Below are positions 1 to 64,000 of a DNA stretch of 64,000 nt, in pieces (within the stretch, counting starts at the first letter, position 1; each line of letters starts with the position of its first letter). Made by a program: the position numbers and the translations under genes. The notes beneath the pieces are model-generated. The model worked only from the letters and a program-made list of their open reading frames with translations. It was not told where the DNA came from and made no database searches. Origin of the DNA: a virus; IMG/VR virus record IMGVR_UViG_3300032242_000468, positions 55,274 to 119,273 of that record; one strand, given 5' to 3'.

Positions 1-1
1 C

Positions 2-922
2 ACTAAAACTCCATGGAGCAGGTCTAAATGATGAATAAACAGCAGTACTTGTATTTGTTCTGTTAACTAATAGTGCTTTATGAGCAGTTAGTTTCATAAC
101 ATAATATGTTGCACCGGCTGTGTCTGTAGCAAGAACGTGCATGTTACCATGTGTAAGGGTATGTGCCGCACCTGTACCTGAACTTAAATGACAAACACCT
201 ACACCTTGTGAATTCACAATCAAGTAACGACGCGATGATTCTTGTTTAATAATGTCACCACCTGTTACAGCACTTGATCCTGTTGTTAGGTAAGATGTAA
301 ATTTAATCGCGTTCTGACGATTTGTTGTTAAATTAACTGTACCTACAGGTGCGCTTGGGGCTCCACCGGTAACAATAGGAGTTTCTGTTCCAACGTAACC
401 AGTACCTGGTGTAGTTACAGGAACTATACCATTCTTAACATGGAAGAATAAATCTACAAGGAATGTAGATGTTGTTCCAGGACCGCTTACTTTAGTAGCA
501 TTAATACCTTGTGTATATCCGTTTGTTCCACCTGTTGGGAAAACAGTAATACCAGATCCTGCATTAGTAAATGTGAAGATTGCGTTTGAACCTGCAATGT
601 TCCAAACTGTAAACTGTGCGCCACCTGTGGTAGGATATGTGAATATATCACCTACTGCTAGGTTACCGCCTCCACGAGATTTACCAGCACCAGTTGACAT
701 TGTAATTGCTTCGTATGTAACTGTGCCAGCAACTGCTTGTTGACCTTCAGCAATTGTTGGAGCAGGGGCTGTGATTGTTACCGGAGCAAGCATACTACCA
801 GCATTGCTTAAAAAATTTAGACTGGCAAGACCTTCTCCACCAACACCCGATAATTGATCATATAAATCAGTGTATGGGTAATTTGTATTACCGAAATATT
901 TCTTTTTAATTGGACGTCCCAT
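2..922 (-). CDS. Virion structural protein (3'-truncated by window edge)
   Basis: ATG at 922 with AAGGAGA RBS upstream. Reads MGRPIKKKYFGNTNYP..., Gly/Thr-rich, open to the window start. Lies directly downstream of the capsid gene and has its own TAAATA motif. Confidence 0.7.
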   Translation of the reverse strand, partial: MGRPIKKKYFGNTNYPYTDLYDQLSGVGGEGLASLNFLSNAGSMLAPVTITAPAPTIAEGQQAVAGTVTYEAITMSTGAGKSRGGGNLAVGDIFTYPTTGGAQFTVWNIAGSNAIFTFTNAGSGITVFPTGGTNGYTQGINATKVSGPGTTSTFLVDLFFHVKNGIVPVTTPGTGYVGTETPIVTGGAPSAPVGTVNLTTNRQNAIKFTSYLTTGSSAVTGGDIIKQESSRRYLIVNSQGVGVCHLSSGTGAAHTLTHGNMHVLATDTAGATYYVMKLTAHKALLVNRTNTSTAVYSSFRPAPWSFS

Positions 923-1006
923 TTTGTTTCTCCTTAATGTTGTGAGCGTTCTAGGCTCTACGCGGATGGTACCGCATAAACTCAGTTAAAATGATAACCG
1001 GCTTGT

Positions 1007-1012
1007 TATTTA
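1007..1012 (-). promoter_or_regulatory. T4-like late promoter core (TAAATA)
   Basis: GTTAAATAAC on the minus strand, between the capsid terminator and the next gene. The same hexamer precedes many structural genes in the window. Confidence 0.55.
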
Positions 1013-1014
1013 AC

Positions 1015-1040
1015 AAAAAACCCGCCGAAGCGGGTTTCTT
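1015..1040 (-). terminator. Rho-independent terminator after major capsid gene
   Basis: Minus strand AAACCCGC-TTCG-GCGGGTTTTTT: UUCG tetraloop plus U-tract. Confidence 0.9.
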
Positions 1041-1065
1041 GATTTGCTTTAGACCAAATCCAATA

Positions 1066-2247
1066 TTATTGGAAACTTACTGTTGCACTTGTGATAGCAA
1101 CTTTGGCTAGGTAGTCAGCGGCGTTACCTAGTGAAGATGCTGTGTTTGATAACTCAACATATCCGTAACGTGTTAAGAAGCCAACTACTGGCTCAAATGT
1201 ATTTGGATCTAGAACAACACCAGAACTCATCAATGGAATATAAGGGCAGTAGAAAGCGGCGGCATCAGCCTCGCTTGAACCTTTATAACCAACTAGAATT
1301 TGGTTGTTGTCATCTGTATCGCTCTTATAAGCGTCAACATAAATTCTCATGCTACTGTTCAATGTACCAACAAACTTAGTGTTTGTAGGTGCTTCGAATG
1401 TACCTTCTGTTGTTCTTGCAAACGCAGAAGTTGTAGCAGATTGAAGAATTGTCAATGCTTGGTTAGAAACAACTGCCCAGTTAGCAGAACCACGACGTGT
1501 TCTTTGAGCAATTAAGTTACTAGCACGGTTGATCATAACCGCTAAAGCGGCATGCTCGTCACCAACGAATGTTGCTGTACCAGAAACTTGTGATTGGTCA
1601 TAAGTTTCTTCAACAGAAGCCAAAGAACGTAGAGAAGTTAAAATCTCTTGATCGATTTCAACTGTGATCTCTTGTGCTAGGGCGGCCATGATTTCAGCCT
1701 CAATGTCAATACCTTGCTGTGCTTGAGCATCTTGAGCAGCCTCGAATGTCCAACGTGCGCTTAGTTTGCGTGATTTGGCTTCGACTGGTGCTTTCAAGAT
1801 TTGAATGCTCATACGCTTACCTGGTTGTCCCTCAAGAACTGAAGTGGCACTAGCACGTGGTGTAGTGTCATTGTTGTTACCAGAATAAGCAGCCGCAATC
1901 TTGAATGGGCTTAATGCTTCTTCACCTGCTACGATACCGTCACCGTTTGATGTATCAGCGTAACGAACACGTAGTGTGTGAATTTGTCCAACAGGGCCAG
2001 TCATTGGTTGAACACCAATGATTTCGTTAGCAATAACTGTTGGCATAACACGACGAATAACTGGAAGAATAACGCGGTTTAATGTAGCGATATTACCAGA
2101 ACTTGTAGCGCCACTTGTTGCGGCTTCTGCCAAGTACTTACGTGTGTTCTCTAAGCAGACTTGCATAGATGAACGACGAGTACCTTGTAGGCCTTCAAGC
2201 AGAGCGTCTTTGGTCTCTGACCATCTTTCATTTAATAATTTTGACAT
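1066..2247 (-). CDS. gp23: Major capsid protein (T4 gp23-like)
   Basis: gp23 motifs VIRRVMPTVIANEIIGVQPMTGPVGQI, SRKLSARWTFEAAQD, YCPYIPL, TRYG. Sits in portal-protease-scaffold-capsid order. Confidence 0.96.
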   Translation of the reverse strand: MSKLLNERWSETKDALLEGLQGTRRSSMQVCLENTRKYLAEAATSGATSSGNIATLNRVILPVIRRVMPTVIANEIIGVQPMTGPVGQIHTLRVRYADTSNGDGIVAGEEALSPFKIAAAYSGNNNDTTPRASATSVLEGQPGKRMSIQILKAPVEAKSRKLSARWTFEAAQDAQAQQGIDIEAEIMAALAQEITVEIDQEILTSLRSLASVEETYDQSQVSGTATFVGDEHAALAVMINRASNLIAQRTRRGSANWAVVSNQALTILQSATTSAFARTTEGTFEAPTNTKFVGTLNSSMRIYVDAYKSDTDDNNQILVGYKGSSEADAAAFYCPYIPLMSSGVVLDPNTFEPVVGFLTRYGYVELSNTASSLGNAADYLAKVAITSATVSFQ

Positions 2248-2273
2248 TTTATGTCTTCTCCTTGAATATTAAA

Positions 2274-3371
2274 TTATTTCAGTCCCGCTAATTTGCGGAT
2301 ATCTAAAATGTTATCTTCGCCTACCTGAGGCTGATTTTTCTCTTCGCGATTACCTGTGATCTCATGACCTTCTGTTAGTACAGCCTTTTTAGCGGCTGGC
2401 TTAACTATATTACCTTCTAGCACTGCTGGTAGGTACTTGTCAAATGATTCAGTAAGTTTCTGTGTCTTGGTAGACTCAAGCAACTCTTTCATAATCGTTT
2501 TCTGTTCAGCACTCAAAGGTGCTAGTAACTCACTCATCACCGTTTTACGTTCCATTAGATCTTTAGCAATGCGAACTTCGCGTTCCTTAGATTCAATGAC
2601 ACGTTGCTTTTCTGTGACAACTGTTTGTGCTTCGGCTAACTCTGCATCTTTCTTTTGAATAATCTTAAGCAATTTACTTGTTTCAGATTTTTCATTTAGA
2701 TAACTTGTAGAATACTCCTGGGCAAATGCTTCAAATACTCGACGACCGAATGCGTTACGACGAGCAGAATCGATATCTTCTTTCAACTGATATAACTCAG
2801 AATTAAGTTTTTTCGTTACTGTCTCTTGTACTAATGCGGCGCTTCTCATAATGAAACGTTGTTTTACCTCATCGAATTTCTTCTTGGCTTCACGTACTAA
2901 CTTAACTTTCGCTTCTGCTAGTTCACGCTTGTCTTGACTAAACTCGTTGATTTCTCTTGCTAGAGCAGTTACAATGAACTGTTCTAACTTAGCAAAATTC
3001 TCTGCAACCTTTTGACGGTCGTTTTGGAATTCTCCTAATTCTTTACCTAACTGATTAATAACAAAAGTTTCCATCATTTTAGAATCTCTTGCCATCTTGT
3101 TTTGATAAGCAACTTTGGCTTCCACCAATCCTTTCTTATCGTCTACAAGCTCAGCCATCTCTGCGGCCAATCTATCGCCAACCATTTTGTCGAGTGCTTC
3201 AACAATAGAACGCTTGTCGTGTTCATATTTTTGGGCAAACTCTTCGCGTAGTTCAGCAGTGACTTGGTCGCGGTTTTCTTGAATCTTAGCACTGAAAGCA
3301 GAGTCTAGTTCAGAACCTACGTCCTCACCTATAACACCACTCTCTACTAACCTCTTGAATGCGTCCATCAT
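2274..3371 (-). CDS. gp22: Prohead core scaffold protein (gp22-like)
   Basis: Coiled-coil, E/K-rich protein lying between the protease and capsid genes. Confidence 0.8.
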   Translation of the reverse strand: MMDAFKRLVESGVIGEDVGSELDSAFSAKIQENRDQVTAELREEFAQKYEHDKRSIVEALDKMVGDRLAAEMAELVDDKKGLVEAKVAYQNKMARDSKMMETFVINQLGKELGEFQNDRQKVAENFAKLEQFIVTALAREINEFSQDKRELAEAKVKLVREAKKKFDEVKQRFIMRSAALVQETVTKKLNSELYQLKEDIDSARRNAFGRRVFEAFAQEYSTSYLNEKSETSKLLKIIQKKDAELAEAQTVVTEKQRVIESKEREVRIAKDLMERKTVMSELLAPLSAEQKTIMKELLESTKTQKLTESFDKYLPAVLEGNIVKPAAKKAVLTEGHEITGNREEKNQPQVGEDNILDIRKLAGLK

Positions 3372-3383
3372 CGCTTTATCTCC

Positions 3384-4019
3384 TTAGGTTTTTAAGCCAT
3401 TTATGATACTCAGCATGGCCTCACGGACATACTTTTCTGCCTTGGGATCTTTTTGTACCTCCTGCGCAGTCCTAAATGCTCTATGACCATTACGACTATT
3501 CATCAAATGTTCATAAATTGGTGTAGGATATGCTCCCGGCGCACTTGGTTGAGCAACTATATCAACTGTGATAATCTCGAACTCAGATACTTGACCGTTG
3601 CTTTCGTTAACGTTTCCGCTACCTCTAGAACTTACACCAAGTTTTACACCGCTTTCAAGCATAGTCTTTACTAAATTACCCATTGGGGTAGGAAGGATTT
3701 TCATCTTTCCATAACCATTAGGACCGTCCATCCACATATCAGTGATCATGTGTGACACACGGTCCAAATTTACTTTTAAGTCTTCAGGATGATCTACCTC
3801 ACCTAGTACAGAGTAACCATTTTGTATTTGATCGTTAAGCGTTTTAACTGCAATAGTAATTTCATTCACAGGGTAAACACGCTGGTTAGCGTTGCGAATA
3901 CCGCCTTGAATTGCAATGCCTTTTAAGTACAGACTCTTGCCTTCCTGACCTTCAACAGACTCTACCACGCATCTTGCTTGATCAAAACTTAAATGTTCTC
4001 TTAGGTAAGATATTTTCAT
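3384..4019 (-). CDS. gp21: Prohead protease (gp21-like)
   Basis: NANQRVYP, LGEVDHP, LGVSSRGSG, DIVAQPSAPGA motifs. Confidence 0.95.
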   Translation of the reverse strand: MKISYLREHLSFDQARCVVESVEGQEGKSLYLKGIAIQGGIRNANQRVYPVNEITIAVKTLNDQIQNGYSVLGEVDHPEDLKVNLDRVSHMITDMWMDGPNGYGKMKILPTPMGNLVKTMLESGVKLGVSSRGSGNVNESNGQVSEFEIITVDIVAQPSAPGAYPTPIYEHLMNSRNGHRAFRTAQEVQKDPKAEKYVREAMLSIINGLKT

Positions 4020-4021
4020 TA

Positions 4022-5095
4022 TTAAGCGTTCCTGTTAGGTGCGCCTGTCAACGGGCTCTTAGTATTAACGGAACCAGTTTGACCTGATTTACCACCTGTA
4101 CCAGCACCCCATCCTTGTCCTTCTCCGCCTGTGCCCTTCTTCTCAGCGCCGTGTCCGCCACTAACTTTGCTTAGTGCCGCGCCCGACTTCATGCTAGAAG
4201 TTGCTTTGTTAGAGATATTCTTTTCAACACCTTTAGTGTACTCGCCTTTAGTAGCGCCAACTAAACCACGTGAACCTTTGTCCATATTAGGACTTGTTCC
4301 ACTCATTTCGCCAACACCTTTAGTGTTTGCTAGAATGTTGTGTGCTGTTGCGCCAGTTGTTGGCTTACCTTTACCAGAACTAACTGGGCTTGGTGTGTTG
4401 CTTACGTCTGTTTGACCAGCCTTGTCACCTTTTCCTGATCCAACTGGACCTGGTGTTTTCATGCTGTTCTTTTCCCAGTCGTTACCAACTGTGTCACGAT
4501 ATTCACGAACACGTTGACGGCTTTCAAACATGCCTTCGTCTTCATCATCTTCTTCGCTGTCGTCTTCTTCTTCATCACCAAACTCTTCACCGTCGTCTTC
4601 ACCTTCTTCGTCGCCGAAATCAGGATCATCAACACCGTCGTGATGCTCTGGCTCGTGTTCTTCGTCAGCCATTAGGGCTTCAAATTCTGCTTTTAATTGC
4701 TCTAGGGCATCTTCTAGATCGTCGATGCGTTCTTCAGTAGAACCTTCGTCACCGCCTAGATCACCGGCCATGTCGTCACCGCCCATATCATCCATATCAT
4801 CCATTCCGTCGTCGCCCATGTCAGCACCAGGTGCTCCCATGTCGCCGGCCATAGCATCTGTTGGGTCGCCGCCGATTTCAAGAGTAGTTTCTTCGTCTAA
4901 CTCTTCTTCGTCGTCTTCCTCATCGTCTTCTTGGGCTTCGTCCATTTCTTCTTCGTCTTCTTCCGCTTCTTCAGCGATTAGATTTTCGTATATATCTCTA
5001 GATTTTTCTACAACGATTTCATGAAACAATTCATTTGCCTTGTCCATTTCCTCGTTTACTAGATAATCTAGAAGTTGTTCAAACTTATTAGTCAT
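4022..5095 (-). CDS. Highly acidic prohead core/internal protein
   Basis: D/E-rich N-terminal half and G/K/S/T-rich C-terminal half. Occupies the position of T4 gp67/gp68 between portal and protease. Confidence 0.6.
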   Translation of the reverse strand: MTNKFEQLLDYLVNEEMDKANELFHEIVVEKSRDIYENLIAEEAEEDEEEMDEAQEDDEEDDEEELDEETTLEIGGDPTDAMAGDMGAPGADMGDDGMDDMDDMGGDDMAGDLGGDEGSTEERIDDLEDALEQLKAEFEALMADEEHEPEHHDGVDDPDFGDEEGEDDGEEFGDEEEDDSEEDDEDEGMFESRQRVREYRDTVGNDWEKNSMKTPGPVGSGKGDKAGQTDVSNTPSPVSSGKGKPTTGATAHNILANTKGVGEMSGTSPNMDKGSRGLVGATKGEYTKGVEKNISNKATSSMKSGAALSKVSGGHGAEKKGTGGEGQGWGAGTGGKSGQTGSVNTKSPLTGAPNRNA

Positions 5096-5122
5096 TGCGT
5101 TGGTCTCCTATTATATTGGCAA

Positions 5123-5144
5123 GGCTGTCGACATATTTACAGCC
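5123..5144 (-). promoter_or_regulatory. Late promoter TAAATA within an inverted repeat
   Basis: GGCTGT-cgacatattt-ACAGCC contains TATTTA (TAAATA on minus), upstream of the GGAGA RBS of the 357-aa gene. Confidence 0.5.
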
Positions 5145-5251
5145 GCATAGGAATACTTATATGAAATAGCCGAAAAAACCAGGTTTTTTGGTATTCAATG
5201 TGAAAAACGCAAAAATATTTACGATTTTAATGAGAGAAGTTAAGTTTGTAC

Positions 5252-5494
5252 TTAAACAGCACCTTCCTCAGCGGGAGGAGCCGCATACATTACTTTTACA
5301 AATTCAAGGTCTTCTTTTTGCTCTTTAAAGCGAGCTTCGCCGCCTTTTCTCAAGTCATTGAGCATACGTAGGGTAAGCCTTGTTTTACGTAGATCTTTGC
5401 TTTTTAGAACCGAAGTATCGTGAAAAGGATCGTACCTGTCGTTGTCTTCAAGTCCGTGATCTTGATTAAAATAAATGAATTCGTTTAGTAGCAT
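5252..5494 (-). CDS. Small head-module protein
   Basis: 80-aa ORF directly after the portal gene, preceded by AATAAATA. Confidence 0.7.
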   Translation of the reverse strand: MLLNEFIYFNQDHGLEDNDRYDPFHDTSVLKSKDLRKTRLTLRMLNDLRKGGEARFKEQKEDLEFVKVMYAAPPAEEGAV

Positions 5495-5505
5495 ACTGCT
5501 ATTTA

Positions 5506-7224
5506 TTATTGAGCGGGCGGTTGAGCACCAGGTACTGCCGCTCCCTGTCCTGCTCCGCTTAGATCTGGCTCAGGACCGCCTTCCATACCTTCTGGTGCTT
5601 CCCCTGATTGACTCAAATCATCTAGGTCACTCTGCATGCCATCGGCAGTTACCCCAGCACCTCGAAGTTCGCTGCCTGCTGGTAGAGAATCCTTGCTCAT
5701 GCCGTTCTCTTCTCTCCACATCTTTTCGTTTTCTGCTACTTCTTCTGCTGTCAAACCTAAGAAACGTTTGAGTGCAAAGCGTTTGCTGATGTGAGGTACA
5801 GCCGCAATAGAACCAAATGTATTAATACGCACACCATCCATTTCTGCTTGTCGATAGGCCGCAAAGTTCTGTGGTGGATTAAACTTAAGGTCAAACACAT
5901 TGGGATCAAAGTTTATCCCTTTATTACGCATAAACAGTTTAAATTCTGTATCAAACTGCTCGTTGATTAGACTCTGTAGGCGCTCACAGTACTTGTTGAA
6001 CCGTAGTTCTTGGATGTAGGCTGTTCCAACTCTACCATCATTGAAATTAGATCCGCCGTCGTCAGGCCCGGTAGGAAGGTAACTGCTAGGTATGCGTAAA
6101 GCCCTAAATAACTTATTAGTAAAATATCTAAGATCATCAATTTCTCCTAAATTAGTACCACCAGGTAGGATTTCAACTTTACTACCTCTTCCCTCGGAAG
6201 TCTGTGGGAAAAAGTAGTCGTCGTTCATACTTAACGGATTATAACTGCTGTCTGTAACAGTTTGTCCTCCGCCAGTGACACTAGGGATACGGCGTTGATT
6301 TACTTCGTTTTTAACACGCTCAACGAAGCTCATAGCCAAATGGCTTGGCATGTTACCAACGTCAATATAGAATACTCTGCGCTCGGGAGCACGTTGTACA
6401 CGATAGATAATGATAGCATCTTCTAATAGTTCTTTTTGTTTGTATACTTTAAAAATTGGTTCTAATAAACTGTTGCCAAAAGGGAAATTATTGTCTAAAC
6501 CTTCACTCATTGACAGGTGAATTACGTGTCTAGCATCGATAGCATACTGGTTTTGATTCAATCCAAAGCGACTACCTTGATTAGGTTGTCCACCTTGACC
6601 ACCTACCATACCCTTCTGTTGAGCACCAGCGGTAACATAGTTGCTGTTTCCTGGTGTTCCTGATGGATTATTAGGTGCAATTTGAGTAACTGCCAGGGTC
6701 ATTAGATTGATATTTAGATCACGGATAACATACTGTTCAGGCTCTTTACCTGTGCTTTCGTTAACAATAATCTTGTCAACCTTGTTAGGATCAATGTACA
6801 TCCAAGCCTGTGTTTCTGGATCACGAACAAAGAAACTATCGCCATATTTGAAGGCATTTCTAACAATTTTAAAAATTCTGCTGTTGAACTTGTTTAACTT
6901 TGTCCACTGCTGTAGATACTTTTTAATAATTTTTGTTTCACTAGATGTGGCTTGTTCTTTAAAAAAGATTTCAAACGGTGTTCCGTTCTCGTCGTTCTCT
7001 TGTGAGCAGAATTCTGCCAAAATATCAAGGGCCGCATTGACTTCTGAGTCACCGTCCATGGTATCGTATTGACCGTAACGCTCTAGACGATTTGGATGTC
7101 CGGAGTAGACATCAGGTAGGTAAGAACTATAATTGGTCTTAGAACCGTGTGGTCGAAGAGCACCGCTTATAAGGCTCATTTGCCCTGACATGTTTACAGG
7201 AGTAAAATACTTTTTCCAAGACAT
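5506..7224 (-). CDS. gp20: Portal vertex protein (gp20-like)
   Basis: LLEDAIIIYRVQRAPERRVFYIDVGNMP, DYFFP, LPGGTNLGEIDDLRYF, ELRF motifs. Confidence 0.96.
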   Translation of the reverse strand: MSWKKYFTPVNMSGQMSLISGALRPHGSKTNYSSYLPDVYSGHPNRLERYGQYDTMDGDSEVNAALDILAEFCSQENDENGTPFEIFFKEQATSSETKIIKKYLQQWTKLNKFNSRIFKIVRNAFKYGDSFFVRDPETQAWMYIDPNKVDKIIVNESTGKEPEQYVIRDLNINLMTLAVTQIAPNNPSGTPGNSNYVTAGAQQKGMVGGQGGQPNQGSRFGLNQNQYAIDARHVIHLSMSEGLDNNFPFGNSLLEPIFKVYKQKELLEDAIIIYRVQRAPERRVFYIDVGNMPSHLAMSFVERVKNEVNQRRIPSVTGGGQTVTDSSYNPLSMNDDYFFPQTSEGRGSKVEILPGGTNLGEIDDLRYFTNKLFRALRIPSSYLPTGPDDGGSNFNDGRVGTAYIQELRFNKYCERLQSLINEQFDTEFKLFMRNKGINFDPNVFDLKFNPPQNFAAYRQAEMDGVRINTFGSIAAVPHISKRFALKRFLGLTAEEVAENEKMWREENGMSKDSLPAGSELRGAGVTADGMQSDLDDLSQSGEAPEGMEGGPEPDLSGAGQGAAVPGAQPPAQ

Positions 7225-7231
7225 AATTTAA

Positions 7232-10200
7232 TTAAACGTATAAGTTTCCAGATAGTGATCCAAGTTTAGTAGTTTGAGTCTTGTTCTCATCGAGAGTGGC
7301 TTTCATATACTTGACTAGATCAGCAGTTTGTTTATTTAACGTCTGCATCTCCTTTAACATATTTTCATTTGCGGCCGGAACCGCAGTTTGAGCATCTGAT
7401 TTTTCTTTTTTATCACCTAGTCCAAACAGATTTTTAAAATCATCCCCCATAGTTTTGTCAAACATATCTTTCAATGCTTTAGGATCTTTAATCGCTTCGT
7501 CTGCTTTTTTGCCAAGATCACCTACACTGGGTAATTTATTCATAAATCCGGGTAGTAATGTATCTGTTAGAGATTTAAACATGTCTGGTTGCATTTGTGT
7601 TCTACCAGACTGCTCCATTGAGATTTTATCTCGTAATGCAGTAGGGTCTTGCATTTTGTCATCCATCATTAAAGATTTTGGAATAGGAGGTAAATCTTTA
7701 AATTTTTTGTTCATTTCATCTAATACTGCCTGAGAAGCCAATTGAGGATCTTTAGTTCCCGGCTGTGGTTGCATCTTAGGCATAAAATCACTTTGGAATA
7801 CTTTGCTAAACGATACAAGTGTTTCTTTGGATAGTGTAATATCCTGCTTTTGATTTTGTGATCCTATCATATCATCAGTTAGCCCTTTGAAGTTGCCGCT
7901 GAGATTCTTTGTCATGTCCTGCATGTGAGATTTCATATCCGGACCTTTATCTTTACCCAAATTCTTCATAGCAGAATTAGATAGTATATCTCCTGCCTGT
8001 TTAGAAAAGAATATCTCAGGACCGTTTTCACCTACTAGATACGGGGTATTAGCATCAGTAGGACCTCCTCCTGCTTTCTTTCCGATTTCTTTTCCTTTGT
8101 TCTCTTTCTCTTCCATTTCTTTACGAACAGCAGATTCAGTTGGTGCCGACATTTTATCGCCTATTGTTTTTCCTAACAGCCCGCCTAACACAACTCCACC
8201 AGCACCGCCAAGCCAAACCCCAATTTCTGAACCTATACTAGCACCTAATATTGTACCTACCGGACCTGCTAATGAACCAATTATGCCGCCTGCCCAGGCA
8301 CCAGCAACACCACCTCCGACTGCTCCACCGACTGCTCCAGCACCTGCTCCGACTGCCATTCCTGCCGCATTTCCTGCTACAGTACCTTGATTAGACTTAT
8401 CTTTTACTTCTTGCTCTTTTACTTTTGCCATTTTGGCATCTACTTCGCCGCTATTTTTTAGTGTGTCTTGTTCTTTTTGTAATTTTGCTTTCTTTTCTTC
8501 ATTAAGTTTACCTTCAGCATCTAAAAGATTTAGAGCCGAATTTTTAACATCAATAGAGGCTTGTTCTTTTTTTCTTATTTCTTCGTATTGCTCTTTGGTA
8601 ATTTTTCCTGCTTTTAATTGTTCATTGGCATTATCTATTGCTTCTTTAGATGCTTTAACTTGTTGAGCAGTTTTTTCTTGTTCGGCTTTATTACCGTCTA
8701 ATGATAAAGCAAGATTTCTTTTTTCTGCATCAACTGACAGGCGTGTCTGTTCTGCCTTTGCATCATATGCTTCTTTTTGTGCATCTAGTTGTGCTCTTTC
8801 TTTTGCGGCATCCTTATCATCGTACATGATTTTAGGAAGAATTGCTTTTTTAATTTCAATTAACATCAACTTTAGGTAATAGGTAATGTCATTAATGATC
8901 TTCTTTTGACCATCTTCTGAAAATAAATCTTTTGCAAAGTTTGTAATAAATGTTGCAAATTTGGTTATTGCTTCCTTAATTGCAGGCATGTTAGATTTAA
9001 CAAATCCCATAAACTCGTTTGCTAAATCGTTTACTATAGGAGTTAACATTGCTATTGCTGGTTGCAGAGCTCCGTATATTGAAGCACCCATATCTTTAAA
9101 TGCTTTCTCTGATTCAGCCGCATTAGCGGCGGCGGATCGTTCTCTTGCTTCTTGTTCTTTACCAATTCTTTCTCTAAGAGCCATTTCTTTTTCAGCAGAT
9201 GTAGCACCTTGCTTGTCAAGTTCATTAGCATGTTTAGCCATAGTTGTAGCGGCTTCCGATAGAGCTCCCCCTCCTTGCGCAAGTGCATACGTCATCTGCG
9301 GACCCATCTCTTTACCTGCTTTACCTACAGTTTGACTAACATTTGTTAGACCTTTGTTAACATCTTTCATGCCTTTACTATTATCGTGGACATCGTTAAC
9401 AACACCGCCTAGTGCTTTATCAAATCCGTTAACTGTTGCTGTCAAAGCCTGTGCTTGTTCTGATATAGGAGGCATTCCTAAGAACTTGGCTTTAAATGCA
9501 TCAGCACCAGCCTTACCGTATTTGGCCTGCATCTCAGCAAGTGCAGCCGCGGCTTTTTTCTTTTCTTCTTCTGTCTTGCCGGCAAGTGCCATTTGGTAAG
9601 CGGCATCCTGCGATGCTTCTTTCTGTTGCTTTTCTAATTCTTCTCTGCTCTGCCCAGTCATCTCTGCTAGTGCATCTAATTGTTTTAGATATTCGCCAGC
9701 ACCTTGAGACAGTGCTTTTGTGTCTTTCATTTCTTGTGCACTACGTCCACCAGTGGCTTCTATATAATTTGCTAGACCGTCGTTGACTTCTTGAGTAGTA
9801 AATCCAAGTGCACGAAGATCTGCACCCATCTGACTGTTTCGTAAATCTTTTGATAGTTTGACAAAATTTTGAGCACCTTCTTCAACATCACCGCCCATTC
9901 TGTGTAGCGCATTAGAATTCTTTGTAACAAACCCAGCAAACTCATCTAAGGTCATACCTAAGTCAAGAGCGGTTTGACGTATTGTGTTTAACTGTCCGCC
10001 AAAGTTAACTCCGGCTTTGGTCATAGTTCTATAGGTATCTAGTTCTGCTTGTTGCATTTTGGCTATCTTTTCAAACAGTCCTGCAACTAATCCTAGGCCT
10101 AATGGTAAATCTTTTAGTGCCCCGTAGAAATCACTTATCTTTCCTTGACCGTCCATCATGGAACCGGCTAAATCAGTTAAGTTACTAGCAGTTTTAACTG

Positions 10201-10528
10201 CTCCTCCGATCAAATCTCCAAGCACTCCACCAAGGAACATTGCGCCCTTGGCCAATCTGCTCATGGACTCAGTAGCATGTTCTGTGGCTACAGTTTCTTC
10301 TTTTGTAGCCTGTGTTTGATCTTTTGTAGCCTTTGTCTCTTGTTGCAGGGCTTGTGTTTGTGCGTTATTGCCACCGCCACCTCCCCCACCTCCTAGACTA
10401 CCTTTTAAACTTGATATTACAGCAGTCTGCTTATTAAGAGCGGCCAGCATGGCCCTTAACGTGGCTTCTGTTGCCGCATTATTCAGTTCTACCGGTTCAC
10501 TACCTATTGTACCCGTTACGTCAGCCAT
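7232..10528 (-). CDS. Tape-measure-like tail protein
   Basis: Long alpha-helical A/K/Q-rich protein with a glycine-zipper hydrophobic segment and the AGGGP...PYLVGENGPEIF motif typical of tape measure proteins. Confidence 0.75.
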   Translation of the reverse strand: MADVTGTIGSEPVELNNAATEATLRAMLAALNKQTAVISSLKGSLGGGGGGGGNNAQTQALQQETKATKDQTQATKEETVATEHATESMSRLAKGAMFLGGVLGDLIGGAVKTASNLTDLAGSMMDGQGKISDFYGALKDLPLGLGLVAGLFEKIAKMQQAELDTYRTMTKAGVNFGGQLNTIRQTALDLGMTLDEFAGFVTKNSNALHRMGGDVEEGAQNFVKLSKDLRNSQMGADLRALGFTTQEVNDGLANYIEATGGRSAQEMKDTKALSQGAGEYLKQLDALAEMTGQSREELEKQQKEASQDAAYQMALAGKTEEEKKKAAAALAEMQAKYGKAGADAFKAKFLGMPPISEQAQALTATVNGFDKALGGVVNDVHDNSKGMKDVNKGLTNVSQTVGKAGKEMGPQMTYALAQGGGALSEAATTMAKHANELDKQGATSAEKEMALRERIGKEQEARERSAAANAAESEKAFKDMGASIYGALQPAIAMLTPIVNDLANEFMGFVKSNMPAIKEAITKFATFITNFAKDLFSEDGQKKIINDITYYLKLMLIEIKKAILPKIMYDDKDAAKERAQLDAQKEAYDAKAEQTRLSVDAEKRNLALSLDGNKAEQEKTAQQVKASKEAIDNANEQLKAGKITKEQYEEIRKKEQASIDVKNSALNLLDAEGKLNEEKKAKLQKEQDTLKNSGEVDAKMAKVKEQEVKDKSNQGTVAGNAAGMAVGAGAGAVGGAVGGGVAGAWAGGIIGSLAGPVGTILGASIGSEIGVWLGGAGGVVLGGLLGKTIGDKMSAPTESAVRKEMEEKENKGKEIGKKAGGGPTDANTPYLVGENGPEIFFSKQAGDILSNSAMKNLGKDKGPDMKSHMQDMTKNLSGNFKGLTDDMIGSQNQKQDITLSKETLVSFSKVFQSDFMPKMQPQPGTKDPQLASQAVLDEMNKKFKDLPPIPKSLMMDDKMQDPTALRDKISMEQSGRTQMQPDMFKSLTDTLLPGFMNKLPSVGDLGKKADEAIKDPKALKDMFDKTMGDDFKNLFGLGDKKEKSDAQTAVPAANENMLKEMQTLNKQTADLVKYMKATLDENKTQTTKLGSLSGNLYV

Positions 10529-10556
10529 TGATTAGATCCACCATTTTATACGTACA

Positions 10557-10588
10557 TAAATATTATCATACTTAGACAAGTTTATTTA
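10557..10588. promoter_or_regulatory. Pair of oppositely oriented late promoters
   Basis: TAAATA at 10557-10562 (+) and at 10588-10583 (-) in the 73-bp gap between divergent genes. Confidence 0.55.
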
Positions 10589-10601
10589 TCGGAGAAATTT
10601 T

Positions 10602-11471
10602 ATGGTTCCTCAACCAAAAGTAAATCAAAATCCTCTAGCAGGATTCATGCGTCAGCCCAAAATTTATATCAAACTTCCCAGCGGAGGTGAGTTTTGGCCA
10701 GCAGGCAGTCTAGACAAGACTGAAAACGGAGAGTATCCTGTTTACTCTATGACTGCAAAGGATGAACTGATGCTTAAGGTTCCTGATGCTCTAATGAACG
10801 GACAGGCAGTTATTAGTGTTATCGAGCACTGCATTCCTAACATCAAGAATGCTTGGCAAACACCAAATTTAGATCTAGATGTTATCTTAATTGCAATCCG
10901 CATTGCTACTTACGGTGATACTATGACTATTCCGGTAAGGCTACAGAAAGGCGAAGAATTTGATTATAATCTAAACCTTAATACCTTAATGGATACTCTT
11001 ATGAATCAGGTTACTTGGCAAACTGCAATTCCTGTAAGTCCCGACCTTACCGTTCATGTACGTCCAATCAACTATAAACAAATGACTGATAGTGCTCTTA
11101 AAACTTTTGAAACACAGAAAATATTTGATGCAGTGAACAATCAAGATCTACCAGTTGACGAAAAAGCCAAAGTGTTTAACGAAAGTTTTGAAAAATTAAA
11201 TCAAATTACAATAGGAATTGTAAACAATTCTGTGTTTGCCATTGAGTCATCAGCAGGAACTACAGATAATCCTGTGCATCTAAAAGAGTTTATGGAAAAT
11301 TCAGATAAAGAAATTTTTGATACAGTTAAAAAGTATATCGAAACTCTAAGAGAAAATAACACTATTAAACCTTTAAAGGTACAGACTACTGAACAGATGC
11401 GTGAATCAGGTGTTGTTGAAGATGAAGTTGAAATTCCGTTAATCTTTGACGCTAGTTATTTTTTCGCATAA
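10602..11471 (+). CDS. Baseplate hub/tail assembly chaperone (gp26-like)
   Basis: RQPKIYIKLPSGG...MTAKDEL...DLDVILIAIRIATYG motifs; GGAGA RBS. Confidence 0.75.
   Translation: MVPQPKVNQNPLAGFMRQPKIYIKLPSGGEFWPAGSLDKTENGEYPVYSMTAKDELMLKVPDALMNGQAVISVIEHCIPNIKNAWQTPNLDLDVILIAIRIATYGDTMTIPVRLQKGEEFDYNLNLNTLMDTLMNQVTWQTAIPVSPDLTVHVRPINYKQMTDSALKTFETQKIFDAVNNQDLPVDEKAKVFNESFEKLNQITIGIVNNSVFAIESSAGTTDNPVHLKEFMENSDKEIFDTVKKYIETLRENNTIKPLKVQTTEQMRESGVVEDEVEIPLIFDASYFFA
11459..11465 (+). other. Putative -1 programmed frameshift heptamer T TTT TTC
   Basis: X-XXY-YYZ heptamer in the correct phase, one codon before the TAA. The -1 frame is open into the downstream 72-aa ORF. Confidence 0.65.
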
Positions 11472-11476
11472 GGCTT

Positions 11477-11695
11477 TTGTCAATGACTATGGAAGACATA
11501 GTCGAACTCGTTCAGCGCATGGAAGTTGAGACAAAAGCCATCAAACAAGAACTCTATAAATTCTGTTGGTACATGCGAGGTAGTCTATCATTTACCGAAG
11601 CCTATGATCTAGAAATAGGCGATAGAGAAATACTGGGAAAAATAATAGAAGACAACTTAGACACAACTAAGAAATCTGGACTTCCGTTCTTTTAA
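11477..11695 (+). CDS. gp51-like small ORF / frameshift extension of upstream chaperone
   Basis: LCWYMRG-type motif (FCWYMRGSLSFTEAY). In the -1 frame relative to the upstream ORF, with no clear RBS. Confidence 0.7.
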   Translation: MSMTMEDIVELVQRMEVETKAIKQELYKFCWYMRGSLSFTEAYDLEIGDREILGKIIEDNLDTTKKSGLPFF

Positions 11696-12894
11696 ATCAT
11701 TCCTCTTAGGAATCTACTGTAGTATTGGATTCCCTCTTTTGCATATTCTTGGTTAGAATCAAACTTACTTGCGGCTCGTGCTTTTTGACTTGCCGCAAGA
11801 TTGGATCTTAGTTTAGCCGTTTGATCTTGGCTAGATGTAGTAGGATTAGTAGTATTTGGAACAACATTAACTGCTTTAGAATTTAATGGCTTAGACACAT
11901 TTTTCATCGTGTTAGGATCAAAGCGTGTAGTAACACCGTAATTAGCCTTACCGTTACCAATTTGATTATTATAACTTCCGCCTGCTCGTTGAAGTGGAAT
12001 CATTTTTCCTGTTTCATCATCATACGTTCCACCTGCATCTTGATGTGCTTTCATTTCTGCGTCAGTATAATTAGGATTTCTTTTAGATTTTTGTTGTGTA
12101 GGGGCCGGTAAAGATAGAGGATTAGTAGTTGACTTTGTCTTAGGTTCAACATCTGTAACATCTGCGTTAGGTTTAGCAGATGTAGATTGTTTATTATTTG
12201 GGTTGTTAGGGTCGGCTTTGTGAACTAGGCCTGTTGATGTTTGATTTATTTGTCCGTTTGTGCTTGACGGAGTGCTTACATTATCAGCAGGAGTCTCTGG
12301 AGCCGATGCTTGCTGAGTTTGATTTGGTTGAGCCTGAGATGCTTGCTGAGTTTGATTTGGTTGAGCCTGAGATGCTTGCTGAGTTTGATTTGGTTGAGCC
12401 TGAGATGCTTGCTGAGTTTGATTTGGTTGAGCCTGAGATGCTTGCTGACCAGAAGTAGCGTTTCCTGTGCTTTGGTTAGGTTGCGTTGTCTGTTGAGAAG
12501 GTGCTGATTGAGAAGTCTGTTTTTGTTGGCGCTCAATTTCGTCTGCTCTTGCCATTAAATCTCTAGCCTGTTTTCTCAAGGTAGCAGGATCTTCTGCACT
12601 CTGTCCTGCTACAGCCTGTGCTTGACCTGCCGCTGATTGTTGTCCTGAGGGTTGATATTGAGTACCGCCTTGTTGTGGTGTCTCATCAGGACCTCCAGCA
12701 ATAGTATCAGATGCTCTGTTATATCCTTTTTTAATAGATCGAGCAATACCTGCTGGTACACCTGCTACTGCACCTATTCCTTGTCCTACTGCTCCAATAC
12801 CTTTACCTATAGCGGCACCTACCTGTCGAGTTTTATCCCATATAGGTCCTTCTTCTAGATCAAAATCTTCAGATATAACTTCATGTAGCCTCAT
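11692..12894 (-). CDS. Low-complexity Q/T/S-rich protein, probable virion internal protein
   Basis: TAAGGA RBS and a full TATAAATA upstream. N-terminus MRLHEVISED; contains an internal 11-aa tandem repeat. Confidence 0.65.
   Translation of the reverse strand: MRLHEVISEDFDLEEGPIWDKTRQVGAAIGKGIGAVGQGIGAVAGVPAGIARSIKKGYNRASDTIAGGPDETPQQGGTQYQPSGQQSAAGQAQAVAGQSAEDPATLRKQARDLMARADEIERQQKQTSQSAPSQQTTQPNQSTGNATSGQQASQAQPNQTQQASQAQPNQTQQASQAQPNQTQQASQAQPNQTQQASAPETPADNVSTPSSTNGQINQTSTGLVHKADPNNPNNKQSTSAKPNADVTDVEPKTKSTTNPLSLPAPTQQKSKRNPNYTDAEMKAHQDAGGTYDDETGKMIPLQRAGGSYNNQIGNGKANYGVTTRFDPNTMKNVSKPLNSKAVNVVPNTTNPTTSSQDQTAKLRSNLAASQKARAASKFDSNQEYAKEGIQYYSRFLRGMI
12305..12448. repeat. 33-bp perfect tandem repeat (~4.4 copies), coding QQASQAQPNQT
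   Basis: Unit GATGCTTGCTGAGTTTGATTTGGTTGAGCCTGA at 12305, 12338, 12371 and 12404, with a partial copy at 12437. Confidence 0.95.
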
Positions 12895-12914
12895 ACAAAT
12901 TCCTTAAGATGATT

Positions 12915-12922
12915 TATTTATA
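12915..12922 (-). promoter_or_regulatory. Full T4 late promoter consensus TATAAATA
   Basis: TATTTATA on plus, about 20 nt upstream of the ATG at 12894. Confidence 0.75.
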
Positions 12923-12925
12923 TTC

Positions 12926-12947
12926 AAAAAGTGAACTACGTTCACTT
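12926..12947 (-). terminator. Intrinsic terminator closing the structured non-coding element
   Basis: Minus strand AAGTGAAC-GTA-GTTCACTTTTT. Confidence 0.6.
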
Positions 12948-13352
12948 GCTCTTTCGTTTCACTCAGAGCATTTTTCTCATCGAAGATGTTTAGCATTATC
13001 CAGATTGTTCAGCCACACTTTGCCCAGAAAGGGCAAAATGAAAACATTATCCGAGTTGAACAATGCCACTTAGTAGTAGAGCGTTACAGAGGCGGTCATC
13101 CTGTACCTCGAGCTCAGTCTTTATATGACGGCGGTTTACATAAATCTACTAACATTTACGCAAACGTAGGGGTTTTCTCCCTTCTTTTTACCTTTTTTCT
13201 TATCTTCTAACAATCAAACAGCAAGGATTTTGCCATCTTGGTCCTGTGAAGGATACTGATTGAGAACTCTTTACGGCGAGAGATTTCCGTCCCTGCGACC
13301 CGAGGTCCAGGTTTAGGGCGCACGATGTTCGCTTGCGCTTGCCTTTTACCGT
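12926..13352 (-). ncRNA. Unclassified ~430-nt structured RNA candidate (or structured origin)
   Basis: Longest gene-free gap in the window, more GC-rich than other gaps, with many nested inverted repeats. G-U pairs form on the minus strand, and the element ends in a terminator. Confidence 0.6.
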
Positions 13353-13778
13353 TTAAGATTTTAAAATATGTGAGCCATGGACACGGACTTGTATATGCCC
13401 GTTATAATATTCATCTGTTTCTAATACTTTGCGGTCGAATTGTTCACGGGCCTCAATGTACGATGTTTCTGCTTTACTTTTACAATAATGTAGTATTTGT
13501 CTTGTGAAATTTTCTTTGCCTAACTTCTCAACATCTGCTGTTAAGTTAGGGCTTGAGCCATAATATTCTTGCCAATCTGAGTCAATTTTGCTACGAATCT
13601 TCTTCTTTTTCTTTGTGCCGTTCTTTAATTTTACAGTTTTATAAGTTGTTTTACTAAATTTTGCTAACTTTTTACCTACGTACTTACGTCCTGTTAAGTT
13701 ATTTGTAATAAGATAAACAAAGCCTACACAGTCTTCAGGGAGCATCTCCACTATCTGGTTCTGGTAAGTCCATGTCAT
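13353..13778 (-). CDS. GIY-YIG endonuclease (T4 EndoII/Seg-like)
   Basis: GFVYLITN...RKYVGKK...YYGSS...E...YYN motif set. Confidence 0.8.
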   Translation of the reverse strand: MTWTYQNQIVEMLPEDCVGFVYLITNNLTGRKYVGKKLAKFSKTTYKTVKLKNGTKKKKKIRSKIDSDWQEYYGSSPNLTADVEKLGKENFTRQILHYCKSKAETSYIEAREQFDRKVLETDEYYNGHIQVRVHGSHILKS

Positions 13779-14106
13779 CCTCTTTTTGTACCTTTTTAAA
13801 CACCTGTACGTACTTTAATCTTTCAAGTTCGTTCACTTTCTTTGACCAACGACGCTTGTCCACTTCTGTGATCAACGTTCTTATTTCACCAACATCTTTG
13901 TACAATACGGTGCACTGCTTCTTAAGAGCGCTGACACTGAGTTGTAATTCGTAAGCAGTTTCTTTATTTGGATATTCCATGTAGGCTACTTCGGCATTAT
14001 GAATACGAAGTACCATAGCAAGGTAATCTGAATAGTGATCACTATGCTTGTTTAGCCTATCCTCTATATGAGGGGTGCTATTCTTGAAATAATTAGCCCT
14101 CGACAT
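13735..14106 (-). CDS. Hypothetical protein
   Basis: ORF fills the gap between gp46 and the nuclease gene. Start placed at ATG 14106 to minimise overlap. Confidence 0.5.
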   Translation of the reverse strand: MSRANYFKNSTPHIEDRLNKHSDHYSDYLAMVLRIHNAEVAYMEYPNKETAYELQLSVSALKKQCTVLYKDVGEIRTLITEVDKRRWSKKVNELERLKYVQVFKKVQKEDDMDLPEPDSGDAP

Positions 14107-15880
14107 AGTCTGTATCTGTTGCGTAACTGGTAAATCCGTTTTCTTTGATAACTTTGAGCACATTATTTACGCGGCCAATCAATTCATCCTTGTGAGATAT
14201 TAGATAAATGTTCTTGTTTCGTTCGCGTGCCATCTTTTTAAGCACAGCAATGCCTGCTTCCACGCCTGCGGCATCCATTCCTGAGTCAATAAGTTCATCA
14301 ATAAACAGTAAATTGATATGTTGATATAAGTTTTCCCAAACATCACGGAATGCCCAAGACAAACTTAAGATCAATCTGTTGCGTTCTCCACGTGATAAGT
14401 TATCAAAGTCTAAGTCTTGACCCAGTTGAGTGATCTCAACTGATAGGTCGTTTAAGAATTTAACCTGATGTGGTAAGCCCATCTTGCCAATATAATAGTC
14501 TAATCTCTTGTTTAGATAGTTCAAATTCTGATCAATGATCTTCTTACGAATGAAACTGTCCTTGTTAGTCAATAGTTTAAGCAAGAATTCCTGATGATCT
14601 TTGATATTTGTTAGTTCGTTCACAGTATCCCAAGTAATTTCTTGTAGGGCCGTGTTCTTTAAATCATCGATCTGTTCTTCGTAAGGGTTATTTTCAGCAA
14701 TTTTATCATCTAAGTTACTCTTTAAATTGTTTAAATTGCTTTGATGTGCGGTTGCTTCTGCTTCTGTATCATAAAATGTAATAGGTTTCTTAGGTTGTTC
14801 ACCAATTCCGTCTATTTCATCTAAGATCTTTTGTAGGTCTTCGCCTACTTTTGTAAAGTAGTTAGCGGCATCCAAGGCATTCTTCTCTGCGACTTCGGAC
14901 ATTTCTTCATGTTTGTGATCGTGAAGTGCTTGTTCACAAGCAGGACAGGTCTTGTCTTTAAGTTTTTCTAATTCTTTGGTATACTTGTCTAATGCTTTCT
15001 CTGCTTGAATAACAGCAGATTCTAAAGTTGCCTTCTGTTTGTTTAGCCCGCGGATTTTATTATCATTGTCATTCCACAGTTTAATATCTACGTGTGCTTG
15101 TAATTCTGTTTGAATATCTACACTTTCTAATTGTGAGATGGCTTTATTAAATTTATCTATGTCGTCTTGCTTTTTATTTGCCCATGCTTTGCTCTTTAAG
15201 ACTAAACTATCAATGCTTTTCTGTACATTTTCGTTTGCGGCTTTGGTAGCATCTATCTTGGCAGTTTCTTGTTGGATATTATCCTTAACTGACTTGATCT
15301 GTGCTTTGAGTAGTTCGCTCTTTTCACTTAGGAGTGTAATACCAAGTAATTGCTCAATAACTTCTCGTTGATCTCCTGCCTTCATGCTTAAGAAGGGCTC
15401 TGTGTAAGTGTTTAGGGCCACAAGATGTTTAAACATTGTATGGCTCATTGCCAACAACTGTTCGATCGACTTTTGTGTTTCTCTGCTGTCGCCCTGAGCA
15501 TCATCTTCTGCTTCTTCTGAAGTTTGTTCTTGATCGTTAACAAAGAACTTCAAAACATTGGGCTTGCGACCACGTTCGATCTTGTATTTTACACCGTTTT
15601 GCTCAAATTCAACAGTGACCAACATGCCTTTGCTGTTAGTTTTGTTAATTAAGTTCTCTTTACGGATGTTTGTTAGTGCTTGACCGTATAGGGCATAACT
15701 TAAAGCATTGATAATTGTTGTTTTACCCGTACCATTCCGTGATCCAGAGTCATCCCCTCCTAAGTCTAAGTTTTCACCTAAGACTAAAGTAAGTGCTTCT
15801 TTATCAAAATCAACTGCTTGTGTTTGATTACCTACAGAGAGAAAGTTTTTAACTGTGATATTCTTGATGTGAAATGTCAT
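14093..15880 (-). CDS. gp46: Recombination exonuclease ATPase subunit (gp46/SbcC/Rad50)
   Basis: KNFLSVG, Walker A NGTGKTT, CPAC zinc hook, LSRGE signature, LLFIDE Walker B, ISH. Confidence 0.95.
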   Translation of the reverse strand: MTFHIKNITVKNFLSVGNQTQAVDFDKEALTLVLGENLDLGGDDSGSRNGTGKTTIINALSYALYGQALTNIRKENLINKTNSKGMLVTVEFEQNGVKYKIERGRKPNVLKFFVNDQEQTSEEAEDDAQGDSRETQKSIEQLLAMSHTMFKHLVALNTYTEPFLSMKAGDQREVIEQLLGITLLSEKSELLKAQIKSVKDNIQQETAKIDATKAANENVQKSIDSLVLKSKAWANKKQDDIDKFNKAISQLESVDIQTELQAHVDIKLWNDNDNKIRGLNKQKATLESAVIQAEKALDKYTKELEKLKDKTCPACEQALHDHKHEEMSEVAEKNALDAANYFTKVGEDLQKILDEIDGIGEQPKKPITFYDTEAEATAHQSNLNNLKSNLDDKIAENNPYEEQIDDLKNTALQEITWDTVNELTNIKDHQEFLLKLLTNKDSFIRKKIIDQNLNYLNKRLDYYIGKMGLPHQVKFLNDLSVEITQLGQDLDFDNLSRGERNRLILSLSWAFRDVWENLYQHINLLFIDELIDSGMDAAGVEAGIAVLKKMARERNKNIYLISHKDELIGRVNNVLKVIKENGFTSYATDTDYVEG

Positions 15881-16890
15881 AGATTATGGTAAATGTCCAA
15901 TAATAATTTTTTATCAAATGCTTCTGAGTCAATATTAACCAATTGTTCTGTTACAATTTGGTCCACTGATTCAAACTTAGAGTCAACTGCGTCTTCAACA
16001 ACGCCCTCTAAGTTCTCACGTTCCTGAATTAACTGTAGTTCACGAATGTCTTTAGCGGCCATAAAGGTTTCTTTTAGGAAATTGGCTTCTTCAAAACTAA
16101 CATTACAGTCTAGGTTTACTTTGAGATACATTTTGTCCTGTAGGATTGTATCTTGTTCGTCGATCAGTTTACTAAGTTTAAGAGTACGGAACTTAGGAGC
16201 ATCAGGCCAAGCCATGTACTGTGGCTCTCCGCCCCATTCCATATACATCATACCTCGGTCGTCATCCCAAGTATCAGCAAAGTTATGCGGAAACGCATTG
16301 CCGATATAGTGAATGGTTCCGGACTTTTGTCTTTTGTGGAAGTGCCCGCTGAAAATATATTCAGGGCCGCTAAAGTCTTCCGCTTTCAACTCGCCGTGGT
16401 CGGGCATCTGCACCATAGCGTTCATATAAAACTTGGGCAATTCAAAATGTCCGAACACATACCGGCTCTTGACTGTTTTCATTGCTCGCCACTCATCTCC
16501 TACAAGCCAAGGTACAAGTGTAACATCTTCTATGGTTGTAACATTGTCTACAACTGTTACACCCGGAATGTGGCGTCCAAACATCGAACTGTGAACATCA
16601 CGTTTGTCTTTGTAAAAGAGATCGTGATTGCCTGGAAACCAGAAGAACTTCTCAAATGCGGCACCTAATTTTTCTAAACATCGCAGAGAAGTATCTAATG
16701 TAATTAGATTGATTGAGTTTCGATTGTGATGCCAATCGCCTAAAAATATACAAGTTTCACAGCCTTTGGCCTGTGCCTCAGCAATAAACCAGTCTACAAA
16801 ATCTTCGCAGTCCTGGTTATGAGTTGCCGAGTTTGACTTTAAGCCAAAATGTATGTCAGTGAAACACGCTACCTTTTTGAATAATCCCAT
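15877..16890 (-). CDS. gp47: Recombination nuclease subunit (gp47/SbcD/Mre11)
   Basis: Metallophosphoesterase motifs DIHFG, GDWHH, GNHD, GHFE, SGHFH. Confidence 0.95.
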   Translation of the reverse strand: MGLFKKVACFTDIHFGLKSNSATHNQDCEDFVDWFIAEAQAKGCETCIFLGDWHHNRNSINLITLDTSLRCLEKLGAAFEKFFWFPGNHDLFYKDKRDVHSSMFGRHIPGVTVVDNVTTIEDVTLVPWLVGDEWRAMKTVKSRYVFGHFELPKFYMNAMVQMPDHGELKAEDFSGPEYIFSGHFHKRQKSGTIHYIGNAFPHNFADTWDDDRGMMYMEWGGEPQYMAWPDAPKFRTLKLSKLIDEQDTILQDKMYLKVNLDCNVSFEEANFLKETFMAAKDIRELQLIQERENLEGVVEDAVDSKFESVDQIVTEQLVNIDSEAFDKKLLLDIYHNL

Positions 16891-16910
16891 CAGTTAGATT
16901 CCTTTTGTAA

Positions 16911-16939
16911 AGTTTAACAGACAGAATGGCAAAGGTCAA
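16911..16939 (-). promoter_or_regulatory. Sigma70-type promoter upstream of gp47
   Basis: TTGACC-17 bp-TAAACT with a TG extended -10. Confidence 0.6.
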
Positions 16940-17841
16940 GCCTCTTCTTCTTCAATATCTGTTTCTTTGCTCTTAGGCATACGGAACTTTTTGTACAGTT
17001 CGGCCTGTCGAGCCGTTTCGATAGCAAACTGTTCTTTGTTCTGTCTGGTGTTACTTGGAGTAAGACCGTGTTCTTGTAGCATATCGTCTCGAATATTTTG
17101 ATTTTTCTTTTCGATATTAAGAATACGAGTGAATGAATTGGTCACTGCGGCAGTATAGTAAGCAAAAGGATTTTCTGATTTGCTTTCATCAAACTGTAGA
17201 CCAATTTGGCTTAATTGTAGGATAGCCTGTCCTTTCATTTCTTCAACGTAGGTGTATCCACGCCAGTTGGATCGTTGGGCATAACGTTCTGACAACTTAA
17301 TAAACATCTTACCAAGGTTTTCAGTAATACGTCCGTGATCTTTACTAAAGTGTCCTTTGTCTACTGACCCCTTCCAATGGCTCTTGCCTACACAGATTAA
17401 TTCATCATTGTCATCAAATTTCCAATGCTGGAACGGTGGAAAGTTTACTTTATCGTGACTATCTGCTGTAGTTTTGGTTGTTTTCTTACGTCCCGGTGCA
17501 AGTGGAATATGCTCAAATGTCATAATACGTATGACTAAATCTACTTTTGCTACGGTTTTGTAATCTGGAGTGCACTCTGCTAGTTTAATTTTTTTATCGC
17601 CTGCAAGTCTTGCTCGGGCAAATGCTTCTAGTCCTAGTCTTTTTGCTTTATTACGTTTTGCTTCTGCTATTGTTCTTATATTAATTTTGTCTAAATTAGA
17701 AAGGATAATATCGTGTTGACTGTATTCTGGTTTGGTAAAACTTGAAAATGTAATTTTTGATCTGTGTATCTCTGCTAGTAAATCCCTGTTGTTTAAGTAT
17801 TTGACTTTGCGTCCAGTTGGGGATGTTGTTATTGTTGTCAT
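16936..17841 (-). CDS. gp55: Late-transcription sigma factor (gp55-like)
   Basis: YLNNRDLL, NWRGYTYVEEM, FDESKSENPFAYYT motifs, next to gp47/gp46 as in T4. Start moved to ATG 17841 because of the AAAGGAG RBS. Confidence 0.85.
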   Translation of the reverse strand: MTTITTSPTGRKVKYLNNRDLLAEIHRSKITFSSFTKPEYSQHDIILSNLDKINIRTIAEAKRNKAKRLGLEAFARARLAGDKKIKLAECTPDYKTVAKVDLVIRIMTFEHIPLAPGRKKTTKTTADSHDKVNFPPFQHWKFDDNDELICVGKSHWKGSVDKGHFSKDHGRITENLGKMFIKLSERYAQRSNWRGYTYVEEMKGQAILQLSQIGLQFDESKSENPFAYYTAAVTNSFTRILNIEKKNQNIRDDMLQEHGLTPSNTRQNKEQFAIETARQAELYKKFRMPKSKETDIEEEEA

Positions 17842-17866
17842 TGGTATATGGACTCCTTTAGTAGTC

Positions 17867-17896
17867 ATTGTAGCATTTTTGCCACAGTGAGGTCAA
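17867..17896 (-). promoter_or_regulatory. Sigma70-type promoter upstream of gp55
   Basis: TTGACC-18 bp-TACAAT with TGn extension. Confidence 0.55.
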
Positions 17897-17911
17897 CCAT
17901 TATATGATGGG

Positions 17912-17931
17912 TTATTTACCTGGTTAAATAA
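17912..17931. promoter_or_regulatory. Back-to-back TAAATA late promoters
   Basis: TTATTTA-cctggt-TAAATAA palindrome between the divergent gp55 and baseplate operons. Confidence 0.55.
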
Positions 17932-17951
17932 AGGTATAGGAAATAAAAACA

Positions 17952-19289
17952 ATGGCTGACGTAGCTCAATTAAAAGATCAACTTGCGGCAAATGAAGCAC
18001 AACGTAATGCTCTAGCGGCAAAACTAGGGCCAATGACTGATGACGCCAAAGCGGCATATCGGACTAAGGAGTTCTTTAATCCAGCCGGAAAGCAATATTC
18101 CGAGTTTTGGACTGGTCACTTGAATGGTGTAGAATATACTGACCCTCAAAAATTATATGAAGCGGCAGTAGCAGACTTCGAAGCAAAAGATGCCTTATAT
18201 ACAAAGACAGCAAGAGAATTCAATGGACTATTTCCAGAAAAAGACGCATTAGAAAAACAAATAGCAGATGCTGGATCCACTCCAGATGCTCCAACAGATA
18301 AAGAAGCCACAAGTAATGTTGATAATGCCGCTACTGCTAAACAAGAACAGCAACCTACTGAAAAAACAAATGACGCCCCTTCGCTAGAAGAGCAAACCAA
18401 CAAAGAATTAGCCGCTGCCTATGGTTATACTGATACAAATGTAACCAATTCAGATCCTAAAGAATTTAAAGGTGAAAGTGGGAATGCCCCACCCGACACA
18501 CCAGATCCTGATCATTCAGCCTCTGCCGCGCTACCTACTAGTGCAGAAGATGGGTATCAGATACCTCCAGACACCGGAGGTGGCAATACAAACAGTCAAG
18601 GTGGTGGAGGATATGAGTCAACTGGTGCTTCTACCAGGGCTTCGCCCTCAACTGTCAACTCTTCAAAATCTTCACCTGCACAGTCTAAATGGAGTGGTCC
18701 TGCAGATCTGCGTGTGTATATCAAAGTACCTGCAAGATTTGTTGAAAATGTCTACGCACCTGAAGTCAAACAAGCAGGGGGAATATTATTCCCTTACACT
18801 CCTTCAATCAGTTATGACTCGCAAGCCAGTTATGGCAGTGTAAATCCCCTACACTCAAACTACACTCAGCATTTCTTTAAAAATAGTTCCATAAGCAATA
18901 TCACTATCTCAGGTAAATTTACTGTACAAAATGAAGCAGAAGCGGCAGTATGGCTTACTACAGTTGAAATTTCAAGGCTATTGGTTAAAATGCCATTTGG
19001 AAAAGATCAAAACGCAGGCAGTGCTCCGCCTGTGTGTCGTTTACACGCCTACGGAGATTGGATATTTAATAATGTTCCTGTTGCTGTCACTAGTTTTAAA
19101 TTTGATTTACCCGACGGTGTTGATTATATTGCTAGAGGATATGACGGAACAGGGTACCACACCATGGTGCCAACAGTATCTACATTTTCTTATACCTTGA
19201 TACCAATGTATAGTAGACAAGAAATTAGAGATTTTAGTATTGACGAGTGGTTAACCTCACCGTCACATATTGGTAAAGGATATCTATAA
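17952..19289 (+). CDS. Baseplate/tail-tube initiator-like protein
   Basis: C-terminal domain FPYTPSI...HSNY...GSAPPVCRLHAYG...VPVAVTSF resembles tube-like baseplate proteins. First gene of the baseplate operon. Confidence 0.6.
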   Translation: MADVAQLKDQLAANEAQRNALAAKLGPMTDDAKAAYRTKEFFNPAGKQYSEFWTGHLNGVEYTDPQKLYEAAVADFEAKDALYTKTAREFNGLFPEKDALEKQIADAGSTPDAPTDKEATSNVDNAATAKQEQQPTEKTNDAPSLEEQTNKELAAAYGYTDTNVTNSDPKEFKGESGNAPPDTPDPDHSASAALPTSAEDGYQIPPDTGGGNTNSQGGGGYESTGASTRASPSTVNSSKSSPAQSKWSGPADLRVYIKVPARFVENVYAPEVKQAGGILFPYTPSISYDSQASYGSVNPLHSNYTQHFFKNSSISNITISGKFTVQNEAEAAVWLTTVEISRLLVKMPFGKDQNAGSAPPVCRLHAYGDWIFNNVPVAVTSFKFDLPDGVDYIARGYDGTGYHTMVPTVSTFSYTLIPMYSRQEIRDFSIDEWLTSPSHIGKGYL

Positions 19290-19591
19290 TGGCAACACTG
19301 TATTCAAAATCTAGTCCTTATTATGCTACCAGTACAGTAAATGGACATCTAGACATTCTTAATCTTAGAGACATACCTGCCGCGGCAGATGATGTCCTAT
19401 ACACAGTTCCGCAAGTCTATTCTCTAAGACCTGATCTAATGGCTTACGATTTATACGGCGATGAAAAATTATGGTGGGTATTTGCCGTAAGAAACAAAGA
19501 CGTTATTCAAGATTCTATATACGATATGCTGGCCGGACAACGAATCTATCTGCCTACTACAAACACTTTAAAAAGTCTAGGTATTTTATAA
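19289..19591 (+). CDS. Baseplate wedge protein (gp53/LysM-like)
   Basis: RPDLMAYDLYGDEKLWWVFAVRN motif. Confidence 0.8.
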   Translation: MATLYSKSSPYYATSTVNGHLDILNLRDIPAAADDVLYTVPQVYSLRPDLMAYDLYGDEKLWWVFAVRNKDVIQDSIYDMLAGQRIYLPTTNTLKSLGIL

Positions 19592-19592
19592 T

Positions 19593-22500
19593 ATGGCATC
19601 AAGATTAAATTCTTTTACCGATCCTAGGTCTGCTCTTTTTAATTCTGATAAATCGGCAGTAGATAACGGTGGTCCTGTTGTTGTTAATAAAAATCCTGCT
19701 ACACCGGTAGCACCTGTTAATGCTCCTGTTGAGATAAACATCCTAGATTCTTATCGATCAGTAACTTATAATTTTATACTATCGGCAGTGTCTCCTGACA
19801 TGCTGAAAGATCCTAATCAAGAATGGCGAAAAAGTCCGTTAAAATATGTTATTGCTTCTTCAAAAGGTAAAGCCGCAAATGCTATTTCTTCTGATACTGC
19901 TAAAGGAGATAACATAAAATTAGTACAGGCTTTTAATCAAAAAAGTCCTGGTGCTTTTGATCTTTTTATTGACAATGTTGAAATAGACACTATTATGGCT
20001 CCTTCAGAACAAACAGGTCCTGCTCTAGGTACTAAAGTTGCATTTGAAGTATATGAGCCCTTTAGTGTAAACGGTTTTATAGAAGCACTTCATGCTTCTG
20101 CTATCGCGGCAGGATGGGATGGGTATCTAAACGGATCTTTTGTTTTAAAAATAGAATTTGTAGGGTTTCCTGACAAAGAAACTAAACCTACGGATCAAGG
20201 AACACTGATAACTGAAAAATATGTACCTGTAAAAATTGTAGGAGTTGATATTGATGTAACAGAACAAGGAACAAGATATAAAGTTAAAGGAATTCCTGTT
20301 AACGAACTTGCTCATGCAAATTACAATAAACTAACTGTCTCTAAACAAATGACTGGAGCAACTGTAGGAGAAGTGCTTACAAATTTGGCAAAAGGTTTAA
20401 GCGCGGATTTAGCAGATAGGGCTAAAAAAGAAAAGAAAGATGAAAAACTAGTAGATTCCTACGAAATCTTATTTCCAAAACAACCAGACAACGGGCAGTC
20501 GATAGATCTTAAAAGCGTTAATGAGATTTCTAAAAAACCAATTAACAAAACTTTAACTACCAATAATGTTTATCAATTTAAAGATCTAAAAGAAAAAGAA
20601 AATAATCCTAAAGGTACTGATCCTCAAAACAAGTATGATGCTCAAAATAGCATTGTTCAATTTCCGGTAGATGCTGATATACTTGACATTATAACAGCAG
20701 TAATCCGAGATAGTGAATATGTTAAAGATTTATTAAAAAAAGTCAAAGACGAAGCGGTAGACGATGACGGCATGATAGATTATTTTCAAATAGTAGTTAA
20801 TGCTATTCCTACAGGATACGATGATACCAATAGTGTTCACTGCTATAAGTACCAATATCTAGTAGTTCCTTATAAAGTTCATACCAGTAAATTACCAGAT
20901 CAGCAGTTCAATAAATTTAGTCCTAAACAGTTTAATAAAATTCTAAAAAGATCCTATGATTATTTTTATGGTGGGCACAATGTTGATGTGTTAAATTTTA
21001 AACTTCATTTTAATAACTTATACTTCCAGGCGGCTAATGCTAACCAAGGTAACAAGCCTGTATCAGAAACATCAAATGCAGTGGCTACAAATGGTGATGA
21101 GGACAAAGTAAAAAAAGACAAACAGCAGGCAAAAGACAAAGATAAATCCAGCGTTGGAGTTTCTGGATCTAAGCCAATTGTCAGCGCTGGTAAAGATGCC
21201 AGTCTAGTTTCTGGTGCACACCAAGATGACCCCTATTGGCAATTGTCTTACAATGCTCATCAAAGCATATTAGAAAGTGTAAATCTCATCAATGCAGACA
21301 TAGACATAATGGGAGATCCCTATTATCTATGTACTAGCGGCATGGGAAATTATTTGCCCAAAATAAAAGATCTTGCTACAACATCGGACGGTGAAGCAAA
21401 TTTTACTGCGACTCCTGTAGTCATAAGATTTAATTTTAGAAATCCCACTGACATAGGTCCAGACGGCTATCTTGTTTTTGGCGGAGAATTAACTCCTTTC
21501 AGCGGCCTATACCAGATAGTGAAATGTGTAAGCAAGTTCAATGACGGTATGTTCAAACAGAATTTAAAAGGTTTTCGGTACCAAGGACAACTGCCGGGGG
21601 ATTCACCAGAACCTACCAAAGTTGCGCCAGGTCTTGTCACTGAGCCCAACCCACTGAATACATTGGTCAAAGATTCTGCTCCAGCCGATGCTAAACAGTC
21701 GGGTGTAAGAATTCCACAATTAAATGTACAATCACTACTGGCTAAAAATCTTCCTACAAATGGTTTACCTGGTAGTCTAAACGACCTTATGGGCGGCGGG
21801 CTTTCTATACCAGGAATGAGCGATTTCCTATCAGGTGCAAGTAGTATTGGTTCGGACCTTTTATCGGCAGGAAAAGGTTTATTAGGCAATGCCGCAAGTG
21901 TATTCGGTGGTGGCGGATTAGGATCAATTGCAGGTATTGCAGGGCAAGCATCGTCACTGCTTAGTAATCCATTAGGTGCAGTTAGCAATTTAGCCAATGG
22001 TGCAATATCTGGAGTAGGAAGTTTAATATCAAATCCCAGTAGTTTACTATCACAGGTGCCTGGTGTTAGCCAAGGACTGAACGCTATTAACCAGGCTAGT
22101 AACGGTCTAGGCTTATCAGTTGGTAATGCGTTAAGCGGCTCTAATCCGTTAATTTCAGGAATTAGAGCGGATGCTTCTGTAGTCAGCGGCGTTGCAGATC
22201 AACTGAAAAATGCAGGAGCATCTATTGCAGATGCCAGTTCTAATATGATTGCTAATGTTACTAGTATTGCCGGCAACATACCGGGAGTAGATCAGGCCAG
22301 TGCTATCATTGCAGACGCTAAAGCAGGCGGTATATCTCCTAGTTTTGCTCTTAAGGCAGCAGGATCATTTGGTATAAATTTACCTAATGTGAGTGGGTTA
22401 ACTCCAGGTGCACTTACAGATAAACTGGGAATAGACCCCAGTCAGTTGTCCGGATTAGGCGGGAAATTAGGCCTAGATGCAGGACAATTATCTAGTCAAA

Positions 22501-22982
22501 TTTCAGATATAACCAAGTCATTACCGGAAAACGTAAACTTAGGCGATGCTAAAAAGTTAGGTCTAAGTTTAGGAAATCTAAACAAAGTTACTCTTCAGAA
22601 TATACCTGCTATTCCGTCTTTAACTATCAAGGCTCCTGATGTAGAAAAATCAATAGCCGACCAATTAATTGACAGTCCGGGAGATCCTAAAATTCTAGCC
22701 CAGTTTGGTATGACACCTGCTATGGGGGCTCTTACTTCTAATATAGGTGGATCGCTACCTAATCTTGATAGTTTGAAATCTGGTCTAACAGGTGCTATTC
22801 CGTCGGCAAGTAGTTTAGTTGCTGATGCTCAAGCAGGGTTTGGGTCTAGTATAACTTCTCAATTAGGAAGTTTAACAGGGGGTAGTCCATTAGATAAATT
22901 AAACATACCTAGTGTTGATAGTTTAACTGCACAGGCTTCAAATTTAACTTCTTCGATATCATCAAACTTAGGAATAGGATAA
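19593..22982 (+). CDS. Baseplate hub protein (gp27-like) with long low-complexity C-terminal extension
   Basis: Lies between the gp53-like and gp5-like genes. IMGDPYY...SGLYQIVKCVSKFNDGMFKQ resembles hub C-terminal motifs. Confidence 0.6.
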   Translation: MASRLNSFTDPRSALFNSDKSAVDNGGPVVVNKNPATPVAPVNAPVEINILDSYRSVTYNFILSAVSPDMLKDPNQEWRKSPLKYVIASSKGKAANAISSDTAKGDNIKLVQAFNQKSPGAFDLFIDNVEIDTIMAPSEQTGPALGTKVAFEVYEPFSVNGFIEALHASAIAAGWDGYLNGSFVLKIEFVGFPDKETKPTDQGTLITEKYVPVKIVGVDIDVTEQGTRYKVKGIPVNELAHANYNKLTVSKQMTGATVGEVLTNLAKGLSADLADRAKKEKKDEKLVDSYEILFPKQPDNGQSIDLKSVNEISKKPINKTLTTNNVYQFKDLKEKENNPKGTDPQNKYDAQNSIVQFPVDADILDIITAVIRDSEYVKDLLKKVKDEAVDDDGMIDYFQIVVNAIPTGYDDTNSVHCYKYQYLVVPYKVHTSKLPDQQFNKFSPKQFNKILKRSYDYFYGGHNVDVLNFKLHFNNLYFQAANANQGNKPVSETSNAVATNGDEDKVKKDKQQAKDKDKSSVGVSGSKPIVSAGKDASLVSGAHQDDPYWQLSYNAHQSILESVNLINADIDIMGDPYYLCTSGMGNYLPKIKDLATTSDGEANFTATPVVIRFNFRNPTDIGPDGYLVFGGELTPFSGLYQIVKCVSKFNDGMFKQNLKGFRYQGQLPGDSPEPTKVAPGLVTEPNPLNTLVKDSAPADAKQSGVRIPQLNVQSLLAKNLPTNGLPGSLNDLMGGGLSIPGMSDFLSGASSIGSDLLSAGKGLLGNAASVFGGGGLGSIAGIAGQASSLLSNPLGAVSNLANGAISGVGSLISNPSSLLSQVPGVSQGLNAINQASNGLGLSVGNALSGSNPLISGIRADASVVSGVADQLKNAGASIADASSNMIANVTSIAGNIPGVDQASAIIADAKAGGISPSFALKAAGSFGINLPNVSGLTPGALTDKLGIDPSQLSGLGGKLGLDAGQLSSQISDITKSLPENVNLGDAKKLGLSLGNLNKVTLQNIPAIPSLTIKAPDVEKSIADQLIDSPGDPKILAQFGMTPAMGALTSNIGGSLPNLDSLKSGLTGAIPSASSLVADAQAGFGSSITSQLGSLTGGSPLDKLNIPSVDSLTAQASNLTSSISSNLGIG

Positions 22983-22983
22983 T

Positions 22984-25353
22984 ATGCCAGATTTAGAACG
23001 TGCTGCCAAGGGCATATATGGTAAAGGTAACAAGAATTTACCTAGCGCCGGTCCTTGGCTTGGAGTTGTTGTAAACCATCTAGACCCTACATACATGGGT
23101 GCACTAGAAGTTAGTCTTTTAAGTTCTACTCAACAGAATACAGAGTTTGAAGATCAGACCTTTGTTGTGCAATATTGTTCCCCTTTTATGGGATCAACCT
23201 CAGTTTCTTTTGAAGGTAATAATTCTTCTGATTATAATAGTGTACAAAAAAGTTATGGATTTTGGGCTGTACCGCCAGATCTAGGTGCTACAGTTATGTG
23301 TATTTTCTTAAACGGAAATCGCAACGCAGGATATTGGATAGGGTGTGTTCAAGACAGATATCAAAATCATATGATTCCGGGAATTGCCGCAAGCCAGAAC
23401 GTGGCAATGACACCTGAAGATGAAAAGAAATACGGTACAAGATATCTGCCTGTGGCAGAATTTTTAAAAAGTACTAGGAAAGATGATACTGCAAATAGTC
23501 AGGATATCAATACACCAAACAAATACAACAAGCCAGTTTTTAAACCATTTGCTGATAGATTGTTAGCACAGGGATTGTTATTAGATACTGTACGTGGACC
23601 TACTTCCAGTAGTGCTAGACGCGAATTACCGTCTGCTGTATTTGGAATTTCTACACCTGGTCCTATTGACGAAAAAAGTGAAAAGAAAGAGATACCTTTT
23701 ACCAGTGTAGCCAATGCGGGCGATTCTTCTACTTCAGTAAAAATTCCTGTTCATAGGTTAGGAGGAAGTTCATTCGTCATGGATGACGGTGATAAAGATG
23801 GGCAAAATGAACTTGTAAGAATTCGCACTAGAACAGGCCATCAAATACTTTTACACAATACTCACGATTTAATTTACATTGCAAACAGCAGGGGAACATC
23901 CTGGATTGAAATGACCAGTGATGGCAAAATAGATATCTATGCGGCTGACAGTGTCAGTATTCATACCGAGACCGATTTTAATTTTAGAGCAGATAGAGAT
24001 ATAAATTTTGAAGCAGGCCGAGATATGAATGTGTCTGTTAAGGGTTCTTATCAGATGGATATTACTAATGATTACACCTTAATTGTTCAAGGGAATGGTA
24101 GACTTGCTTTTGAAGGTGATTATGATTTGACAGTATCTGGAGATTCAAAAAGTACAATTTCGGGAGATGTGCATATTGGTGGTTCTGGATCAATATACCA
24201 GACTACATTGGGGGAAACACATATTCGATCTTCTTCTAATATATATTATGAAACTGGAGGAAATTATAATCTCATTGCTGGGAAAGATTTTTTCTCAAAG
24301 AGCGGTGCAAGTACAAATATTGTAGTTGGCGCAGATTATAAATTACAGGCTGAAGGTTCTACTAACATTACATCTAGTCATCACATCGAAACTGCTGATA
24401 CTATTGACATGAACGGTCCCACTGCCGCAACTCCTGATGCTCCGGCACCGACAGATGCGGCCTATACTGCTTCGGTTCCTTCTGGACTACCTAAATTTTA
24501 TCTACCTAATAGAAATAAAGATGGCGGATGGGGAGATGGACAATTTTATAAGGGAAATGACATAGAATCTATCATGAAACGTGTGCCCACACACGAACCA
24601 TGGGATCAACATGAAAATAATAATCGCTCTGAATTTAGTCCCAGTAAAACTGATATCGGAGCGGCGGCACCAACACAAAGAGATAAACAAGGAACAGCCG
24701 CTGGATCTAGTCCGGCCGCAACAGATAATCCTCCGGATAATTTAAACAGGAAAGAAATGGCAGCCGATTGGGTACAAGATGCTGGATTCTTAAAAGCAGT
24801 TAAAGATACTGCTAAGTCTTTAAACTGCTCCTTTATTGATCTATTATGCTGTATGGCATTTGAAACAGGTCGTACATTTAATCCTGCATTACGCAATAGT
24901 ATTGGAGCAACAGGATTGATTCAGTTTATTAAACCAACAGCAATTGCTCTGGGAACAACAACTGATGCATTAGCCGCAATGACTCGAACTGAACAAATGG
25001 ATTATGTAAAAACTTATTTCAAGAAAGGTCCTGTTGCCAAAGTTTCTAATCCTCAGTTAGAAGATTTATATATGCAAATCTTATGGCCTGCGGCAGTTGG
25101 AAAACCTTTAGATTATGTTTTATTCAAAGAGCCTACTAAAGCCTACGAACAAAACAAAGGTTTAGATAGAGAGAAGAAAGGTTATGTAACTAAATCAGAT
25201 GCCGCAAGTAAAGTAAGAGATCAGTTAGGTTATATAAGAACACAACTACTAAAAGTACCTAGTGATGCCCAACCTGTTACAGATGGTTCAGGAAATCCTG
25301 TAACAGATAGTTCGGGTAATCGTGTAACATATGGCGGAAATTCTAATCAGTAA
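22984..25353 (+). CDS. Central spike (gp5/VgrG-like) with C-terminal lytic transglycosylase
   Basis: N-terminal OB-fold region (DPTYMGALEV, SYGFWAVPPD), IRTRTGHQI, beta-helix repeats, then an SLT-like FETGRTFNP...GATGLIQF motif. Confidence 0.85.
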   Translation: MPDLERAAKGIYGKGNKNLPSAGPWLGVVVNHLDPTYMGALEVSLLSSTQQNTEFEDQTFVVQYCSPFMGSTSVSFEGNNSSDYNSVQKSYGFWAVPPDLGATVMCIFLNGNRNAGYWIGCVQDRYQNHMIPGIAASQNVAMTPEDEKKYGTRYLPVAEFLKSTRKDDTANSQDINTPNKYNKPVFKPFADRLLAQGLLLDTVRGPTSSSARRELPSAVFGISTPGPIDEKSEKKEIPFTSVANAGDSSTSVKIPVHRLGGSSFVMDDGDKDGQNELVRIRTRTGHQILLHNTHDLIYIANSRGTSWIEMTSDGKIDIYAADSVSIHTETDFNFRADRDINFEAGRDMNVSVKGSYQMDITNDYTLIVQGNGRLAFEGDYDLTVSGDSKSTISGDVHIGGSGSIYQTTLGETHIRSSSNIYYETGGNYNLIAGKDFFSKSGASTNIVVGADYKLQAEGSTNITSSHHIETADTIDMNGPTAATPDAPAPTDAAYTASVPSGLPKFYLPNRNKDGGWGDGQFYKGNDIESIMKRVPTHEPWDQHENNNRSEFSPSKTDIGAAAPTQRDKQGTAAGSSPAATDNPPDNLNRKEMAADWVQDAGFLKAVKDTAKSLNCSFIDLLCCMAFETGRTFNPALRNSIGATGLIQFIKPTAIALGTTTDALAAMTRTEQMDYVKTYFKKGPVAKVSNPQLEDLYMQILWPAAVGKPLDYVLFKEPTKAYEQNKGLDREKKGYVTKSDAASKVRDQLGYIRTQLLKVPSDAQPVTDGSGNPVTDSSGNRVTYGGNSNQ

Positions 25354-25361
25354 ATAACACT

Positions 25362-25796
25362 ATGGTACAAAAAAATATTATCCTTCAACCGGCAAACATT
25401 AAGTCTCAAACTACTGTAAAATCTAGTCAATTTTACAAAGGTTTTAGTACTGTTGTCGAAACTGACACTATTCCTAGACAATATGATTTTGATGTAGTAA
25501 AACAAGATTTATTAAATCGGCTAAACACTCGCAAAGGTGAAAGAGTAATGAATCCTAAGTTTGGAACAATCATATGGGATCTTATCTACGAACCCTTAAC
25601 TCTTGACGTTAAACAAAAAATTGCCGATGATTTAAATTCTATATTAACTAGTGATCCGAGAGTAATTCCTACTCAGATAAACATTGTTGAACAAGATTAC
25701 GGATTTTTTATTGAATTAACTGTAACCTATGCAAATACTGATCAGTCCGAGCAGATAAAACTTTCATTTGATCGTAATGCAGGGCTACTAGGTTAA
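25362..25796 (+). CDS. gp25: Baseplate wedge protein (gp25-like)
   Basis: TRKGERVMNPKFGTIIWDLIYEP...DPRV motif. Confidence 0.9.
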   Translation: MVQKNIILQPANIKSQTTVKSSQFYKGFSTVVETDTIPRQYDFDVVKQDLLNRLNTRKGERVMNPKFGTIIWDLIYEPLTLDVKQKIADDLNSILTSDPRVIPTQINIVEQDYGFFIELTVTYANTDQSEQIKLSFDRNAGLLG

Positions 25797-25847
25797 AACA
25801 CCAGGTTTATAACCGTAATAAATACCTTATACACGGTACTTGCTTAT

Positions 25848-28800
25848 ATGATTCCATCAACAAATTCAAAACTTTTAGTTGCTGAGGATTGGACAAAGAT
25901 ATACCAATCTTTTAACAATTCTGATTTTAAGTCTTATGATTTCGAAACTCTAAGACGCACAATGATTCAGTATCTTCGCGAAAATTATCCCGAAGATTTC
26001 AATGACTATATTGATTCTAGTGAATATGTTGCTCTGATAGATTTAATTGCTTACTTAGGACAGAATCTAAGTTTTCGAGTTGACCTAAATGCTCGAGAAA
26101 ACTTTTTAGAAACTGCACAAAGACGTGATAGTATTCTTCGTCTAGCACAGTTAATTAATTATAATCCATCTCGATCAGTTCCGGCTAGTGGACTATTAAA
26201 AATTACCAGCATCAGCACCACTGATAATGTATTTGATTCTGCAGGTATCAATCTTGCTAATACTTCTATTTCTTGGAATGATTCTACAAATGTTAATTGG
26301 TACAGTCAGTTTTTATCAGTTTTAAATTCTGCAATGCCCGCCAACAGTACATTTGGGAAACCTTACGATAAATCACTAATTGCAGGAATTCCTACCGAGC
26401 GTTATCAAATTTCAAGTGCATTAAACGATGTTCCTATTTTTGGATTTTCAAAATCCATAAATGGTATTCCTACAAGTTTTGAAGTTGTAGGTGCAACCTT
26501 TGCAAATAAGAACTACATTTACGAATCTACTCCTATTCCTAATGCCAATTTTGATTTTTTGTTTAGAAACGATACACGTGGAAATTCAAGTCCTAACACT
26601 GGCTTTTTTGCTTTCTTCAAACAAGGCTCTTTATCTTCTAATCAGTTTGCCGTTGATGTTCCTGTACAAAATGAAATAGTTGGAGTTAATGTTACAAACA
26701 TAAACGAATCAGATGTGTGGCTATGGCAATTGGATTCTAATGGAAACTACAATACACTATGGACAAAAGTTGATGCAATAACCGGTAATAATGTTATCTA
26801 TAATAATGTATCTAACAGCGAAAGAAATATCTATGCGGTTAGTACTAGAATACAGGATCAAATTGATTTAAATTTTGCTGATGGTGCATTTGGTAACTTA
26901 CCAAAAGGAAATTTTGTTTTATACTACAGACAGAGCAACGGATTATCTTATGCAATTTCTCCTGATCAAATTAACGGTATTCAGATAAAATTACCGTACT
27001 ATAATAAATCAGGACAAAAAAATATCCTGTCTCTAACTCTTTCTTTACAATACACAGTTGATAATGCGGCCGGTTCAGAAACAGATGCTAATATTAAATT
27101 AAAAGCACCCCAGGCATACTATACACAAAATCGTATGGTTACTGCTGAAGACTATAATATCAGTCCATTAACAGCAGGCACAGACATTTTAAAAGTTAAA
27201 AGTGTAAACAGAATATCTAGTGGCATTTCTAAATACTACGAGTTAAATGATATTAGTGGAAAATATAGTTCTGTAAATATTTTTGCTAATGATGGTACAA
27301 TATATAAAAATAATATTATTCAACAGTTTAATTTTACATTTAATGGACGAAACGACATTTATGCTATTCTTGTCAACAAAATTGCACCTATTCTTCAGTC
27401 TAATGATCTTAAGCATTTTTACTATGATCAATATCGTAGATCATCTAATTATAGCAGTTTAATAGGCGGATCAAAAATTATTCCAACAAATGTTTCTTGG
27501 AAAATGTTAACTTCGACAACCAATCAAACTACAGGATATTTTCAAAATACACTAACTTCTACTCCGTTGCCTACAGGTTATTTTAGTTCAATTGAATTGA
27601 AATATGCTATAACTGGTGCTTTAATTAAATTTACTCCACCGGCTGGGAAGTTTTTTTTACCTAATGGAAAACTTACTTCTTTATATGATAATACCACAAG
27701 GGATTATTTTTGGTCATCTCTTGTTCTTACAATAGGCGACGGCTATAATAGTGGTATTGGCACGTTAACAGACGGAACTGGTCCTATAACATTGACTAAT
27801 TATGTTGCTAGCGGTGCTGTTGTATCTGAAATTATCCCTCCAATAGTTACATCTCTTACCCCTGCACTACAGTCAGAAATTCTAAATCTGTGCGTAGGCT
27901 ATAGGAATTTTGGTCTGAGATTTTCTAGAGATGATAATTCTTGGTATGTTATTAATGATACTGATCTTAATGTGAATAGTCCTTTTAGTCTAATCTATCA
28001 AGGAGACACAACAAATACCAATAGGGATGCCAGTTGGATATTTTCTTTTATGTGGACCGGTATTGACTATGAAGTGAAATATAGATATGTAGAATATTTG
28101 TTTGAAAGCGTACAAGAAACCTCGTTTAATTACGATAATACAGCAAAAAAATATGATTTTGTATCTAACACAATTATTAAAGATATAATAACTGTATTAA
28201 AAATTAACGATAAAGGAATATCTCCATATAGTTTAGGAGTAGATTACTTATGGCAGTTAGATAATAATATCATTGAAGCCGATGGTTATATTGAACCTAA
28301 GAAGGTTAAAATATCTTTTTACGATTCTCAAGATGACGGCAAGATAGATGACCCTGATAGTTTTGACCTTATTGTTCAGCCTGATAGCATAAATGCTCAA
28401 ACAAACTACAATTATCAGTTTGTTTATTTTCAATCAAGTTCCGATGGTTTACGATATTCAATAGTAGATCCTTCTATGTTTATTGCATATCCCAACGAAA
28501 CATCGATTCCTTCTTTACTATTACGTGAAGGACAACTATATTATCTTTACGATTCTGCAGTAAATGTTGTTGTTCGGTATTCTAAATTTACACCAACTCC
28601 ATTTACTCTGCAACCTCAATACTTTGCTAAAATAGGACGTAGAGATCTTAAATTCCATTATCAACATAATAGTGCAGACGACAGGAGATTAGACCCTAGT
28701 AAAACTAATCTAATTGATATCTATATGTTGACAGGATCTTATGATACTGTATATAGATCTTGGTTGGCATCAGGTACTGGTTCGGAACCAATGCCGCCCA

Positions 28801-29288
28801 CTAGTTCTTCATTAGAAGAAAATTATAGTTTGGTTCTTGAACCTATTAAATCTATTAGCGATCAATTGATTTATCAGTCAGTAAAGTATAAACCCTTATT
28901 TGGCCCACAAGCACCTTTAAATCTACAGGCAGTATTTAGAGTGGTAAAAAATAATTCGTTAAGTATTTCAGATAACGATATAAAAATAAAAGTTATAAGA
29001 GGCATAACTGATTTCTTTAAATTAGATAATTGGGATTTTGGCCAGACTTTTTATTTTAGTGAATTATCTACATATATCATGAATTTGTTAACCCCTTATA
29101 TTACTAATTTTATTATTGTGCCAAAATCAGATATACCATTCGGCAGTCTTTACGAAATTGCCTGTCAGACAAATGAGATATTTGTTAGTTGTGCAACTGT
29201 TAATGATATTGAAATAATAGAAGCCATAACAGCATCACAAATCAAGACAACAGCAACAATAGTAACCAGTTCTGTAGGAGTGTATTAA
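25848..29288 (+). CDS. gp6: Baseplate wedge subunit (gp6-like)
   Basis: DFETLR...ENFLETAQRRDSILRLA, FADGAFGNLP, QNRMVTAEDY motifs. Confidence 0.88.
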   Translation: MIPSTNSKLLVAEDWTKIYQSFNNSDFKSYDFETLRRTMIQYLRENYPEDFNDYIDSSEYVALIDLIAYLGQNLSFRVDLNARENFLETAQRRDSILRLAQLINYNPSRSVPASGLLKITSISTTDNVFDSAGINLANTSISWNDSTNVNWYSQFLSVLNSAMPANSTFGKPYDKSLIAGIPTERYQISSALNDVPIFGFSKSINGIPTSFEVVGATFANKNYIYESTPIPNANFDFLFRNDTRGNSSPNTGFFAFFKQGSLSSNQFAVDVPVQNEIVGVNVTNINESDVWLWQLDSNGNYNTLWTKVDAITGNNVIYNNVSNSERNIYAVSTRIQDQIDLNFADGAFGNLPKGNFVLYYRQSNGLSYAISPDQINGIQIKLPYYNKSGQKNILSLTLSLQYTVDNAAGSETDANIKLKAPQAYYTQNRMVTAEDYNISPLTAGTDILKVKSVNRISSGISKYYELNDISGKYSSVNIFANDGTIYKNNIIQQFNFTFNGRNDIYAILVNKIAPILQSNDLKHFYYDQYRRSSNYSSLIGGSKIIPTNVSWKMLTSTTNQTTGYFQNTLTSTPLPTGYFSSIELKYAITGALIKFTPPAGKFFLPNGKLTSLYDNTTRDYFWSSLVLTIGDGYNSGIGTLTDGTGPITLTNYVASGAVVSEIIPPIVTSLTPALQSEILNLCVGYRNFGLRFSRDDNSWYVINDTDLNVNSPFSLIYQGDTTNTNRDASWIFSFMWTGIDYEVKYRYVEYLFESVQETSFNYDNTAKKYDFVSNTIIKDIITVLKINDKGISPYSLGVDYLWQLDNNIIEADGYIEPKKVKISFYDSQDDGKIDDPDSFDLIVQPDSINAQTNYNYQFVYFQSSSDGLRYSIVDPSMFIAYPNETSIPSLLLREGQLYYLYDSAVNVVVRYSKFTPTPFTLQPQYFAKIGRRDLKFHYQHNSADDRRLDPSKTNLIDIYMLTGSYDTVYRSWLASGTGSEPMPPTSSSLEENYSLVLEPIKSISDQLIYQSVKYKPLFGPQAPLNLQAVFRVVKNNSLSISDNDIKIKVIRGITDFFKLDNWDFGQTFYFSELSTYIMNLLTPYITNFIIVPKSDIPFGSLYEIACQTNEIFVSCATVNDIEIIEAITASQIKTTATIVTSSVGVY

Positions 29289-32200
29289 TGCCCGCTAATG
29301 TTTCAAAGGTATCATATTTAGGAAGTACTTCAACAAATAGAAGAACTATTGATTTATTACCTACTATTTTTAAAACAGATAGAAATGCCAAATTCCTAGC
29401 AGGCACAATTGATCAATACTTAGAACCGGCTAAAGTTGAAAGAGTTAATGGATGGGTAGGGACTAAAAATACTCCTACATATAATCCATCTACTGACAAT
29501 TATATTCCTACCAATTCACCTTTAAGATCTGCATATCAGGTTGAGCCTGCTCTCATTGTAAATGATGCTAATTTAAAGCCCCAAGAAACATTGGCTTATG
29601 ACGACTTAATTAATCAATTAAAATTTAACGGTGCTAATGTTTCAAATTTAGGTAAACTTTTTAATCCTGAATTTTATTCTTATAATCCAAATATAAATTG
29701 GGACAAATTAGTTAACTTTGAAAAATATTATTGGATGCCTTACGGCCCTGATGTTGTAACGGTCACTGGTCAATTAAAAAATACTATTAGCAGTTATACG
29801 GTTAGTGATGCTAACGGTAATTTTTTGTTTACTCCTGATGGTTTAACTGAAGCACCCCAGTTAACACTTTATAGAGGTGTTACTTATATTTTTAACATTA
29901 GAAGTACAAAAAAATTCTGGATTAAAACACAACGTGTTGCAGGTACTGATTCGCCTTTCCGTGTTATAACAACTAACGGAATTTCACATGGTCAAATTAT
30001 TTTCACTGTAGACGAAAACACACCTAAAAAATTATTTTATGTTGCCGAAGACAATGTGTTAAATGGCGGCGAGATCGTTATTGAGTCTATAGAAGATAAT
30101 AGCAATTTAAATGTTGTAAATGATATTATTGGTAAATCAACCTTTACATCAGGAAACGGAGTTATATTTTCTAATGGTATGCGTGTTTCTTTTGCCGGAA
30201 ATATTACCCCTGCAGAATATCAAACTGGTGAGTATTTTGTTGAAGGTGTGGGATCTGAAATTAAATTAATAAATGCGGCATCTCTAGAAGTTCCCGAACA
30301 ATTTATCAGCAATTTAGATGATAATTTTGACGGTGCTCCGTTTGACGATTATCCTTTTGATACTTTTATTAATGCTCCATTAACTCCGGAATATGTTACT
30401 ATTGATCGATCAAGCATTGATAGAAATCCCTGGACTAGATACAATAGATGGTTTCACGAAGATGTAATTATTTCTTCTGCAACATATAATAACAGAACTC
30501 CGGTATTGCCAGTAGAGTTGAGAGCAAAGAGACCTATTGTAGAATTTCTTCCTAATTTACAATTATTTAATTTTGGTTCTTTAGCAGTTGAAAATGTGCA
30601 ACATCTTGATAGTACTACAACTGATGTCTTTAATTCTATAGAAGGATCGGAAGGTTTTTATGTAGATGGAGTGGAACTGGCCAACGGTGATAGAATCATT
30701 TTTACAGCAAACACTGACAACTATGTTAATCGACGAGTTTGGATTGTTAATTTTGTACAGGTAGATGGTAAATTAAAAATTGCATTAGTTGAAGATACAG
30801 AACTTTCTATAGGTACTAATGTTGTTATTACTCAAGGAGCTAAACACAAGGGGTCTAGTTGGTGGTTTGATGGAATACAATGGGTATATGCTCAACAAAA
30901 GATTGTGTTAAATCAAGCACCTAGATTTGATGTATTTGATAGCGAAGGTTACGGATTAAGTGACACAGCAAAATATCAAAGTAATTTTACAGGAACAAAA
31001 ATATTTGGGTACGGAATTGGTACCGGCGTTAGTGATAGTATTTTAGGTTTTCCTTTAAAGTATCAAAGTGTTGCTGATCAAGCATTTTATCTATTTGAAA
31101 ATTATTTTACTCAAGATCAAATCACAGTTGTTAATGGGAATCAAACTTCTTATATTTCGTTATCTACAAATTATTTGAAGAAAAATAGTGCAACAGGATA
31201 TAGTTATATAAACATATGGGAAGAATCTCAATCATATACAACTCCTATATTACAATCAGTAGTTCCTACTTCTCCTGCAACTGTTTTAGAAATAACATGT
31301 GTTGATTTTCCGGCTTATCAAAGCCTAACACTAGAAGTATATCGTAATAATATTAAACTTTTTGAAAATATTGATTATACTAGATATGTAGATACCTCTA
31401 GATTGTTTGTACTGTTTACAAAATCTATTCAAACTACTGATCATATTTTATTCAAAGTTTATGGAAATGCTGTTCCTAATAGCAACGGGTTTTATGAAAT
31501 ATCTCCTGGATGGCTAAACAATCCAATGAATGGTGATATTCAAGAATTTACACTATCTGAACTAACTGACCATTTTAAATCAATGGCAGATCGTAATCCT
31601 AAATTTACAGGAAATTATCTAGGATCTAATAACAGTAGAGATCTAATTAATTTTGCCTCTTATGGTACTCGTCTTATAAAAAATAAAAATCCATTAGCAT
31701 TTGCAGGATATTTTATTACTGACCAAACACACAATGTTATATCTGCTGTCACTACTGTAGAACGTCACTATAATCAATTCAAATTAGGATTTATATCACA
31801 AGCAACTGCTTTAAAAGGAATCTATAAACCCTCTAAGGCTGTTGATATAATTCTTCATAATATGAATTTGGCTAAGAATCCGTCGTCCCAATATTATCAT
31901 TCAGATATGTTGGCTTACGGGCCTGATGTAATTTCGAATACTATTACAGTTACAGATTCTCGTAACACTATGTACGGATTGAATTCTACATATGTTTCCG
32001 GAGTTAATAATCCTAGATCAGTTATTGTTTACCATGTTCCGGCATCAACTGGACTAGAATATCAATTATTTTACGGGCATGATTATATATTTGATCAGTA
32101 CGACCCAACAGTTGTAATTACAAAACCGTTGGTCAAGGGAGATAAAATAATTATTTGCGACTATCCTAGTACTGATGGTAGTTTTATTCCTCCTACACCT

Positions 32201-35200
32201 ACTAAATTAGGTCTATATCCTAAATTTACTCCTGCAATTTATTATGATGATTCGTATTCAGGAGATCCTAAACTAGTAATTAGAGGTCACGACGGCAGTA
32301 TCTCTTTAGCATTTAATGATTATCGAGATCAGATAATATTAGAGTTAGAAACTAGAATTTACAATAATATTAAAGTTAATTATAATCCAGAACTTATAAA
32401 CATTCACTCTGTAACTCCTGGGCGTTTTAGAACAACTAAAATAGTAAAGACTACAGTTAATAATATTTTAAGAAGTCAATTCTTAAAATGGAATAATTTT
32501 TATGGATTTGATTATGAGTTAAATGACACTTATTCTGATGATCCTAAAACATGGAATTTTATAACAGCAAATGACCCTGCAACTAAAATACCGCTGTATG
32601 GAAACCATAGAGGAATTTATTCTTATTATTTTGATACAACTACTCCCCATCTAACTCCGTGGGAAATGTTAGGATTTAGTGAAATGCCTGCATGGTGGAT
32701 TGATACCTACGGCCCTGCTCCATATACCAGCGGAAATTTAATTCTATGGGATGACCTTGAAAAGGGTTACGTCAGAGATCCTATGAATTCTCGTATAAAT
32801 CCTTTATACGTAAGAACAGGGTTATCTAAAATTATTCCAGTAGATGAATACGGCAATTTGTTAGATCCTGCTGCCTCTAACATAGCACAAAATGTAAATC
32901 CTAATTCAATTAATTTAAATTGGAAATTTGGTGATCAAGGACCTGTTGAAACAGCATGGCGTAGAAGTAGTCACTATCCATTTAGTATTCAAATATTAAT
33001 GGCTTTAAGTAATCCTGCCAATTATGCTAGTTTGATGTTTGATACCAGTAGAATAAGTATAAATCCTGCATCACAGTATGTTTATAGTGAAACTAATAAT
33101 TTTTTAAAATTATCTGATCTAGTAATCTATGGTGATACTATTAATGGTTCTATTGTAAGAGCAACAGGTTATTCTGCTATGCTTGTAGAAACAGGAAAAA
33201 TTAAAAGTCTAACTTATATTGCTGACTTAAAAACTTATCTATCTAATATGACAATGCAATTGTTGACCAAGGTAGGTGGATTTGTCAGCAAAGATAAATT
33301 AGAAATAATAATTGATTCTATTAATCCGGCCAGTGTTAATCCTGGAGTTGCATTAAGTAACGAAGACTATCAAATTTTCTTAAATCAAAGTAGTGTTGTA
33401 GATAGTATAGGTGTATCTGGAATTATAATACAAAAAACAGATACGGGATATATTTTACGAGGGTACGATAATACTGAACCTTATTTTACATCTTTTACTC
33501 CTATACCCGGGGGAGCAATTACTATTGGCGGGGCAAGTGAACCTTTTGTCAAATGGGCGGCAAGTAGTCCTACTGATTCGGGTCTTACACCCGGAGAACT
33601 ATCAACAGCAGTAACGGCTAACACAGGATACATATTTTATAAAGCAGGACAAGTAGTATATTATAACGGTCGTTATTATAGAGCAAAAGTTGGTCATACC
33701 AGCGGTTCTACATTTAATATAAATTATTTCCAACCATTACCGGCTCTGCCGCACATAGGCGGTATTTCTGTAAATACTCCTGTTAAATTTGATACAACTC
33801 CTGTTGTGACACCTTATGGTGTTACATTTTCAACTTACCAAGAAGTTTACGACTTGATTGTAGGTTACGGTTCTTGGTTAGAAAGTCAAGGTGTAATTTT
33901 TGACGAATACAATTCTGATCTAAATGATATCATGAATTGGAACTACACCGGAAAAGAATTTTTATATTGGGCCAGTCAAGGTTGGTCTTCTAATAGTATA
34001 ATAACGTTAAGTCCTTTTGCTAATAGTTTACAGTATCAAAATTCTACAGCAATGGTTGACGATCTAGGAAATACAGCCTATGAATATAGTGTCTTAAAAG
34101 CAGATGGGAAACCATTACCGATCCATAACCTAAATGCAATAAGACAGGACGGTACAATAAGTGTATCAACTAGAAATACAAATGATGGAATTTATTTTAT
34201 TAGATTTAATAGTGTTCAAAAAGAACATAATCTTATTTTTAATAATACCAGTTTGTTTAACGACATAATTTACAATGTAGAAACTGGATATAGTCAACGT
34301 AGATTAAAATTAAATGGTCTTAGAACTTCTCAATGGGACGGTAGTTTATATAGTCCTGGATTTATCTATGACGAAGCAATGGTTGACAATTGGACTGAAT
34401 ATACAGATTACCATCCCGGCGATGTAGTTTTGTATTCTGGTAATTATTATTCTGCAATTAAAAAACTAACTGGAGTTAGTTCATTTAATTTTAATGATTG
34501 GCAATTATTAGACAAAAAACCTACGGCCCAATTGTTACCTAATTTTGATTATAAAATTAATCAATTCCAGGATTTCTATAGTCTTGATATTGATAACTTT
34601 GATTCCAATCAACAGGCATTAGCCCAGCACTTAATTGGTTATACACCTAGACCATATCTTGATAATATCTTTGCCAATCCAGTTAGCCAATATAAATTTT
34701 ATCAAGGATTTATTAGAGAAAAAGGCACACGTAATTCAATTACTAAACTAGCAAAGGCTAGTAAACAAACACTTGATAGTTATATAGATTATTATGAAGA
34801 GTGGGCATTCAGAGTAGGAGAATTTGGATCATTTGATACTGATTATAGTATAGAATTAAATTTGGATGAAACAAAATTTGAACAAAATCCTCAAATAATT
34901 GAATTTATTCCAACTGCATTTGCCAGTTCTGCATTCCAAACTCGTATCTATCAAACCCCGTCAGACCTAATAATTAAACCTAACAATTATAATAGCCGAC
35001 CTTTTGATACTACATCAACAGTATATTCTGATGTATTCAAATTACCGTATGCAGGATATGTTAGATTAAATGATGTAACTGCAACAGCCTTTAATAAAGC
35101 AACATTAACCAATATATCTAATAGTAGAGGATTATCTGATGGAGATACTATATGGATAGGATTTACAGAAAATCTTGGCTGGGATGTTTATAGGCATACA

Positions 35201-38200
35201 AAATTACCAGCAGTTGTTGTTGATGCATCTATTGTTGTGCAAGGATCATCTCTCTTAATTACAACAGATTCCACACACAATTTAAAAGTAAATGATTATA
35301 TTAATATAACACAATTTGATAATACTATCAATGGAATTTATCAAGTTCAAAAAATTGTATCTAATACACAATTTATTGTTAAGTCAATACTTACAACTTT
35401 GCCCACTGCATTTTTTCCAGGTATAGGAATCCTATTTAAATTTGTATCAGTTAGATTTGAGTTTATAGATGATATTGCTAATCACCCATTAATAAACTCT
35501 CTCGGGTACGGTGAAAAACTATGGATTGATAATGACGGCTCAGGTAGGTGGCTTGTTTTAGAAAAACAACAACCATATAATATTTCTTCATATCAGCCTA
35601 CATCAATAGAAATTGGGTCTAGCATTAATTCTAGATTTTCAGAGCGTATTATCATAGATTCTACTGGTGAAAAAATTATTGTCAGTGCTCCAAATTATCA
35701 AAATACTTTTACAGGAATTGATGGGCTAGTCTATGCGTTACGTAAGAATGGCACAGGTACTAATTCTATTGTAAATGTATCTGAAATTAAATTAAATATT
35801 GACAAAATTGGGACTTACTATAGCACAACCAGTTCGTCTGGATTTGGTAAAGCAGTGGCGTTTGATGCCGATAACGATATTATAATAGCAAGTGCACCAT
35901 ATGCTAGCGGAGTAAAATACACTACAAGTACCTCAACATTCTATAGTGTAACAATCAATGCCGCAACAGGAACTTATGTTAACCAAGGTTTAGTTAAATG
36001 GGAAACTATAAATTATGATTACGAAAGAGTAACAAATAATTTTGTTATTACTAGCCCTGAGCCTCAAAGTAATGCTTATTTCGGTTATGATCTATATTTA
36101 GGAAATATATCTCCTAGTGAAAAATTACTGGCGGTCACTAGCCCTGGTCAAAATTCTAATGCAGGTGCAGTTTATTGGTCGAGATATTCTGTTACCACTA
36201 CAAATACAGTAGTATATATTAATACAATTACTAACACACAACATAAATTAGATCCAATAGAACAACAACCTGTGTCTGGCGATCAATTTGGGTATGCTAT
36301 ATCTGGAGATCTAAAAGGAAATAACTTAGCAGTAAGTGCTCCTGGGTTAACTGACGGGTCTGGCGGAGTTTATATTTTTACCTATGAACCTATTAATTCT
36401 AGATTTACAAATACACAACTCATAAGAGCAATCGATTTAGGAGTTACCTATACCGGTGTAGGTTTTGGTAATTCAATATTGATTGATAACACAGGCAGAT
36501 TTTTGTTTATAAGCGCATCTGGTTCTTTAGATACAGATTACAAGGTTGGAAAAGTGTTTGTATTTTCACGTGTTTACAATGAGTTTGTTTACAGCCAAAC
36601 ACTAGTATGTCCTTTTGATAATTCCGGATTTTTCTTTGGATCAAATTTATCAATTTCGCCTAATGGTAAATCTTTATATATTTCTAGTAGTCAAGCATCG
36701 ACTCAACCAGATATTACATTTGAAAAATATAGTAATACCTATAAATCTTCTTATATAAATGATCCTAATAGTACGCCTACAGTAACTCCTACAACGTTTG
36801 ACGGGAAAACAACAAAATTTAAATCTAAGAGTATTATTGGGAATGGCTCAGTTTATGAATTTGAAAGATTAGACAACAAATTTTACTTTGCTCACGAAGT
36901 TAAAAATCCTAAACCTACATCCTATCAAAATTTTGGATCTAGTATAGCGGCTTCTAATTTTTGCGCCCTTATTGGATCTCCAGGGCAAGTAAATCAAACT
37001 GAATCTGTTGGTTATTTTAATATCTACGACCATTCAAACCTTACATGGAATATACTAAGGCAAGAAGATAATCTTATAAATCTTACTAAAGTTAAAACTG
37101 CAAAAACAATCGATACTACTCAACAGACTATAGTAGACTATCTTGAAATTTATGATCCGTTAAAAGGTCGTATTCCGGCACTGGCTGATCAAGAAATCAA
37201 ATACAAAACAGCATTTGATCCTGCGGTTTATTCTATTGGTGTCCCTGGTGTAACTGTAGATACCAATACAAATTGGTTAGACGAACATGTTGGAGAGTTA
37301 TGGTGGGATCTTAACTCAGTAAAATATGTTTGGTATGAACAAGGCGAATTAGATTTTAGAAATAATTCTTGGGGTAATTTATTCCCTGGTTGCACGATCG
37401 ATGTTTATGAATGGGTGTCTAGTACAAATATGCCTAATCAGTGGAGTGCAATTGCAGATACTAATGCAGGGCTTGGCCAGAATATAAGCGGACAACCTAA
37501 GTTTCCTTCTAATTCTGTTCTTAGTATTAAACAAGTTTATAATGCCACTACAAATGCTCTAACCAATATATATTATTTCTGGGTTAAGAATAAAATTACT
37601 ATACCACAGGTACCTGGTAGAAGCATGAGTGCATATAATGTCTCTCAACTAATTGCAAATCCTAAATCGCAAGGAATGAAATATGTATCTTTGATTGCCA
37701 ATAATGCGTTATCATTAACAAATATGAAACCTAGTGTTGTAGGAACTACTATCAATCTAAACATTGATATGGACTCTACTAATAATGTAGGTAATAAACA
37801 TACAGAATGGTTGTTAGTACAAGAAGGCAATTCCAGTAGTCAATTTAATAATTCCTTAATCCAAAAATTCAAAGATAGTCTATTAGGAAGAGATAGTTTA
37901 GGTAATCCTGTACCTGATCCTGCACTATCTGATAGATTAAAATATGGCGTAAGTATTCGTCCTAGACAAAGTATTTTTAAAGATAGATTCGCCGCTCTAC
38001 GAACACTCACTGAGTATAGTAATGCAACTTTAAGTACTATTAATTTTGTTGGTATTGACAATATAAATTATTTTACCTCAAGTGAAGCCTATGCCCAACC
38101 TGCCGAAGGTGTTTACGATGTAGTAGTTGATTCTGTAGTAGCACGAGATCAAACTATTATAACAAGAAAATTGGCACAGGCTGTTTTATCAGTCTCACTA

Positions 38201-41200
38201 ACTTATGGAAGAATTACCGGAGTAACTATTACAACCGCAGGATACGGATATGGTAAACTTTATCCTATAGAGTATGATATAAACGACAATCCAACATTAT
38301 GGATAGGCCCTACAGTAGAAATTATAGGTGATGGTGTAGATGCTAAAATCATTACTTTTGTAAACACTGTGGGACAAATTGTTCGTACTAAAATAAAGAA
38401 TCCTGGAAAAAATTATACATCTGCTCCTGCGGTTATTGTAAGACCTTTTACAGTTTTAGTTCAGTCTGACGAAACTGTTAATAATCGTTGGAGTTACTAT
38501 ACATGGGATTATACAAATAAAGTTTATTCAAGAATCAAAACCCAAAGTTGGAATACCCCAGAATACTGGTCGTATATTGATTGGAAAGATCCAACATACA
38601 ATAAAAATCAAGATATTAGAAGTACAGTTGATAGTATATATGAACTAGCATACATAGAAAATGTTAAAGCCGGAACTTACGTTAAAGTTAATAATGCAGG
38701 CGATGGTCGTTACATTATTTTAAGGAAAACAAATGGAACTACAGGAACATTTGATAATCAGTTTGATCTAATTTATCAACAAAATGGAACTATTCAAATT
38801 AGTGACATGATTTGGGATAATCAATTTGGGTTTGATTATCAAATTGGGTTTGATCAATTGAAGTATGATCAAAAGCCTGATATAGAAACTGAAAATATTA
38901 TTAACGGTTTATTAAGTCTTGCTACTCAGGAACATTCTAAGTACACTAATTTACTAATGTTTAAATTGGTCAAATACGCTTTGACAGAACAGAAATTTGT
39001 AGATTGGGCATTCAAAACATCATTTATTACTGTGGTTAATAATGCAGGTGCTCTTGACCAACGTCCTACATATAGACTCAATAATGAGACATATTATGAA
39101 CAATATATCAATGAAACCAAGCCTTATCATACAAAAATTCGTAATTTTCAGGCAAATTATACTGCTACAGATTTTACACAGTCATTGACTACTGATTTTG
39201 ACACACCGGCTGTTTATAATACCTTAACACAGAAATTTGTTCCTGTGCAATTAGGTAATTCATTGATGTTAAAATCACCATGGCGCGAATGGTATAAAAA
39301 TTATACCTATCATGTTGATAGTGTAGAAATTTATAGCGGCGGATCGGGCTATCAATACGCACCTCAAGTAGTGTTTAGCCCGGCGCCCGGCGATAGCGGA
39401 TCGGGCGCCGCCGGTGAGGCTTACATCAGCCAAGGTAAAGTTACTAAAGTTATTATTACAAATCCCGGTTCTGGATATGCGGCTACTCCAATAATGACTT
39501 TACTAGGAGGCGGACCAACAACATTAACTCCAGCAAGATTTGGTATCAGAATGAGTAATGGCCTTGTTCGCTCACAGACAATTACATTAAAATTTGATCG
39601 AGTGTCTGGGTATAATGAAATTAATTCTGCACAAACAGAAGATACATTCCGTGCTAACGGTTATTCGGATACTTATAAACTAACCTGGACTCCTACCCCA
39701 GAAAAATCATTGACTAATATTACTGTTAATGGTATTAAACTTTTGTCTGATGCTTATAGTTTTAATATTGGCACAGAAACATTTAACGGTTATACAAAGA
39801 GTTATGGTGAAGTCAAACTAGTAAATGTTCCTCCATACACGGCAACAGTTGTGGTTAACTATGTTAAAGACATTGGATTATACCATGCAGTAGATCGTAT
39901 TCGTGACTACTATAAACCAGAATCGGGAATGCCTGGTAATACAGCCACAATGTTAATGGCAGGATTAGAATATCCTGGTGTTACTGTAGATACACTTCCT
40001 CTTGTATCATCGACAGGCTATGATTCTACTCCTTATGGATCTAACAATTGGGACGACTACGAAACTGAAACTGGATTGTATCAAACAATTGGTAGTGCAA
40101 ATACATCGGTATATACACTAAACTACGTTCCGCAGATTGGTAATACATTAACTGTTTATGTCAATAATATTAGAATATATGGGACTAGCACGTACACTAC
40201 ATCAAGTAATTTAGAACTTGTCAATGGTATAATTCAGCCAGATGGTTATACAAATACAATTAATATTCATCAATTAACTCCAGATGGTTCGATTGGTCCT
40301 ATTGAGATTGACCGAGAAGCAATAGTTACATCTGAAGAGTTAGGAGGCCCGTATGAAAGAATTTCCTTTAATATACCGGCAAACACTGCTACCAATCAAA
40401 TTACCACAAGCGGATGGTTATGTTACATTGATGGAATTACAACTCCATTTAATGTCACTTCTATCAGTACTGGTAGTCCGAGGATTGTTATATTAAACTC
40501 GGGAACAGAATTTATATTAAATTTTCCTGTTAAATTTTATTTGCCAGGAACTCCGCAAATAGTTGATTTTAGGCTTGCAACTAGCGACGGTTCGATACCA
40601 ATTGTAGATCCTGACTTAGATACTTATATTTCTGGAGGACAAGAATTTACAACTAAAGTAACTTCTGGAGTTGCAGATAATCCATCTCCATTATTAGACG
40701 ATATAATCATAGATGGTGATAATCTGGTATCAAGATATAATAGTTATGGCCCTGAAGAAAACTTGCCAGGTAGGGTATCTGAAAGTTTAGGTATTAGTGT
40801 TTATACCCAACCGTCAACTGGCTCTGCACTAAGTGTACTTAGAACTTATATAGCAGATCCTGCTACAAAAACTTATTCTTTAGGAACAACTCCTCCAAAT
40901 GCAGATTCAGTTGAAGTGCTATGCAACAATAATATTATTACTGGGTATTCTATAAATTATATTAATCAAACAATAACACTAACCACAGGAACTTCTGGAT
41001 TGTTATCTGTAAAAACATTAGGAGTTGGTGGTACAAACATATTAGATAAACGTGTTATTATTGCTACAACCAGTACATCGATTATCGATATGGCTCCTCG
41101 ATTAGTTGATGTACATGACCAGTACATTACGCTAAATGGTGTAAAATTAGTAAAGGGTACAGATTTTGTATTATCTGCTGTTAATCTTAGAACGAGAGTT

Positions 41201-42763
41201 ACTCTTACACATTTATTATCTAAAAACGATGTCTTACAGATATGGTTGTTTGCCGCACCAATTAAAGCATTTAGTGAAGTTCGAAGTCAAACAATTATTG
41301 CTCAACCTGGAGAAAACAGTTGGGCATTGACTTATCCTCCAGAAAATATTCAACCATATCATACACAGGTTATTGTTGAACAAAATGGTAAACGATTGCT
41401 ACCCCCTGCTACTGTATATTTTACAGCAGATGGAGTTACAGAAAGTTATTCATTGAATACTGATTATAATTGGGGACAGGGAGTACCTTCGGAAAAAGTT
41501 ATAGAAGTTTATGTAAATGGATCTCCTGTAACTCCTAATGTAGAATTTGAATTAGTACAAAATGAAAATAGAATACAATTTTTACCTAATGTACTTAAAA
41601 AAGGTGATGTAGTTGCTATATGTGTGTTGTTAAATTATGAATTTACAATATCAAATAACAATTTGAATGTAACAGTTAATACCATCGGCACTAGTACAAT
41701 TGTAGTTCATTCATTTACTAATCATGATTCTAGTTTAATTAGGACTGAACGATATTTAGGGGGCACAGGAAATAGATTCCAATTAAGTAGAAATGTAGCA
41801 GGCCCCGAATATCTATGGGTAGAATATAATGGACAGCCTTTGATGCGTAATTTTGATTTTAGTATAATTAATTCAAATCAAGTTATTTTGGCTGATAAAT
41901 TTGTGCCACAAAGAACTGATCAAATTTCAATTACAAGTGTAAGCAATATTTTAGATACCGATAAGGTATTAGGTTACAGATTGTTTTTAGATAATCTAGG
42001 TAGAACAACCTATAAGAGGATCAGTGCCGCTAATTCTACCCAACTTGCTACTACACTTACATCTACAGCAACTTCTATTGAACTTATAAATGCATCAGTT
42101 CTTACACCTCCTAATTTTTCTAAGTTTATTCCGGGGGTTATCATTATAAACGGCGAACGTATTCAGTTCTATAGCATTACAGGAAACACATTAACACAAT
42201 TAGTTCGAGGTAGTTTAGGTACAGGCATCCGTGATAGTTATCCTGCTGGTACTACAGTTATTGACCAAGGTTCTTACCAAACTCTATATGTTGAAGATGC
42301 TCAGCAAGAGTGGATGACCAATGTAACAAATACAGCAACATTACATTATAATATATCTAGTTTAACAGTTAAAAATTCTACATCAACTGCGTATGATGTT
42401 TATTATCAGGGTCGTTTATTAAGAAAACCTGGAACCAAATCCATCCAGACAAATGTTACTATTGCATACGATAGTAATGAAACAAGTGCAGAAGGGATTC
42501 AGTCTAATAAACTGTTGGGGGGAGAATATAATATCTCAAGCGGAACACTAATATTAAATACTGGAACAATATTAACTTTGGGATCTAGGATTAAGGTAGT
42601 TTCAAGGTATGGTCAAAGCATGTACGCTCAAATACATTCTACATCAACTGTACTACATAACATTCCTGTAGATCCGATGCATCAAAATGCTACTCCTCAA
42701 GTGACATTCCTGTCAAGATCACCGGCCGCACTGCCAGATAAATATTACTATGGACAACAATGA
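29288..42763 (+). CDS. Giant baseplate/virion structural protein (gp7-position), 4491 aa
   Basis: Uninterrupted 13.5-kb ORF after gp6. Contains a KPYHTKIR motif, FG-GAP-like repeats, CBM-like modules and NPGSGY repeats. Confidence 0.75.
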   Translation: MPANVSKVSYLGSTSTNRRTIDLLPTIFKTDRNAKFLAGTIDQYLEPAKVERVNGWVGTKNTPTYNPSTDNYIPTNSPLRSAYQVEPALIVNDANLKPQETLAYDDLINQLKFNGANVSNLGKLFNPEFYSYNPNINWDKLVNFEKYYWMPYGPDVVTVTGQLKNTISSYTVSDANGNFLFTPDGLTEAPQLTLYRGVTYIFNIRSTKKFWIKTQRVAGTDSPFRVITTNGISHGQIIFTVDENTPKKLFYVAEDNVLNGGEIVIESIEDNSNLNVVNDIIGKSTFTSGNGVIFSNGMRVSFAGNITPAEYQTGEYFVEGVGSEIKLINAASLEVPEQFISNLDDNFDGAPFDDYPFDTFINAPLTPEYVTIDRSSIDRNPWTRYNRWFHEDVIISSATYNNRTPVLPVELRAKRPIVEFLPNLQLFNFGSLAVENVQHLDSTTTDVFNSIEGSEGFYVDGVELANGDRIIFTANTDNYVNRRVWIVNFVQVDGKLKIALVEDTELSIGTNVVITQGAKHKGSSWWFDGIQWVYAQQKIVLNQAPRFDVFDSEGYGLSDTAKYQSNFTGTKIFGYGIGTGVSDSILGFPLKYQSVADQAFYLFENYFTQDQITVVNGNQTSYISLSTNYLKKNSATGYSYINIWEESQSYTTPILQSVVPTSPATVLEITCVDFPAYQSLTLEVYRNNIKLFENIDYTRYVDTSRLFVLFTKSIQTTDHILFKVYGNAVPNSNGFYEISPGWLNNPMNGDIQEFTLSELTDHFKSMADRNPKFTGNYLGSNNSRDLINFASYGTRLIKNKNPLAFAGYFITDQTHNVISAVTTVERHYNQFKLGFISQATALKGIYKPSKAVDIILHNMNLAKNPSSQYYHSDMLAYGPDVISNTITVTDSRNTMYGLNSTYVSGVNNPRSVIVYHVPASTGLEYQLFYGHDYIFDQYDPTVVITKPLVKGDKIIICDYPSTDGSFIPPTPTKLGLYPKFTPAIYYDDSYSGDPKLVIRGHDGSISLAFNDYRDQIILELETRIYNNIKVNYNPELINIHSVTPGRFRTTKIVKTTVNNILRSQFLKWNNFYGFDYELNDTYSDDPKTWNFITANDPATKIPLYGNHRGIYSYYFDTTTPHLTPWEMLGFSEMPAWWIDTYGPAPYTSGNLILWDDLEKGYVRDPMNSRINPLYVRTGLSKIIPVDEYGNLLDPAASNIAQNVNPNSINLNWKFGDQGPVETAWRRSSHYPFSIQILMALSNPANYASLMFDTSRISINPASQYVYSETNNFLKLSDLVIYGDTINGSIVRATGYSAMLVETGKIKSLTYIADLKTYLSNMTMQLLTKVGGFVSKDKLEIIIDSINPASVNPGVALSNEDYQIFLNQSSVVDSIGVSGIIIQKTDTGYILRGYDNTEPYFTSFTPIPGGAITIGGASEPFVKWAASSPTDSGLTPGELSTAVTANTGYIFYKAGQVVYYNGRYYRAKVGHTSGSTFNINYFQPLPALPHIGGISVNTPVKFDTTPVVTPYGVTFSTYQEVYDLIVGYGSWLESQGVIFDEYNSDLNDIMNWNYTGKEFLYWASQGWSSNSIITLSPFANSLQYQNSTAMVDDLGNTAYEYSVLKADGKPLPIHNLNAIRQDGTISVSTRNTNDGIYFIRFNSVQKEHNLIFNNTSLFNDIIYNVETGYSQRRLKLNGLRTSQWDGSLYSPGFIYDEAMVDNWTEYTDYHPGDVVLYSGNYYSAIKKLTGVSSFNFNDWQLLDKKPTAQLLPNFDYKINQFQDFYSLDIDNFDSNQQALAQHLIGYTPRPYLDNIFANPVSQYKFYQGFIREKGTRNSITKLAKASKQTLDSYIDYYEEWAFRVGEFGSFDTDYSIELNLDETKFEQNPQIIEFIPTAFASSAFQTRIYQTPSDLIIKPNNYNSRPFDTTSTVYSDVFKLPYAGYVRLNDVTATAFNKATLTNISNSRGLSDGDTIWIGFTENLGWDVYRHTKLPAVVVDASIVVQGSSLLITTDSTHNLKVNDYINITQFDNTINGIYQVQKIVSNTQFIVKSILTTLPTAFFPGIGILFKFVSVRFEFIDDIANHPLINSLGYGEKLWIDNDGSGRWLVLEKQQPYNISSYQPTSIEIGSSINSRFSERIIIDSTGEKIIVSAPNYQNTFTGIDGLVYALRKNGTGTNSIVNVSEIKLNIDKIGTYYSTTSSSGFGKAVAFDADNDIIIASAPYASGVKYTTSTSTFYSVTINAATGTYVNQGLVKWETINYDYERVTNNFVITSPEPQSNAYFGYDLYLGNISPSEKLLAVTSPGQNSNAGAVYWSRYSVTTTNTVVYINTITNTQHKLDPIEQQPVSGDQFGYAISGDLKGNNLAVSAPGLTDGSGGVYIFTYEPINSRFTNTQLIRAIDLGVTYTGVGFGNSILIDNTGRFLFISASGSLDTDYKVGKVFVFSRVYNEFVYSQTLVCPFDNSGFFFGSNLSISPNGKSLYISSSQASTQPDITFEKYSNTYKSSYINDPNSTPTVTPTTFDGKTTKFKSKSIIGNGSVYEFERLDNKFYFAHEVKNPKPTSYQNFGSSIAASNFCALIGSPGQVNQTESVGYFNIYDHSNLTWNILRQEDNLINLTKVKTAKTIDTTQQTIVDYLEIYDPLKGRIPALADQEIKYKTAFDPAVYSIGVPGVTVDTNTNWLDEHVGELWWDLNSVKYVWYEQGELDFRNNSWGNLFPGCTIDVYEWVSSTNMPNQWSAIADTNAGLGQNISGQPKFPSNSVLSIKQVYNATTNALTNIYYFWVKNKITIPQVPGRSMSAYNVSQLIANPKSQGMKYVSLIANNALSLTNMKPSVVGTTINLNIDMDSTNNVGNKHTEWLLVQEGNSSSQFNNSLIQKFKDSLLGRDSLGNPVPDPALSDRLKYGVSIRPRQSIFKDRFAALRTLTEYSNATLSTINFVGIDNINYFTSSEAYAQPAEGVYDVVVDSVVARDQTIITRKLAQAVLSVSLTYGRITGVTITTAGYGYGKLYPIEYDINDNPTLWIGPTVEIIGDGVDAKIITFVNTVGQIVRTKIKNPGKNYTSAPAVIVRPFTVLVQSDETVNNRWSYYTWDYTNKVYSRIKTQSWNTPEYWSYIDWKDPTYNKNQDIRSTVDSIYELAYIENVKAGTYVKVNNAGDGRYIILRKTNGTTGTFDNQFDLIYQQNGTIQISDMIWDNQFGFDYQIGFDQLKYDQKPDIETENIINGLLSLATQEHSKYTNLLMFKLVKYALTEQKFVDWAFKTSFITVVNNAGALDQRPTYRLNNETYYEQYINETKPYHTKIRNFQANYTATDFTQSLTTDFDTPAVYNTLTQKFVPVQLGNSLMLKSPWREWYKNYTYHVDSVEIYSGGSGYQYAPQVVFSPAPGDSGSGAAGEAYISQGKVTKVIITNPGSGYAATPIMTLLGGGPTTLTPARFGIRMSNGLVRSQTITLKFDRVSGYNEINSAQTEDTFRANGYSDTYKLTWTPTPEKSLTNITVNGIKLLSDAYSFNIGTETFNGYTKSYGEVKLVNVPPYTATVVVNYVKDIGLYHAVDRIRDYYKPESGMPGNTATMLMAGLEYPGVTVDTLPLVSSTGYDSTPYGSNNWDDYETETGLYQTIGSANTSVYTLNYVPQIGNTLTVYVNNIRIYGTSTYTTSSNLELVNGIIQPDGYTNTINIHQLTPDGSIGPIEIDREAIVTSEELGGPYERISFNIPANTATNQITTSGWLCYIDGITTPFNVTSISTGSPRIVILNSGTEFILNFPVKFYLPGTPQIVDFRLATSDGSIPIVDPDLDTYISGGQEFTTKVTSGVADNPSPLLDDIIIDGDNLVSRYNSYGPEENLPGRVSESLGISVYTQPSTGSALSVLRTYIADPATKTYSLGTTPPNADSVEVLCNNNIITGYSINYINQTITLTTGTSGLLSVKTLGVGGTNILDKRVIIATTSTSIIDMAPRLVDVHDQYITLNGVKLVKGTDFVLSAVNLRTRVTLTHLLSKNDVLQIWLFAAPIKAFSEVRSQTIIAQPGENSWALTYPPENIQPYHTQVIVEQNGKRLLPPATVYFTADGVTESYSLNTDYNWGQGVPSEKVIEVYVNGSPVTPNVEFELVQNENRIQFLPNVLKKGDVVAICVLLNYEFTISNNNLNVTVNTIGTSTIVVHSFTNHDSSLIRTERYLGGTGNRFQLSRNVAGPEYLWVEYNGQPLMRNFDFSIINSNQVILADKFVPQRTDQISITSVSNILDTDKVLGYRLFLDNLGRTTYKRISAANSTQLATTLTSTATSIELINASVLTPPNFSKFIPGVIIINGERIQFYSITGNTLTQLVRGSLGTGIRDSYPAGTTVIDQGSYQTLYVEDAQQEWMTNVTNTATLHYNISSLTVKNSTSTAYDVYYQGRLLRKPGTKSIQTNVTIAYDSNETSAEGIQSNKLLGGEYNISSGTLILNTGTILTLGSRIKVVSRYGQSMYAQIHSTSTVLHNIPVDPMHQNATPQVTFLSRSPAALPDKYYYGQQ

Positions 42764-43415
42764 GAATAAAAACATGCCTGTAAATCCACAACAATCACAA
42801 GACCTTGATTCCCAGATGACTGAACTTCCTGGAATCAAAGTACAAGGACATATAAAAATATTTGACCCTGAAACTCAAGAAGTTTACGTGAATAAACGTA
42901 ATGCTATCCATTACGAAAACTTTAGTCTTGCTCTTGTAAACAGTGTTGCTAACATGGGTTACGGTATGATTACAAATATGAGTTTTGGTAATGGCGGAAG
43001 CCGTGTAGATCCTACCGGAATTATTACATATCTAACTCCTAATACTATTGGCACAAATGCTACCCTATATAACGAAACTTATACAAAGATTATTGATGCT
43101 TCTAATACATCTAACGTAGATCCTACAAGAAATTATATGGAAACACGACATATATTAGGGAACACATATACAGATTTACTAGTAAGTTGTTTATTAGATT
43201 TTGGTGAGCCAAGTGGGCAAAATGCTTTTGATAATAGTGCTAATTTAGACGGCAAATATGTGTTTGATGAACTAGGATTAAAAGGCACAGATGCCGCAGG
43301 AAACTCAGTATTACTAACTCATGTTATTTTCCATCCTGTACAAAAATCCTTAAACAGAATGATTCAGATTGATTACACAATTAGAATACAAAGTATTAGT
43401 GGTGTAGGAGCGTAA
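42750..43415 (+). CDS. Baseplate protein
   Basis: FDELGL...THVIFHPVQKSLNRMIQIDYTIRI. Lies between the giant protein and the fibre genes, with TAAATA upstream. Confidence 0.6.
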   Translation: MDNNENKNMPVNPQQSQDLDSQMTELPGIKVQGHIKIFDPETQEVYVNKRNAIHYENFSLALVNSVANMGYGMITNMSFGNGGSRVDPTGIITYLTPNTIGTNATLYNETYTKIIDASNTSNVDPTRNYMETRHILGNTYTDLLVSCLLDFGEPSGQNAFDNSANLDGKYVFDELGLKGTDAAGNSVLLTHVIFHPVQKSLNRMIQIDYTIRIQSISGVGA

Positions 43416-43418
43416 TAG

Positions 43419-45461
43419 ATGTCTTATCAAGTAAACCATGCAGATCTTGTTAACGGATATATTACTATTGATGATGGTAGCATTAATCGCACATTGTCTA
43501 TTAATTTTGTAGGAAAAAATGCATCTAATTATGCCGAAGCAATTAGTGAAAATTTTTTACATTTGTTAGAAAATTTTGCGAGCACTGAAAAACCTAAAGG
43601 ACCTGTTCGAGGACAATTATGGTTTGATACTTCAAATACTGATACTCCTGTTTTAAGAATTAATATTGACGGCACAGGCACATCTTGGGCTCCAGCCAGT
43701 GGAGTTTGGGCACAGTCAACTCCGCCCAATGGAGATGCCACTTATGGGCAGGCTAAAGCAGGAGATATTTGGGTCAATACAGCACAGGGTCAATTATATA
43801 TTAATACTGACGGTACAACTAACAATTGGACACTAGTTGGGCCAAGTTTTAGCGGTACATTACAGACAGGTAGTTTTCCTGATACTATTAATGACAATTT
43901 TGGTGTTCCACATAAAATTATTAAAAACTTTGTTGACGGCAATATTTTAGAAATTATTAGTAATGATACATTTATTCCGCAGTCAAAGATTGCAGGATTT
44001 ACAAATATTCTTCCTGGTATAAATGTTTCTTCACTTAACAATGCGGGACTTAATGCCACAGCCTATGCGGCAAAAAATTTATATGTAACTAGCCCAGGTA
44101 ATGCCTATGTTCCTGCTAATAATTTTGTAAGAAACGATACTAATAATAGAATTACAGCCGCGTTAACAGTCAACGACGGTATTGTTCTAGGTTCTGATAC
44201 TAAACATGCACTCAATCTTAAAGTTAATCCTTCATTAGCCAGAGAATCTCAAATCATTAACACTTCGCAAGACGGCGGAATAATTACTTTCACGGTTTAC
44301 AATGGTGTAGTGGCTAATAAGTTATTGCGATTAGACGGCGGTACTCAAAGTATAGGAATAGGAATACCCGACCGTCCGCCTGCTGTAACATCTGGTGGAG
44401 TAGAAGTTGGCGGTGATACACTAGTTGGTGGAAAAATAACTGTCAGTTCTACTGGATCTACATTCAATGGTAGTTTATTAGCAAGCACTATTATTAGTAC
44501 AGGAACAATTACTAGCGGTGATGATTTAACAGTTGGCGGACAACTTTATGTAAATTGGAATAACGGCGAAGTTGGCCCTGCTATATTACCCGGAACTTCT
44601 GGAAGTCCTTTAACTAACACATTTGATATTGGAAGTTCTAGTGCTAAATTTAGATTTGTGTATGCTGACAGTTTTCAAGGAAATTTAGGCGGTACTGCTC
44701 AAACTGCAAATAGTCTGACAAATACAAGTTTATTTGCAATTAATGGAGATATTGCTACTTCTGCTGATATTCTTTACAAAGGACAAGCAGGTACATACGT
44801 ATTTTCAGCAACTATTCAAACATCTGCTATAACAAATAAACCTGCTTCGTTGAATACATCAACAACCGATTGGTCATATTTTTATAAAAATGCACAAGGA
44901 TTTCCTACAGGTAATAAATTTTCTATTTTAGGTGTAGAGACTACAGGTACAACGACTATTACAACAAATATAGTTCAAATTGAAAGACAACAGTTTCTTG
45001 CCGATGTCATACAAAGTTTGTTACCTGCTGGAACTGTTGTTCCTTTTGCAGGACTGGTTGTTCCGGATGGTTGGTTATTATGTGACGGTCGAGAAATAAG
45101 TAGCGGTCAATATCCAAAATTATATCAAGTAATTGCAAAAAATTATGGAACTGATGCATTAGTTAAAGTACCTGATCTAAGAGGTCGAAGTGTTATTGGT
45201 TATGATGATATGACTACTAACAATCAATTTGGAAATATACCGGCCGGCCGAGTTCCGGGTGCAATAACTCCTACAATTATAACTGATCCGGGAAATACAA
45301 CACCTGGTGCAGCCGCAGCCGTGGTAGGCGGAACATCAACAGTGTTTTTATCAACTGGTACAATATCAACAGGAACTAATGCCAAAACAATTGTTGATAA
45401 ATCAATTTCAATTAACGTTATGAATCCATATTTGGCCATGAATTACATAATTAAAACTTAA
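43419..45461 (+). CDS. Tail fibre protein with tail-collar domain
   Basis: Shared fibre N-terminal module. C-terminal PAGTVVPFAG...GWLLCDG...PDLRGR...MNPYLAMNYIIKT collar motif. Confidence 0.85.
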   Translation: MSYQVNHADLVNGYITIDDGSINRTLSINFVGKNASNYAEAISENFLHLLENFASTEKPKGPVRGQLWFDTSNTDTPVLRINIDGTGTSWAPASGVWAQSTPPNGDATYGQAKAGDIWVNTAQGQLYINTDGTTNNWTLVGPSFSGTLQTGSFPDTINDNFGVPHKIIKNFVDGNILEIISNDTFIPQSKIAGFTNILPGINVSSLNNAGLNATAYAAKNLYVTSPGNAYVPANNFVRNDTNNRITAALTVNDGIVLGSDTKHALNLKVNPSLARESQIINTSQDGGIITFTVYNGVVANKLLRLDGGTQSIGIGIPDRPPAVTSGGVEVGGDTLVGGKITVSSTGSTFNGSLLASTIISTGTITSGDDLTVGGQLYVNWNNGEVGPAILPGTSGSPLTNTFDIGSSSAKFRFVYADSFQGNLGGTAQTANSLTNTSLFAINGDIATSADILYKGQAGTYVFSATIQTSAITNKPASLNTSTTDWSYFYKNAQGFPTGNKFSILGVETTGTTTITTNIVQIERQQFLADVIQSLLPAGTVVPFAGLVVPDGWLLCDGREISSGQYPKLYQVIAKNYGTDALVKVPDLRGRSVIGYDDMTTNNQFGNIPAGRVPGAITPTIITDPGNTTPGAAAAVVGGTSTVFLSTGTISTGTNAKTIVDKSISINVMNPYLAMNYIIKT

Positions 45462-45472
45462 GGTATAAAAGA

Positions 45473-47491
45473 ATGTCGTATACAATAACACTATCCAATG
45501 GAAATACACTCGCAGTAGTAGCCGATCAAAGTTTTGATAAGGTATCTTCGAGTATCACTCTTATTGGTAAAAATGTTAACGCCTATGGTCAGTATGTAAA
45601 TGAAAATTTTGTTCAATTACTTGAAAACTTTGCCAACATAGCGGCTCCGAGCAATCCTATATCTGGACAATTATGGTACGATACTTCTGTGCAGAGACTA
45701 AAGGTATATTCCGGTGCACTTTCTGATTTTAAACCAGTTGGCAGTCCTGTGATCTTTGCATCTTCAACTCCAATTGAAAAAGAGCCTAACGCAGAACCTC
45801 CTGGTAGTGTTCAAGGAGACTTATGGTGGAATCCTACACTTAAGGAATTAAGATATCTTGACGGCACTACATGGTATAAAACTTCTGAACAATTTAATCC
45901 TTTAGGAAAAGGTCAGTCTGGATGGTTTGTTGAGTATCAGAAAGATGGTCTTAATGATAACGCTGTATCTGCATTATATAATGCAGGAACACTATTAGCA
46001 GTCGCAACCGATGTACAACTTACATTAAACCAAGGTAATCCATATGTTCCGTTCTTGGGAACAACTACATTATACCCTGGAATAACGTTAAATCCAAGTT
46101 ATACAATTTATGGTACTGCTACAAATGCAACAAATTGGAGTAATTTATCAACAAGTTCTTTTATCCAAAAAAATGTCTATGAACAAACAACTGGTGCGAT
46201 AGACATTAAAAATAATGCCGGATTAGGAATCGGAACGCAAACCAACATGAAATTATTGGTAGAAGATACAGGATCAGTTGCTACTAGTGTTATCTGGGTC
46301 GCCAATCCTAATGAAAATTTCCAATTAAGATATAATTGGTTTGATGGTGGGACCGGTAATGGAGTTGCACCTGCTATTTCTCTTATTGGCACTGCTTCGG
46401 CTCGAATGGGCATCTTTACAGATAATCCTCAAACCACATTAGATATACATGGTGATACACTTGTACGTGGAAATTTAACTGTTATAGGTACAACAACAAA
46501 TATTAAAACTAGCATTTTAGAAGTTAATTCTGCTAGTATTATTTTAGCATACGGTAATAATCTTGATTTAGTTGCCGATGGTGGTGGTATCACATTAGAA
46601 GGAACAACACCAAAAACACTGGTATGGTATAGCACTACAACAGCATGGACTAGCAGTGAGAACTTAGATCTTGCTCAAAATAGAAGTTATAAGATTGGTG
46701 GAGTTGATGTACTAACTACAAATTCTCTAGGTACAGGCACACATTTTGCTCCTGGACTACAGGCATTGCCTGCACTTACATCTTTTACAGCATCTTATTT
46801 TATTCTTGCTGGTACCGATACTACATTTGTTCAAGGCAGGATTCATGCTGATGTGCAAGCAGGTAGTGATCTATATATTGATTCTAGGAATCAAAGAATT
46901 AGTTTAAATGATAGTATTGCACATCCGGGTATACCAAATGTTATTATTGGTTCGTCGGCTGCGGACATGACTAATTATAATCTTGGATCTTTCTTTCCAA
47001 ACATGCTTGTATCAAAAGATTATGTTGATAATTTGGTAGTAGATATTTCGTCATCTACTGCTATTAGAAAAACATTTACCATTACAATGGATATTACTCC
47101 TGTATATAATTCTCCAGATAGTGATATCAATAAATTTATTATAGGTTATTTAAATAAAATGTTACCAATTGATGGTAAGATAGGTGGAACAGATCCCTAC
47201 AGAGATAGCCAGTTTTATAAATTACCTATCAATACAAGATGCAATGTATTAGCACAATATTATACTGGTACATATCAAACATTTACTTTAAGTTTAAATA
47301 AGACAACTGTATTAGTTGACAAAGGTGGGGCACAGAATAGTCAAAGTGTTTTACAAGACGTTGCGGCAACAGGTACAAATATTGGATCTATTTTTACTCC
47401 TATTGTTAGCCATTTAATTAAAACATTTTATGTATTAGATGATGGTACTGGAAATAACAATACCTGGACCTTTGTTGCTAATATATTATAA
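45473..47491 (+). CDS. Tail fibre/baseplate-attached protein
   Basis: Same N-terminal module (LIGKN..YG...NENF..LLENFA...GQLWYD); beta-rich. Confidence 0.75.
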   Translation: MSYTITLSNGNTLAVVADQSFDKVSSSITLIGKNVNAYGQYVNENFVQLLENFANIAAPSNPISGQLWYDTSVQRLKVYSGALSDFKPVGSPVIFASSTPIEKEPNAEPPGSVQGDLWWNPTLKELRYLDGTTWYKTSEQFNPLGKGQSGWFVEYQKDGLNDNAVSALYNAGTLLAVATDVQLTLNQGNPYVPFLGTTTLYPGITLNPSYTIYGTATNATNWSNLSTSSFIQKNVYEQTTGAIDIKNNAGLGIGTQTNMKLLVEDTGSVATSVIWVANPNENFQLRYNWFDGGTGNGVAPAISLIGTASARMGIFTDNPQTTLDIHGDTLVRGNLTVIGTTTNIKTSILEVNSASIILAYGNNLDLVADGGGITLEGTTPKTLVWYSTTTAWTSSENLDLAQNRSYKIGGVDVLTTNSLGTGTHFAPGLQALPALTSFTASYFILAGTDTTFVQGRIHADVQAGSDLYIDSRNQRISLNDSIAHPGIPNVIIGSSAADMTNYNLGSFFPNMLVSKDYVDNLVVDISSSTAIRKTFTITMDITPVYNSPDSDINKFIIGYLNKMLPIDGKIGGTDPYRDSQFYKLPINTRCNVLAQYYTGTYQTFTLSLNKTTVLVDKGGAQNSQSVLQDVAATGTNIGSIFTPIVSHLIKTFYVLDDGTGNNNTWTFVANIL

Positions 47492-47502
47492 CGGAAAAAT
47501 AG

Positions 47503-48801
47503 ATGCCTTATACCATTAACAATTTTAACGGAAGTATTTTTACATCAGTAGCCGACGGTGTAGTTGATAAACAGTTTTCTTCAAGTATATATCTTGTTGG
47601 TAAAAATGTTACTGGTTACGGAGCATACCAAAACGATAACTTTTTATGGCTATTACAAAATTTTGCAGGGCAAGCAGAACCAATAAACAAATTGCAAGGG
47701 CAAACATGGTTTGACACTTCTTCAGGTGCTCTTAAATTAAAAATATATGACGGTATTGAATGGAAACCGTTGACAACAACACTGAATACAACTACAACAC
47801 CTACATCGAGTCTAGGTGATCTTTGGTATACTCCAACGTCCAACCAAATATTTTTAGGTATAGGTAGTGGTACTAATTGGCAACTTATTGGCCCAGAAGC
47901 AGTTGCGGGGTTTGGAGAAACAAAGTTTACATCTAGTCCATTATTTGATACTATATCTCAAGAACATGCGGCTATTAGGTTATTTGATGAAGGACAGTTA
48001 CTGGCAGTAATCACTACAAGTTCGTTTAATGTTCGTCATACAGAAGATGTTTATACAGCAGGAATTAATAGTACAATAGGTGGAATATCTTTTGCACCCG
48101 GATTAGGTATTCAAACAAACTACATAACTGCCGGTGTAAGTACAAGTAGCGGTACATTAACAGGAAGTTGGACAGTTGATTCGTTAACATCTCCATTGGC
48201 AACAATAACTACAGTATCGTCGACTATTGTATCAGCAACTACTGTAACATCGACTGCATTAACAGTATCTGGATATAGTTATATAACCAGTATGTTTGGG
48301 GATGATATTAGTGTTGCTAGAGTAATTAGTCCTAGTCTTATTAGTACCGGACTTACTAGCGGATCTCCATATACACAAGGAGTAATTACGGGTACCTGGA
48401 GTTTGTCACCTGGATCTACTTTATCTTCAACTTATGCTGACTTAGCAGAGTTCTATATGGCAGATGATACATATAGTCCCGGACAAGTTATGCAGTTTGG
48501 CGGAACTGCTGAAATTACTTTATCTACAACAGATATGAGTACTAATGTTGCGGGAATTATTTCAATTAATCCTGCTTTTGTACTTAATGGTGGAAGTCCT
48601 GGTCTTTGTTATCCCTTAGCATTGGCTGGTCGAGTTTTTGTGTATGTCAGCGGCGATGTAAGTGTAGGTGATATGTTAGTCACTGACGGTAAAGGAGGGC
48701 TAAGAGCAGAATTTAATCCCAAACCCGGAACAATTGTTGCTAGGGCTATTAACAGTATTGTAGATGGTGGTATGATTGAAGTTCAGGTTGCAAGAGGATA
48801 A
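47503..48801 (+). CDS. Tail fibre protein with C-terminal Peptidase_G2-like chaperone domain
   Basis: Shared N-terminal module; YADLAEFY...LALAGRV...GDMLV at the C-terminus. Confidence 0.75.
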   Translation: MPYTINNFNGSIFTSVADGVVDKQFSSSIYLVGKNVTGYGAYQNDNFLWLLQNFAGQAEPINKLQGQTWFDTSSGALKLKIYDGIEWKPLTTTLNTTTTPTSSLGDLWYTPTSNQIFLGIGSGTNWQLIGPEAVAGFGETKFTSSPLFDTISQEHAAIRLFDEGQLLAVITTSSFNVRHTEDVYTAGINSTIGGISFAPGLGIQTNYITAGVSTSSGTLTGSWTVDSLTSPLATITTVSSTIVSATTVTSTALTVSGYSYITSMFGDDISVARVISPSLISTGLTSGSPYTQGVITGTWSLSPGSTLSSTYADLAEFYMADDTYSPGQVMQFGGTAEITLSTTDMSTNVAGIISINPAFVLNGGSPGLCYPLALAGRVFVYVSGDVSVGDMLVTDGKGGLRAEFNPKPGTIVARAINSIVDGGMIEVQVARG

Positions 48802-48804
48802 AAA

Positions 48805-50028
48805 ATGGCGTATGTAATAAAAAACACAGCAGGCGAACAATTAACCATTGTTAACGATGGTACAGTTGATCAAACAACAAGTCTTACTCTTATAGGTAGG
48901 AATTATAGTAATTTTGGTCAAATTATAAATGAAAATTTTGTTCAACTATTAGAAAATTTTGCCAATGGTACTCCTCCAGGTAATCCTATTGCTGGACAAC
49001 TTTGGTATGATTCTGTAAATAAAAAACTTAAATTATACAGTGGTAATTTATTTAGAAGTCTTCCTCAATTAACCAGTTCAATTACTCAACCTTCCGGCCA
49101 AGGTGTTGGTGATATGTGGTATAATACCACTGAACAAAAATTATACATTTTTGATGGATCAAATTATAATTTAATAGGACCTCAATTTACTGGAATTTCT
49201 GGTTTAAATGCTATTGTTCCAGCAAAAATAGTAGATACTGAGAATGTATCACACTATGTTTTAAAACATAATGTAGAAAATATCTTAACAGGCAATGTAG
49301 AAACAATTGCAATCACTGCGGCAGATACTTTTGAAATTAATAGTACTGTTAATCCTATTGCAGGTTTTGATTATCTTAAACGCGGAATAAATCTGTACAG
49401 TTCAAATCCTACTCTTAATAATGGTGTTTCTCGTTTTGGTAATGGAAGGTATGATACTATTTTATGGGGTACAGCAGAAACTGCTCGATCTCTAATTGAC
49501 GATAGTGGAAATATTATATCAGTGAGCGATTTTGTAATTTCTACAAATCCTCAAATTTCTAATACTTTATTACCTACTGGTGCAGGAACTATTGATGTAG
49601 GAAGTAGTGCTTTTCCTTTTAGAACAGTTTATGCAAATACTAACATTGCTACGTATGCTGACTTGGCAGAACGTTACAAAGCAGATGCATTATATGATGA
49701 AGGTACTGTATTAGTAGTTGGTGGAGATTATGAAGTTACTATTTGCAGAACTTATCAAAATGAAAGTGTAGCAGGTGTTGTTAGTTTGTACCCTGCATAT
49801 GCTATGAATGAAGATTTAGGACCATCTAATCTTGCTCCATATATAGCATTAAAAGGTCGTGTTCCTTGCAAAATAAAAGGACCTGTTAAGAAAGGTGATT
49901 TATTGGTTACCAGTGAGTTTCCTGGATATGCTGAATCTAAAAAATCAGGAGATCCGCACGTGGGAATTATCGGAAAGGCACTCCAAGATTTTTCTGGAGA
50001 TTACGGAAAAATAGAAATAATGGTATAA
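48805..50028 (+). CDS. Tail fibre protein with C-terminal Peptidase_G2-like chaperone domain
   Basis: Shared N-terminal module; YADLAERY...IALKGRVPCKIKGPVKKGDLLV...IIGKAL. Confidence 0.78.
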   Translation: MAYVIKNTAGEQLTIVNDGTVDQTTSLTLIGRNYSNFGQIINENFVQLLENFANGTPPGNPIAGQLWYDSVNKKLKLYSGNLFRSLPQLTSSITQPSGQGVGDMWYNTTEQKLYIFDGSNYNLIGPQFTGISGLNAIVPAKIVDTENVSHYVLKHNVENILTGNVETIAITAADTFEINSTVNPIAGFDYLKRGINLYSSNPTLNNGVSRFGNGRYDTILWGTAETARSLIDDSGNIISVSDFVISTNPQISNTLLPTGAGTIDVGSSAFPFRTVYANTNIATYADLAERYKADALYDEGTVLVVGGDYEVTICRTYQNESVAGVVSLYPAYAMNEDLGPSNLAPYIALKGRVPCKIKGPVKKGDLLVTSEFPGYAESKKSGDPHVGIIGKALQDFSGDYGKIEIMV

Positions 50029-50029
50029 T

Positions 50030-50057
50030 AAAAAAGCCGCGTTAAGCGGCTTTTTTT
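50030..50057. terminator. Bidirectional intrinsic terminator
   Basis: AAAAAAGCCGC-GTTAA-GCGGCTTTTTT between convergent operons. Confidence 0.92.
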
Positions 50058-50745
50058 ATGCTTCGGCTTTTGCCTTCTTTTTAACTGTCGGAACTAACTC
50101 CTCAGCCTTTCGACGCATTTCTGCGGCCTGCTTGGCTAATTTGTCTGCTTGACTGCGATAAAGTTTTGCCTGTTGTTCTGGAGTAGCGTCTTCTGGGACA
50201 GCAACCATTTCATCTGGACTAACAGTTTCTCCGAGAACATCTGCTGAAGTTGTTTTAACAGCAGATTCTTGTAAAGCCTTAGCGGCTTTTTCTTCTCTAG
50301 CCTTAACCCACTTGCTCTTATATTCTTCTGGAGGCTCTGTTTTATTTTTAGGAGCCTTTTGTCCTTCTGGAATAATTGCAAGTTCTTCAAGTTTAACACC
50401 TTTTTGTTGGGCAATTAATGTGTTCAACTCGTCTAAAGGAATGTTAGTAGTTGTGTTAGGCATTACAATAACCATATTGGTAGCAACCTTTTTAAGGTGA
50501 CCGTTGGTATGTAAATATTCTAACATGTTATTTCCGTCTGGAAATCTACGTACAGCGAGAATATCGGCAAGTTCATTTGCTTGCTGACCGCTGTCATTTT
50601 CTAACACACTCATCAAAGAGTCATGGTGGAAATCAACTAACCCTTGTGATCCTACTACTAAGGCACTATAAGGGTCTCCTGGTAGCGTTCTATATACGAT
50701 AACGACCCTTGCGCTATTGTTTTTCATCCTGCCGATATGCTTCAT
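50056..50745 (-). CDS. Hypothetical phage protein
   Basis: 229-aa ORF with AAGGA RBS. Confidence 0.75.
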   Translation of the reverse strand: MKHIGRMKNNSARVVIVYRTLPGDPYSALVVGSQGLVDFHHDSLMSVLENDSGQQANELADILAVRRFPDGNNMLEYLHTNGHLKKVATNMVIVMPNTTTNIPLDELNTLIAQQKGVKLEELAIIPEGQKAPKNKTEPPEEYKSKWVKAREEKAAKALQESAVKTTSADVLGETVSPDEMVAVPEDATPEQQAKLYRSQADKLAKQAAEMRRKAEELVPTVKKKAKAEA

Positions 50746-50757
50746 AGTATTTTCCTT

Positions 50758-50979
50758 TTATTGAGCCGCTTGTTGAGCCGCTTGTGCTGGTACTACAGCA
50801 TTTAAGAAAGCATCAAGTTTAGCATATACTTGCCCAACTCCTGCCATCTCTGCCGCTTTGAAAGTACCGCGGGTTGCGGCAATATCAATAATTGCTCTAA
50901 TGTTCTGTAAATCTGTTACAGTTAATTCTGGCGCTTTTGGTGCTTCTTGTGCTGGCGCATTTTCTACTTCGTCTGACAT
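50758..50979 (-). CDS. Hypothetical protein
   Basis: 73-aa ORF with AGGAGA RBS. Confidence 0.75.
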   Translation of the reverse strand: MSDEVENAPAQEAPKAPELTVTDLQNIRAIIDIAATRGTFKAAEMAGVGQVYAKLDAFLNAVVPAQAAQQAAQ

Positions 50980-50980
50980 G

Positions 50981-51271
50981 TCATCTCCTGTTATGTAAAA
51001 TTTGGCATCCGAGGCTAAACATAGTTAGTTCTTTGGGCTCTTCAAACCCAACTTCAAAAACAGTAGTCATTTTGTTATCGTCAATTAAACCGGTGTTTTT
51101 ACGAATACAAAAACGACTGTCTAAATTTTGAAGTATCCAAAGTTCTACTAATTTGACAGTATGGTGATCAACATCACGGAGTGTCATCTTAGCAAAGTTT
51201 GGAGGCATACGCCTTAACTTTCTCATTTCTAAGAGAGCCAAAGGGTTTACCTTACCTCTAACTAAAGCCAT
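50981..51271 (-). CDS. Hypothetical protein
   Basis: 96-aa ORF packed in operon, preceded by TAAATA. Confidence 0.7.
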   Translation of the reverse strand: MALVRGKVNPLALLEMRKLRRMPPNFAKMTLRDVDHHTVKLVELWILQNLDSRFCIRKNTGLIDDNKMTTVFEVGFEEPKELTMFSLGCQILHNRR

Positions 51272-51283
51272 AATATACCTACT

Positions 51284-52540
51284 TTATTTATAATGTGCGT
51301 ACTGGCCGAATGGCGATTTTATGGAATCGTCACCGTGGATAATAAACAGAGTATCGCAATAGTCCTCATCACCCCAACTACCGCAAGGATAACCGTCTGT
51401 AAACATCACAAACTTCTTGGGCTCAATACCCTGTTCTTTCATAAAGTCCCAGTTAACTGTAAAGTCTGTACCACCGCCACCTTTACACTCATATTCCATG
51501 ATTTCATCTGCGGTATCGCCTGTAAATTGCTTGTATCCATATACTTCTGTATCAAATGTCCACAAGTCTAATTTAAAATCTACATACTCATCCATAATGC
51601 CTTTAACTTCACTTAAGAAGTCTTTGGCCATTGCGTCACTGATAGAACCTGACATGTCAATACAGACACTCACATCTACAGTTTCGTCATTGGTCATGCC
51701 TGGTAGTACAGCACCACTATGTTGCGATTTGCGGTTAGGACGCTGGAAACTAAAATTGCTCTTAAGAATACTTTGGATATTCATACGCAGGAGTTCACGC
51801 CAGTCCATTTTAGGCTCTGTAAAGTCTGTAATAAGACGCTGAACACCTGCTGGAACACGACCTGCTCCTGCGGCCTGAGCGGCACTTACCATTGCTTCTT
51901 TGATCTCGTCTTTAATTGCTTTCTTTTCTTCGGCCGTAAGTTTAGGACGACCTTTGCCTTTGCCACTGCCGTCAACTTCTTCGCCGTCACCTTCGGCCTC
52001 GCCTTCACCATCCAAATGCTCGTCTAACAATTCACCTAATTTAGTTAAGTCAATTTTTTCTGCATTGTCGTAAAGGTGTTGGTAAATCTCTTCATAACTC
52101 ATACCGCGGTATTTGTTGTCTTGATAGATCTTCATCCAACTTGGGCTAACACCAATACGCTCGTCTTTCAAAATTTGATTGACAGCATAGTCAGCGGCAA
52201 TATTTGACAGTATAGGATCTCGACCATCTCGGCGACCCAAGTGGTCAAACACATTATGTAGAACTTCGTGTGCGAAACCAAACTCGCACTCTTTAGGATT
52301 CATTTTGTCAACGAATTCTAAGTTAAAATAAAAGTTACGTCCATCTGTGGCTAATGTTTGGCACCAGTCTGAAGCATCAATAAGCGACATACGGGTTGCC
52401 ATATTGCCAAAGAAAGGATGACGCAACAATAGGCCCACACGAGCCGTGATCAATTTGTCAATAATCTTATTCTTTTCTGCCTGTGTAAAGACTTTGGCAG
52501 GCTTTACTTTTTTGGCTTTTTCTGTTGCTGTATTAGACAT
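51284..52540 (-). CDS. Metallopeptidase-like + VWA domain protein (DUF2201-type)
   Basis: HEVLH zincin motif, DMSGS MIDAS motif, GGGGTDF, FTDG. Confidence 0.9.
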   Translation of the reverse strand: MSNTATEKAKKVKPAKVFTQAEKNKIIDKLITARVGLLLRHPFFGNMATRMSLIDASDWCQTLATDGRNFYFNLEFVDKMNPKECEFGFAHEVLHNVFDHLGRRDGRDPILSNIAADYAVNQILKDERIGVSPSWMKIYQDNKYRGMSYEEIYQHLYDNAEKIDLTKLGELLDEHLDGEGEAEGDGEEVDGSGKGKGRPKLTAEEKKAIKDEIKEAMVSAAQAAGAGRVPAGVQRLITDFTEPKMDWRELLRMNIQSILKSNFSFQRPNRKSQHSGAVLPGMTNDETVDVSVCIDMSGSISDAMAKDFLSEVKGIMDEYVDFKLDLWTFDTEVYGYKQFTGDTADEIMEYECKGGGGTDFTVNWDFMKEQGIEPKKFVMFTDGYPCGSWGDEDYCDTLFIIHGDDSIKSPFGQYAHYK

Positions 52541-52568
52541 ATGGTACCTTTCTGTAGTGTATGTATAT

Positions 52569-52597
52569 ATTATATACTCTTTTTGCTAAAAGAGCAA
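52569..52597 (-). promoter_or_regulatory. Sigma70-type promoter with inverted repeat in spacer
   Basis: TTGCTC-17 bp-TATAAT; a CTCTTTT..AAAAGAG palindrome overlaps the -35 and spacer. Confidence 0.6.
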
Positions 52598-52600
52598 GCG

Positions 52601-52626
52601 AAACAGGCCCTTTCGGGCCCGTTTTT
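52601..52626 (-). terminator. Stem-loop/terminator after AAA gene
   Basis: Minus strand AAACGGGCCC-GAAA-GGGCCTGTTT; weak U-tract. Confidence 0.6.
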
Positions 52627-53707
52627 AGTTCTCCATTGCTTGGATAATGTACTTGCCGTACTTATCATGGAACTTGTCAAAATGCTTCAATTTGCTAGCA
52701 TCAAATGGTAAGTTATAGTTAGTGAGGGCAATCTTGGCACCCATAACAACCAATTCAGTTGGGAAATTATCCATCATAAACTTGAAGAAGTTGTCTGCCA
52801 TACCGTCCCAACCTTTAACTTTCTTTTGGTCTGCGGTTTGGAGTTCGTAGCACAGGCTAATTGCCAAAGAGTACATCGCAGAGATTTCTTTGATGTTGAC
52901 TTTCTCAACCTTGCCTGACAGAATGTCTTCTGGCTTAGGCATTTGTTTTGCTACCTTGCGGTGTGCCATAAACTTGATAGCAAGGCCTTCACCAATAGCA
53001 CCTGACACCAAATCTGTCAATGTACCTTCTGGCAAGTCGTCATCGCCCAACAACTCGCTTACAAACGACCAAGAACGGGGAGTAGCAAAAGACTTGCTGG
53101 CGCTCTTTGGATCAAAGTCGTACAAGTCGCCTTTAGCAAAACCAATGTAACCTACAACCTGCTCATGAATGCGGTTGTTAACAGCCCACTGGTGCCAGTC
53201 TTCAAAGTCTGTACGCAATTCCAAGTGAACAAAACGGTTAGCCAATGGGCTAGGCATACGATAAGTAACACCTTTATCTGTTTCACGGTTACCTGCGGCA
53301 ACAATTGAAACGCCTTTTGGCAATTTGTATGTGCCAACACGACGGTTAAGCACCAATTGGAAAGCCGCCGCCTGTGTAGCAGGAGCCGCAGAGTTCAACT
53401 CATCTAAGAACAGGATAGCAGTTGAGTCTGGATCTGTGGGCAATTCTGCAGGAGGTGCCCAGGTCATAGTGTTTTCTACACTATTGTAATATGGAATACC
53501 CTTAATATCTGTAGGTTCCCATAAACTCAAACGAACATCAATGACTTCACGACCTTGCTCATCACCAATTTGTTTAACAATGTCACTCTTGCCAATGCCT
53601 GGGGCACCCCATAGGAACAATGGACGTTGGATTTTGAGTGCTTTACGAACCGCAGCCTTTGCTTCGTTTGGAGAAACTGTACGATTAGTGCTGATTTTTT
53701 CTGCCAT
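52625..53707 (-). CDS. MoxR-type AAA+ ATPase
   Basis: Walker A GAPGIGKS, Walker B LFLDE, AAGNR, PLANRF. Paired with the VWA gene. Confidence 0.9.
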   Translation of the reverse strand: MAEKISTNRTVSPNEAKAAVRKALKIQRPLFLWGAPGIGKSDIVKQIGDEQGREVIDVRLSLWEPTDIKGIPYYNSVENTMTWAPPAELPTDPDSTAILFLDELNSAAPATQAAAFQLVLNRRVGTYKLPKGVSIVAAGNRETDKGVTYRMPSPLANRFVHLELRTDFEDWHQWAVNNRIHEQVVGYIGFAKGDLYDFDPKSASKSFATPRSWSFVSELLGDDDLPEGTLTDLVSGAIGEGLAIKFMAHRKVAKQMPKPEDILSGKVEKVNIKEISAMYSLAISLCYELQTADQKKVKGWDGMADNFFKFMMDNFPTELVVMGAKIALTNYNLPFDASKLKHFDKFHDKYGKYIIQAMEN

Positions 53708-53765
53708 TTTGGATCCTTAAAAAGTAGTGTTTTACTGTGTCTTTCACAGTATTATTAGTATACTA

Positions 53766-54164
53766 CTATTCCGAGACTTTGTCTGTGGCTTTTCTGCTAC
53801 TCTTGTCTTTTGCGTAGCCGAATTTAACCAAATTTCCGGAGAAAAGAACCAATTGTACTGCCATCTTCTCGCTGAATACGTATACACTCTTTCGGTCTAT
53901 ATAAAATGGCGAATCTATGTATTTGTCTAACCAAAGTATATGTCGGTTTTCAAATACCTGTTTCTTGTCTTCCATATCCACTTTGTAGGATTTCAAGTGT
54001 TGGCTAAATGCTTCAAATCCCTGATCGGTTAGTCTTAGCCCACCTTTTTCTTTAATTCGTGGGTTTACCCAAAATGTGGCAATAAATCGTTTGAATGTTT
54101 TGATGTCGTCGGGATAACCTAAGCAATTAACTATGTATTTGGTTAGTTCAATTTTCTGATTCAT
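53766..54164 (-). CDS. Hypothetical protein
   Basis: 132-aa ORF overlapping its neighbour in operon. Confidence 0.75.
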   Translation of the reverse strand: MNQKIELTKYIVNCLGYPDDIKTFKRFIATFWVNPRIKEKGGLRLTDQGFEAFSQHLKSYKVDMEDKKQVFENRHILWLDKYIDSPFYIDRKSVYVFSEKMAVQLVLFSGNLVKFGYAKDKSSRKATDKVSE

Positions 54165-54447
54165 CTTGGACTTTCTTACCTGTAGTTAGTTTATATACAG
54201 AAAAGTCCTGGCAATTAAAGGTTTTATTAAGTTTTTCGGCAAGATTGAATGCGTGTCCGCTGTTTGAAAAACTAACCTTTTTATATTTGGGTCCAACTTC
54301 GGCGGCCAAGATACTGCTGGTTTTCAAATTGACAGGTTTATCTCGATAAAAAACAGCCCAAATGGCATCGGCTTCTAAAACTTGTTCTGTTTTATAATTA
54401 GTTTTGTTTGTTATTTCTAATAAAACGGTTGGCTTAGGCCTGCTCAT
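54148..54447 (-). CDS. Hypothetical protein
   Basis: 99-aa ORF with GGAG RBS and TAAATA upstream. Confidence 0.75.
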   Translation of the reverse strand: MSRPKPTVLLEITNKTNYKTEQVLEADAIWAVFYRDKPVNLKTSSILAAEVGPKYKKVSFSNSGHAFNLAEKLNKTFNCQDFSVYKLTTGKKVQDESEN

Positions 54448-54487
54448 AATAAGTGCGCTCCAAATGTACGCACTTATTTATTACAGA

Positions 54488-54727
54488 TCAGCGTAAACCG
54501 CCCCCGTCCATATTAACGGTAATTACTTCTTCTGAGGGAGTCTGTTGAAGTTGTTCTTCTTGTACACCTGCTAATCTGATCATAGCAATAGTAATACTTT
54601 CTGTCAATTGAACTGCTTCGTCAATAGTGAGTGTCACAGATTTTTGTTTGGATTTGTAGGCTATCTTAGACTTATTGATAAAGTTTTCGATAGGTATTAT
54701 ATTAAGTGGGCGTATCGGATTCGTCAT
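54488..54727 (-). CDS. Hypothetical protein
   Basis: 79-aa ORF in operon. Confidence 0.65.
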   Translation of the reverse strand: MTNPIRPLNIIPIENFINKSKIAYKSKQKSVTLTIDEAVQLTESITIAMIRLAGVQEEQLQQTPSEEVITVNMDGGGLR

Positions 54728-55202
54728 TTTGTTTCCCTACTGAGTTTAAAATTGTTTTCATTTCAAGTTCTGTTTTGAACGGACCTTTAAACGGATAACG
54801 TTCAAGTGTGATCAGTTTAGGACAGAATGATTTTACCCAACCTTTGCGGAATTGAATAACATAATATCCGGCACAATACTGACTCTTGCTTTTTGTGCTC
54901 TTTGCGTAGATAGGCAGTTTTTTAACTACGTTGTACAAAGGTCCGTAGGGTTTAGAACTACAAGGATAGTCATAAACAGAATATTGGTTATTTGTAGGCT
55001 GTACTTTGGCTTTTGAATACTGCTCAAATTGAACACCTAATTTTTCAATAACTTCATCAAGTGTACCTACTTCTAACTTGACACCTTGTTTATCTACACT
55101 ATAGATTTTCTTTTCTTTGCGTAGGGTGCCAATTTTCTGTCCATCCTGTTCAAGGATCCAGCATTTTCCATCGATGATAGGTTTAGCATTAATTAGTTTC
55201 AT
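54702..55202 (-). CDS. Hypothetical protein
   Basis: 166-aa ORF with GAGG RBS, downstream of RNase H. Confidence 0.75.
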   Translation of the reverse strand: MKLINAKPIIDGKCWILEQDGQKIGTLRKEKKIYSVDKQGVKLEVGTLDEVIEKLGVQFEQYSKAKVQPTNNQYSVYDYPCSSKPYGPLYNVVKKLPIYAKSTKSKSQYCAGYYVIQFRKGWVKSFCPKLITLERYPFKGPFKTELEMKTILNSVGKQNDESDTPT

Positions 55203-56184
55203 TTACATACCTCGCACTTAATGGTTCAGCATAACTTTGAACCTGTTCACTAATTTTCTGTAGGTCATATTCACCACAGAACTTTAACAATCTAATACCA
55301 ACTTGGCTTAGATTCTTTTCGGCATCTTTAGAAGCCTGTATTGTTTCACGAATAAGTTGTTTAATGTCATCCGGCTGTGCTGTCAAATCACACAATTGTA
55401 CATTACGATTATAATCGTCAAGTACACGATGTTCGACACCTTCATGGTCGGTCCAACGTTGAAGCATCATATTGTTCCAAGAAAATCCTTTACTCGCCCT
55501 GTCAGCATACGCTTCACGGAGACCAATTTTATTCTTTGTCCCTTTCTCACGTACTCCCGGATATGCACTAAAGATATTGTCGGAGGTGTCTCCACGCATA
55601 CACTTCTCAAATAACAACCAGCCTGGATCCGGCGCGGCTTTTTCTTGTTTAGTTTTAGAATCAATGACACGTTTTCCCTTTTCATTGAAGTATCCTTCGT
55701 GTGTGGTAGTGATCTGCATCACACCATTATACTGTTTTACATTAGGGGCAATCAATTGTGCGAAATCGCCGTCTGTTGAGATGATCACATGATCATCGTT
55801 TGGATGTGCTTGAATGAATCCTGCGATTAAATCGTCTGCTTCAAGTTGTGGATGTTGTAGAACAGTACAGTTGGTCTTATTAGCAATAAAATCTTTGAAC
55901 TGATCAAATGTTTCCCAAAAGATTTTGTCTTCTTCTTGTTCACGGGGAGTCTGCGCGGCACGGGCATCTGAACGTTGACGCTTGTAAGGGGCATAATAAT
56001 CCTTACGCCACGAACGACCTTCTAAACAGAATACAACATGGCTACCATTAAAGTCTTTCCATGCTTTGCGGACACTGCTCAATACCGTGTGTATGCTCAT
56101 GCCAACTTTGTCTTCAGTTGACCCTCGAATAACGTGTCTGGCTCTAAAAAATGTGTTTGCTGTGTCTACTAAAATATATGTCAT
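55189..56184 (-). CDS. rnh: T4 RNase H-like 5'-3' exonuclease
   Basis: ILVD, SWRK..Y..YK, LEADDLIA, ISTDGDFAQL, GDTSDNI motifs. Confidence 0.92.
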   Translation of the reverse strand: MTYILVDTANTFFRARHVIRGSTEDKVGMSIHTVLSSVRKAWKDFNGSHVVFCLEGRSWRKDYYAPYKRQRSDARAAQTPREQEEDKIFWETFDQFKDFIANKTNCTVLQHPQLEADDLIAGFIQAHPNDDHVIISTDGDFAQLIAPNVKQYNGVMQITTTHEGYFNEKGKRVIDSKTKQEKAAPDPGWLLFEKCMRGDTSDNIFSAYPGVREKGTKNKIGLREAYADRASKGFSWNNMMLQRWTDHEGVEHRVLDDYNRNVQLCDLTAQPDDIKQLIRETIQASKDAEKNLSQVGIRLLKFCGEYDLQKISEQVQSYAEPLSARYVNETN

Positions 56185-56630
56185 TAACTGACCTCGGCTC
56201 TTCCGTTACCAATACTTGTTACATCAATAAAGCCAGAACCTCGTCTGTCCATATTGACCCCTTCTTCGGCTCCGACATTACGACAAAGTTCACTGAACCA
56301 TTGGTCCACAATCTCTTCGTCTGTTTTGCCTCTGTAGCCTTCTGCTTTTAATTGTAACACAAAGTACTCGTTCCAGTCAAGTTCAAAGAACCCGTTACGA
56401 ATATTATCCTGATTAACATGTGTATTTAATACCGCAACCCAAGGCTCTTTGTTAAGAGTAGCACGTTCTTTTGGAGTCATAGCCGCCGCTTCTGCGTATA
56501 ATTTGGCTTCTGCGGCTTTAATAACTGCTTGTTCTTCAATTTCTTTGGCAACTCTTGCGGCTTCTTCTGCTTTGGCTTTTTCTGCCTCAATCTTGTCTAT
56601 ACCAAAAATACGCTTAATTAACTTGTTCAT
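56184..56630 (-). CDS. Hypothetical protein
   Basis: ORF coupled by TAATG overlaps to both queE and rnh. Confidence 0.75.
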   Translation of the reverse strand: MNKLIKRIFGIDKIEAEKAKAEEAARVAKEIEEQAVIKAAEAKLYAEAAAMTPKERATLNKEPWVAVLNTHVNQDNIRNGFFELDWNEYFVLQLKAEGYRGKTDEEIVDQWFSELCRNVGAEEGVNMDRRGSGFIDVTSIGNGRAEVS

Positions 56631-57475
56631 TATGTACCCCATTCGTTTTTAAATAGTGGCACTTGTAATCTATCACTATAACGCCATCCACGTTTCATAG
56701 CCGCCAGTGCTACATTCTTTGCATTTAAGTTATACACACTTTCAACACCGCCCACTGGCATTAGATAAACATGACCAGTAAATCCAGCGGCACGATACGC
56801 ACTAACAGCACATTCTGCGTCGGCAATATCTTGTTCAGTTGCTACTACAAATTTAAGATAAGCAGTTCCGAACCATTCGTATTCACAAACAACTTTAGGT
56901 TGTATAGCATCCTCCCATGATTCTCCACTTGCTGGTAATTTGGCACTTACACTAAATGTAATTTCTCTACCAGATTTATTGGCCCATTTATATAGATACG
57001 ATCTGAATTCATCAGATAGACGCTGAGTTCCATTTGTTTCAAATGTAATCTCTTTTAAGCCAGCCATTGAAGGATGATTTAACAATTCAGGATATTGTTT
57101 CTGCCAGCCTAATAATGGCTCCCCACCTGTGATTACAAGATGTTCGTCTTCCCACCTTTTGTTAGGAAGTATATCCATAATCGAATCGGCAATACTATCA
57201 GTAGAAAGCATAGGAGAAAGATGCTTGAAGCGAGGATCCCAACTAGCGTAACTATCACAGCCGGTACTAACAAGAGGCAATTCTCTATATTCGTTAAACA
57301 TGTGTACAACAGATGCGATATCTTCAACTTCATCACTTAATTCTCCTCTTGGCATGCCAAATCCGGCACATTTAAAATTACAACCAAACACACGCAAGAA
57401 CACGGAAGGTACTCCCATGTACCTTCCTTCACCTTGTACGCTGTAAAATAGTTCTGCTACTTTAAGTTTTGCCAT
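56630..57475 (-). CDS. queE: 7-carboxy-7-deazaguanine synthase (radical SAM)
   Basis: ELFYSVQGEG, FLRVFGCNFKC...CDS, VITGGEPLL, ETNGT motifs. Confidence 0.9.
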   Translation of the reverse strand: MAKLKVAELFYSVQGEGRYMGVPSVFLRVFGCNFKCAGFGMPRGELSDEVEDIASVVHMFNEYRELPLVSTGCDSYASWDPRFKHLSPMLSTDSIADSIMDILPNKRWEDEHLVITGGEPLLGWQKQYPELLNHPSMAGLKEITFETNGTQRLSDEFRSYLYKWANKSGREITFSVSAKLPASGESWEDAIQPKVVCEYEWFGTAYLKFVVATEQDIADAECAVSAYRAAGFTGHVYLMPVGGVESVYNLNAKNVALAAMKRGWRYSDRLQVPLFKNEWGT

Positions 57476-57663
57476 TAATTTGTTTCCTGTCTAAATCGTT
57501 GTAAAAACGCACCAATTAGACAATTGTATTCTTGTCCTGTTGCGGGGTTAGTATAGTATACCCATGTTCCGTCTTCTTTGTCAACAACATTAGTGACCTT
57601 AAATTCGGTACTATCAGTTGATGTCCATGTACTTGGAAAATCAATAATATGTTTAGCCGGCAT
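57475..57663 (-). CDS. Hypothetical protein
   Basis: 62-aa ORF translationally coupled to queE. Confidence 0.65.
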   Translation of the reverse strand: MPAKHIIDFPSTWTSTDSTEFKVTNVVDKEDGTWVYYTNPATGQEYNCLIGAFLQRFRQETN

Positions 57664-58117
57664 TTTGTTTCTTCTCGTTTAAATATGTTTCATAATGGAT
57701 CCACTTGTTGTTAACAAGAAAACCCCATTCACGTTTTCTCGGACCTACAAAAAATAGTGTCCATGCTGTAACATCGGGATCTAATTCAATTCGATGATAA
57801 GTGTTCATCTTACCAAATCTAAAAGTTCCTGCTCCTCTCCATTTTTTAACTTCGGCAATCTTGTTGCCTTGGTCGTCAAACATAGGAAGCCATTCCCAAT
57901 AACCGCCTTTTAGAATAAGACTGGCATAGTTCCAAGGATGATCATGAACATCATCCGGATCAGATTTTAAAAACTTGTGTAAAAATATATTATAAGGAAA
58001 TGTTACACGCTCTTTGAATAAGACGTAATAACGCTCTAAGTATGGCTCCTGATCGGTACGATCCATAATAATACGTTTGCGATCATGTCGTTCTAACCAG
58101 TTTAAGAGCCATTTCAT
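57653..58117 (-). CDS. Cupin-fold (dioxygenase-like) protein
   Basis: HDHPW...ILKGGYWE...HRIEL...WTLF metal-binding cupin pattern. Start moved to ATG 58117. Confidence 0.65.
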   Translation of the reverse strand: MKWLLNWLERHDRKRIIMDRTDQEPYLERYYVLFKERVTFPYNIFLHKFLKSDPDDVHDHPWNYASLILKGGYWEWLPMFDDQGNKIAEVKKWRGAGTFRFGKMNTYHRIELDPDVTAWTLFFVGPRKREWGFLVNNKWIHYETYLNEKKQNAG

Positions 58118-58118
58118 C

Positions 58119-58310
58119 TTAGTCGTCCTTTTCCATATCCAATGCTTCGTTAATAACAGCAAACAATTCTTCACGTGTACCACACATGATCTTTGCTGTC
58201 TTCCAATCGTTTTCGTCATCACGACCGCTAACTTCGATCATAAAACCGTTGTCATAACGATTGACTGTAAATGATTCGTTTACTTTTGATAGTTTTTCTA
58301 AATGTGCCAT
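58119..58310 (-). CDS. Hypothetical protein
   Basis: 63-aa ORF with AGGAG RBS. Confidence 0.75.
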   Translation of the reverse strand: MAHLEKLSKVNESFTVNRYDNGFMIEVSGRDDENDWKTAKIMCGTREELFAVINEALDMEKDD

Positions 58311-58321
58311 TTGATTCTCCT

Positions 58322-59071
58322 TTATCTTGGGGCAAACTCTTGTTGAAGTTTAATGTTATCAAAGAATTCTTTCTTTGTATTTCCGTCTGTATTAAAAGCA
58401 CCTTTGAGCACAGTTGTCTGTGTTAATGAACTATGTGCCATAATACCTCGATTCTCACAACATCCGTGTGTCATCTGCATGTATACACCGATGTCATCTG
58501 CGCCTGTGGCCTTGCCTATTTCTTTAGCAATGTCATTACAAAGTTCCTCCTGGAGAGTACCTCGTCTGGCACACCACTGAGCGATTCTGCTGTATTTTGA
58601 GAGACCGATAAGTTTTTGTGCGGCAATAATACCAATATAAGCAACACCAGCCACAGGTTGGTGATGATGGCTACACATAGAGCGAAGCTCACTGCGGACA
58701 ACCAACATACCTTGATAGCGGTCCTCCGAATCATTTGGGAACGCTGTTGCGTCTGGTCTTGAATCATATCTTCCACTCATCACCTCATTAATGTACATTT
58801 TTGCTAATCGCTTGGCAGTACCTTTACTGCTTGGATCAGTCTCTGTATCGATTAGCAGAGTTTTAAGCACCTGTTCAAATGCCGACGTTGCTTCTTCGAT
58901 TAGTTGTTTTCTAATAGCAGGACTATCTACGTATTCACTGATATTGTCATTTGCCCAGAATCTTTTACCATCACGCCTCATTTTGAAACGCAACACATCT
59001 GCCAATGTTGATTCTTCGTAGCCGCCGTCTCCGGCCATTGCGTCTAACGCAGTTTCTTTTTTCTTCTTCAA
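58322..59071 (-). CDS. folE: GTP cyclohydrolase I
   Basis: TAKRLAKMY, SMCSHHHQP, IGLSKYSRI, LQEE, HGCCENRG motifs. TTG start with GGAG RBS. Confidence 0.95.
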   Translation of the reverse strand: MKKKKETALDAMAGDGGYEESTLADVLRFKMRRDGKRFWANDNISEYVDSPAIRKQLIEEATSAFEQVLKTLLIDTETDPSSKGTAKRLAKMYINEVMSGRYDSRPDATAFPNDSEDRYQGMLVVRSELRSMCSHHHQPVAGVAYIGIIAAQKLIGLSKYSRIAQWCARRGTLQEELCNDIAKEIGKATGADDIGVYMQMTHGCCENRGIMAHSSLTQTTVLKGAFNTDGNTKKEFFDNIKLQQEFAPR

Positions 59072-59111
59072 GTTATTCTCCGATGTTGAGGCAGTGGATT
59101 GCCATTTGTTT

Positions 59112-59140
59112 ATAATACAGGATTATTTAGGTTCTGTCAA
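59112..59140 (-). promoter_or_regulatory. Near-consensus sigma70 promoter with embedded TAAATA, upstream of folE
   Basis: TTGACA-gaaccTAAATAatcctg (17 bp)-TATTAT. Confidence 0.7.
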
Positions 59141-59923
59141 GCGCAGTAAAGTATTTTTCTTTACCGCGGCATCAACAACATTCATATTTAGACCGAGCAT
59201 CTCAGCATACTTTAATAATGCGGAAGTGTCTTTGGGAAAACAAGCACCTCCAAATCCAAATGCGCCATCTGGACCTGGTACTTGTAAATGACTGCTACCG
59301 ATACGATTGTCTGCTTTGATCATAGCAGAAATCTTGCCATAGTTCAGTCCAGACTTTTGGGCTACATTATATAGTTCATTCATGAATACAACTTTGGTTG
59401 CCAAGAATGAATTGATAGCATATTTTGCCAATGCGGCGTCGCCGATAGAACAATAGTATACTGATTCGATATTACGCTGAGATAATCTAATAACTTTTTC
59501 TGCTGTGTTTATATGATCAAATTCACGACCGCCAATAAACGCAAATGTGCCTCCTGCATAATCTCTTACGGCATTAGCCGCAGTTAGAAATTCTGGAGAA
59601 TGTACCAGATTAAGATATTCATTGTTTAGACGAGCGTAGGCATCAGGTGGAGCGGTACATTTACTAATAATAGTACCATTAAAATTAACTGCACGTAGTT
59701 TGGCTAATACGTCTTCTAAGATAGAGGTATCACAACTACCGTCATCGCCTTGTGGGCTTGGAACACATACAAATACCGCCGTACATTTAACTAGATCTTC
59801 ATATGAACTATTATATCCCTTAGCAGGATCAATTAATACAAGTGGTGTAATATTACTATAGACATCAAATGCTTCTTTAATAGCATTGCCTACAAAACCT
59901 AATCCAATAATTCCGACTTTCAT
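59123..59923 (-). CDS. UDP-glucose/GDP-mannose dehydrogenase family protein (short form)
   Basis: GLGFVG Rossmann motif, FVCVPSP, SPEFL, KYAINSFLATKVVFMNE, GFGGACFPKD. Lacks the C-terminal domain of full-length Ugd. Confidence 0.9.
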   Translation of the reverse strand: MKVGIIGLGFVGNAIKEAFDVYSNITPLVLIDPAKGYNSSYEDLVKCTAVFVCVPSPQGDDGSCDTSILEDVLAKLRAVNFNGTIISKCTAPPDAYARLNNEYLNLVHSPEFLTAANAVRDYAGGTFAFIGGREFDHINTAEKVIRLSQRNIESVYYCSIGDAALAKYAINSFLATKVVFMNELYNVAQKSGLNYGKISAMIKADNRIGSSHLQVPGPDGAFGFGGACFPKDTSALLKYAEMLGLNMNVVDAAVKKNTLLRLTEPK

Positions 59924-60375
59924 TTTACTTTTTTTCCCATAAGAATTGATACAGGAGTAATATCTAATTTCTCAAGTATTCTAAGATGTTCGTGATTTTT
60001 AACATGAACTATTCCGGTTATAAAATTACAATCGTTATCTAATGCAATTTTATCTAAATACTTGTGCATAATTTTAAAAATTCCTTTTTTTCTGTTATCA
60101 GGAGTGACATAACTTAATATTTTATGTAAACTTTTTGAAATCCTTATTTCTATTATTATACACCCTAAAATTTTACTATCTTGCTCTGCATAAATTCCAA
60201 TAAATTTACTTGATTCTTTCCATTGTGCTTCGGTCATAGGCCATGCCCACCCCCTTTCTACTAACTCTGCATGTCCGTTCCTATAAAGTTGTTCAATTGA
60301 ATGATTAACAATATTATCGACATAATGTACATTGATTATATTTCCGAGTTTATCTATATCACTACCGACTTTCAA
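59920..60375 (-). CDS. GNAT-family acetyltransferase
   Basis: YVTPDNRKKGIFK acetyl-CoA binding motif and later VHVKN. Very AT-rich. Confidence 0.7.
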   Translation of the reverse strand: MKVGSDIDKLGNIINVHYVDNIVNHSIEQLYRNGHAELVERGWAWPMTEAQWKESSKFIGIYAEQDSKILGCIIIEIRISKSLHKILSYVTPDNRKKGIFKIMHKYLDKIALDNDCNFITGIVHVKNHEHLRILEKLDITPVSILMGKKVK

Positions 60376-61436
60376 TTAATATTCTCCAATAGTTCACGGG
60401 CAGAAAAGAAATTGTCTGTTAAACTTTCTGCTTGTTGTTTTAATTTAGGTAAACGTGTGTGATAGTAATCCATATGGCTTATAATAGCACGACATAAATC
60501 AGGACGGTATATATTATACGAATCCCAACTTTCTGTCCATTTACTCTCATACTTAAAAATGTCATAATACATTTCGCTATATGATAGTCGATCTGGTACC
60601 ATAGGAATAGCATCTACAAGAGCACCTTCATAACAGCCTATGCCTAATGTCTCTTGTAAAGAACAACTAAACACTAGTTTAGCCTCGCCTAACAAATTGT
60701 GATATTCGTTCTTGGTTAGTTGTTGATCCTGACAAACAACAAATTCATATTGTGGTAAGTGATTTTTTAGATCTCTAAAAAGCTCAACCTGTTTCTCGGG
60801 AGCAATACGATGTGGGAAAACAATAAGATCACGTTTGGGCATGTTCTTATATGCAGTTAATGTTCCATTCATATACTCCATTGGCCAGCCTGTGCGTACA
60901 ATTTTTGTATCGTATAATTCTTTAGCAGGAGTAAATCCTAATAAGTTTTCGCAGAATAATTCAATATGAAATTGCGTAGCAAAGTAGTTGTGATCAAATG
61001 CGTGATAGAAACTCTTTTCTGCGTGACGTACCCAGGGATTATCTCCAACTAAGCGTCCGAGAAAGTCTTGAGGATCATAACTACCAGCATGCCATAGGCC
61101 GTGTGTTACTACTGGAATGTTCAGTAGTTCACTCATGTACTTTAGATTTATAATCCCAGGATGCCAAGCATCATAAAATACAAAATGATCACCAGGCTTA
61201 ACAGATCCTGAGCAGAATAAACGACCCATCTGCTCCACCTGAGATGACTTATATATATTGGTACCACCAAAATTGAGGAAAGCACCAGGAGTAGTGGCGT
61301 TAGGAATATCCGTAGGGCCATCGATAATTTGAACATTGTGTCCTGCCTTTTTTAATAACGCAGGTACATGAGTCTTCCACTGACTTGTGTACCTAGTCTC
61401 AACTGCTTCTAAGTCAACTAAAAAAACTTTTGCCAT
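60372..61436 (-). CDS. GT-B glycosyltransferase
   Basis: FPHRIAPEKQ...SCSLQETLGIGCYEG...VPDRLSYSEM (EX7E motif). Confidence 0.85.
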   Translation of the reverse strand: MAKVFLVDLEAVETRYTSQWKTHVPALLKKAGHNVQIIDGPTDIPNATTPGAFLNFGGTNIYKSSQVEQMGRLFCSGSVKPGDHFVFYDAWHPGIINLKYMSELLNIPVVTHGLWHAGSYDPQDFLGRLVGDNPWVRHAEKSFYHAFDHNYFATQFHIELFCENLLGFTPAKELYDTKIVRTGWPMEYMNGTLTAYKNMPKRDLIVFPHRIAPEKQVELFRDLKNHLPQYEFVVCQDQQLTKNEYHNLLGEAKLVFSCSLQETLGIGCYEGALVDAIPMVPDRLSYSEMYYDIFKYESKWTESWDSYNIYRPDLCRAIISHMDYYHTRLPKLKQQAESLTDNFFSARELLENIN

Positions 61437-61657
61437 TATCTATACTTTTTGTGCTTGTTTTCATAACGCGGTTTAAACTCTCCTCCGTTTTGTTTACGAG
61501 AAAAGTATTTGTATTCCTGTGACCTATATAAATCACCGGGATTAAAAGGGAGCATGTTAAACCTACAGTAATCTAACCACGCATCAAGATCATCGAAGAT
61601 CTTTTCAACTTCGGGTTTCATACGTAGAGTTTTTGTAACATAGCCTGGAAGCGACAT
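61436..61657 (-). CDS. Hypothetical protein
   Basis: ATG 61657 with TAAGGA RBS, coupled to the glycosyltransferase gene. Confidence 0.65.
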   Translation of the reverse strand: MSLPGYVTKTLRMKPEVEKIFDDLDAWLDYCRFNMLPFNPGDLYRSQEYKYFSRKQNGGEFKPRYENKHKKYR

Positions 61658-61667
61658 CTTAATTTCC

Positions 61668-62057
61668 TTAATATTTGATGAATGAACCATTTTCTCCGTC
61701 TTCGGAGACCTCAATCCAAATCTCACGACCTGGATACTTTTGTGAGATAGTGTCGTACAGTTCGTCTGACATCATCTCGCAACTCTTATAATCTAATTTA
61801 AGTATACTATCTTTGTAAAGGTTTTCCAACCAGCGTTTGAATTGAATAAACTCAATATCTCGATCGTTATGAACTACACTGATCCATACACGAAAATGGA
61901 AAATATGTCGATGAGGAGTACCAAGGAATGATACATCATATTCATCGCCTGTAGCCAATGCAGGATCTGTTGCGGCGGCTGGATAGCAGTGAATACCTTC
62001 TTTCTGGAACGTCACCCAGATCATTTTGTTTGGACGGATGTCTTGCTTAATTATCAT
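61668..62057 (-). CDS. QueD-like (6-pyruvoyl-tetrahydropterin synthase/T-fold) protein
   Basis: EGIHCYP...PHRHIFHF...DIEF...SCEMM...IEVSEDGENG, the His/Glu pattern of the PTPS family, in context with folE and queE. Confidence 0.7.
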   Translation of the reverse strand: MIIKQDIRPNKMIWVTFQKEGIHCYPAAATDPALATGDEYDVSFLGTPHRHIFHFRVWISVVHNDRDIEFIQFKRWLENLYKDSILKLDYKSCEMMSDELYDTISQKYPGREIWIEVSEDGENGSFIKY

Positions 62058-62583
62058 AATCAAATAAACTTTCAAAAACAGATTTTATTGGAGCAAACTT
62101 TTTGTGGAATTGATATCCGTCGTCTATATTTCCGATTGGATATTCTCCATAAAACTTTTTATGATTTTCTATCAACTCAATTTCTGCACTTTGTATTTCG
62201 GATGTTGTGTTTATAGTTTGAAAAGGGTAATTATCAAAACTCCAAAGAGTTACAACTATATTGTTATGATTCATACCGGTAGAATATCTATTTTTATATT
62301 CTTTATTGTAAAACAAGAATTCACTACCATTGCCGCCTATTAATTTATAGGCTCCCCAACTATCTAGATGTCCAATTTGTCTATAAATTCTTTCACCATG
62401 TTGGGTAGTAGATGCGTCAGTCATACCATATTTGACAGTATGATTTTCATGCCTTATCTCGTATGTGCCTTTACTGACTCCTAAACGTTTGACAATACTC
62501 ATAATTTCCGAAGGTTCAAGTAAACCTTTAAGTGGAAATTGATATATTTGCGTTGCATTCCAATTAGTTTGACGTGTTATCAT
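62047..62583 (-). CDS. GIY-YIG-like nuclease, possibly a homing endonuclease
   Basis: GTYEI...VKYGMT...GERIYRQ...AEIELI...PIGN pattern. AT-rich. Confidence 0.5.
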   Translation of the reverse strand: MITRQTNWNATQIYQFPLKGLLEPSEIMSIVKRLGVSKGTYEIRHENHTVKYGMTDASTTQHGERIYRQIGHLDSWGAYKLIGGNGSEFLFYNKEYKNRYSTGMNHNNIVVTLWSFDNYPFQTINTTSEIQSAEIELIENHKKFYGEYPIGNIDDGYQFHKKFAPIKSVFESLFDYDN

Positions 62584-63109
62584 TTAAAATCTCATCTCCT
62601 GTATACTGATCCCAGTCAGTAAACTTGTCGGTTGATAAAAGGTCGTGTAGTCTGTGACACCACACGCCGGGGTTAGTAGCGGCAAAGTCTTTGTCGTCTA
62701 TCTTTAGTGTAGCATTATATCCCAGTTGTTGTAAATAGGGCAATTTAACCGAAATCTGAGGAATAAACTTTCTGTTCTCAGTAAGTCCTGATTCCAAAAC
62801 ACCTTCAGTTTCTTTTACATCAAAATCTAATGTACACCAATATCCTCGATCCAAACAGGGGGTAATCATACTTTCCCAAAGTCTCCAAGTAACTCCGTCA
62901 TTAACTCCGCCTGTGCGGAAACTTTGATTAGCACCAAAATAAATATGCTTTACATTTTCAGCCTTAGCCATTGCCAAAATTTCTTGTAGATTTTGAACAC
63001 CTACCACAAATAGTGTTTCCATTCCATAAGCAGGTGTATGTTCTACTTCTATACCTGAGAAGAATACTACATCTTCTTCAATTTGACCTTCTTCGTATTC
63101 TCTTTTCAT
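62564..63109 (-). CDS. Hypothetical protein of modification cluster
   Basis: 181-aa ORF coupled by an ATGA overlap to the TGT-like gene. Confidence 0.75.
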   Translation of the reverse strand: MKREYEEGQIEEDVVFFSGIEVEHTPAYGMETLFVVGVQNLQEILAMAKAENVKHIYFGANQSFRTGGVNDGVTWRLWESMITPCLDRGYWCTLDFDVKETEGVLESGLTENRKFIPQISVKLPYLQQLGYNATLKIDDKDFAATNPGVWCHRLHDLLSTDKFTDWDQYTGDEILNDNTSN

Positions 63110-63999
63110 ACTGTTACTTTTTCTTCTAATGTTCTTAATGTAGGATCATCCTGTTGATCAAACAGTACTGTTACGCCATCTGGAGCACGTTGTAACATAG
63201 TTTCTCCCTCAATAGTAAACAACGATCCGAATGTGTTTTGAGCGGGACCTCCCTGCAGTCGAGCACCTTCTAGACTACGTAAGAATGATAAACCATCATT
63301 AATCATTTGGAATGCTTCGTCTTTAGTCTTTGTATTAAACAACTCTTCAATAAAATTAGAAAAATATAAAATTCTGCGTGGAACCCAATCGCTGTACTCT
63401 TTTTCTTTTTTGCCTTCAATGCCGGCTAGTCTCCAATTGAGTTTATATTTGGCACATTCTATGTCCATTAATTCTTGAGCACGTTGTACAGCAACAATAT
63501 GACATTCGACATTATGACCCATCATTAAGGCATAGGCAAAACTATCCCACGAAGTTTTACCTTCTTTGCCGATCTTGTTTAACATGCCCGGCGCATAATG
63601 ACAGATGTCTGCCATTGTCAATCTGCGACCGACTGTGCTTTCAAACGGGAATGGTATGTCGCTTCCAGCAAGGGCTTTATTGTCTGGGGCTTTGTCCATA
63701 ATAACACTCCACCTTTTTGGACTGTGTTGTGCGTTTGTGTAGACAAGTCCGTGCGCGGTTGCGATGAACGGTGAGGCGCAGTCAAAAGATATGGTAAGCT
63801 CTTCATTGATGTGTTTCCTAATTTGACGTTGAATTAAAGTTAGATAGCATGACCAATCTAACTGTGCTGTACCCAAGAAGTGGATCCAGTTTTTGCCTTC
63901 TAGCAAACCTTCATCTCTAAGCGTCATCATACGCTTAAGAGTAATATCCATTTTACACATATTAGCACCACCAAAAGCCCAACCTTCTGCTTCTTTACC
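63106..63999 (-). CDS. DpdA/TGT-like transglycosylase (5'-truncated by window edge)
   Basis: The frame stays open to the window end, adding EGWAFGGAN before MCK. TGT-fold motifs GWAFGG, IHFLG, SFDCASP, HN; folE/queD/queE nearby. Confidence 0.75.
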   Translation of the reverse strand, partial: GKEAEGWAFGGANMCKMDITLKRMMTLRDEGLLEGKNWIHFLGTAQLDWSCYLTLIQRQIRKHINEELTISFDCASPFIATAHGLVYTNAQHSPKRWSVIMDKAPDNKALAGSDIPFPFESTVGRRLTMADICHYAPGMLNKIGKEGKTSWDSFAYALMMGHNVECHIVAVQRAQELMDIECAKYKLNWRLAGIEGKKEKEYSDWVPRRILYFSNFIEELFNTKTKDEAFQMINDGLSFLRSLEGARLQGGPAQNTFGSLFTIEGETMLQRAPDGVTVLFDQQDDPTLRTLEEKVTV

Positions 64000-64000
64000 A

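What the first reader, a model, noticed from the sequence alone, without database searches (positions are those of the whole stretch)
12926..13352. ~430-nt densely structured non-coding element fused to the 3' end of a GIY-YIG nuclease gene
Seen: this is the longest gene-free gap in an otherwise packed window. It starts immediately after the nuclease stop codon (13353) and ends in a terminator (AAGUGAAC-GUA-GUUCACUUUUU). On the minus strand it has many helices: GCGCA..UGCGC (13318-13338), GACC-UCG-GGUC, CAAUCA..UGAUUG enclosing UCCU-UCAC-AGGA (13211-13262), GGG-AGAAAA-CCC, a 12-bp GUUUGCGUAAAU/AUUUAUGUAAAC stem with two G-U pairs (13134-13165), GAGG..CCUC overlapping an alternative UACAG..CUGUA pairing (13085-13109), AUUGUUCA..UGAACAAU enclosing UUUGCCC-UUUCU-GGGCAAA (13003-13064), and GCUC..GAGC. 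It also has a duplicated GGAUAAUG (12994, 13045) and a purine-rich linker (13179-13207). The G-U pairs would be A-C mismatches on the plus strand, which favours a minus-strand RNA. I do not recognise it as tRNA, tmRNA, RNase P or a group I/II intron. Inference: an undescribed large phage ncRNA co-transcribed with gp47-gp46-nuclease. It could be an RNA partner or guide of the GIY-YIG protein (which has a Lys-rich loop, KLKNGTKKKKKIRSK), or an R-loop/primer RNA marking a replication origin.
Basis: partly seen in the sequence, partly recalled or inferred. Interest (0 to 1): 0.85.

Follow-up and report, generated by a model that had tools for sequence, protein, structure and literature searches.

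The report
Full-length twin-box Polynucleobacter-1 phage RNA
The gene-free stretch behind a small nuclease gene of this uncultured freshwater T4-like phage encodes a real, knotted non-coding RNA of about 425 bases whose first third is a catalogued but unexplained motif, whose rest is uncatalogued and carries one 7-letter word twice, and whose job is still unknown.

Summary
Window 12926-13352 (minus strand) is a real structured RNA. Ninety-two base pairs in 20 helices, three of them pseudoknots, are kept across 89 distinct homologues (95.1% paired against 78.9% shuffled; covariation 0.482 against 0.186).

It is not wholly undescribed. 13208-13343 is a full-length Rfam Polynucleobacter-1 RNA (RF01718, 107.6 bits, cut-off 37). 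The other ~280 nt match no Rfam family.

They hold two identical single-stranded 7-mers 51 nt apart. The word differs between homologues but is the same in both copies in 85 of 89.

The nuclease is a neighbour, not a partner:
- Identical nuclease proteins sit beside different RNA types and boxes.
- Nuclease orthologues occur in cultured phages without the RNA.
- Full-length RNAs with their own twin boxes lie in 26 Burkholderiales-type loci without the nuclease, beside a DUF6641 gene and integrases.

No origin signal was seen.

My best guess is a stand-alone scaffold RNA whose twin boxes are read by a bivalent partner. The partner was not found.

This scan has reported the same RNA before on other DNA (106 findings in at least 95 genomes).

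The parts
13353..13778 (-). Small SegE-type GIY-YIG nuclease gene (141 aa). It is the upstream neighbour and not part of the RNA.
   Evidence: Pfam PF19835, 113.8 bits; phrog_447. Codon-periodic conservation stops at its stop codon.
13208..13343 (-). Domain 1: full-length Polynucleobacter-1 RNA (Rfam RF01718).
   Evidence: 107.6 bits against a cut-off of 37, model positions 1-141 of 141. Helices covary.
13330..13343 (-). Pseudoknot 1: 13343-13341 pairs with 13332-13330, inside the loop of hairpin 13338-34/13322-18.
   Evidence: 91.8% of cells paired; middle pair GC 74, AU 12 (helix 1).
13185..13207 (-). A-rich single-stranded linker between domains 1 and 2.
   Evidence: Conserved A-rich columns in alignment A1.
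13134..13165 (-). 12-bp hairpin of domain 2. Its loop forms pseudoknot 2.
   Evidence: 12 of 12 pairs show changes on both sides (helix 12).
13070..13152 (-). Pseudoknot 2: loop 13152-13146 pairs with 13076-13070.
   Evidence: 7 of 7 pairs show changes on both sides; 95.8% paired (helix 13).
13078..13129 (-). Core of domain 2: helix 13116-12/13082-78, hairpin 13109-05/13093-89, and pseudoknot 3 (13129-25 with loop 13099-95).
   Evidence: Helices 14-16: 98.4, 93.9 and 96.6% paired.
13046..13052 (-). Twin box, copy 1 (GGAUAAU), unpaired in the consensus structure.
   Evidence: Identical to copy 2 in 85 of 89 homologues, with at least 10 word variants.
13018..13038 (-). Conserved hairpin between the two boxes.
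   Evidence: 95.5% paired; 4 of 8 pairs show changes on both sides (helix 17).
12995..13001 (-). Twin box, copy 2 (GGAUAAU), 51 nt after copy 1.
   Evidence: The distance is 47-59 nt in other phages, with no multiple-of-three rule.
12948..12969 (-). 3' module hairpin with a conserved internal GAGCG..AGCGAAA-type motif.
   Evidence: helices 18-19. The motif is also present in bacterial copies.
12926..12947 (-). Terminal 8-bp hairpin with a 3-nt loop and a short U run. Presumed 3' end of the RNA.
   Evidence: 8 of 8 pairs show changes on both sides (helix 20). A near-identical hairpin sequence occurs in bacterial copies. The U run is not conserved.
12915..12922 (-). TATAAATA, conserved just after the RNA. 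It is a T4-type late-promoter-like box for the next gene. The consensus is recalled, not tested.
   Evidence: Conserved island after the hairpin. Seen before the next ATG in many loci.

Best explanation
Shown: this is the full-length form of the orphan Polynucleobacter-1 RNA, about 425 nt on the minus strand (13352 to about 12926). It has an Rfam-known 5' domain, an uncatalogued core with three pseudoknots in all, two identical unpaired 7-nt boxes about 50 nt apart, and a conserved 3' hairpin pair.

Inferred: it is made as the tail of the early gp47-gp46-nuclease transcript and ends at the last hairpin. The next gene then starts from its own late-type promoter.

Inferred mechanism, which I put at about 0.3-0.35 on its own: the RNA acts by itself in trans as a folded scaffold. 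The scaffold holds out the two boxes so that one bivalent partner can read both. That partner could be two copies of one short nucleic-acid sequence or a dimeric protein. Each lineage sets its own word, and both copies must match.

The RNA is the only thing found to be shared by the virulent phages and the integrase-bearing bacterial islands. The partner is therefore more likely a cell-side or self-contained one than the neighbouring nuclease.

The confidence given (0.45) is for the statement as a whole. That it is a real RNA of this family and architecture I put at about 0.9.
For: - Rfam RF01718 at 13208-13343, 107.6 bits, full model.
- The whole 430 nt is conserved at 67-79% identity in the syntenic gp47-gp46-nuclease-RNA block of the viral loci found with a domain-1 pattern.
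- There is no codon periodicity after the nuclease stop.
- Structure: 92 pairs in 20 helices, 95.1% paired against 78.9% in shuffles. Seventy-three pairs show double changes. The covariation score is 0.482 against 0.186 (0 of 500 shuffles reach it), and slid controls give 0.05-0.07.
- Twin boxes are identical in 85 of 89 homologues; 3 of the 4 exceptions are the divergent outliers L051, L100 and L103.
- In an independent set of 67 nuclease-ascertained loci with at least 480 nt downstream, 57 carry an identical pair.
- In 21 bacterial copies with enough sequence, 11 are identical and 6 differ at one edge position.
- No complement of the box lies inside the RNA that prefers its own box over foreign boxes: 0.74 own sites against 0.85 foreign.
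- Only the RNA is shared. tblastn of all ORFs of 50 aa or more from 14 bacterial loci against the phage genome and 120 phage loci gave no shared protein. The two hits were a translation of the RNA itself and one unrelated ORF.
- Contigs of relatives occur in four lake RNA libraries.
Against: - No partner was found, so the mechanism is inferred from anatomy alone.
- The box or its complement is not enriched in the 119-kb phage record or in 85 loci. Own complement was found 50 times against 39.9 +/- 6.1 for swapped boxes, and the apparent cluster is one clade's conserved coding sequence.
- The variable box positions mix freely: positions 1, 2, 5 and 7 occur in many combinations. This fits a co-evolving partner encoded nearby better than a fixed cell component, yet no such nearby gene was seen.
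- Transcription, RNA ends and stability are not shown. The RNA-library contigs may hold DNA, and the near-identical one (X1) has only 26 letters on the RNA side of the junction.
- In the phages the RNA always follows the nuclease gene (67 of 67 nuclease-ascertained loci have at least its 3' module within about 1.3 kb). A tie to that gene is therefore not excluded. These loci are one lineage, with 74-88% identical proteins.
Confidence: 0.45

Rival explanations
1. Decoy or antidote RNA. The two boxes are twin recognition or cleavage sites for one sequence-specific RNA-binding enzyme, for example a toxin-type endoribonuclease of a defence system. Islands would carry the RNA as antitoxin or regulator, and phages would carry it as a counter-measure.
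For: - The same RNA family sits in virulent phages and in small integrase-bearing islands.
- The word changes fast and is lineage-specific, while the scaffold stays conserved.
- About 50-nt repeat units with identical words recall repeat-type RNA antitoxins. That resemblance is recalled, not tested.
Against: - There are only two repeats, set in a large conserved scaffold.
- No toxin-like gene is shared or adjacent.
- The PADLOC defence models match neither the DUF6641 protein nor the small recombinase.
- DUF6641 is divergently transcribed, not downstream.
Confidence: 0.15
2. Cis-acting element. It would be a 3'-UTR stabiliser or terminator of the early operon, or a riboswitch-like leader for the following gene, as Weinberg et al. 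guessed for the 141-nt motif.
For: - The table in Weinberg 2010 marks the motif as a probable cis-regulator (passages read only).
- It sits at the end of an operon, about 9 nt after a stop codon, and ends in a hairpin.
- The 5' domain is exchangeable while the 3' core is kept, like a sensor with a platform.
Against: - The next gene has its own conserved late-type promoter after the hairpin, and in many loci it is replaced by a convergent gene.
- In bacteria the RNA stands alone with a divergent neighbour.
- Three pseudoknots and about 430-650 nt are far more than a terminator or stabiliser needs.
Confidence: 0.12
3. The boxes read each other. The two identical words would form an intramolecular parallel-stranded stretch of like-with-like base pairs. 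Alternatively they hold copies of the RNA together, as part of a self-contained fold, multimer or ribozyme.
For: - Identity covariation occurs at every variable position with no third covarying column. This is what like-with-like pairing would give.
- It needs only two matched changes, as in an ordinary helix.
- Other large phage-linked RNAs form multimers (recalled).
Against: - Parallel like-with-like duplexes are almost unknown in natural RNAs.
- The flanks next to the boxes differ consistently between the two copies.
- Nothing was tested structurally.
Confidence: 0.08
4. One reading: RNA partner or guide of the GIY-YIG nuclease.
For: - Gene and RNA are adjacent in all phage loci examined.
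- A protein that stays constant while the word changes is what a guide RNA would show.
Against: - L292 and L293 encode identical nuclease proteins but carry different RNA architectures and boxes. Twenty-one further pairs at least 95% identical differ in box.
- Orthologues are found in 426 GenBank phage records. In 3 of 3 whole records examined (54%, 42% and 42% identical proteins) there is no RF01718, and there is no RNA module next to the gene. Two of the three records have annotated genes abutting it.
- Twenty-six bacterial loci have the RNA and no nuclease within the fetched DNA.
Confidence: 0.07
5. One reading: origin or primer RNA (R-loop). A DNA-level variant would have the twin words act as iterons or recombination cores.
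For: - It lies beside recombination and replication genes.
- Directly repeated identical words resemble iterons, or the identical crossover cores that tyrosine recombinases need (recalled).
- A small tyrosine recombinase gene lies 0.8-1.5 kb downstream on the same strand in 9 of 16 bacterial loci with enough sequence.
Against: - There is no GC-skew turn at 13 kb; the minimum is near 18-20 kb, where gene orientation changes.
- G-U tolerant covariation along the whole length points to RNA structure.
- The truncated bacterial copies L132 and L207 break elsewhere, not at the boxes.
- No recombinase was found in the phage DNA searched.
Confidence: 0.07

Closest known systems
Polynucleobacter-1 RNA motif (Rfam RF01718; Weinberg et al. 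2010, Genome Biol 11:R31, PMC2864571; table passage read)
   Same: Residues 13208-13343 match the whole 141-position model at 107.6 bits. The habitat is the same (fresh water, Burkholderiales) and so is the set of helices.
   Different: The catalogued motif is only the first third. The full RNA goes on for about 280 nt here, and about 450-500 nt in bacteria. The extension holds two more pseudoknots, the twin boxes and a conserved 3' module. In 22 of 67 nuclease-ascertained loci, domain 1 is not found by my profile and a different 5' sequence stands in its place, while at least the 3' module of the core is kept. Four such loci tested have no Rfam match.
Large ornate RNAs of phages and prophages (GOLLD, ROOL, HEARO, OLE; recalled)
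   Same: Hundreds of nucleotides long, many conserved helices and pseudoknots, carried by phages and mobile elements, function unknown or only recently found.
   Different: None of these Rfam families matches the window at their gathering scores, nor the region at E up to 10. None is known to me to carry matched variable twin words.
Tandem sensors that read one partner twice (tandem T-box leaders, tandem riboswitches; recalled)
   Same: A conserved scaffold with a short specificity element that differs between lineages but is the same in both tandem units.
   Different: No T-box or riboswitch model matches. No gene to be regulated follows in a fixed way. The full 7-nt word does not fit the complement of a tRNA anticodon loop (my reading).
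Repeat-type RNA antitoxins of type III toxin-antitoxin systems (ToxI, CptI; recalled)
   Same: Direct repeats of about 36-50 nt with an identical recognition word, found in mobile elements and copied by phages.
   Different: Here only a 7-nt word and a short upstream motif are repeated, inside a large non-repetitive fold. No toxin gene lies downstream.

Membership tests
Polynucleobacter-1 RNA (RF01718) | Score at or above Rfam's gathering cut-off over the full model | tested here: met
   107.6 bits against 37, model 1-141/141, E 2.3e-22. One copy in the 119-kb record.
Polynucleobacter-1 RNA (RF01718) | Consensus helices kept with compensatory changes | tested here: met
   Helices 2-10 (domain 1) are 82.6-100% paired, most with changes on both sides.
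Polynucleobacter-1 RNA (RF01718) | Cis-regulatory leader of a downstream gene (the original guess) | tested here: not met
   About 280 nt of further structured RNA, a 3' hairpin and a separate promoter-like box lie between the motif and the next ATG. The next gene is not constant.
RNA-guided or RNA-partnered nuclease system | Protein and RNA always occur together | tested here: not met
   The RNA occurs without the nuclease in 26 bacterial loci. The nuclease occurs without the RNA in 3 of 3 cultured-phage records.
RNA-guided or RNA-partnered nuclease system | The protein recognises one RNA scaffold | tested here: not met
   An identical protein sits beside two different RNA architectures (L292, L293).
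Group I/II intron, tmRNA, RNase P, tRNA | Match to the family's covariance model or to ARAGORN | tested here: not met
   No such match at E up to 10 in 12600-13800. ARAGORN finds 0 genes in the window.
Programmed translational bypass (T4 gene 60 type; recalled) | Matched take-off and landing codons in one reading frame, with an ORF running into the first | tested here: not met
   Box-to-box distance is 47-59 nt with remainders 0/1/2 in 30/59/44 cases. No start codon lies in frame upstream (read). The bacterial words hold no stop codon.
cow-rumen-2 RNA (RF02947) | Score at the gathering cut-off, or a recurring weak match in homologues | tested here: not met
   22.8 bits against 66 here. 0 of 15 other loci at E up to 5.
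Replication origin | Turn of cumulative GC skew at the site | tested here: not met
   The minimum lies near 18-20 kb. This is a weak test for a T4-like phage.

The most novel reading that the evidence does not exclude
The twin boxes are the programmable part of a new class of mobile-element RNA. A conserved, knotted scaffold presents the same freely re-writable 7-nt word twice, in order to bring together or act on two copies of one short nucleic-acid sequence. Examples would be two DNA sites sharing a core, or two identical RNAs. Both virulent T4-like phages and small integrase-bearing bacterial islands would use it, with exchangeable 5' domains as adaptors.
Probability: 0.12. Interest if true: 0.9.

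Novelty: new variant of a known kind. Interest (0 to 1): 0.62.

Why it matters
Large RNAs with many conserved pseudoknots have nearly always turned out to be ribozymes or cores of important RNA-protein machines. This one is abundant in freshwater phage metagenomes. It also occurs in isolate genomes such as Limnohabitans sp. Bal53, so it can be studied at the bench.

The catalogued 141-nt motif has misled annotation, because it is only one of at least three exchangeable 5' domains of a larger RNA. The rule that two separated words must be identical while being free to change is unusual for RNA. It gives a direct experimental handle: change one box, then both.

Tried and rejected
- Reader of the boxes. 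I looked for the box or its complement in the phage record, in 85 loci against swapped-box controls and inside the RNA. There was no specific signal. The cluster at +577 to +652 is a conserved opposite-strand coding stretch of one clade.
- Gene between gp46 and the nuclease as reader. It is not one family: small ORFs, a 336-aa protein, or gp46 itself.
- Downstream 400-aa protein against the bacterial 134-aa protein. There is no similarity, E 12.
- Translational bypass: rejected.
- Helix AUUGUUCA/UGAACAAU and the UACAG/CUGUA alternative: not conserved.
- cow-rumen-2 similarity: not recurrent.
- GC skew gives no origin signal.
- DUF6641. It is absent from the phage record (though the control rang nowhere). 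It has no match in GenBank phages, no solved relative (best E 0.43), no PADLOC match and no paper. The Atlas returned only its own family.
- blastn of the region against GenBank phages gave no match.
- RNA libraries. Four lake runs hold contigs of relatives. Parts without cover (12300-13036 and most of 13171-13304) say nothing. The contigs show neither strand, ends nor level.
- In print. 'Polynucleobacter-1' occurs in one paper of the library and 'cow-rumen-2' only in the Rfam 15 paper.
- My first structure string mis-nested pseudoknot 3. One search is the corrected count.
- The window coordinates printed are 1 too high after 13346. They were corrected.

Full report
**What is there.** The window is part of a 119,273-nt IMG/VR virus record that CheckV rates 34% complete. 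On the minus strand lie a gp47-like phosphoesterase gene, a gp46-like SMC/Rad50 gene, a 142-aa ORF and a 141-aa SegE-type GIY-YIG gene. The stretch in question, 13352 to 12926, follows. After it comes a 400-aa ORF that starts at 12894. By the proxy of ORFs of 80 aa or more, 12895-13352 is the longest open-frame-free stretch of the window. The minus strand folds better than its shuffles (z -2.80). The plus strand does so less (z -1.42).

**The Rfam hit.** A scan of the whole window at Rfam's own thresholds places a complete Polynucleobacter-1 RNA (RF01718) at 13208-13343 on the minus strand, with 107.6 bits against a cut-off of 37 (alignment). The family comes from Weinberg et al. 2010. I read only the table passage: probable RNA, probable cis-regulator, riboswitch unknown, Burkholderiales and fresh water or estuary. 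It is the only paper in the library with that name. Nothing else in Rfam matches the remaining ~280 nt. A weak cow-rumen-2 hit (22.8 bits against 66) does not recur in 15 other loci.

**Conservation.** blastn shows that nearly all of them carry the same block, gp47-gp46-(variable ORF)-nuclease-RNA. The whole 430 nt, not just the Rfam part, is conserved at 67-79% identity. Of 121 oriented segments, window included, 99 were complete and 89 distinct. In their alignment the codon-periodic pattern ends at the nuclease stop. Blocks of invariant bases alternate with variable stems up to the last hairpin. A conserved TATAAATA follows, and similarity then collapses.

**Structure.** I derived helices from a G-test with APC correction and counted them on alignment A1 with the counting tool.
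- There are 92 pairs in 20 helices. Of all cells, 95.1% are paired, against 78.9% in shuffles.
- Seventy-three pairs show changes on both sides.
- The covariation score is 0.482 against 0.186, reached by 0 of 500 shuffles. Slid controls give 0.05-0.07.
- Three pseudoknots are supported: 13343-41 with 13332-30; the loop of the 12-bp hairpin (13152-46) with 13076-70; and 13129-25 with the loop 13099-95.
- Caveat: the sequences are related, and the structure was derived from the same alignment. The shuffle control therefore overstates significance. The slid control and the many pair types are the stronger argument.

**Twin boxes.** Two 7-mers, at 13052-13046 and 13001-12995, are unpaired in the consensus.
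- They are identical to each other in 85 of 89 sequences. Three of the four exceptions are the divergent outliers.
- The word itself takes at least ten forms.
- A short upstream GUGRC motif is also matched between the two units (0.91 identity).
- The rule holds in a second set found through the nuclease protein (57 of 67 by a strict expression, with a further word).
- It also holds in bacterial copies with quite different words (11 of 21 identical, 6 with one edge mismatch, 4 none or truncated).
- The spacing is 47-59 nt with no multiple-of-three rule, which rules out a coding or bypass reading.
- No column elsewhere in the RNA covaries with the boxes, and no own-box-specific complement exists in the RNA or in the flanking 5-15 kb.

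**The nuclease.** Three tests separate it from the RNA.
1. L292 and L293 encode identical nuclease proteins next to different RNA architectures and boxes. Twenty-one more pairs at least 95% identical differ in box.
2. The protein family is widespread in T4-like phages, with 426 GenBank records. The whole records of Melnitz-3, ACP17 and V45v66 have no RF01718 (0 of 3). The same search finds the RNA in the window's own record. No profile hit for any RNA module lies near the gene in these three. In Melnitz-3 and ACP17 annotated genes abut it.
3. Twenty-six Burkholderiales-type loci carry the RNA without the nuclease.

Adjacency in the phages is nevertheless constant. All 67 nuclease-ascertained loci with at least 600 nt downstream have at least the 3' module, but they form one lineage.

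**Modularity.** In those 67 loci, 45 have domains 1-3. Fourteen keep domains 2-3 behind a different 5' sequence. Eight match only the 3' module by profile and carry a third architecture with its own twin boxes. Rfam matches nothing in the four such loci tested: L223, L240, L242 and L284. Domain 1 is thus one of several exchangeable heads on a common twin-box core.

**Bacterial copies.** They include isolates (two loci in Limnohabitans sp. Bal53). They extend to about 600-650 nt and end in almost the same terminal hairpin. A DUF6641 gene (PF20346, phrog_31551) is divergently upstream in 25 of 26 loci. A 190-aa tyrosine recombinase lies 0.8-1.5 kb downstream on the same strand in 9 of 16 loci with enough sequence. 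Larger integrases and tRNA genes are nearby. No protein of these loci is found in the phage DNA.

**Expression.** Four lake metatranscriptome runs hold contigs of relatives. One 669-nt contig carries parts of the nuclease gene and of domain 2. This shows presence in RNA libraries, not transcription, ends or strand.

**Reading.** The safest statement is that this is the full-length form of an orphan RNA family, independent of the nuclease, with unknown function. My committed mechanism is a scaffold that presents two identical words to a bivalent reader, at about one in three. The rivals and their odds are listed above.

**Earlier scan reports.** Reports on other genomes reached the same anatomy and the same doubt about the nuclease. 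I reached both conclusions from my own calls before reading them. New here, as far as those summaries show, are the bacterial context counts, the identical-nuclease pair, the three-way head exchange and the rejected bypass reading.

Noticed in passing
window 920-996 (-): A second Rfam match: freshwater-2 RNA (RF02980), 58 bits against a cut-off of 49.9, annotated as cis-regulatory.
   Followed up: no
window 11692-12894 (-), promoter-like box 12915-12922: The variable, Gln-rich 400-aa protein after the RNA has a conserved TATAAATA before it. Its N-terminus (MRLHEVISE...) recurs as M-[RK]-[IV]-x-[DE]-[IL] in many loci. It resembles the T4 capsid-targeting sequence of internal head proteins, which I recall from memory. 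No Pfam or PHROG match was found.
   Followed up: partly
L239, L240, L287, L288 (between nuclease gene and RNA): An extra small ORF with a Cys-rich end (...CNTC...) is inserted between the nuclease gene and the RNA in some relatives. In others (L225, L232/L233) a longer gene is inserted, and the RNA lies about 1.2 kb further on.
   Followed up: no
L223, L284, L288 upstream of the nuclease gene: In some relatives a 336-aa Cys-rich protein (CxxxCxxC near the N-terminus, radical-SAM-like by eye) replaces the small ORF between gp46 and the nuclease.
   Followed up: no
L132 and L207 (bacterial loci): Truncated copies of the RNA. L132 keeps the upstream genes and about 185 nt of RNA. L207 keeps only about 240 nt of RNA with unrelated flanks. 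These may be scars of element turnover.
   Followed up: partly
window 13353-13778 (-): The small GIY-YIG family is labelled 'NAD synthetase' in PHROGs and in many GenBank phage records. That label looks like an annotation error carried along, because Pfam sees only the SegE GIY-YIG domain.
   Followed up: no
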